DNA of 32,000 bases from an uncultured archaeon. Lineage in GTDB: Archaea > Iainarchaeota > Iainarchaeia > Iainarchaeales > CSSED10-239. Numbering within the stretch: position 1 is the first letter of the stretch; every line of letters starts with the position of its first letter. Under the pieces are notes generated by a model that made no database searches, was not told the origin of the DNA, and saw only the letters and a list, made by a program, of their open reading frames with translations. Position numbers and translations under genes: made by a program. The stretch spans positions 9,233-41,232 of the forward strand of contig CAYXWT010000002.1 of assembly GCA_964468895.1 (NCBI GenBank), in the 5' to 3' direction. Positions 1-32,000 of this stretch are shown here, piece after piece.

Positions 1-1119
1 CCAAAATTAGTAATAGAAGCTATAAATAATTACTATTTAAATTGTCCAGCTAATGTTCATAGAGGTAATCATAAATTATCTCAAAAAGCTTCTATTATTT
101 ATGAAGAAACTCATGATAAAGTTGCGAATTTTGTTAATTGTAAAAATAATGAAGTTATTTTTACTTTAAATAGTACAGATGCAATAAATGAAGTGATGTA
201 TAGTTTATATAATTCTAATTATTTTAAAAAAGATGATGAAATTATAGTTAGTTTAGCTGAACATCATGCAAATCTAGTTCCTTGGCAATATTTATCTAAA
301 AAACTAGGCTTAATTTTAAAATTTATAAATATTAAAGATGATTTTACTTTAGATTTAGAAGATTTTAAAAATAAAATTACAAATAAAACAAAATTAGTTT
401 GTATAAGTCATATATCTAATACTTTAGGAACTATTAATCCAATTAAAGATATAGGTAAAATTACTCACAATTACAATTCTTTAATACTGGTTGATTGTTC
501 TCAATCAGCACCACATCTAAAACTTGATTTTAAAGATTTAGATGCTGATTTTATAGTCTTTACAGCTCATAAAATGTTAGGTCCAACAGGTATTGGATGT
601 TTGATTGCTAAAGAAGAATTATTAAATAAATTAGAACCATTTAGATTTGGTGGAGGTATGATTAGTAATGTTACAACTACTAATTCTGTTTGGAATAAAC
701 TACCTTTAAAATTTGAAGCTGGAACTCCAAATATTGCTGGTGCTTTTGGACTTAGTGCAGCTATTGATTACTTAAGTAATATTGGTTTAGATAATATTTA
801 TAATAAAGATAAAGAATTATTAAAATACGCTATTGAAAAACTAGATCCTATTGATAATTTAAGTATTTATAATATAAAAGATTATAATAAACAAGCACCA
901 ATTCTTCTTTTAGATTTGAAAGGTATTGATTGTAGAATATTTTCTACAATTCTTGATGATGAAGCAAATATTGCAACTAGAGCTGGAGTTCATTGTGCTC
1001 AACCTATAATAAACAAATATACAAAAGATGGTTTTACAAGAGTATCTTTTTATTTTTATAATACTTTTGAAGAAATAGATGTTCTTGAAAAAACTATTAA
1101 AAAAATTAGTAATCTATAA
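1..1119 (+). CDS. sufS: Cysteine desulfurase (SufS/CsdA-type class V aminotransferase), 5' end cut by the window edge
   Basis: Frame 1 is open from nt 1 (PKLVIEAINNYYLNCPANVHRGNHKLSQKASIIYEETHDKVANFV...), so the GTG at 193 in the ORF track is internal. PLP-lysine context FTAHKMLGPTGIG and active-site loop ATRAGVHCAQP are typical of SufS. Confidence 0.9.
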   Translation, partial: PKLVIEAINNYYLNCPANVHRGNHKLSQKASIIYEETHDKVANFVNCKNNEVIFTLNSTDAINEVMYSLYNSNYFKKDDEIIVSLAEHHANLVPWQYLSKKLGLILKFINIKDDFTLDLEDFKNKITNKTKLVCISHISNTLGTINPIKDIGKITHNYNSLILVDCSQSAPHLKLDFKDLDADFIVFTAHKMLGPTGIGCLIAKEELLNKLEPFRFGGGMISNVTTTNSVWNKLPLKFEAGTPNIAGAFGLSAAIDYLSNIGLDNIYNKDKELLKYAIEKLDPIDNLSIYNIKDYNKQAPILLLDLKGIDCRIFSTILDDEANIATRAGVHCAQPIINKYTKDGFTRVSFYFYNTFEEIDVLEKTIKKISNL

Positions 1120-1137
1120 TTACTTATTTTTTAAATT

Positions 1138-1605
1138 ATGATGTTTATGAATCTATTTATAATTTTTTTAATACTGTCACTAATAGATGTAATGATAATA
1201 ATTTTTGTTTTTATTAAGTATCTTAAAGTTTTAAAGAAATATAATTTATTTAAAAAAATAAAATTATTTAAAATTAATGAAATTGTTTTAGGTATAGTTA
1301 GAGTTTCTGGAACTGCAAAAGTGATAAAGCTAATAAAAACACCTTTTTCTAAAACTAATTGTGTTTTTTATAGATATGTCGAAGCAAAATTTAATGTTCA
1401 TAAAAAGTATGGTCATTCAGAAATTATAAAAGATGTTGTTAGTAAACAAAATTTTATGATAGAGGATGATACTGGGAAGTTAGAAATAAATCCTATAAAA
1501 ATATTTCCTGGTTTAGATCTTGAAAATTTTTTATACAATTTAATGATGATGGTAACAATAAAAATTACTTTAATAAAAAAACATTTGAAAATATTAAAGA
1601 AATGA
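1138..1605 (+). CDS. GIDE-like membrane protein, N-terminal fragment (reading frame breaks near 1524-1532)
   Basis: N-terminal TM helix, then INEIVLGIVRVSGTAKVIKLIKTPFSKTNCVFYRYVE...FMIEDDTGKLEINP, the pattern I associate with prokaryotic GIDE (PF12483-type) proteins. The last ~25 codons (YNLMMMVTIKITLIKKHLKILKK) look like out-of-frame read-through. Confidence 0.55.
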   Translation: MMFMNLFIIFLILSLIDVMIIIFVFIKYLKVLKKYNLFKKIKLFKINEIVLGIVRVSGTAKVIKLIKTPFSKTNCVFYRYVEAKFNVHKKYGHSEIIKDVVSKQNFMIEDDTGKLEINPIKIFPGLDLENFLYNLMMMVTIKITLIKKHLKILKK

Positions 1606-1913
1606 ACTCATCTAGTTGTTTTGTTTTTAAAGATGGAGATAAATTGTTATCGGAATATTTTATTTTGCCTGGTGAGAATGTAAGTGTTATTGGTAATATT
1701 AATAAAAAGAATAGTTTTTCAAATTATATTCTTGAATTTTTAAATAAAGATGATTTATTTGTTATTTGGCAAGGTAGTTTCAAAAAGTTAAAAAAAAAAT
1801 ATTGTGTAGTCCCAGGAATTCACCTTTTTATTTTTATTTTATTAATTTTATTTTCGATAGTTTTTTTTATAGTGGGTTTATTTATGTTTATATTTTATTT
1901 TCTGTTTTTATAA
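1602..1913 (+). CDS. GIDE-like membrane protein, C-terminal fragment (frame is actually open from 1524)
   Basis: Frame 0 is open from 1524 (KFFIQFNDDGNNKNYFNKKTFENIKEMNSSS...LSEYFILPGENVSVIGNI...) and ends in a C-terminal TM helix. Together with 1138-1530 it would give one ~258 aa TM-GIDE-TM protein. Confidence 0.55.
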   Translation: MNSSSCFVFKDGDKLLSEYFILPGENVSVIGNINKKNSFSNYILEFLNKDDLFVIWQGSFKKLKKKYCVVPGIHLFIFILLILFSIVFFIVGLFMFIFYFLFL

Positions 1914-2041
1914 TGTTAAAATAGGGGCTTTTTTAATTAAAAACACATTATATAAATATTTTGGATATTTAATATTTTATCTTTATATAAAAAGAGAGTG
2001 ATATATAAATAAAAATATGAATTTTACTGGAGGTTTTAACA

Positions 2042-2317
2042 ATGGAAGAAGAAACAAACACTATTTTTATTGGAAAAAAAAACACCATGGCTTATGTACT
2101 TGCTGTGATAACTCAGTTTAATCAAGGTGCCGAAGAAGTAGTTATTAAAGCTAGAGGTAAAACAATTTCAAAAGCAGTAGATGTATCAGAAATTGTAAAA
2201 AACAAATTTGTAAACACTCTTAAAGTTAAAAACATAATTATATCTACAGAAGAAATAATTACTGGAAACGATACACCTATGAAAGTTTCAGCAATAGAGA
2301 TTCAACTTCTTAAATAA
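2042..2317 (+). CDS. albA: Alba (Sso10b/Sac10b family) DNA/RNA-binding chromatin protein
   Basis: NTIFIGKKNTMAYVLAVITQFNQGAEEVVIKARGKTISKAVDVSEIVKNKF...VSAIEIQL is canonical Alba. GGAGGT lies at 2029-2034, 7 nt before the ATG, and TATA-like ctttatataaaaag lies ~50 nt upstream. Confidence 0.95.
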   Translation: MEEETNTIFIGKKNTMAYVLAVITQFNQGAEEVVIKARGKTISKAVDVSEIVKNKFVNTLKVKNIIISTEEIITGNDTPMKVSAIEIQLLK

Positions 2318-2358
2318 CATTTAAAATAAATTTTTACTTTATTTCTTTTTTTTAATTT

Positions 2359-3411
2359 TTAGTTATTTATTATTTTAGGTATTGGTAAATTTAATTCTAA
2401 AAAGTAATGTTGTATTTTAGACGAGAACTTATGTTTGTTTACTTTGTCTATAGTTTTATTATTTGTATTCAAAGGCCTTTTATTTAAATTTAAATATGTT
2501 TGCTTGGTTTTTAATTCTATTTTCTTATTATAAAATTTAGTATTTGTATTTTCTAGAAATAATGGTATTTCTTTAATTAAATTATTAAGTAGAGCATATT
2601 CTGTTAAATATTGAATAAATTGTATATTCTCTTGTAAGTTTTTGTTTTTAATATTATTTATCATATTTTTATTAGAATGTATTTTTTTAGTTATATCTAT
2701 TGATTTTTTTAAATCTTCTAGTTTCCTATTAATGTTAGTGGTAATTTCATAATCCAAATTATTTTTATTATGTGCTAAAGATTTATTACTTATAATTAAA
2801 TCTTTTTTAAAGAAATCATTTTCTAGAAGTGTATTAATTATTTGTGAATTTTTTATGTTTTTTTGAGGTTTAGTTTTTAATAGGTTGCTTATTATTAGTT
2901 TTTTAGTAATTGGTTCAATTAATTTCTTTTGAATATTTAAATTGGTATTTTCTAGATATTTTTTTACACCTAAATGAATTAAATCTTTACTATCTACTTT
3001 TCTAATTTTGTTTTTTAAAATTAAAGAAAATGAATCATAATACGACCAATTATTATTTATTAAAAACTGTCTTTCAGGTTCAATTTCTAATATCTCTTTA
3101 TTTAAAGAATACTTTAGTATATTTTGACATTTTCTAAGAATAATATTATTTACAGATATGATTTTTATTTTGTTTTTTTCAATTTTTTTTATTTTTATTA
3201 ACCCTTTAAATTCAGAAAGTAAATTAGATATCATTTCTTTAGAATTATTAATTATAAAATAGGGGTAGTATTTTTCTTTATGAATATATTCAAAATTATT
3301 AGATAAAGGATTTCTAGAAAAATATAGCTTGATTCTGCTTTTATTATTTTCATATTCAGCATTTAAAAGAAAATATTTTTCTTTATCTTTATTTGTATTT
3401 TTTAATTCCAT
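2359..3411 (-). CDS. Hypothetical Lys/Asn-rich protein; possible degenerate family-B DNA polymerase N-terminal/exonuclease-like module (by-eye only)
   Basis: A long uninterrupted ORF with its own divergent promoter region. Local resemblances to archaeal PolB N-terminus are YFLLNAEY..SRIKLYF..YYPYFII, ILEIEPERQFLINNN and QYLTEYALL. No DIE-type Exo I motif is present. Confidence 0.3.
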   Translation of the reverse strand: MELKNTNKDKEKYFLLNAEYENNKSRIKLYFSRNPLSNNFEYIHKEKYYPYFIINNSKEMISNLLSEFKGLIKIKKIEKNKIKIISVNNIILRKCQNILKYSLNKEILEIEPERQFLINNNWSYYDSFSLILKNKIRKVDSKDLIHLGVKKYLENTNLNIQKKLIEPITKKLIISNLLKTKPQKNIKNSQIINTLLENDFFKKDLIISNKSLAHNKNNLDYEITTNINRKLEDLKKSIDITKKIHSNKNMINNIKNKNLQENIQFIQYLTEYALLNNLIKEIPLFLENTNTKFYNKKIELKTKQTYLNLNKRPLNTNNKTIDKVNKHKFSSKIQHYFLELNLPIPKIINN

Positions 3412-3478
3412 AATTTTTAAACCATTTTCAATTAATTTTTAGATTAATATATATTTAACCTTTAAAGCAGGTAATGTT

Positions 3479-3504
3479 TTTGAAAGAGGGTAGTTGGCCG
3501 TAGC
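3479..3504 (+). promoter_or_regulatory. GC-rich conserved motif copy 1 (TTTGAAAGAGGGTAGTTGGCCGTAGC) abutting a TATA-like tract
   Basis: 19 of 26 positions are shared with 25499-25523 in the same orientation. It is immediately followed by aaataaatatatatataaag. It lies 42 nt upstream of ATG 3547 (+) and ~70-90 nt upstream of ATG 3411 (-). Confidence 0.4.
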
Positions 3505-3546
3505 AAATAAATATATATATAAAGAAAATGTTCTTTATTTTATTAT

Positions 3547-5253
3547 ATGTTTTTAAATAATACTTCTAAAAATCAATATTATTACGAATTTAAATTAATT
3601 TTGTTTTCAATATTTTTATTATTTATATTTAAGTTAGTGGTGATTAAAGATCCTGGGCTTATAATAACTACATTTATATTTGAGAGTTTAATTTTTTTAT
3701 TAATATTTCTTTTATTTTATAAATTTAGAAATCGTACCGCAGATTTTATCTTTTATATATTTTATTTTGTACATTTTATAACATCTATTTTGAACACATA
3801 TTATATTCAAGACATATTATTTAGAAAATTATCTTTATTATCTTTAGATTGGGGGTCAATTTTATTTTTTATAAAAAACATACTTCCTTTAAATTTAATG
3901 ATAGTTTTTGTTTTTGCAATAATAATTTTATTAACAGTTCCTAGATTTGTAAAAATTAATTTTAAATTTAATAAATATCTTTGTAATAAAAATTATATTT
4001 TAAGTATAATTTTAATTATCTTTTTTCTTGTAATTATTCCTTTAATTTCTGGAGATCATTTTACAAGTCCTTATGTTAATAGTTTTAGAAGTATTAATTT
4101 TACAAAACAAGAGGTTAATGTTTATGATTATCAAGTTTTAGAAGATATTAATTATGATTCTGATTTTAATTATCTTTTTAGTGAAATTGAATATCCTGAT
4201 TCTAATATGATTTTAGATTATAATAGAGTATTAGTTTTTGTGGCTGAGTCTTTACCTACTAATAAATTTGAATTAGAATTAAAACTAGGTGATGAAGATA
4301 ATTTTTTTAATAAGGTAAAAGATAAATCTATATTTTTTGATAATTATTCTACTAATAATCAAGATAGTAGAACTGCAGTAATGAGTATGCTTTCAGGTAT
4401 ATTTATACCTTATGAATCTTATAGACATGCTGATTGGTATGGTCTTTATGCTAAAAAGGTTCTTAATAAAAATAATCTTGTAGATTATTTTAATAGTAAA
4501 GGTTATTCTACAGAATTTATGATTTCTTCTATAGAAACCCCTATTGTAGGTGCTTATTATAATTGGCAAGTTAATCATAATATAGATGATAAAGAAGAAT
4601 ATAATAAATTTAATAATAATAATATCTGTATGCATGTTTTAGAATACCAATATGGTTGTGAGGATATGGATCTTCTTGATGATCTTAAAGATCTGTTAAA
4701 AAATAAAGATAAATTGTTTTTTATGCAAGAATTTATATTTGGCCACAATCAGGACTATCTTAGTTTATCTGGTATGAATAGAACTCAATATTATAGTTCT
4801 TATCTCAATAAAGTTTATACTTTTTTAGAATATGAAGATTTATTAGATGGTACTTTAATAGTATTTGTTGGAGATCATGGATCTAAAGAGTATAATACTA
4901 TAAGATTAGATACAGGTTATAAAGTACCTTTAGTCTTAGTTTCTAATAATTTTGAGTCTAAGATTATTTCAAAACCTTATTCTCATATTAATTTCCCAGA
5001 AATTTTATATTCAGTGGTTTTAGATAATAATAAATCTAATTTGGAATTTCCAAAAATAGATGTTAATTATGTTTTATTTTATGGATCTACTAGTAGTAAT
5101 TTATTTGGATTTTCTAAAGATAGAAGTTATGCTATATATAATATAACTTTAAATCCTATAGTTGAAACTTATGCCAATATTTCTGAAAATGATGCTGATT
5201 ATATGTATAATCTAATTTATAATTATAAAAAATATTTTGATATTCAAAAGTAA
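3547..5253 (+). CDS. Membrane-anchored sulfatase/alkaline-phosphatase superfamily transferase (LtaS / phosphoglycerol-transferase-like)
   Basis: ~5 N-terminal TM helices, then an extracytoplasmic domain with VLVFVAESLP, DSRTAVMSMLSG (candidate Thr nucleophile) and VFVGDHGS (GDHG metal-site motif). There is no CxPxR formylglycine motif. Confidence 0.7.
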   Translation: MFLNNTSKNQYYYEFKLILFSIFLLFIFKLVVIKDPGLIITTFIFESLIFLLIFLLFYKFRNRTADFIFYIFYFVHFITSILNTYYIQDILFRKLSLLSLDWGSILFFIKNILPLNLMIVFVFAIIILLTVPRFVKINFKFNKYLCNKNYILSIILIIFFLVIIPLISGDHFTSPYVNSFRSINFTKQEVNVYDYQVLEDINYDSDFNYLFSEIEYPDSNMILDYNRVLVFVAESLPTNKFELELKLGDEDNFFNKVKDKSIFFDNYSTNNQDSRTAVMSMLSGIFIPYESYRHADWYGLYAKKVLNKNNLVDYFNSKGYSTEFMISSIETPIVGAYYNWQVNHNIDDKEEYNKFNNNNICMHVLEYQYGCEDMDLLDDLKDLLKNKDKLFFMQEFIFGHNQDYLSLSGMNRTQYYSSYLNKVYTFLEYEDLLDGTLIVFVGDHGSKEYNTIRLDTGYKVPLVLVSNNFESKIISKPYSHINFPEILYSVVLDNNKSNLEFPKIDVNYVLFYGSTSSNLFGFSKDRSYAIYNITLNPIVETYANISENDADYMYNLIYNYKKYFDIQK

Positions 5254-5265
5254 ATAGGTGATAAA

Positions 5266-6165
5266 ATGATTTATGTGGTAGGGCATGAATACCCTAAAAG
5301 TGATATAGATTCTGTGTTTTCTTCAATTTTACTTTCTAACTTTTTAGAGAATAATTCTAAATGTAAAACTAAGCCTATAAGATTTAATAAAAAAGTAAAA
5401 AATATTGATCTAATTCTACAGAAACTAAAATTTGACTATCCTAAAAAGTATAAAGTTAAAGATAATGATTTGTTTGTACTAGTAGATCATAATGATTTAG
5501 ATCAATCTCTTAATCATTATAATCTCTCTAATAAAGTTTGGGGTATTATAGATCATCATTCTGATTTACATACTGTAAAACCTATTGAATTTAATATTAA
5601 TAAAAAAATAGGTGCTACTGCAACAATTATTTATCAACTATATAAAGAAAAGAATATTAAAATTACTAAAAAAATTGCTCAATTGTTTGTATATGCTATA
5701 ATTTCGGACACCAAAAATCTACTTTTAGAGACAACTACTAAAAAAGATATTATCGCACTTGATGAATTGTATTCTAAATTTAAATTAAAAGATAAATCTA
5801 AAATATTTGCAGAAATTTATAATTTTAAAGATTTAAATAATGTGTCTTGTTCTAAGTTATTAGATAATAGTTATAAGTTTTATAATTTTAATAATTCTAA
5901 AATACGTATTAGTAATATAAATGTAGACTCTAGTTTTAATAAACAAGAATTGGTTATAGATTATTTAAAAAATAATATCTCTAAAACATATTCTGAATTT
6001 GATTTAGTTGTTCTTTCATTTAAGGATTTTGATATTTTTAAGACAAAAGTATTTTACTTTGGAAAACTAAAGTGTTATTTTAAAAATTACACTTATAATT
6101 TTTTAAGAACTAGAAAGATATTAGCCTTTAAAATTAAAACTAAGTTAGATTCTTTAAAATATTGA
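5266..6165 (+). CDS. DHH-family phosphoesterase, family II inorganic pyrophosphatase-like
   Basis: VVGHEYPKSDIDS, VLVDHNDLDQS, IIDHHSD, GATATII and ISDTKNLLLETTTKKD parallel the PpaC motifs GHxNPDxD, VDHNExxQS, DHH, GST and SDTLxxxSxTTTxxD. AGGTGA lies at 5257-5262. The C-terminal DHHA2 part is divergent. Confidence 0.65.
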   Translation: MIYVVGHEYPKSDIDSVFSSILLSNFLENNSKCKTKPIRFNKKVKNIDLILQKLKFDYPKKYKVKDNDLFVLVDHNDLDQSLNHYNLSNKVWGIIDHHSDLHTVKPIEFNINKKIGATATIIYQLYKEKNIKITKKIAQLFVYAIISDTKNLLLETTTKKDIIALDELYSKFKLKDKSKIFAEIYNFKDLNNVSCSKLLDNSYKFYNFNNSKIRISNINVDSSFNKQELVIDYLKNNISKTYSEFDLVVLSFKDFDIFKTKVFYFGKLKCYFKNYTYNFLRTRKILAFKIKTKLDSLKY

Positions 6166-6238
6166 CATTTTTTTAAATATAAATTATATTTATATAGACT
6201 TTGATAGTATTATATATTATTAGAATATAGGTTTTCAT

Positions 6239-7573
6239 ATGAATTTTAAATCATTATTTAATAAAAATAAAATTTCAAATAAATTGTTCTTACTTTTTAT
6301 TTTTATAGTTATAGCAATGTTTGTGCATTATTCATTTAAGTTAAACTGGTTTTTATTTATTACTCTTTCAGCAATATTCTTATATATGACAATTATATTT
6401 ATATTTACTTATTTTTTATATCCTGAAATTTCAAAAACTAAAAAATTACCAGCAAAATTACCACAAGTTGTAGCAGTGACTTATGCTTTTAATGATTGGA
6501 CTGCTGTAAGATATACTGTTGAAAAACTAAAAAAATTAAAATATCCAAAAAAAGTTCCTATATATGTTATAACAGATGGTACTTGTAAATTTTTAGATTC
6601 TGATAAAGATATAACCCAGATAGTTTTACCTAAAAAATATTTTACTGGAAATCAAATAAATGTAAAAGCTACAATTATGAATCTAGGTCTTAAAAAAATA
6701 AAAACAGATTATTTATTTTGTGTAGATGGGGATACTCTTCCTAATGCTGATGCACTAATAAATATGGTTGGATTTATGACTAAAAATGTAGCTGTTGTTA
6801 ATGGAATATTATTACCAAGTAATAATAAAAATTTTTTAGAAAAATTACAAACTTTAGAATATAATTTTAGTTGGGGTATAAGTCTAAGAGTTTTATCTGC
6901 ATTAAATTCTATAAGTGTTGCTGTTGGAGGTATGTGCTTAATTAAAAAAGCTGCTTTTGATAAGGTAGGTGGCTATGATGAAACTAATGTTACCGAGGAT
7001 AGAGAACTTGCTTATAGACTTATGGAAGAAGGCTATGTTATAAGATGTGCTGAAAGTTCAAGAGGTTATACTGAAGTTCCAAATACTATTAAATCTTTTT
7101 TTAATCAAAGATTTAGATGGTACACAGGAGAAATCGCTACAATCTGCAAACATAAAAAGTTTCTATTTAATCATAATCAAGATGTTTTTGGTTTAATTGT
7201 TTTACCTTATACTTTTATTATGCAAATAGTGGGTGTTGCATTAGTTATTAAAATGTTATTTTTTAATTTTAAAAATTGGTTGATTTTCAATTATTATTAT
7301 TTGTTAGAATCTTTGAAGTATGGTGTTTTAAGTTTACAATTTTCTAAGTTTGTTTATTTGCCTTCAACAACAATTATGGGAGGTATGATAATTTGTATAT
7401 TTATTATCTTTGCTTTATTATCTTTTTCATTTAGTGATTTTGAATTAAAACCAAAATATTATTTTCCATTTTTTATATTTTCCTCACTTTATGGTGCAGG
7501 ATTATTAGGTATATATATTTATTCTATGATTAGAGAATTTTTAGGAAGTGATTACAGATGGGTAAAAAGTTAG
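6239..7573 (+). CDS. Processive family-2 glycosyltransferase (PgaC/NodC/cellulose-synthase-like) with flanking TM helices
   Basis: Motifs are VAVTYAFND, CVDGDT (DxD), TEDRELAYRL (TED) and QRFRW (QxxRW). There are 2 TM helices before and ~4 after the catalytic domain. AGGT lies 6 nt upstream of the ATG. Confidence 0.85.
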   Translation: MNFKSLFNKNKISNKLFLLFIFIVIAMFVHYSFKLNWFLFITLSAIFLYMTIIFIFTYFLYPEISKTKKLPAKLPQVVAVTYAFNDWTAVRYTVEKLKKLKYPKKVPIYVITDGTCKFLDSDKDITQIVLPKKYFTGNQINVKATIMNLGLKKIKTDYLFCVDGDTLPNADALINMVGFMTKNVAVVNGILLPSNNKNFLEKLQTLEYNFSWGISLRVLSALNSISVAVGGMCLIKKAAFDKVGGYDETNVTEDRELAYRLMEEGYVIRCAESSRGYTEVPNTIKSFFNQRFRWYTGEIATICKHKKFLFNHNQDVFGLIVLPYTFIMQIVGVALVIKMLFFNFKNWLIFNYYYLLESLKYGVLSLQFSKFVYLPSTTIMGGMIICIFIIFALLSFSFSDFELKPKYYFPFFIFSSLYGAGLLGIYIYSMIREFLGSDYRWVKS

Positions 7574-8265
7574 AAAGTGACCATAAGGTCAATAAAAATA
7601 TATTTTTAGCTGCATTATTATTTTTATTAATATTTATAGTGGCAGGTTATTCAGGAATTATGTTATATGATTCATATAAAAAAGATACTTTAGAATATGA
7701 TTATTCTTTATTAAACCAACAAGTATTATTGGATGACTTATATGATAATTATTTAGAAGATGTGAATTCACAAGATGAAAAATGTGCCATTTTAGTTAAT
7801 CAATTAGATTCTCAATTAGAAGTAAATAAAGAGCTATTTGAAAGATTAACATTAATTAATAAAAATGCAATTGTAGATACTGATAATAAATTAAAATACA
7901 CTTATGTTTTGACAAATATTAAACTTTGGTTACATTATAATAAAATAACTAAAGAATGTAAAGATTTAAATCTTACAAGTGGACTTTATTTTTATCCAGA
8001 AGTTAAGAGTGATAATAGTAAACGTGAAATGTTATATGCTAAAACTATAGTTTTTCAAAAAAAATTACAAGAATTTGATAAGGCTTGTAATTATGATTCT
8101 TTTGCTTTGCCATATCTTTCTTATATACCTATATTAAATCAAATAATATCTGATTATAATGTCACACAAAGTCCAGCAGCTGTTGTTAATGGTAAAGTTA
8201 TTTATGAATTTCCAAAAGATATGAATGCTGAATTTTATGCTAGTTATGGATGTACTTTGAAATAA
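7558..8265 (+). CDS. Hypothetical single-pass membrane protein with ~200 aa extracytoplasmic 4-Cys domain, translationally coupled to the GT2
   Basis: The ATG at 7558 overlaps the GT2 stop (7571-7573) by 16 nt. An N-terminal TM (IFLAALLFLLIFIVAGYSGIML) is followed by a soluble domain with 4 Cys. I recognise no family. Confidence 0.5.
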   Translation: MGKKLESDHKVNKNIFLAALLFLLIFIVAGYSGIMLYDSYKKDTLEYDYSLLNQQVLLDDLYDNYLEDVNSQDEKCAILVNQLDSQLEVNKELFERLTLINKNAIVDTDNKLKYTYVLTNIKLWLHYNKITKECKDLNLTSGLYFYPEVKSDNSKREMLYAKTIVFQKKLQEFDKACNYDSFALPYLSYIPILNQIISDYNVTQSPAAVVNGKVIYEFPKDMNAEFYASYGCTLK

Positions 8266-8282
8266 AAAAAAAGATCTTTAAA

Positions 8283-8945
8283 TTATTCTTTTAAATTTTT
8301 ATTTTCATATTGACAAAATTTTGTGATAGGACAATTAAAACAATTTGGTTTTCTAGGATAACATATATTTTGTCCTAATATTACAAATAAATAATTTGTT
8401 TTACTCCAGTATTTTTTAGGAAGATTTTGTCTAAGATAAAATTCAGTTTCTAAATTTGTTTTGGTATTAATTAATCTTATTCTATTTAGTATTCTATGTA
8501 CATGTACATCTACACAAATTGCAGGTGTTGAATAAGCAACACTTAAAACTAGATTTGCAGTTTTTCTACCAACACCAGGTAATTGAATTAACTCTTCAAT
8601 AGTATTTGGTATTTTATTATTAAATTTAGTTTCTATTATTTTTGGCAGTTTTTTAAGATGTATGGTTTTTTTTTTATAAAAGCCAACACCATATAGAATT
8701 TCTTCTAATTCTTTTGGATCTATTTTTTTAAGATCAGAAAAAGATTTGATTTTTTTAAATAATTTATTGCAAACTCTGGCTGTTGTTGTATCTTTAGTTC
8801 TACTAGAAAGAATAGTTCCAATTAAAACAAAAAAAGGATCTTTGGTTTTAATATGTATTTGTTCAGCTAAAGGTATTTTATAATCAATTAAACTTTTGGA
8901 TAATATATCATATATTTTTATAGTTTTATTAATATCTAGTTTCAT
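8283..8945 (-). CDS. nth: Endonuclease III (HhH-GPD DNA glycosylase/AP lyase with 4Fe-4S loop)
   Basis: Helix-hairpin-helix LPGVGRKTANLVL, VDVHVHRI, and the C-terminal cluster CYPRKPNCFNCPITKFC. Confidence 0.92.
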   Translation of the reverse strand: MKLDINKTIKIYDILSKSLIDYKIPLAEQIHIKTKDPFFVLIGTILSSRTKDTTTARVCNKLFKKIKSFSDLKKIDPKELEEILYGVGFYKKKTIHLKKLPKIIETKFNNKIPNTIEELIQLPGVGRKTANLVLSVAYSTPAICVDVHVHRILNRIRLINTKTNLETEFYLRQNLPKKYWSKTNYLFVILGQNICYPRKPNCFNCPITKFCQYENKNLKE

Positions 8946-8990
8946 GATTTTTCAAAAAAGTATTTTAAATTTAACTGTACTATTTATATT

Positions 8991-9485
8991 ATGGATAATA
9001 GAATTTATAAATATAAAATATTGTTTGTGTGTACTGGTAATGTTTTTAGAAGTTTGTCTGCAAAATATTTGTTAGATGAATTTTTAAAAGAAAAAGGTAT
9101 TAACAATGTTTTTGTAGATTCTGCAGGAATAATTGCAAAACCTCAAAATTTAATCTTTAGTGTTGTTTCAGAATTAGGTCTATTAGGTGTTGACATAAAA
9201 GATCATAAACAAAAAAAATTAACCCAGGAAATGATTTGTAATTATGATTTAGTTGTGGCAATTAGTAAAAATCATCAAAAATTTATAAAGGATAATTTTA
9301 ATCTTAATGTTCCTCTATTTTTAGAAATTGTTAAAAATAAAAAAGAAGATATTAAAGATAACCGTGAAGTTTTAGATAATTTAAATGGGTGGGCAGAAGA
9401 TATGTATAATAAATCTATAGTTAGAAAAATTTATAGGTATATTCCTGAGTTTTATAATAACTTTGAAAAATTCATAAAAAAATAA
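8991..9485 (+). CDS. Low-molecular-weight protein-tyrosine phosphatase / ArsC-like phosphatase
   Basis: P-loop ILFVCTGNVFRS (CX5R-S) near the N-terminus, DSAG motif, and ~160 aa size. Confidence 0.85.
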   Translation: MDNRIYKYKILFVCTGNVFRSLSAKYLLDEFLKEKGINNVFVDSAGIIAKPQNLIFSVVSELGLLGVDIKDHKQKKLTQEMICNYDLVVAISKNHQKFIKDNFNLNVPLFLEIVKNKKEDIKDNREVLDNLNGWAEDMYNKSIVRKIYRYIPEFYNNFEKFIKK

Positions 9486-9488
9486 CTT

Positions 9489-9929
9489 TTAAATATTTCC
9501 AGAAGATCCAAATCCTTTTTCTCCTCTAATTGTTTCATCAAGGCTTTCTACTTCTATTATTTTGTCTTTAAATATAATAGTTGGAATTAATTGAGCAATT
9601 TTGTGCCCTTTTTCAATTTTTATATCTTTATCACTACTATTAAATAAACAAATTTTTATTTCTCCAGTATATTCTCTATCAATAACACCTGCAAAAACAT
9701 CAAGTCCCATTTTAACTGAAAGTCCACTTTTAGGAGCGATTCTTCCATAAACATCTTCATAATGATTGCCAATTTTAGGTAATTGTATAGCAATTCCAGT
9801 AGAAACTGTTTCTCTAGATTTTGCTTTTATTGTTATTTCTTGATCAGAAAATAAATCATAACCGGCATCATTTTCATGAGCTTTAATTGGTAATTTTGCA
9901 GTTTCTGTTAATTTTTTTACTTTAATCAT
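9489..9929 (-). CDS. dut: dUTP diphosphatase (trimeric dUTPase)
   Basis: AGYDL, GRIAPKSGL, GVIDREYTGEI and the C-terminal RGEKGFGSSG motifs. AGAGGT lies ~6 nt upstream of the ATG. It sits 37 nt downstream of pmbA on the same strand. Confidence 0.93.
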   Translation of the reverse strand: MIKVKKLTETAKLPIKAHENDAGYDLFSDQEITIKAKSRETVSTGIAIQLPKIGNHYEDVYGRIAPKSGLSVKMGLDVFAGVIDREYTGEIKICLFNSSDKDIKIEKGHKIAQLIPTIIFKDKIIEVESLDETIRGEKGFGSSGNI

Positions 9930-9966
9930 TTTTAGACCTCTTTTTTATAGTGATATTTTTAGAATA

Positions 9967-11265
9967 TTAAATTAATTTAATGTTTTCAAGTATACCAAAT
10001 GAATATAAACTATCTCCAAAAAACATTTGTTCTTTAGAAAATTGAATATTTTTAAAACTATCTTTACAATTACCTGTAAAATTTAAATTAGTAATGGTAT
10101 TTTCAAATTTTCCATTAATAATTTCTTTACCTTGATTTATAGTTAAAGAAAATTCTCCATTTGTCAGATTACTAGTATGAAAACCCATCATACTATATAC
10201 TAAAATACCTTTTTTAGTTTTTGCAATTAAATTTTCAATTTTATTTTTTCCATTTTCTAAAATTAAATTTGTATGCTCAGAACTTATTGATCCATATGCT
10301 GAACTTCTAAATCCATTTCCTGAAGATTTTTTATTAGCTAAAGTGGAACCATATACATCATAAATTGCAGTTTTAAATTTACCTTTGTTTATAATGTTTT
10401 TATTAGTGGTTTTATAACCCTCATCATCAACACTTTGAGATCCTAAAAAATAATCAAGATGTGGTTTTTCAACTAAATTTATATTTTTTGAAAAAACTTC
10501 TTTATTTTTAAGATTATATAAGTAACTTTCTTTTTTAAAAATAGTTTCTCCAATAGTTGCAGGAACAATTAATTCATCAAATATTTCTTCTATTAACTCT
10601 GGAATAAATATTAGTGTGTATTTATCTTTTACACCTTGTTTTGGATTTAGAAGATTATTAGCATTTATTTTTGCTTGTGTTATATTATTATTAATATCAA
10701 TATCTTTTGTTTTTGTAAATATACTTGAAAAGCCACCGCTACTAGGTTTTTTAAATTTTGTATTTATGTGTGTACCTATATTAACACAAGTATTTTTATT
10801 TTCCTTTTCAAAATAAGGGTTGATATAGAAATTGTAGTGATTAACTTTACTTATTGAGCCTTCATAAGATTTTATATATTTGTCTTTAGTAAGTTCCTTT
10901 TTTGTATCTTCTATTAATTTTTCAAAGCATATATTTTCAATATTTTTATCGAATTTAATTTTAGTTTTACTTTTACTAGATCCAAAACTTTTTATTTTTA
11001 AATTATTTTTTAATTTAGCTACATTTTTTGCTTTTTTAATACCTGCAAGAATGTTTTCTATATTAAATTTATTTAGTGTGTATTCTCCAATTTGCCCATT
11101 TATTAAAACTTTTATAAGCAATGCAGAATTTTCTTTATAACTATTTTTACCTATAGAAAACTTTTCAATATTACTTTTTTCTAAATTGTTTTCTTGATAA
11201 TAAAATTCAATATTTTCTTTTTTAGATAATTTTGAACAATAATCTAATAATTCATTTTTATTCAT
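9967..11265 (-). CDS. pmbA: PmbA/TldE-family metalloprotease partner subunit
   Basis: The family-typical C-terminal region runs GFHTSNLTNGEFSL...GKEIINGKF. I place the start at ATG 11265 (MNKNELLDY...), overlapping the tldD stop by 8 nt (ATGAATAA). The track's extra 31 N-terminal codons lie inside tldD. Confidence 0.85.
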   Translation of the reverse strand: MNKNELLDYCSKLSKKENIEFYYQENNLEKSNIEKFSIGKNSYKENSALLIKVLINGQIGEYTLNKFNIENILAGIKKAKNVAKLKNNLKIKSFGSSKSKTKIKFDKNIENICFEKLIEDTKKELTKDKYIKSYEGSISKVNHYNFYINPYFEKENKNTCVNIGTHINTKFKKPSSGGFSSIFTKTKDIDINNNITQAKINANNLLNPKQGVKDKYTLIFIPELIEEIFDELIVPATIGETIFKKESYLYNLKNKEVFSKNINLVEKPHLDYFLGSQSVDDEGYKTTNKNIINKGKFKTAIYDVYGSTLANKKSSGNGFRSSAYGSISSEHTNLILENGKNKIENLIAKTKKGILVYSMMGFHTSNLTNGEFSLTINQGKEIINGKFENTITNLNFTGNCKDSFKNIQFSKEQMFFGDSLYSFGILENIKLI

Positions 11266-12676
11266 GCTTAGTTCCACCAATAATTGTATTTTTAATTTTA
11301 ATATATGGTCCACTACCACTAACAAATGCGCTTTGACCACCTTTACCACAAAACCCAAAGCTAAAATCTCCTACTTTATTACCTAAAGAATCTATATTTT
11401 TCAAATAATTAAGTATATTTCCAGAAATGCTTGCTTGTTTAAATTTAGAAATTATTTTTCCATTTTTCATTTTATAAGCATTTTTTATACCAAACATAAA
11501 TGTACCTACTGAAGGATCTACTTGACCTCCAGCAAAGCCATCTAATAAAAAGCCATCAAAATTATTTAAAAGATCTTTATATTTATCTTTGCCTTCTTTA
11601 AAATAAGTATTACTCATTCTAACTATTGGAATTTTACTATAACTTTCACTTCTTGCAGCACCGTTAGATTTCAAATTTAATTCACTAGCAGATTCAATAT
11701 CCATTAAATATTCATTAACAATTCCGTTTTTGATAATAGTTCTAGGTTTTGCAAGTATTCCTTCATCATCATATTTATAATATCCAAATTCTTTTTTAGT
11801 TGGATCATCAATAATGGTAATGTTTTTATTACAAATAACTTGTCCTAATTTTAATATTGATGAATTATTTATAACTGCATCAGCTTCAGCAGCATGACCT
11901 ATTGCTTCATGTGCTAATAAATCACTTAATTCTGGAGTTATAATTATATCAGATTTTGTTGCAGGACATGGTTTAGAATTTAATAATTCTATGATTTTAT
12001 TATTATTATCTATTAATATTTTTTCTTTTTGTTTAAAACTTATTTTTTCTAAACCTCCAAGATGTCCTATTCTATGTACACTTTGTTCTATAATATCATC
12101 TTTTTTAGAAACTAATGAAGAGTACATTATTATATGTGGGTCTTCTTGATAAATGTAAGAATATGGATTTACAAAATATTTTTTTCTTAAAATTTCCATA
12201 TAAGTTAAATTAGAATTTAATATTTCATAAAATTTATCTTTCTTTTGCTTTTTAATAAAATTTGCATTTATTTTTTGTAATTCTTTAGTTTTATTACTAA
12301 TATTAATATCTTTAAAATTTGTATATTTAATTTTACATTTAGCTTTAGTAGTTGAAAATTCATTTAGTTTTGTTTTTTTATTAGTTTTAAGAGTATTACT
12401 AATGCACTTATCAATAATAAATTTATAATTATCTATATTATTAGTACTACAAAACCCTAATTTTTGATTTTTGTAAACTCTAATACCTATTCCAGAGGTA
12501 TTATTTTCTTTAATATTTTTAATATCTTTATTTTGTATGCTTATAGAATTTGTATAATTATCTTCATATCTAATATCATAATAATCTAAATTTTTAGATT
12601 CTAAATATGATTTGATATTGTCTATTTTGTTTAGGAATTCATTTTTATTTTTAGAAGTTGTTTTTATTTTGTTCAT
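11258..12676 (-). CDS. tldD: TldD-family zinc metalloprotease
   Basis: HExxxH motif in LAHEAIGHAAEAD, and the conserved C-terminal GMFGIKNAY...GSGPYIKI-type region. It is paired with pmbA downstream. Confidence 0.9.
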   Translation of the reverse strand: MNKIKTTSKNKNEFLNKIDNIKSYLESKNLDYYDIRYEDNYTNSISIQNKDIKNIKENNTSGIGIRVYKNQKLGFCSTNNIDNYKFIIDKCISNTLKTNKKTKLNEFSTTKAKCKIKYTNFKDINISNKTKELQKINANFIKKQKKDKFYEILNSNLTYMEILRKKYFVNPYSYIYQEDPHIIMYSSLVSKKDDIIEQSVHRIGHLGGLEKISFKQKEKILIDNNNKIIELLNSKPCPATKSDIIITPELSDLLAHEAIGHAAEADAVINNSSILKLGQVICNKNITIIDDPTKKEFGYYKYDDEGILAKPRTIIKNGIVNEYLMDIESASELNLKSNGAARSESYSKIPIVRMSNTYFKEGKDKYKDLLNNFDGFLLDGFAGGQVDPSVGTFMFGIKNAYKMKNGKIISKFKQASISGNILNYLKNIDSLGNKVGDFSFGFCGKGGQSAFVSGSGPYIKIKNTIIGGTKHE

Positions 12677-12848
12677 AATATTATAATTTTAAGTAAAAAC
12701 ATTTAAATAATATTACTTTAGTGTTTTTAATTTTCAAAACAATATGTTTTTATTAATATTTCATATAAATTATATACTTTTTGATAATCTAAGAATAATA
12801 ATCTAATATTTAGATGATAATTAATTAAATTAAAAGAGGTGTTAAACT

Positions 12849-13631
12849 ATGGTGATTGTTTGGTTGATAGTAATTGTGTTTTTACTGTTAATTAGTTTAA
12901 GAGTAGTAAAAGAGTATGAAAGAGGAATTAAATTTGTTTTTGGTAGATTTGATTCAGTTATGAGTCCTGGATTAAATTTAGTAATACCTATTTTTCATAC
13001 TTATCAAATAGTAGATATAAGAACTAAAGCTGTTGATGTACCTGATCAAGAGGCAATAACTAAAGATAATATTGCAGCAGGAATTAATGCTGTTATTTAC
13101 TATAAAATTTCAGATGCAAAAAAAGCTATTATAGAAGTTCAAAACTATTATTATGCTGTAAGTCAATTAGCTCAAACAACTATGAGAAATATAGTTGGAG
13201 AAGTTGAATTAGATGAACTTTTAAGTAATAGAGATGGTATTGCTGCAAAAATTAGAGATATAATAGATAAAGCTACAGATCCTTGGGGTATTAAAGTTGA
13301 AGGTGTTGAATTAAAAGATGTTGTTTTACCTCCAGATATGAAAAGAGTTATAGCTAAACAAGCTGAAGCTGAAAGAGAAAAAAGAGCTGTAATAATAAAA
13401 GCTCAAGGAGAAGTTATTGCTTCAACTAATTTAGCAAAAGCTGCACATACTTTAGCAACTTCTGCAGGTGCTCTTCATTTAAGAACACTTCAGACATTAA
13501 ATGATCTCTCTTCAGATCAAAGCAATACAGTTATATTTGCAATACCTCTTGAACTGTTAAGAGCTTTTGAAAGAGTTGGTTTAGATAGGAATGTAATTAA
13601 TAAAATTACAACTTTAAAAAAGAAAAAATAA
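12849..13631 (+). CDS. SPFH/band-7 (stomatin/prohibitin-like) membrane protein
   Basis: An N-terminal TM, then VKEYERGIKFVFGRF...GLNLVIP...VDVPDQEAITKDN...AEAEREKRA. GAGGTG lies 8 nt upstream of the ATG. No NfeD partner is adjacent. Confidence 0.92.
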   Translation: MVIVWLIVIVFLLLISLRVVKEYERGIKFVFGRFDSVMSPGLNLVIPIFHTYQIVDIRTKAVDVPDQEAITKDNIAAGINAVIYYKISDAKKAIIEVQNYYYAVSQLAQTTMRNIVGEVELDELLSNRDGIAAKIRDIIDKATDPWGIKVEGVELKDVVLPPDMKRVIAKQAEAEREKRAVIIKAQGEVIASTNLAKAAHTLATSAGALHLRTLQTLNDLSSDQSNTVIFAIPLELLRAFERVGLDRNVINKITTLKKKK

Positions 13632-13657
13632 TCTTTTTTTCTTTTTTCTTTTTTTTT
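13616..13657 (+). terminator. A/U hairpin plus oligo-T tract at the end of the SPFH gene
   Basis: AAAAAAGAAAAAA (13616-13628) is exactly complementary to TTTTTTCTTTTTT (13635-13647), with a 6-nt loop containing the stop codon. It is followed by C plus T9. Oligo-T tracts are the usual archaeal termination signal. Confidence 0.4.
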
Positions 13658-13684
13658 AAATTATAATGATATTTTTGATTTTAT

Positions 13685-14194
13685 ATGCAAGATGGTCTAA
13701 AAAACACAAAACAGAAAAAAATAGATGATTTTAATAAAACCTTATTAAGTAAGAAAAAAGAGGATTTTTTTCATAAAATTTACTATTTCATTATAAGTTT
13801 TCCTAATTTATATAAATATAAAAATGTAATTAAGTATTTAAGTATAGGTTTGTTTGGAACTGTAGTTGATTACATTGTCTTATTATTTTTAACAGAAATA
13901 ATTGGTGTTTTTTATTTAATTTCAGCATCTATATCTTATTGCCTAGGAATTATAAGTAATTTTTTATTAAACAAAAAATTTACTTTCAAGTTTGAAAATA
14001 ATAAATTTAATTATGTGATGAGAGCTTTTTTATCTTATTTTTTAGTTTCTATTTTTAGTTTAATTATCACTTTATTATTTATGAGTTTTTTTGTAGAAGT
14101 TGTTCATATAAATTATATAATTGCAAAAATCACAATTTCTTTAGTAATGATATTTTATAGATATTTTGCACATTCTAGATGCTTCAAAAAATAA
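13685..14194 (+). CDS. GtrA-family membrane protein
   Basis: YLSIGLFGTVVDYIVLLFLTEIIGVFYLISASISYCLGIISNFLLNKKFTF is the GtrA signature. It has 4 TM helices and ~170 aa. Confidence 0.85.
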   Translation: MQDGLKNTKQKKIDDFNKTLLSKKKEDFFHKIYYFIISFPNLYKYKNVIKYLSIGLFGTVVDYIVLLFLTEIIGVFYLISASISYCLGIISNFLLNKKFTFKFENNKFNYVMRAFLSYFLVSIFSLIITLLFMSFFVEVVHINYIIAKITISLVMIFYRYFAHSRCFKK

Positions 14195-14270
14195 ATCTTC
14201 GCATTTAGTTATATTTTTATATTCTTTCTATCTTTATTCTATATTATATTTTAGAAAATTAAAATAAAAA

Positions 14271-15641
14271 ATGGGATTAATTATGAACTTAACTAAAGAT
14301 AATGTTGGACAATTAGTTGAAATTATTAAATTAAAAGATAATAAAGAAATTAAATATGAAGGTTATATTATTAAAATTTCTGAAAGTTCAGTTGATTTAA
14401 AATTATTAGATAATTCTTATAATATTTCTGTAAATATAAATGAAAATACTAAAATTTCTTTAAAAGATGAAAAAATAGAAATTGGTAAACCACCATTTTC
14501 GAAAATTATAAATAATAAAGATTTACCAAATATAACTTATATTGGAACTGGTGGAACTATTGGAACCCATATAGATTACAAAACTGGTGGAGTTTCAATG
14601 ACTAGAAAACCAGAAGAAATAGTTGTAACTACTCCTGAATTATTAAAAATTGTAAATTTAAAAAAAGTAAGCTCTCCAGTTATGAGAGGTAGTGAAGATT
14701 TAACTTATATTGATTGGCAAAAAATATCTGCAGAAGTTTATGATTCACTAATAGATGATGATATAAATGGAATTATTATTAGTCATGGAACAGATACACT
14801 TTGTTGGACTGGAAGTGCAATTTCTTTTATGATTGAAAACATAAATAAACCTGTTCTTTTAGTAGGTGCTCAGAGATCTCCTGATAGAGCTAGTTTTGAT
14901 GGATCTATGAATTTAATATGTGCTGCATATTTTATTAAAGAGAAAGTTCCTGGAGTATATTTAGTTATGCATGCAAGTATAAATGATGATTTTTGTTATG
15001 TTACTAGAGCAGTAAAATCTAAAAAATTACATACTTCTAGAAGAGATGCTTTTAAATCAGTAAATGATTTACCAATTGCTAAAGTTTATTTAGATGGTAA
15101 AATTGAATATTTACAAAATAAAAAAGATGTTTATGATTATTATAAAAATAATTTAAAACCAGTTTTAAATAATGATTTTGAAGAAAAAACAGGTGTTCTT
15201 CAAATTTGTCCAAACTCAAATCCAAAAATAATGGATTGGTATATTCAAGAAGGCTATAAAGGTCTTATTTTAGAAGGAACTGCTTTAGGTCATATTCCTA
15301 CGGGTTCAGGTGGAGAAGATAAAACTTTTCCTAATCAATTGAACTGGTTACCATATTTAGAAAAAGCAAATAAAAAAGGAATAATATTAATTATGACTAG
15401 TCAATCTTTATTTGGAAGAGTTAATAATAAAGTTTATTCCAATTTAAGATCAATTTCTAAAAGTGGTGTAGAATATTTAGAACAACATGATATGTTATAT
15501 TCAGTAGCTTATATTAAGTTAGCAATAGCTCTTAAAAAGTTTAAAACTAAAGAAGAAGTTATTAATTTTATGAAAACAAATATTTGTGGAGAAATAAGCT
15601 CTAAAGAGATATCTAATAGTTTTGAAAACTCTTTAAAATAA
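14271..15641 (+). CDS. gatD: Glutamyl-tRNA(Gln) amidotransferase subunit D (asparaginase-like)
   Basis: GTGGTIGT and SHGTDTL asparaginase motifs follow the GatD-specific N-terminal beta domain. gatE lies 0.7 kb downstream. The start could also be ATG 14283. Confidence 0.92.
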   Translation: MGLIMNLTKDNVGQLVEIIKLKDNKEIKYEGYIIKISESSVDLKLLDNSYNISVNINENTKISLKDEKIEIGKPPFSKIINNKDLPNITYIGTGGTIGTHIDYKTGGVSMTRKPEEIVVTTPELLKIVNLKKVSSPVMRGSEDLTYIDWQKISAEVYDSLIDDDINGIIISHGTDTLCWTGSAISFMIENINKPVLLVGAQRSPDRASFDGSMNLICAAYFIKEKVPGVYLVMHASINDDFCYVTRAVKSKKLHTSRRDAFKSVNDLPIAKVYLDGKIEYLQNKKDVYDYYKNNLKPVLNNDFEEKTGVLQICPNSNPKIMDWYIQEGYKGLILEGTALGHIPTGSGGEDKTFPNQLNWLPYLEKANKKGIILIMTSQSLFGRVNNKVYSNLRSISKSGVEYLEQHDMLYSVAYIKLAIALKKFKTKEEVINFMKTNICGEISSKEISNSFENSLK

Positions 15642-15657
15642 TTTGGAGGTGTTTTAA

Positions 15658-16311
15658 TTGAATTATTCTAGAATTGATTCTTTAAAAGAAAATCCAATAT
15701 TAAAAAAATATTTTATAAAACCTAAATTTATAGATTCTAAAAATCTAAATATTTATGTTGAGCTTTTAAAGAAGGGTTATTTTGATGTTTTTATTAAAAA
15801 ATTTAATTTATTTTTAAAAAAACATACATTTGGTACTAACCAAATTAAGTTTTTATTTATTTATTTGGAGTATTTACTAGAAAAGGAAGATATATTTAAT
15901 AAAAAAATTATAGCCAAAATATGTGTATATTTTTTTAGTATGAGTAGATGTATTTATTTAGGAGTATATAATAAAGAAATAATTAATTATATTAAACAAA
16001 ATAGTAATATATTAAGTAAACATAAATCATTGAACATTAGATTTTGGGATAAAGACTATTACAAATTAATTGAGTTAGAAGATAAAATTACCACTATAAA
16101 TAAAAATACGGGATTTTATATTAAAGAACATTTTAAAATATTAAATAAGAAGTTTAAGAAAAAAGAATTTACAAAGAAGATTTATTTAAAAACAGTAGAT
16201 GATCTTAGAAATAGTGTTAAAATAAGTATAGATGATTATTTGGCAGAAAAAAATAATTGTTTAATAGTTTCTATAAATAAAGCTCTTTCTAAATATGATA
16301 ATAATAAATAG
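15658..16311 (+). CDS. Hypothetical protein encoded between gatD and gatE
   Basis: A TTG start lies 7 nt after a strong GGAGGTG (15645-15651) and 16 nt after the gatD stop. The gene ends 24 nt before the gatE ATG. It is predicted helical and Lys-rich, and I recognise no family. Confidence 0.6.
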   Translation: MNYSRIDSLKENPILKKYFIKPKFIDSKNLNIYVELLKKGYFDVFIKKFNLFLKKHTFGTNQIKFLFIYLEYLLEKEDIFNKKIIAKICVYFFSMSRCIYLGVYNKEIINYIKQNSNILSKHKSLNIRFWDKDYYKLIELEDKITTINKNTGFYIKEHFKILNKKFKKKEFTKKIYLKTVDDLRNSVKISIDDYLAEKNNCLIVSINKALSKYDNNK

Positions 16312-16335
16312 AATTGGTTGAACTTGTGAATAATT

Positions 16336-18264
16336 ATGAAACAAATAAAAATAACAGATGATTTAGATTATAAAGAATTAGGATTTGCTTGTGGATTAGA
16401 ATTACATCAACAATTAGATACACATAAATTGTTTTGTAATTGTCCTTCAATAATAATTACTGATAATTCTAAACCAGATAAAATTATTACTAGAAAATTA
16501 AGAGCAGTTAATTCTGAAAGTGGAGAGGTTGATTTAACTGCATTTTATGAACAACAAAAAAATATAAATTATATTTATAAGGTTTATAATTCTTGTAATT
16601 GTTTAGTAGAAACAGATTCACAACCTCCTTTTCCTATAAATAAAGAAGCTCTTGAAATTGCTGTGATTGTATCTAAACTAACACATTCGACATTAGTAGA
16701 TAAATCTTTTGTTATGAGAAAACAGGTTATAGATGGTAGCAATGTTAGTGGATTTCAAAGAACAGCAATGATTTCTACAGATGGTTATTTAAATTTTGAT
16801 TTTGGAAATGTTAGAATTAACAAGCTACTTCTTGAAGAAGATTCTGCTAGACCAATAGAACGAAATGAAAAAGAAGCTATTTTTTCTTTAGATCGTTTAG
16901 GAGTTCCATTAATTGAGCTTGTTGTTTGGCATGATATACATACACCTGAAGATGTTCAAAAAGTAGCATTAAAATGTGGGCAAATATTTAGACTAACTAG
17001 TAGAGTAAAAAGAGGTCTTGGAACAATTAGGCAAGACATTAATATTTCTATTAATAATGGTGCCAGAGTAGAAATAAAAGGTACTCAAAATTTAGATTTA
17101 ATCCCAGAAATAGTAAAGCGAGAAATTATTAGGCAATTAAATTTAATAGAAGTTAAAGCTGAACTTAAAAGAAGAAATATTTCTAAATTTAATATTAATT
17201 CTAAATTAATTTCAGAGATATTTTCTAAATCTGAAAGTAAAATTATAAATTCTGCTTTTAAAAATAAAAAAGAGGTTTTTATTTTTAAACTAGAAAATAT
17301 GAAAGGAATATTAGGTTTTGAAATTCAGCCTGATAAAAGAGTTGGGAGTGAAATATCTTCTTATCTTAAAAAAAGATCTAAACTTAATGGTTTATTTCAT
17401 TATGATGAATTACCTAATTACGGGATTACTGAAGATGATCTTTTAATTATAAAAAACAAACTAAATCTTCAAGAAAATGATTCTTTTATAATTACAATTT
17501 GTTCTAATTCTGAAATTGAATTAGTAAAACAAATTATTGAAGATAGATTAAACAAATTAACTAATGGTGTTTTAGAAGAAACTAGAATTATAACTCCTGA
17601 AGGTAGCACGATATTTCAAAGAGTTCTTTCCGGTGGTGCTAGAATGTATCCAGAAACTGATTTAAATGATATCACTTTTGATAAAGAATTATTAAGTAGT
17701 GCTTGTAGTAATTTGCCTTTAAATATTAAAGAAAGAAGAGAATTATATTTAAATAAATTTCATTTAAATAAACAATTAGTAGATAAAATGGTTCTTAGTA
17801 ATTATGCTTTGGTTTTTAAAAATATTATTTATAATTTAGATGTTGATGCAACTAGAGTAGCAGTATTTTTATTAGAAGATTTAACTAAGCTTTCTAGAGA
17901 TCATTTAATTAATGAATATAATTTAGATAAAAAACGTATTTATGAGTTTTTTAGTTATAAAGATTTTAATAAAATTCCAAGCTCTAAATTACTAGATGTT
18001 TTTGTAAATTTTATTAAAAATGAAACTTCAGTTTATAAAACTATTAAAGATTTAAAAATCTTTGAAGAATTGGACTCTATTAAACCTTTAGATATAATAC
18101 AAGAAATAATCCTTGAAAATAAAAATAAAATTATTCAACTAAGAGAAAGATCTAGAAGCTTGCTTATGGGTGCTTTTATGGCTAAAACAAAAGGGTTAAT
18201 TGATGGTAAAAAAGCTGCTCAAATCATATCTTTTGAGCTAGATAAGTTTCTAAAAACATTATAA
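16336..18264 (+). CDS. gatE: Glutamyl-tRNA(Gln) amidotransferase subunit E
   Basis: The N-terminal FACGLELHQQLDTHKLFCNCPS, GFQRT and GARMYPETD motifs are characteristic of GatE/GatB. The ~640 aa length is typical of GatE. Confidence 0.93.
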   Translation: MKQIKITDDLDYKELGFACGLELHQQLDTHKLFCNCPSIIITDNSKPDKIITRKLRAVNSESGEVDLTAFYEQQKNINYIYKVYNSCNCLVETDSQPPFPINKEALEIAVIVSKLTHSTLVDKSFVMRKQVIDGSNVSGFQRTAMISTDGYLNFDFGNVRINKLLLEEDSARPIERNEKEAIFSLDRLGVPLIELVVWHDIHTPEDVQKVALKCGQIFRLTSRVKRGLGTIRQDINISINNGARVEIKGTQNLDLIPEIVKREIIRQLNLIEVKAELKRRNISKFNINSKLISEIFSKSESKIINSAFKNKKEVFIFKLENMKGILGFEIQPDKRVGSEISSYLKKRSKLNGLFHYDELPNYGITEDDLLIIKNKLNLQENDSFIITICSNSEIELVKQIIEDRLNKLTNGVLEETRIITPEGSTIFQRVLSGGARMYPETDLNDITFDKELLSSACSNLPLNIKERRELYLNKFHLNKQLVDKMVLSNYALVFKNIIYNLDVDATRVAVFLLEDLTKLSRDHLINEYNLDKKRIYEFFSYKDFNKIPSSKLLDVFVNFIKNETSVYKTIKDLKIFEELDSIKPLDIIQEIILENKNKIIQLRERSRSLLMGAFMAKTKGLIDGKKAAQIISFELDKFLKTL

Positions 18265-18285
18265 TTAATTTTAATTTAAAAACAT

Positions 18286-19107
18286 ATGTTTTTAAATATT
18301 TTAACTAATATATTTTTGATTAACATGGTGAATAAACTTAAAAATTCAAAGAAAAAGATTTCTAAGAAATCAAAATTAGATAAATCTAAAAAGCCTAAAT
18401 ATAAAAGTCCTAACAAATCTTTATCTAAGACCAAAAAAGTGGCTCTAATTAAAACTAAAAAAAGGTTACAATCTAAAAAAGTTTCTAGAAAGCCTAAATT
18501 AAATAAAACTATTAAGAAAAAGTTTCCTGATCATAATAATCCTACTGAAGTTAAAAAGTACTTAGAAAGAACTTCATCAGACCATCATCTTAAAAGATGT
18601 AATTCAAATTGTTTTTTAAAATCTATTTTTTCTAAAACTGGATTTTACAAATTTGCATGGTTTCCATTTGTAATATTATTTTTTGTTTTAATAATGAATT
18701 TTGTGTTTGAATTTATTTTATATACAAATGTTGCTTTAATGCAAATACAAATTGCAAAAAATGCATTGTTATTTTCAGTATTAATTTCTACTTTGTTTAT
18801 AGTTAATCTTGCTTGTTATTTTTATATGGGTTCTACTGGTTCAGCAAAGAATTTTAGATTTAAAAGAATTTTACCTATAGTTTTAAAATTAATTTTAACT
18901 TTGTTTTTTATTGAAGTTGTGTTAGCTTTAATATCTTATTTTACATTTATACAGCCATATTTATTATTGGTCTTTAAAGATTCGGTATTGAAACAATCTT
19001 ATATTTTGTATTCTGTATTTGTTGTGTTAGTAAAATCTATATTTTACTTATTAACTTTTTGTATGTCATATATATTATATAGTCTTACAAAATTCAGGAA
19101 ATTATAA
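18286..19107 (+). CDS. Hypothetical multi-pass membrane protein with a highly basic Lys/Ser/Pro-rich N-terminal tail
   Basis: Residues ~15-80 (KKKISKKSKLDKSKKPKYKSPNKSLSKTKKVALIKTKKRLQSKKVSRKPKLNKTIKKK) are followed by 4-5 TM helices. The start is uncertain (ATG 18286 or 18325). Confidence 0.5.
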   Translation: MFLNILTNIFLINMVNKLKNSKKKISKKSKLDKSKKPKYKSPNKSLSKTKKVALIKTKKRLQSKKVSRKPKLNKTIKKKFPDHNNPTEVKKYLERTSSDHHLKRCNSNCFLKSIFSKTGFYKFAWFPFVILFFVLIMNFVFEFILYTNVALMQIQIAKNALLFSVLISTLFIVNLACYFYMGSTGSAKNFRFKRILPIVLKLILTLFFIEVVLALISYFTFIQPYLLLVFKDSVLKQSYILYSVFVVLVKSIFYLLTFCMSYILYSLTKFRKL

Positions 19108-19126
19108 AATTAATTTGGTAGATTTT

Positions 19127-19645
19127 ATGGATAATAAAATATATTATGCACCTTGGAGAAAAGAATGTATTAATGATTCTTCTCAAAAGGAAAGTTGTGA
19201 TTCTAAAACTTGTGTTTTTTGTAATATAAAAAAAAGAGATTCTAAATTATTATTATTGGATACAAAACATTCTTTTATTCAAGCTAATAAATTTCCTTAT
19301 GGTGGAGGTCACTTATTAGTAATTCCAAAAAGGCATATTAATACAATTACTGATTTAACTAGTGAAGAAAGAAAAGATATATTTAATTTATTAGATTTAG
19401 CAACCTATGTTTTAGACTTATATTTCAAACCAGAAGGTTATAATATTGGTTGTTCTGTAGGTCAGGTTGCCGGAGAAAGCATACATCATTTACATTTCCA
19501 TGTACTACCTAGATTTCTAGGAGATGTAGGTTGGAATAGGCTATGTAATTTTAACGTAATATCTCTTTCTCCAGAAGAATTAATTAAAAACCTAAAAAAG
19601 TTAGTACGAACTAAAAAACTTAAGAAAAAATTTGATATTTTATAA
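19127..19645 (+). CDS. HIT-family nucleotide hydrolase/transferase (Ap4A-phosphorylase-like branch)
   Basis: CVFCNI...ANKFPYGGGHLLVIPKRHI...GYNIGCSVGQVAGESIHHLHFHVLPRFLGDVGWN contains the histidine triad HxHxHxx. I prefer ATG 19127 over the track's TTG 19115. Confidence 0.85.
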   Translation: MDNKIYYAPWRKECINDSSQKESCDSKTCVFCNIKKRDSKLLLLDTKHSFIQANKFPYGGGHLLVIPKRHINTITDLTSEERKDIFNLLDLATYVLDLYFKPEGYNIGCSVGQVAGESIHHLHFHVLPRFLGDVGWNRLCNFNVISLSPEELIKNLKKLVRTKKLKKKFDIL

Positions 19646-19745
19646 AATTTTGATTAATAAAGTTTTTAAGTAAAATTAGAAACTATTTTAAATATAATTC
19701 AACAAATATATATAATGTAAATATGTTTTTTATGGGGATGAATTT

Positions 19746-20246
19746 ATGAAATCTATTTTTAGTAGAGCTTTTAAGAAAAAGACAGATGATTTTGAAATTG
19801 AAATTGATGAACAAATTATAAAAGAAAGCAAGATTCAAAAAAAAAGAGTAATTAAAGAATATAGGGATTATAAGGATAAGGATTTTGAATGGTTAATAAA
19901 TCACTTACATAAAATAGATGATGTTGTTAATAAAAATTCATTTGGAAATAGAAATAAATCTTCTTTTATTCTTGATGGTCATAAATTTTATAAAAATGAT
20001 GAAACTAGAGAATTATTTAATAAAATGTATGATAATTATACTGCCTATTTTTATGCACTAAAAAGATACATTTTAGTTAGAAAAGAATCAACTAAATATG
20101 ATGATCTTGGAGAGGATGCTTATCTAGCTGCTGGTCAAATTAAAGAATTAGATAGAGAAGCAGGAGATATAGAAAAAAAATTAAATTTATATCTTGATAA
20201 TATTAATAAAATAAAAACTATAATTAGAGAGTGTGTGGGATTATAA
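19746..20246 (+). CDS. Hypothetical soluble protein
   Basis: An ORF with GGGGATG 6 nt upstream of the ATG. It is charged, with helical composition, and I recognise no family. Confidence 0.5.
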   Translation: MKSIFSRAFKKKTDDFEIEIDEQIIKESKIQKKRVIKEYRDYKDKDFEWLINHLHKIDDVVNKNSFGNRNKSSFILDGHKFYKNDETRELFNKMYDNYTAYFYALKRYILVRKESTKYDDLGEDAYLAAGQIKELDREAGDIEKKLNLYLDNINKIKTIIRECVGL

Positions 20247-20260
20247 TTTTCCAACACACT
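20230..20260. terminator. Hairpin between convergent genes, spanning the stop codon of 19746-20246
   Basis: AGTGTGTGG (20230-20238) pairs with CCAACACACT (20251-20260). That is 7 bp, one mismatch, then 2 bp, with T-rich sequence on both sides. Confidence 0.35.
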
Positions 20261-20300
20261 TAAATCTTTTTCTTTGTAAATTTTAATTATTTAATTAGTT

Positions 20301-20522
20301 TTACATCATTCCTTTTGCCATTCCTTTTGCTGTTCTTAAACATTTTTTATGCCAGTATTGTCCACCCCATTTTTTATCACAACCAGGCTGGTTACATAAT
20401 GCACATGTTTCAGTAGGATATTTAGCTTTTGAAAGATCAATTTGTTGTACTTTGATTTCTTTCTTTTTTTCATCTTTGTTTTCTTTTTTTTTACCAAACC
20501 ATTTTTCAAATACCATTGTCAT
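20301..20522 (-). CDS. Small Lys-rich protein with a putative CxxC-x4-C...HxxC zinc-binding knuckle
   Basis: The start ATG at 20522 (MTMVFEKWF...) is preceded by AGGTGA (rc of 20525-20530). The Cys/His pattern is CALCNQPGCDKKWGGQYWHKKC. The track's longer ORF runs into the tRNA and is rejected. Confidence 0.55.
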   Translation of the reverse strand: MTMVFEKWFGKKKENKDEKKKEIKVQQIDLSKAKYPTETCALCNQPGCDKKWGGQYWHKKCLRTAKGMAKGMM

Positions 20523-20549
20523 AATCACCTTTTTAAAATATTTTGTAAA

Positions 20550-20622
20550 TAGCCTGAAGGAGATTTGAACTCCTGTCACAAGATCCAGGGTCTTGTATGC
20601 TTGGCCACTACACTATCAGGCT
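20550..20622 (-). tRNA. tRNA-Gln (anticodon CUG), no encoded CCA
   Basis: The reverse complement of 20551-20622 folds as a cloverleaf. Acceptor AGCCUGA/UCAGGCU; D arm GUGU-AGUGGCCAA-GCAU; anticodon arm CAAGA-CCCUGGA-UCUUG; T arm AGGAG-UUCAAAU-CUCCU. The A1-U72 pair and A73 match archaeal tRNA-Gln. Confidence 0.85.
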
Positions 20623-20631
20623 AGAATATTA

Positions 20632-21234
20632 TTAAAATATATTGTATTTTTCATTAAGTATTTTATATACTTCAATCCAATTTTTAACTCTAGTTATGTT
20701 CTTAGGTAGTTTAAAGTCATATTTATTCCAATGATATTCTCCATTTAAATCGAATAATATTACTGGAATACCTACTTTAGAACATTTTAATGCATTACTT
20801 AAATTGTCGTCAATTAAAATATCTATGTTAAGTTCTTTACAAATTTCATCTTTATCTTTTACAATTCCTAAAAGGTCTTTATATTCTATATGTTTAATAT
20901 CTTCAAAAAAGATATTTTCAAAATATTTTTCAACCCATAGTTTAGTTCTTTTAGCAAGATTTATGTGTCTAGCAGTAATAAGATAAATTTGATTATTTAA
21001 ATCTATTTTTTCAATAATTTTTTTTGCATCCTGTATTGGATCAACAAATTTTAAATCTTCTTTAAGTATAATTTTATGAAATATATTAATTCTTTTTTTA
21101 ATTTCTTCTTCATCTTTAGTTTCATATAAAGGATTAGAATTAATGCTAGAATCTATATGTTTTTGATAGTATTTTATCATTGCTTTACTTGTATAACATA
21201 TTGTTTCATCAATATCTATTGCTATTTTAGCCAT
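20632..21234 (-). CDS. HAD-superfamily 5'(3')-deoxyribonucleotidase-like (NT5C family) hydrolase
   Basis: DxDxT motif in AIDIDETI, then IYLITAR, K...W, ILIDDN and the C-terminal RVKNWIEV layout typical of NT5C-type HAD proteins. The start is ATG 21234, or GTG 21243 as in the track. Confidence 0.7.
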   Translation of the reverse strand: MAKIAIDIDETICYTSKAMIKYYQKHIDSSINSNPLYETKDEEEIKKRINIFHKIILKEDLKFVDPIQDAKKIIEKIDLNNQIYLITARHINLAKRTKLWVEKYFENIFFEDIKHIEYKDLLGIVKDKDEICKELNIDILIDDNLSNALKCSKVGIPVILFDLNGEYHWNKYDFKLPKNITRVKNWIEVYKILNEKYNIF

Positions 21235-21245
21235 TTTTATCACAA

Positions 21246-22334
21246 TTATTTATTTATAATTTCTAAAGCAGTTTGTTTAAATTTTTCTTTTTTATTTTGA
21301 TGTTCTTTTAGAAATTTATTTAAGAAAGAAACACAATTTTTTTTACATTCCCCGCAAAGTAATTCTCCATTTTTACATTTATTAAAAGTTTGATTTAAAA
21401 ATTCATCATCAGCATTGTGAAATTTAAAAATTTCATAAATTTTACAGATTTGTGGTTGTCCACCTTTTTCTTTTTGTTCTTCAAGAGTAATTCTACCACC
21501 TGTAAATGATTTATTTATTTTTCTTTTAACTTCATCGCTAGTATCATTTAAAAATATAGCAGTATCAGGTTCTGAAGATGACATTTTTTTACCTTCTTTA
21601 AGACCTGATTGGTGTTGAAAATAGAAAAAAGATGGTGTTTCAAAATCATAATTACATCTTTTTGAAATATCTCTTGTAATTCTAGCATGTGGATCTTGTT
21701 CAATTCCAATTCCTGTAATTGTTGGTGATTTTCCAAATTCATTTGGTAGTTGTATATGTAATATATCTGCAATTTGTAATAATACAGATCCAAGTTTCCC
21801 ATAATCAGAATGTCCATAAATTGCTCTAAACATATTTTCTGTAATTTTTTTAGAAATTTCATAACTTAAAGTATAATATTGTGGTTTCTGATTAGATTGT
21901 AAATAAATATCATCTTTATCAACACCTAATGCTAGTAAATCCATAAGATTATCTAAAGCATATTCTTTAGATTTATCTAAGTTTGGAACTTTATAATCTT
22001 CTCTACTTATATATGCATCAATATCAGAAATTACAAATTTACTTTTTGCACCTAGTTTTTTAAAAATTAAATAAAAATCTATATCTAATTTGTGACCTAA
22101 ATGATATGACCCTGAAGAAGCAATACCTGTAAGTTGTGAAAATGGTTTTTTATTTTGTATGCATTGTTCAATTTTATCAAAATCCCTTTGTGCAATAATA
22201 ATTTTTCTATTAAATAAATAATTGTTTATTATATTGTAAGATTCAAATTCTTTAAGTCCAAATTTACTAAATACATGTTTATAATTTTCAATTTTTGATG
22301 ATCCCCAAGGATCTATAATTTTAGTTTCACTCAT
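21246..22334 (-). CDS. trpS: Tryptophanyl-tRNA synthetase, archaeal/eukaryotic type
   Basis: IDPWGSS...YKHVFSKFG N-terminus, HIGH-type SYHLGH, KMSKS-type KMSSS, and the C-terminal Cys-rich CKNGELLCGECKKN. Confidence 0.9.
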   Translation of the reverse strand: MSETKIIDPWGSSKIENYKHVFSKFGLKEFESYNIINNYLFNRKIIIAQRDFDKIEQCIQNKKPFSQLTGIASSGSYHLGHKLDIDFYLIFKKLGAKSKFVISDIDAYISREDYKVPNLDKSKEYALDNLMDLLALGVDKDDIYLQSNQKPQYYTLSYEISKKITENMFRAIYGHSDYGKLGSVLLQIADILHIQLPNEFGKSPTITGIGIEQDPHARITRDISKRCNYDFETPSFFYFQHQSGLKEGKKMSSSEPDTAIFLNDTSDEVKRKINKSFTGGRITLEEQKEKGGQPQICKIYEIFKFHNADDEFLNQTFNKCKNGELLCGECKKNCVSFLNKFLKEHQNKKEKFKQTALEIINK

Positions 22335-22470
22335 AATTATTTATACCTTTATTTTTAGAATGCTTTTTTTATATAATATTTATATATACAATATATTAAA
22401 ATATTTACTAAAGTAAAAATAATCGTTATATCTTTAAAAATAAATTTAATTGTCAAGAAATAGCATATAT

Positions 22471-23442
22471 TTAATAAAAATACTTCTGTTCATAAAATAT
22501 AGTTATGACTTCTAGATTATCTATATTTTTATAAAACTTATTTTTAATTTCAGTAATATTATATAGAAATTCCGTTTTAGATTTTACTTCAAAACTTATT
22601 TCTAAATCAAAACAGCCTATAACTTTAGAGATATCTATAACATTAAGATTATTTTTAAGATATAATATGATGTTTCTACTGTTTTCTATACTCAAATCTT
22701 TAAATTTAATAAGTAATTTATATTTTTCTATATTTAATTTATTAAAATCTAAAAACATACTTTGTTTTAATATTATTCCATTATTTTTAAATTTATTAAT
22801 GGATTTAACAAAATATACAGTATCAATATTTAGTTCATTACAAATGTCTACAGTACTAATTCTACTATTGTTTGTTAGTATTTCTAAAATTTTTATATCT
22901 TTATTTTTTAATATTAATCTTTTAGAATCTAAAAATGTACTTTTTTCTAAATTTAAATTTCTAAACTTATTATTTAAATAATCTTTGTAATAATAGTATT
23001 TTTCAAAAGTTTCTAAAATTAAGTAGTTTTTAAAATTTTTATAAAACAAGTTTCTAAAAGCTGTAAATTTATTATTAAAATCATATGTGTTTTTAGAAAT
23101 AAATTCTATTATTAAATCATAATTGTTACAGCATTCGCATATATAGTTAATATATTTTTTATCTTTTAAGTAAGAAATTATTTTTTCTAGATTTTCAGAA
23201 TTTGTATTAAGTTTTAAATATATTTTATGATTTTTAAAACCTAGTTTATAATAATCAATAATAGTAATGAAATTTAGAATGATTTTTTCTTCAATTAGTT
23301 TATTTAATCTATAACTTACCAATTGTTGGGAATTTTTTATTTTTTTAGAAATTTTAGATAGGCTCTGTCTAGAATTTTTTTCTAGCTCTAAGATAAGTTT
23401 TAAATCTAACTTATCGATTTTCACAATAAATTTATAGTACAA
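22471..23442 (-). CDS. Lrp/AsnC-family transcription regulator with two complete HTH+RAM units in tandem
   Basis: LDLKLILELEKNSRQSLSKISKKIKNSQQLVSYRLNKLIEEKII plus a RAM-like half. The unit repeats from KDIKILEILTNNSRISTVDICNELNIDTVYFVKSINKFKNNGII plus a second RAM-like half. Confidence 0.75.
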   Translation of the reverse strand: MYYKFIVKIDKLDLKLILELEKNSRQSLSKISKKIKNSQQLVSYRLNKLIEEKIILNFITIIDYYKLGFKNHKIYLKLNTNSENLEKIISYLKDKKYINYICECCNNYDLIIEFISKNTYDFNNKFTAFRNLFYKNFKNYLILETFEKYYYYKDYLNNKFRNLNLEKSTFLDSKRLILKNKDIKILEILTNNSRISTVDICNELNIDTVYFVKSINKFKNNGIILKQSMFLDFNKLNIEKYKLLIKFKDLSIENSRNIILYLKNNLNVIDISKVIGCFDLEISFEVKSKTEFLYNITEIKNKFYKNIDNLEVITIFYEQKYFY

Positions 23443-23513
23443 TTGCTTATTTAAAATGAGATTATAATGCTAAAGAAACTAATCTATAATTAAGATTTAA
23501 CTAAGATGTAATT

Positions 23514-25424
23514 TCATTTGATTTCAAAGAAAGAAGAAATTTCTTTTTCTAAGTTTTTAGTAAGTTTTATTTTTTCAGATTTTGGTAAGCATCTTCTATA
23601 ACTTTCCCATAAATATCTTTTATCCATATATATAATTGTACCTTTATCACTTTCTGTTCTAATTACTCTTCCAGCACTTTGTATTACTTTTTGAATAGCT
23701 GGTTGAATATAAGCATATAAAAGTCCATTATTATATTTATCTTGATAATATCCAATTTTAGATTTTATTTCAAGATTCATTCTAGCAAGAGGTATTCCAA
23801 TAATGATTGCAGCTTTAAGATAATTTCCTGGTAAATCAATACCTTCTGAAGCTTTACCACCCATAACTGCAAATAAATTGGATCCAAATCTTAAAGAATG
23901 TTCTTTAAATTCATTAATCATTTTTTCAAAATCTAAGGGATCTTGATTTTCTTGTTGTATTAGTTTTGGTTTATTACTTTTTACTAAATCTACAACTTGA
24001 TTAAGAATTCCAAAACTTGGAAAAAAAATAATTGTGTTTCCAGGTATTTTTTTAACACATTCATCTATATTTTGAGCAATATTTTTATATTCTTGTATAT
24101 TTCTAGATGCAAATTTTGTAGTTATATTACTAACTAATAAATTTAATCTTTTATCTTTGTCAAAAGGTGAAGTATATTCTTTTAATAATGTACTTTCATT
24201 TAAACCAAGTATTTTTTGATACATATTTAAAGGTGTTAATGTTGCTGACATTAATATATTTGAATGTGTGTTTTCAAAAATATTTTTTGTAATTAAAGAT
24301 ACATCTAATGCATTATATTTTATACTTATTGTGTTTTTATCATTTGTAATAAATCTAATATGTGCTTTTAAATTTTCATTCCATTCTTTTAAAAAAAGTG
24401 CAATGTTTACTAATGAAGAGCTATGTTTATTTAATTTTTCAACATATTCTAAACCACTCTCTTCTAGATTTGTAATTATGTCATGATAATTATTTTCTAA
24501 TTTTGGAAAAAATAAATCTTCTTTAGTAATAAATTCTTCTTTTTTATTTTTTAAATATTTTTCTTCTAACTTTTCAAATTTATGTAAAAATTCTATTAAT
24601 ATAGATTTTAGAACTGAATTTTTTAATTCTTTACATTCTTTTATAGCTCTATTTATAATGTAAGTATTAAGAGATCTAGATTGTAATTTTAATACTCTTT
24701 CTTCTAAATTATGAGCTTCATCAACTATAACTATACAATTATTAATATCTATTCCTAATTCAGTAAGAAAATTTCCAGATACACTTGTAGAAAAAAGATG
24801 ATAATAATCTGCAATAATTATTTTACAACTTTTACCATATATTTTTGCAAGTTCATAAGCGCACAAAGGTTTATTTAGTCCATTAGATTTAAAATTTTCT
24901 GCTATATCTTTTATTTCTAAATGACTAAGTATGTTTTCATTTTCTAATAATCTATTTATTTTAAATTTCATATTTTCTTTTGTAGATTTATCCTTTGGCT
25001 TTATATTTTCATAAAATGAACATTGGTGTTTCTTAGTTGCTTGACTACAAATTTCATAAAAATTAGAGTTTACATTTCTAATTACTGGATCTGTACACAT
25101 TTTCTTTTTTCCAACAAATTCTATTGCTTTTATATCTAAATCATATTTATTATTAATACCTCTAATTACTTCTAGTGCAATTTTATGTTGTGAAATTTTA
25201 GGTGTTAGAAATAAGATTTTAATATCTTTATCTTTAGCATAACTTATTGCTGCTGACAAAGCAGCATCTGTTTTACCAATACCTGTTGGTGCATGTAATA
25301 ACATGCTTTTTTTAGAATTAATTGTACTATATATATCAGTAATAATTTCATTTTGTTCTTTTCTAAAACTATTATGTCTAAAATAGATTTTTTTAGTAGT
25401 ATTATTATTTTCTATATTTTGCAT
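23514..25424 (-). CDS. xpd: XPD/Rad3-family (DinG-like) 5'-3' DNA helicase with Fe-S domain
   Basis: Walker A LLHAPTGIGKTDAAL and the DEAH box VIVDEAHNLE. Four Cys lie between motifs I and II (KKKMC, YEIC, KHQC, KPLC). C-terminal motifs are GKASEGIDLPG and QSAGRVIR. Confidence 0.9.
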   Translation of the reverse strand: MQNIENNNTTKKIYFRHNSFRKEQNEIITDIYSTINSKKSMLLHAPTGIGKTDAALSAAISYAKDKDIKILFLTPKISQHKIALEVIRGINNKYDLDIKAIEFVGKKKMCTDPVIRNVNSNFYEICSQATKKHQCSFYENIKPKDKSTKENMKFKINRLLENENILSHLEIKDIAENFKSNGLNKPLCAYELAKIYGKSCKIIIADYYHLFSTSVSGNFLTELGIDINNCIVIVDEAHNLEERVLKLQSRSLNTYIINRAIKECKELKNSVLKSILIEFLHKFEKLEEKYLKNKKEEFITKEDLFFPKLENNYHDIITNLEESGLEYVEKLNKHSSSLVNIALFLKEWNENLKAHIRFITNDKNTISIKYNALDVSLITKNIFENTHSNILMSATLTPLNMYQKILGLNESTLLKEYTSPFDKDKRLNLLVSNITTKFASRNIQEYKNIAQNIDECVKKIPGNTIIFFPSFGILNQVVDLVKSNKPKLIQQENQDPLDFEKMINEFKEHSLRFGSNLFAVMGGKASEGIDLPGNYLKAAIIIGIPLARMNLEIKSKIGYYQDKYNNGLLYAYIQPAIQKVIQSAGRVIRTESDKGTIIYMDKRYLWESYRRCLPKSEKIKLTKNLEKEISSFFEIK

Positions 25425-25498
25425 ATTTTATCAAAATTAAATATATTTTTAAATTAAGCTTTGTTTTAAATAATTATATCTGTAAATTTATATATATC

Positions 25499-25523
25499 TT
25501 TGTAAAGGGTAAGTGGCCATTGC
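25499..25523 (+). promoter_or_regulatory. GC-rich conserved motif copy 2 (TTTGTAAAGGGTAAGTGGCCATTGC) abutting a TATA-like tract
   Basis: It has the same orientation and context as 3479-3504. It is followed directly by tttttaaatattttt, lies 29 nt upstream of ATG 25553 (+) and ~75-100 nt upstream of the xpd ATG 25424 (-). Confidence 0.4.
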
Positions 25524-25552
25524 TTTTTAAATATTTTTAACTAATTATTGTT

Positions 25553-26704
25553 ATGACTAAAGATTTAAAGATTATTTCTTGTTATGGAAATAATTATGAT
25601 TTAGGATATTTACAAGGTAAAGCTCTTAAAAATGAAATTAAATCTAATATTAATGAATTATTAGTTAATAATAAATATTTTCCACATATGAAGTTTTTAC
25701 CAACTAATAGTATTTCAGATTTAACTAGTTTATATATAGATTATAAATTTAAAGATAATTCTAATAATATAGTTTTATCTTTATGGATGGAAAGATTGCA
25801 AGGTATTATAGATGGTGCTAAATGTAAGAAAAATTTAATTAAAAGTATTCAAATTTTAGAAGCAATTTATGTTCCATTAGGAACATCTTTTTGTACAAGT
25901 TTTGCATTTCATAAAAGTAAAACTAATAAATTAGGCCCAGTAATACTTAAAAATTATGATATTGCAGATATTATAAGACCATTTAGTTTTTTAAGATATT
26001 GTGAACCTAAAAATAAATTTAAAAACTTTGATATGGCTTTAAGTGTTCAACCAGGGGCTCATACTTTAATAAATGAAAAAGGATTTTGTATTTCTTTTAA
26101 TTTTGGAGTTACTTTAATGGATCCAAAAATTGGTGTGCTTCCAACTTTTATTGCTCAGTATGGTATTGAAAATTTTTCTACAACTAAAGAATTTGTACAT
26201 TGGGTAAGTGATGTTGTTGCTGCTCAAGGTTGTTTATTTACTGTGTGTGATATTAATTCTAATATTTGTGTTGTTGAAAAAATTGGAGCAATAACAAGTG
26301 TTAGGAAAGCTATTGATGGTGCAACAGTTGCTACTAATCATTATGTTAGTAATTCTTTAGCACCTTTAAATTTTGATATAAAAACAACTTATAGTAAAAG
26401 TAGTCCACCTTGTCTTAGAAATGTAAGTGTAAATAAATCTAATATTTTAAGATATAATAGAGGTAGAAAACTAATTACTAAATTTAAATCTAAAAAAATA
26501 GATTTAGAAGATATTAAAACAATTGCTAAAGATCATAACAATAAAAAAGAAGGTAGTGAAGAAAGTATTTGTAGGCATCATCCAATACTTGGTACTGCAG
26601 GATCTGTAATTTTACAACCTAAAGAAAATAAAATTTTAGTTTGTAATGGTAAACCTTGTAAAGAAAAATATAAAGAAATAGATTTAAATAATTATTTTAA
26701 ATAA
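25553..26704 (+). CDS. Peptidase C45 / acyl-CoA:6-aminopenicillanic-acid acyltransferase-like Ntn hydrolase
   Basis: The N-terminal CYGNNYDLGYLQGKALKNEI and the candidate autoprocessing nucleophile in GTSFCTSFAF are typical of the C45 family. Confidence 0.65.
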   Translation: MTKDLKIISCYGNNYDLGYLQGKALKNEIKSNINELLVNNKYFPHMKFLPTNSISDLTSLYIDYKFKDNSNNIVLSLWMERLQGIIDGAKCKKNLIKSIQILEAIYVPLGTSFCTSFAFHKSKTNKLGPVILKNYDIADIIRPFSFLRYCEPKNKFKNFDMALSVQPGAHTLINEKGFCISFNFGVTLMDPKIGVLPTFIAQYGIENFSTTKEFVHWVSDVVAAQGCLFTVCDINSNICVVEKIGAITSVRKAIDGATVATNHYVSNSLAPLNFDIKTTYSKSSPPCLRNVSVNKSNILRYNRGRKLITKFKSKKIDLEDIKTIAKDHNNKKEGSEESICRHHPILGTAGSVILQPKENKILVCNGKPCKEKYKEIDLNNYFK

Positions 26705-26721
26705 AATATTTTTTGATTAAT

Positions 26722-27570
26722 ATGAATAATAAAAGTAATATTAGTTTTTCTAATATTAAAAAAGGTGTTATATATTATTTTTCAGGTACTGGTAATACTT
26801 TGTGGGTTGTTAATAAATATTTAGAATTATTTTATAAAGAAAATATTGAAATAGATTTAATAGATATTTCTAAAACTTATAGTATTGGTAGTCAAAGTAA
26901 ATATGATTTTTTGTGTTTTGCATATCCTACTTATGCTTGTAATCCACCTTATTTTATTAAACTTTTTATAAATAATTTTCCTAAGGTTAATAATAAACCT
27001 TGTTTTTTAATTAGTACTGCTGCAAAGTTACATTGGGATGTATTAGGATTAAGTGCTAGAATTCTTAGAAATAAAGGTTATAATGTTCTTGCAACTTTTA
27101 AATATTATATGCCACATAATATTAGTTTTATGTTTGGTATTCATGTTTCTAAAAATCTTAAAATTAATACAATTCTAGATAAAGCTGATACAAAAATAAA
27201 CCTAGATTTTGTAAATTTAATTAATAGACAAGCAAAACCTAATTTTAGTGATTTTGCTATATTATCCTCAATTGTATCTTGGTTTTTTAATAGTTTTATA
27301 ATAAAAGCTAATATTAATCATTGGACTGTTGATAAAGATAAATGTACTTTATGTGGACTTTGTGAAAATATTTGTCCTAATAATAATATTACTATTAAAT
27401 ATAAAAAGAAAAAAGTAATTTTTGGAAATGATTGTTTATTTTGTGGACGTTGTTATAATTTTTGTCCTCAAAGAGCAATTGATTATAAAAATAATAAATT
27501 CAAAAAAGATTTTGGAAGATATATTAAATTCAAAAATCTTTTGTGTGAAGATAATGATTTTAAAAGATAA
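26722..27570 (+). CDS. Flavodoxin-like / 2x[4Fe-4S] ferredoxin fusion (EFR1-type)
   Basis: The N-terminal YYFSGTGNTLWV flavodoxin-like motif, plus two ferredoxin motifs, CTLCGLCENICP and CLFCGRCYNFCP. ATG 26722 is preferred over TTG 26713. Confidence 0.75.
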   Translation: MNNKSNISFSNIKKGVIYYFSGTGNTLWVVNKYLELFYKENIEIDLIDISKTYSIGSQSKYDFLCFAYPTYACNPPYFIKLFINNFPKVNNKPCFLISTAAKLHWDVLGLSARILRNKGYNVLATFKYYMPHNISFMFGIHVSKNLKINTILDKADTKINLDFVNLINRQAKPNFSDFAILSSIVSWFFNSFIIKANINHWTVDKDKCTLCGLCENICPNNNITIKYKKKKVIFGNDCLFCGRCYNFCPQRAIDYKNNKFKKDFGRYIKFKNLLCEDNDFKR

Positions 27571-27706
27571 TTTTATAATTTATATGTTTAATGGAATATT
27601 ATCTTAATCTATTTATGAAATTTATATTGTAAAATCAAATTTGTATAATTAAATTATTTTATATGATAATAAAACATATTTAAATATTATCTCTAATTAT
27701 TTTATT

Positions 27707-29649
27707 ATGATTCTAACAAATTATTTTCTAAAGCCTAAATGTAAATCTGATTCTAAAAAAGTATCAGCTCTTTAATTGCAGTTATTCTCTTAGTTTTGGT
27801 GGTTGTGGTTTTAATAACTATTATATTAAATTGGAGTAAATTATTTACTAACAAACAATTAATTCAAACAAATAATTTTGCAACAGAAAGTATAGCTGTT
27901 CAAGATTCTACTTTAATGTTAAAAACAGAACTTGCTGCTTCATCAAACTATACATAAAGAATAATTGTTAAAAATATAACTTCTAACACTACTGGTATTT
28001 TAACTGGTTATAAAATACTAGTTACTGAAAATCCTAATGATTATAATTTTTTAAATACAAAAATAGATTTTGATACAGAGGTAACTGTGTTACCTGGAAA
28101 TATAAATAACTTTGAAGTAGTTTGTTTTCCTTCTAGAAAATTTGATTTGTTACTTTACACAAATCATAATACTACAGAAAAAATAACAGTTAATGTAAAT
28201 ATTTATGATCCTTTATCTTGTGCTCAATATGATGCCAATATTAACCTACCAATAATAAGTAGTGTAGTTTCTAATAATAGTGGTATTTATAGTGATGGAG
28301 ATGAAATTAATCTAACTGTTACTAGTAATGCTACTGGTCAAAACTTAACAGCTGATTTTTCAGAAATAGATTCTAATTATGATGTTGGTGAAGAAGTAGT
28401 AACTGATAATGATAATAAAACTTATAATATAGTTTATACAATATTAGTATATAATATTCGTTGTGATTCTTTTTATGATATTAATATAACAGCAACAGAT
28501 GATTTTGATTTTAGTGATAGTGAAACTGAAAATGTTGAATTAGATAATGTGGCTCTAAATGTTACTGTTAATCTATTAACTACAACCGTTACTGCTCCTG
28601 ATTTAAATGGGACTATTAATGATTCAATAGCAACTCTTAGTTTGGTTGTAGATGGAGAAACTTATACTCCAACTAATAATGGAGATGATACTTGGAGTCT
28701 AACAAATGTAAATGAACTTGAAGCTGGTACTTATGATGTTAATATTTGTGCAACTGATAGTATTGGAAATGTAGTTTGTGATAATAGTGTTAATGAATTA
28801 GTTATAGAAGAAGTTATAGAAGACTTAACTTGTCCGAATGGTTACGTGTTAGTACCAAATGACCTTACTTATAACACAGGAGACTTTTGTGTAATGCAAT
28901 TTGAAGCAAAAGTTGATCAAAATAGTGATGGTATTGGAGATAGTAATAGTTTTTGTCAATATGATTCTTATCATGTTTGGGGTAATGATACTAATGGCTG
29001 TTCTTATACTGAACCTGGAAGATCAGTTATAAGTACAATAGAAGGTTATCCTTTAGCTTATATTAGTTGGATAAATGCTAAAGCTGCTTGTGAAAGTATT
29101 GGGACAGGTTATCATTTAATAACTAATGATGAATGGATGACAATTGCTAGAAATATAGAATCTCAAGGTGAAAATTGGAGTACAGGTACTGTTGGCTTAG
29201 GATATATTCCACGAGGTAATAGTGGATGTAATTGGGCTATTGATGGTACTACTGTTTTGATTGGAATACATCAGAGAAATTTAATATTAAGTAATGGAAA
29301 TGAAATTAATGATCTTGTAGGAAATGTTGCTGAGTGGGTAGATAAAACCATTACTAGAGGGAATCTGCCTCAGCCTCAACCATATAATTCAAGTTTAGAA
29401 TATGATGATATATTAAGTTATGGTTCACTTAATAGAGATGCCTACGATTTTGCAATAGGTAAAGACTATAATTCTGATAATAGTATAGGTGTCTTGAATA
29501 ATAATTATCTTGCTGGTTCATTACATGTAGTGCCTTTTGTGCGTGGTGGTGATTGGTGGAAGGAGGCAGGTGCAGGTATTTTGACTTTAAGCTTATACTT
29601 TGACTGTCCGGTCATACAGTATGGTTTTCGTTGTTCTGTAGGATCATAA
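27707..29649 (+). pseudogene. Disrupted surface protein: archaeal class-III (type IV pilin-like) signal peptide + Ig-like repeats + FGE/SUMF1 (C-type-lectin-fold) domain
   Basis: ATG 27707 (frame 2) reads MILTNYFLKPKCKSDSKK and stops at 27773. Frame 1 from 27757 reads (K)SISSLIAVILLVLVVVVLITIILNW..., hits TAA at 27955, then continues into the 520-aa ORF 28087-29649. The tail carries the TDSIGN Ig-like motif and the FGE motifs ISWINAKAAC, HLITNDEW, GNVAEWVD, RGGDW and GFRC. Confidence 0.65.
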
Positions 29650-29654
29650 ATTAA

Positions 29655-29703
29655 AAATAACAGTTTTTTTTGACCTTGAATAATGATTGGATAACTGTTA
29701 TTT
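29655..29703 (+). terminator. 11-bp perfect inverted repeat with T8 run, 6 nt after the adhesin stop
   Basis: AAATAACAGTT (29655-29665) and AACTGTTATTT (29693-29703) are exact reverse complements, separated by 27 nt. A T8 run starts inside the left arm. Confidence 0.35.
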
Positions 29704-29895
29704 GTTATCTATATGGGTAAATTTAAATTTAATTATTTTTAAGTCACCTATTTTGTGGTTGGCCCTTTATTTAATTTTTTTAAAAAGTTTTGTTTTTAGA
29801 TACCATTTTAAACAATACTTTTAAATACACTAACTTCTACTTTTATAATATATATTTTAAAAATTTAAATGATAAATTAAGAAGGTTGAAAAAAT

Positions 29896-32000
29896 ATGGT
29901 TGTAAAAAAGAAAACTTCTAAAAATAGAAGTAAAGACTTTATTCTTTGGTTTAATGAAATTGGTATAGAAGATGTTCCGTTAGTTGGTGGTAAGAATGCA
30001 TCTTTAGGAGAAATGTATTCTAATTTAACAAAAAAAAAAGTAAATGTGCCTAATGGCTTTGCTGTTACTGCTTATGCTTATAGATATTTATTAGATAAAG
30101 CTGGTATTAAAGATGATATTAAAAGAATTCTAAAAGATTTAGATGTAAATAATTTAGAACAACTTGCAAAAAAAGGTAGTGAAGTTAGAAGATTAATAAG
30201 AAGTGCTAGTTTTCCAAAAGAATTAGAAGAAGAAATTATAAGTTCTTATTATAATTTAGAAAAAAAAGAAAAAATAAAAGATTTAGATGTTGCTGTTAGA
30301 AGTAGTGCAACAGCTGAAGATTTACCTAGCATATCTGAAAACGAGTTTGTTTTATTAAAAATAAATAGTAGGATAGTTTATGACACAATTAAAAATATTT
30401 ATAAAACATATGTGCCTATAGGTAATCAAAAAATTGAAGTTCCTTGTATGGATAAAAATGAAATTGTATGGTCTAAAATAAGTGATATTTATATACACCC
30501 TGCAAAAAACAAAAAATTATATATGATTACCACAGAAACTGGTAAAGAAATAATTATAACAAAAGATCATTCTTTAATAGTTTTAGACAACAACACTTTA
30601 AAACCAAAAACAATTTCTATAGACCAATTAAAGAAAAATGAATTTTTACCTACTATTAGAAAATTACCTATTGAAAATTCAAATAAAAAATATATTTCTG
30701 TATTAGATTATGTTTTTGGAGATGATGTTGAGCTTATATCTAATAATATTTACATAAAAAATAAATCCTATAATTGGAATACTCAAAACCCACTATCAAA
30801 AGATTTAAAATTAGATGAACTTTTTTCTTATTATTTAGGTGTTTATTGTGCAGAAGGCTGTACATATAAAACTAATTGTGTTATAATTACAAATTCAGAT
30901 AAAAAGATAATGTCTAAAATTATTGAATTTTATAAGATGTATAATTTGTATAAAGAAAACAAAATCAACAAATTTTCTTTAAGAATTTATTGTAAAACTT
31001 TAGTAAGATTTTTACAAGCAACTACTGGAAAGCCATTGCCTAGAAAAGGAAAAGGAAGAGGTTGCGAAATTAAACAAGTTCCAGAATTTTTATATACTTC
31101 TAGTGATAGTATAATTGGTTCTTTTTTGAAAGGTCTTTTTGATGGAGATGGAACTGTATCAAAATCTGGTGTTAGTTTAGTATCTAAATCAAAAAAATTA
31201 ATTGCAGGAGTTTCAAATTTATTATCTATATTGGATTTTGAGTATTATATAAATAGAAAATATTCTTATTATAATCTAACAATACCACAAAGATATGCTA
31301 AAAAATATAAAGAACAAATTTCTTTTAATAGTACTAAAAAATTTTGTGCATTAAATGAATTAATTAAAAAATATAGTTCTAAGAGTATACACCCATCTAT
31401 GAAAAACAATATCTTAATCTCTAAAATACTTTCTACAAAAATAAAAGAAGTATATGATTCTAAATTAAATAAAACAAGAGTTAGTGTTGCCTATTGTCCA
31501 ATTTGTGATAAAACTTTAGATAAAACAAGTAAATATAAAGGTGAAACAAGGTTTTGTTGTAAAAGTTGTAAAAAAACATTTTATGAAAAGGATGTGGTTT
31601 ATAAAGAAATTTTAAAATATGTTAATTATGATGAAAAAGGTAGGTTTTTAAAAAATAAAAGTTCTTGGAATAAAGGTATGATGTCTAAATCTATTTCTCA
31701 GGAAAATTTGATTAAATTATTAAAGGAATTTGATTTGCAGAAATATGTGCAGTTTATAGATAGTAATATTCTTTGGGATAAAATAAAAAAAATTGAAACA
31801 ATTAATTATACAGGTAATGTTTATGATTTTACTGTTCCTAATATTGAAAATTTTAATTCAGGATTTGGAAATATTATAACTCATAATAGTGCATCTTTTG
31901 CTGGACAGCAAGAAACTTATTTAAATGTAAGAGGACCTGATGAACTAATTGATGCTTGTAGAAAATGCTTTGCTTCACTTTTTACAAATAGAGCTATAAG
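29896..32000 (+). CDS. ppsA: Phosphoenolpyruvate synthase (pyruvate, water dikinase), intein-containing, 3' end beyond the window
   Basis: Frame 1 is open from ATG 29896 to nt 32000. It is absent from the track only because there is no stop in the window. The sequence reads [27 protein letters not shown]...[14 protein letters not shown]...[16 protein letters not shown], then the insert, then [37 protein letters not shown], which is classic PpsA N-terminal ATP-grasp sequence. Confidence 0.9.
   Translation, partial: [701 protein letters not shown]
30328..31887 (+). mobile_element. Intein (520 codons) with LAGLIDADG homing-endonuclease domain inserted in ppsA
   Basis: Ser1 ([12 protein letters not shown], block A), [12 protein letters not shown] (TxxH block B), the dodecapeptide motifs [14 protein letters not shown] and [24 protein letters not shown] (block F), and the terminal IITHN followed by Ser+1. 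Removing it restores [13 protein letters not shown]. Confidence 0.85.

Follow-up and report, generated by a model that had tools for sequence, protein, structure and literature searches.

A LAGLIDADG intein with a zinc ribbon in the nucleotide-binding domain of an archaeal PEP synthase

The ppsA gene (PEP synthase/pyruvate, water dikinase) at the end of a 32,000-nucleotide stretch of DNA from an uncultured archaeon, referred to here as the window, is interrupted by a real intein, the matches to which are far beyond chance. The element is very probably a class-1 intein that carries a LAGLIDADG endonuclease and a zinc ribbon, is capable of both splicing and homing, and represents an allele distinct from the one known at the phospho-histidine site of the enzyme. 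Inserted at AEDLP/S (the slash marks the insertion point), it belongs to a widespread allele of the PpsA nucleotide-binding domain and is not a rarity.

As stated in the preliminary description of this DNA, frame +1 is open from the ATG at 29896 to the window end at 32000, and translation reads through all 701 codons. The gene is missing from the list of ORFs, which had also been pointed out and is a mere effect of the window edge, because ORFs running past the window end were not listed. The window protein is matched by PEP synthase equivalogs of NCBIfam at 8e-64 and 7.4e-60, and residues 1-144 together with 665-701 make up the PpsA nucleotide-binding domain, which Pfam PPDK_N (1e-50) matches in two stretches either side of the insert. 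A contig 99.72% identical to the window (L069) contains an ORF of 876 residues, adding 175, that is still open; since both sequences end inside the gene, ppsA of the source organism is known as its 5' part alone. The source archaeon has a tiny, AT-rich genome. A repeat scan of 29600-32000 gave AT-rich chance matches only.

The insertion point lies inside the nucleotide-binding domain. The PpsA chains in the PDB (9dae, 2ols from Neisseria, and 8a8e) are contiguous over the junction, with query residues 146 and 666 falling on the same chain residue, and the flanks are likewise contiguous in 113 intein-free homologues. In a syntenic intein-free relative (L067), the DNA alignment to the window stops at 30321 and starts again at 31891. 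The PDB chains and this relative skip 30328-31887 entirely, and the joined flanks restore a conserved motif of the AED(L/M)PxASFAGQQ type, both as anticipated in the preliminary description. The insert had also been placed there in the most conserved motif of the protein; the 14-mer at the insertion site is indeed the most conserved of the whole PpsA, with a mean column identity of 0.984 among 194 intein-free homologues, and the site of the His inteins is second at 0.914. At position +1, Asp is found in 102 of the 113 intein-free homologues and Ser is rare. L067 reads AEDLV/SASF, with Ser at +1, and the positions at which its DNA departs from that of the window are clustered no more than 9 nt from the insertion site. 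The Ser+1 of this intein-free gene is a footprint.

Codons 145-664 form a canonical class-1 intein, running from SISENEF to NIITHN, with a two-motif LAGLIDADG endonuclease (Table 1). The extent first proposed for it, a 520-codon LAGLIDADG intein at 30328-31887, was exact. The accompanying list of hallmarks (Ser1, TKDH, two acidic LAGLIDADG motifs, VYDFTV, and HN followed by Ser+1) was right in every item but incomplete, as the zinc-ribbon module had been overlooked. The suggested search with Hint and LAGLIDADG profiles gave matches above the curated cut-offs, namely 78.9 bits versus 35.8 for PF14890 and 52.4 bits versus 22.5 for PF14528. In Pfam, Intein_splicing was matched at 4.8e-22 to 6.6e-22, LAGLIDADG_3 at 2.6e-14 to 6.4e-14 and Hom_end at 2.4e-6. 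Foldseek matched the AF2 model of the intein (pLDDT 80.5, pTM 0.79) to TliVMA (7qss, 1.7e-23), PI-TkoII (2cw7, 8.4e-22) and PI-PfuI (1dq3, 5.3e-21), and the endonuclease fold to I-DmoI and I-Tsp061I (TMt 0.62-0.69, E 1e-5 to 8e-7).

Table 1. Features of the intein-bearing ppsA gene (window coordinates; fractions refer to distinct full-length family members).
Feature	Position	Strand	Basis
ppsA, 5' part (PEP synthase/pyruvate, water dikinase)	29896..32000	+	Open frame; NCBIfam equivalogs; cut by window end
N-extein, aa 1-144, ATP-grasp nucleotide-binding domain	29896..30327	+	PPDK_N stretch 28-147; PDB PpsA chains align up to the junction
Intein, 520 codons, Ser1 to His519-Asn520	30328..31887	+	Intein_splicing, LAGLIDADG_3, AF2 model, Foldseek
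Block A, Ser1 nucleophile	30328..30366	+	TIGR01445 intein_Nterm 3.7e-6, above cut-off; Ser1 83/83
Block B, T78 and H81 (TKDH)	30541..30585	+	H81 83/83; position 78 S/T in 81/83
LAGLIDADG motif 1 (YLGVYCAEG), putative catalytic E176	30820..30864	+	Acidic 81/83; G177 83/83; I-DmoI Foldseek match
Block D, K249	31063..31095	+	Lys 83/83
LAGLIDADG motif 2 (LKGLFDGDG), putative catalytic D274	31111..31158	+	Asp 82/83; LAGLIDADG_3 and Hom_end cover the region
Four-cysteine zinc ribbon between endonuclease and C-terminal splicing region	31495..31569	+	C390, C393, C411 and C414 each 83/83
YDEKGRF..(P/S)WNKG motif after the zinc ribbon	31627..31677	+	G438 82/83; W447 77/83; N448 83/83
Block F (VYDFTV), D500	31816..31860	+	Asp 83/83
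Block G (GNIITHN), H519 and N520	31867..31887	+	His and Asn each 83/83; residues 613-665 aligned with PI-PkoII and TFIIB mini-inteins in the PDB
C-extein start, Ser+1 (Ser665)	31888..32000	+	Second PPDK_N stretch; alignment to PDB PpsA chains continues from the residue next to the N-extein end

The family to which this intein belongs was found by a degenerate junction pattern, HN/[ST]ASFAGQQ, the inteins themselves being too divergent for an alignment-based scan. At least 66 of the 185,579 species genomes searched contain the junction, as do 78 metagenome contigs, and both junctions are readable in 54 of the genome matches and 53 of the contigs. All 144 junction matches have S or T at +1, and most of the inteins are 510-528 aa long. 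The hosts are DPANN archaea, haloarchaea, methanogens and CPR bacteria, although some of these labels come from short MAG contigs that may be mis-binned. Among 83 distinct full-length members with a mean identity of ~41%, S1, H81, K249, D500, H519, N520 and the four zinc ligands are invariant, and the two LAGLIDADG acids are kept in 81 and 82 members, respectively. Conservation of the splicing, endonuclease and zinc residues at 98-100% in such divergent sequences indicates a functional homing element. The family also includes mini or decayed copies (L013, 162 aa; L059, 354 aa; L003, 416 aa; L031, 422 aa). The identities of intein and extein are essentially uncorrelated (rho 0.08, 922 pairs), with intein identity of 55-59% versus extein identity of 40-46% in some pairs, and in a rough NJ tree the inteins of CPR hosts are intermixed with those of DPANN hosts. 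Together with the Ser+1 footprint and the clustered DNA differences of L067, these features are read as signs of homing. The metagenome collection contained no exact copy of a 40-mer taken from the window intein. No description of the family was found in the literature searched, and a search for DPANN together with inteins returned nothing relevant; PEP synthase or ppsA is not mentioned in the text of the 2014 halobacterial intein survey, nor is PEP synthase in the main text of Novikova et al. 2016.

The zinc ribbon is of the type CPxC-x13-14-CxxC, with the signature ..K(T/N)(S/G)..KGK.R(F/Y).CK.C.KTF. As judged by NCBIfam models, the IS1/IS1595 N-terminal Zn domain matches 30 of 32 family members at E <= 0.05 (best 6.8e-10) and IS256_N_4Cys matches 28 of 32, the ribbon of the window intein itself scoring below the cut-offs (23.5 bits versus 28 for NF050000, 24.0 versus 27 for NF048018). 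The N-terminal zinc-binding domains of the IS1/IS1595 and IS256-type transposases appear to have the same four-Cys signature, but the ribbon described here is embedded in an intein and is not accompanied by a transposase catalytic domain. AF2 places beta strands at the ribbon (pLDDT 76-89), and the Foldseek matches of the module modelled in isolation (pLDDT 71) were limited to zinc ribbons and were not significant (E >= 0.1). Among 1.84 billion representative proteins, the ribbon and the GRF..PWNKG motif occur together in PpsA inteins only; the weak matches in this exhaustive search include zinc ribbons of the same signature in non-intein proteins. Most likely, the ribbon would help in target recognition as an accessory DNA-binding module. 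The GRF..PWNKG motif may resemble NUMOD3-like nuclease-associated DNA-binding motifs; no NUMOD3-like match was among the Pfam matches listed. When a profile of the zinc module was run against PDB sequences, the only matches were to tandem C2H2 fingers and were spurious.

We infer that the window intein splices. It would be translated in frame within PpsA and would then excise itself, rejoining the extein motif. Splicing would start at Ser1 with an N-O acyl shift, in which T78 and H81 would help. Transesterification to Ser+1 would follow, and Asn520 would then cyclise with the help of H519 and D500, after which an O-N shift would restore the peptide bond. A monomeric two-motif LAGLIDADG endonuclease (E176, D274 and K249) is nested in the Hint fold, and the excised protein would cut intein-free ppsA at the near-invariant DNA encoding the insertion motif, with repair from the intein-bearing copy spreading the element (homing). 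Site-specific cleavage of the intein-free allele is suggested by residue conservation and the distribution of the family.

A bolder proposal is that the family is an undescribed and still-active homing lineage, in which a recruited transposase-type zinc ribbon extends target recognition, and which has repeatedly crossed the domain boundary between the ppsA genes of ultra-small DPANN and CPR episymbionts and has also reached haloarchaea and methanogens. Repeated inter-domain moves would be explained by a target that is the single most conserved stretch of PpsA. This proposal is put forward tentatively. Against the homing reading in general, the intein nearest to that of the window (L024) is only 64% identical, which suggests transfers that are old and not demonstrably ongoing, and ppsA is identical in the window and in the 99.72% identical strain, so that recent gain or loss is not visible at the strain level.

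The same observations would fit an intein that has kept splicing but has a dead endonuclease and persists by vertical inheritance alone. Such persistence without homing is conceivable because only precise deletion can remove an intein from an essential motif, and no near-identical copies were seen in divergent hosts among the family members, while decayed and mini versions do occur in the family. However, retention of the catalytic residues, the block D Lys and the zinc ligands at the mean identity given above is unexpected for a decaying domain; the window copy has all of them, and intein and extein divergence are uncoupled. A dead endonuclease is hence judged rather unlikely, though it is the alternative that deserves most weight.

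Considerably less probable is domestication as a conditional switch, in which a metal or redox signal received by the Cys-rich module would set splicing and so PpsA activity. An insertion in the ATP-site motif has to leave the precursor inactive, and the zinc ribbon shows strict conservation; a functional meaning has been claimed for the clustering of inteins in ATP-binding sites (PMC4760082). Against a switch, the splice nucleophiles are Ser and not Cys, the ribbon resembles those of transposases, and a selfish homing cycle agrees with the conserved endonuclease site, the decay to mini-inteins and the patchy distribution.

The prokaryotic PEP synthase intein site has been reported as GG[TRM]T/CHAA, at the phospho-histidine (PMC10710043), which in the spliced protein lies ~280 residues downstream of AEDLP/S. 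In DPANN PpsA, the inteins at this His site start at aa 425-437 and are 396-410 aa long, and eight of them are 22-25% identical to the window intein (best E 1.4e-8). The 'Mja PEP' His-site type is like the window intein in its host enzyme, in being a LAGLIDADG class-1 intein, and in targeting a top-conserved catalytic motif. However, it is located in the central His domain rather than the nucleotide-binding domain, and the His-site inteins have Cys1/Cys+1 in place of Ser1/Ser+1, lack a zinc ribbon and measure 396-414 aa, against 520 aa for the window intein. Four loci hold both inteins within one ppsA gene. On the published motif and the DPANN inteins, with which the comparison was made, the question of the insertion site raised in the preliminary description resolves towards a site different from that reported for PEP synthase. 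It is very improbable that the window intein and the PEP synthase intein of M. jannaschii are one allele that is already known, despite the shared host enzyme family and the LAGLIDADG nature of both inteins: the published position, the low identity and missing ribbon of the DPANN His-site inteins, and the genes carrying both argue against it, as does, weakly, the absence of M. jannaschii from the 66 genome matches. The M. jannaschii protein MJ0542 (UniProt Q57962) presumably has its intein at about residues 411-822. When the His-site intein of a Methanococci MAG was used as a seed, only intein-less Methanocaldococcus PpsA was found among the matches listed, and no paper on 'Mja PEP' or MJ0542 was found in the literature searched.

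A non-splicing insertion in a ppsA pseudogene is scarcely credible, since, although splicing is a prediction and the 3' end of the gene is outside the window, 876 codons are open in L069, every splicing residue is in place and does not vary among family members, and the extein flanks are 77-87% identical to intact homologues.

Outside PpsA, the closest sequence relatives of the window intein are the RNA polymerase A'' inteins (NCBIfam PRK14898-type; intein-bearing model 1.6e-45), one of which (P0122) shows 27-31% identity along its full length. These inteins likewise begin with Ser1 and combine Hint and LAGLIDADG parts in the same layout, but they are found in another host protein and site and have neither the zinc ribbon nor GRF..PWNKG. 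TliVMA (7qss), PI-TkoII (2cw7) and PI-PfuI (1dq3) are like the predicted model in overall fold (E 1e-21 to 1e-23, TM 0.53-0.71), at 15-17% sequence identity. To our knowledge, none of the three has been reported to have a zinc ribbon placed after the endonuclease and ahead of block F. The accessory DNA-binding parts of solved archaeal inteins differ, the stirrup domain being one example. Yeast HO/WHO likewise joins an intein-type LAGLIDADG nuclease to a zinc-binding domain; however, HO/WHO is eukaryotic and non-splicing, and its zinc finger is a C-terminal fusion of another type, whereas the window element is an intact intein with an internal zinc ribbon.

PpsA has two independent intein sites, the ATP-site loop and the phospho-histidine, which are its two most conserved motifs, and these provide a clean natural example of homing elements choosing immutable targets. 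For the combination of a LAGLIDADG intein with a transposase-like zinc ribbon, HO/WHO was the only comparable case in the literature searched, and the module could serve studies of how accessory DNA-binding parts reshape meganuclease specificity. Its presence in DPANN archaea as well as in CPR bacteria makes the intein a possible marker of gene flow between these co-occurring lineages with small genomes. With respect to annotation, 'PEP synthases' of ~1,300 aa in these groups are intein-bearing proteins and not fusions.

Frame +1 of the window was stop-free from 29896 to 32000 (701 codons). As noted in the preliminary description, the ppsA (PEP synthase) gene encoded there is missing from the list of ORFs, which omits any ORF that crosses the window end. 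The extein/intein/extein layout claimed in that description matches the translation, with exact coordinates of 30328-31887 for the insert. In Pfam, the PPDK_N AMP/ATP-binding domain was split into two stretches flanking the insert (1e-50), and within it the splicing and LAGLIDADG elements read from the sequence were recovered as Intein_splicing (6.6e-22), LAGLIDADG_3 (2.6e-14) and Hom_end (2.4e-6); the flanks matched PEP synthase in NCBIfam (8e-64). In alignments with solved PpsA chains (from Pyrococcus and Neisseria, among others), the match stops at query residue 146 and restarts at 666 on the same chain residue. As these chains run continuously across the junction, the two segments are contiguous in uninterrupted PpsA, as had been proposed, and 30328-31887 is therefore a true insert. 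A near-identical strain contig, L069 (ENA ERZ27316756 k141_142921; 99.72% identity to the window over 16.4 kb), has an identical ppsA portion, and on it the ORF runs to 876 codons without a stop.

Features of the intein-bearing ppsA gene and their conservation in the intein family
Feature	Position	Strand	Basis	Conservation
N-extein	residues 1-144	+	translation	
Intein	residues 145-664, nt 30328-31887, 520 codons, SISENEF to NIITHN	+	translation	
C-extein	residue 665 onward, to window end 32000	+	translation	
Block A	Ser1	+	intein motif	S1 83/83
Block B	TKDH, T78 and H81	+	intein motif	H81 83/83
LAGLIDADG-1	E176	+	intein motif	
Block D	K249	+	intein motif	K249 83/83
LAGLIDADG-2	D274	+	intein motif	
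Zinc ribbon, four cysteines	intein residues 390-414, between endonuclease and block F	+	absent from the preliminary description	four ligands, 83/83 each
YDEKGRF..WNKG motif, conserved	after zinc ribbon	+	sequence	
Block F	VYDFTV, D500	+	intein motif	D500 83/83
Block G	H519-N520, then Ser+1	+	intein motif	H519 and N520, 83/83 each

All intein hallmarks initially listed, from Ser1 to the terminal HN and Ser+1, were located. Conservation was assessed in 83 distinct full-length inteins (mean pairwise identity ~41%), in which the LAGLIDADG acids are conserved in 81/83 and 82/83. Because the key residues are near-invariant at this level of identity, the alignment indicates probable purifying selection on splicing, the nuclease active site and the zinc ribbon. 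The original reading is supported: the element is a genuine intein, and its LAGLIDADG endonuclease appears to be intact. An AlphaFold2 model of the intein built from eight sequences (pLDDT 80.5, pTM 0.79) was best matched in the PDB by endonuclease-bearing archaeal inteins, namely TliVMA (7qss, 1.7e-23), PI-TkoII (2cw7) and PI-PfuI (1dq3), followed by PI-SceI and the free-standing I-DmoI. The N-terminal junction is Pro-1/Ser1 (30325-30330), and Pro is found at -1 in most family members (AEDLP in 42/53 metagenome cases). In engineered inteins, N-terminal cleavage is disfavoured by Pro at -1, so a natural junction of Pro and Ser may be of mechanistic interest.

The insertion site had been described as the most conserved motif of PpsA, and this was borne out when 14-mers were scored by mean column identity over 194 aligned PpsA sequences that lack inteins. 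The AEDLP|S-site motif (window 30313-30327 / 31888-31914) ranked first at 0.984, and TCHAAIIARELNIP ranked second at 0.914. The two PpsA intein sites are exactly these two most conserved 14-mers. In the domain scheme of 10.1101/2022.08.11.503304, the first belongs to the nucleotide-binding domain, while the mobile central domain holds the second, which includes its phospho-histidine. The sole published statement of a PEP synthase intein site found gives GG[TRM]T/CHAA for prokaryotes (PMC10710043). Among the homologues found, eight DPANN/CPR PpsA proteins carry an intein at this phospho-histidine site, with flanks GG(K/R)T|C...N|CHAAI. These inteins are 396-410 aa, start at residue 425-437, have Cys nucleophiles, lack the zinc ribbon and are just 22-25% identical to the window intein. 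In the Methanocaldococcus jannaschii PEP synthase (UniProt Q57962), the intein presumably spans approximately residues 411-822, in keeping with the phospho-histidine site. The question raised previously, whether the M. jannaschii intein shares the window's site, thus very probably resolves to a different site, on the basis of the published motif and of the eight DPANN/CPR inteins compared by sequence. At four loci (L018, L038, L047 and L057) both inteins occupy one ppsA gene; these genes have 1,600-1,740 codons, with inteins at AEDLP|[ST]ASF and at ...N|CHAAI. Outside PpsA, the window intein is most closely related to inteins of RNA polymerase A'' (NCBIfam PRK14898, 1.6e-45; protein P0122, 27-31% identical), which differ in lacking the zinc ribbon. 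The RpoA'' inteins P0122-P0124, too, have Ser as their first residue, their C-terminal junction is THN|T, and their C-extein T[LM]R[ST][FY]... bears a vague likeness only to SASFAGQQ.

The AEDLP-site intein is not unique to the window genome but is one member of a widespread family. Seven proteins or protein fragments recovered by protein searches have an intein at AEDLP|SIS...THN| and are 42-56% identical to the window protein. The ENA fragment P0004 ends in CLLYTSPSPRD, a translated Nextera adapter read-through and hence an assembly artefact. A degenerate DNA pattern of the C-terminal junction, His-Asn-[S/T/C]-Ala-[S]-Phe-Ala-Gly-Gln-Gln, matched 66/185,579 species genomes, the window's own genome not being among them, and 78 metagenome contigs. 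The N-terminal junction was readable in 54 genome and 53 metagenome cases and is nearly always RSSATAED[LVI]P|S; most of the inteins are 510-528 aa. Hosts include DPANN archaea (Woese-, Nano-, Pace-, Micr-, Aenigm- and Iainarchaeota), ten haloarchaeal MAGs, a Methanococci MAG, ANME-1, MAGs labelled Methanosarcinales and Thermoplasmatales, seven CPR/Patescibacteria MAGs (L008, L009, L017, L022, L026, L042 and L050) and one contig labelled Gammaproteobacteria, though labels on short contigs may reflect binning errors. PpsA exteins of the seven CPR MAGs are 47-60% identical to the window's, and other CPR-labelled PpsA up to 64-68%. The closest intein is that of L024 (64% intein and 77% extein identity). 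A literature search of limited reach found no description of the family.

A transposase-like zinc ribbon is the distinctive feature of this family. The IS1/IS1595 N-terminal zinc-binding domain was matched by 30/32 members (best 6.8e-10) and IS256_N_4Cys by 28/32 (both NCBIfam), with the window's own ribbon scoring 23.5 and 24.0 bits, just below the curated cut-offs; Zn_ribbon_IS1595 was the Pfam family matched most often (19/32). The module comprising the ribbon and GRF..PWNKG was used in an exhaustive profile search of 1.84 billion representatives, which gave 36 hits with E <= 0.001. The ten best, which make up every hit with E <= 1e-10, and the weaker P0262 are PpsA inteins or intein fragments. 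The others are multi-finger proteins or proteins with one zinc ribbon, and several in this second group share the signature. As the strongest matches are PpsA inteins, the whole module is specific to the family. In a model of the isolated module (pLDDT 71), matches to zinc-ribbon folds were all non-significant. The ribbon is a putative accessory DNA-binding module, as judged from the N-terminal zinc ribbons of transposases and from HO, the yeast intein-type LAGLIDADG nuclease with a zinc-binding domain. The AEDLP-site family differs from the reported PEP synthase allele and carries an added zinc ribbon; its splicing and cleavage activities, like the function of the ribbon, are predicted.

Several observations suggest that the family follows a homing life cycle. 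Decayed copies, which have lost the zinc ribbon, LAGLIDADG motifs or both, include a 162-aa mini-intein (L013) and versions of 354-434 aa. Divergence of the intein is not coupled to that of the extein (Spearman rho 0.08, 922 pairs), and in some pairs the inteins are 55-59% identical while the conserved extein segment is just 40-46% identical. A rough NJ tree, drawn with no support values, groups the haloarchaeal inteins in one clade; in it, inteins of CPR and DPANN hosts are interleaved, as are those of PpsA subtypes GGKNA and GGKGA. The CPR/DPANN interleaving suggests that ppsA, the intein or both may have crossed between domains, although the CPR labels could be binning errors. An intein-free relative, L067 (JGI 3300077567; protein P0007, 5849-8350), has a syntenic ppsA with 87% N-extein identity and, as in the window, AAT and Fer4 genes as neighbours. 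The junction in L067 reads AEDLV|SASF, the counterpart of window 30313-30327 / 31888-31902. In 113 intein-free homologues the +1 residue is Asp in 102 and Ser/Thr in just 6, whereas intein-bearing alleles always have Ser or Thr; L067 carries the rare Ser at +1 and has Val in place of the near-invariant Pro at -1. Around the site, 8/18 nt differ between the window and L067, with outer flanks almost identical. Because Ser at +1 is rare without an intein and the changes cluster at the site, this junction looks like the footprint of a former intein that was lost precisely, and Val at -1 possibly marks an endonuclease-resistant allele.

The host is a DPANN-type archaeon. The top extein matches in protein searches were PpsA of Iainarchaeota/Diapherotrites, Woesearchaeota, Nanoarchaeota and some CPR bacteria; the window has ~22% G+C and also encodes an archaeal GatD/GatE pair, an XPD-type helicase and a class I (W/Y) aminoacyl-tRNA synthetase. 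The 520-aa ORF upstream of ppsA (28087-29649, +, GTG start) has a weak Ig-like match (Big_13, 1.3e-6) and a sub-threshold FGE-sulfatase match, and two smaller, unrelated-looking genes lie at its position in L067. A tRNA-Gln (CTG) was identified at 20549-20623 (-) by ARAGORN and Rfam, and the listed ORF that overlaps it (20301-20579, -) is probably spurious.
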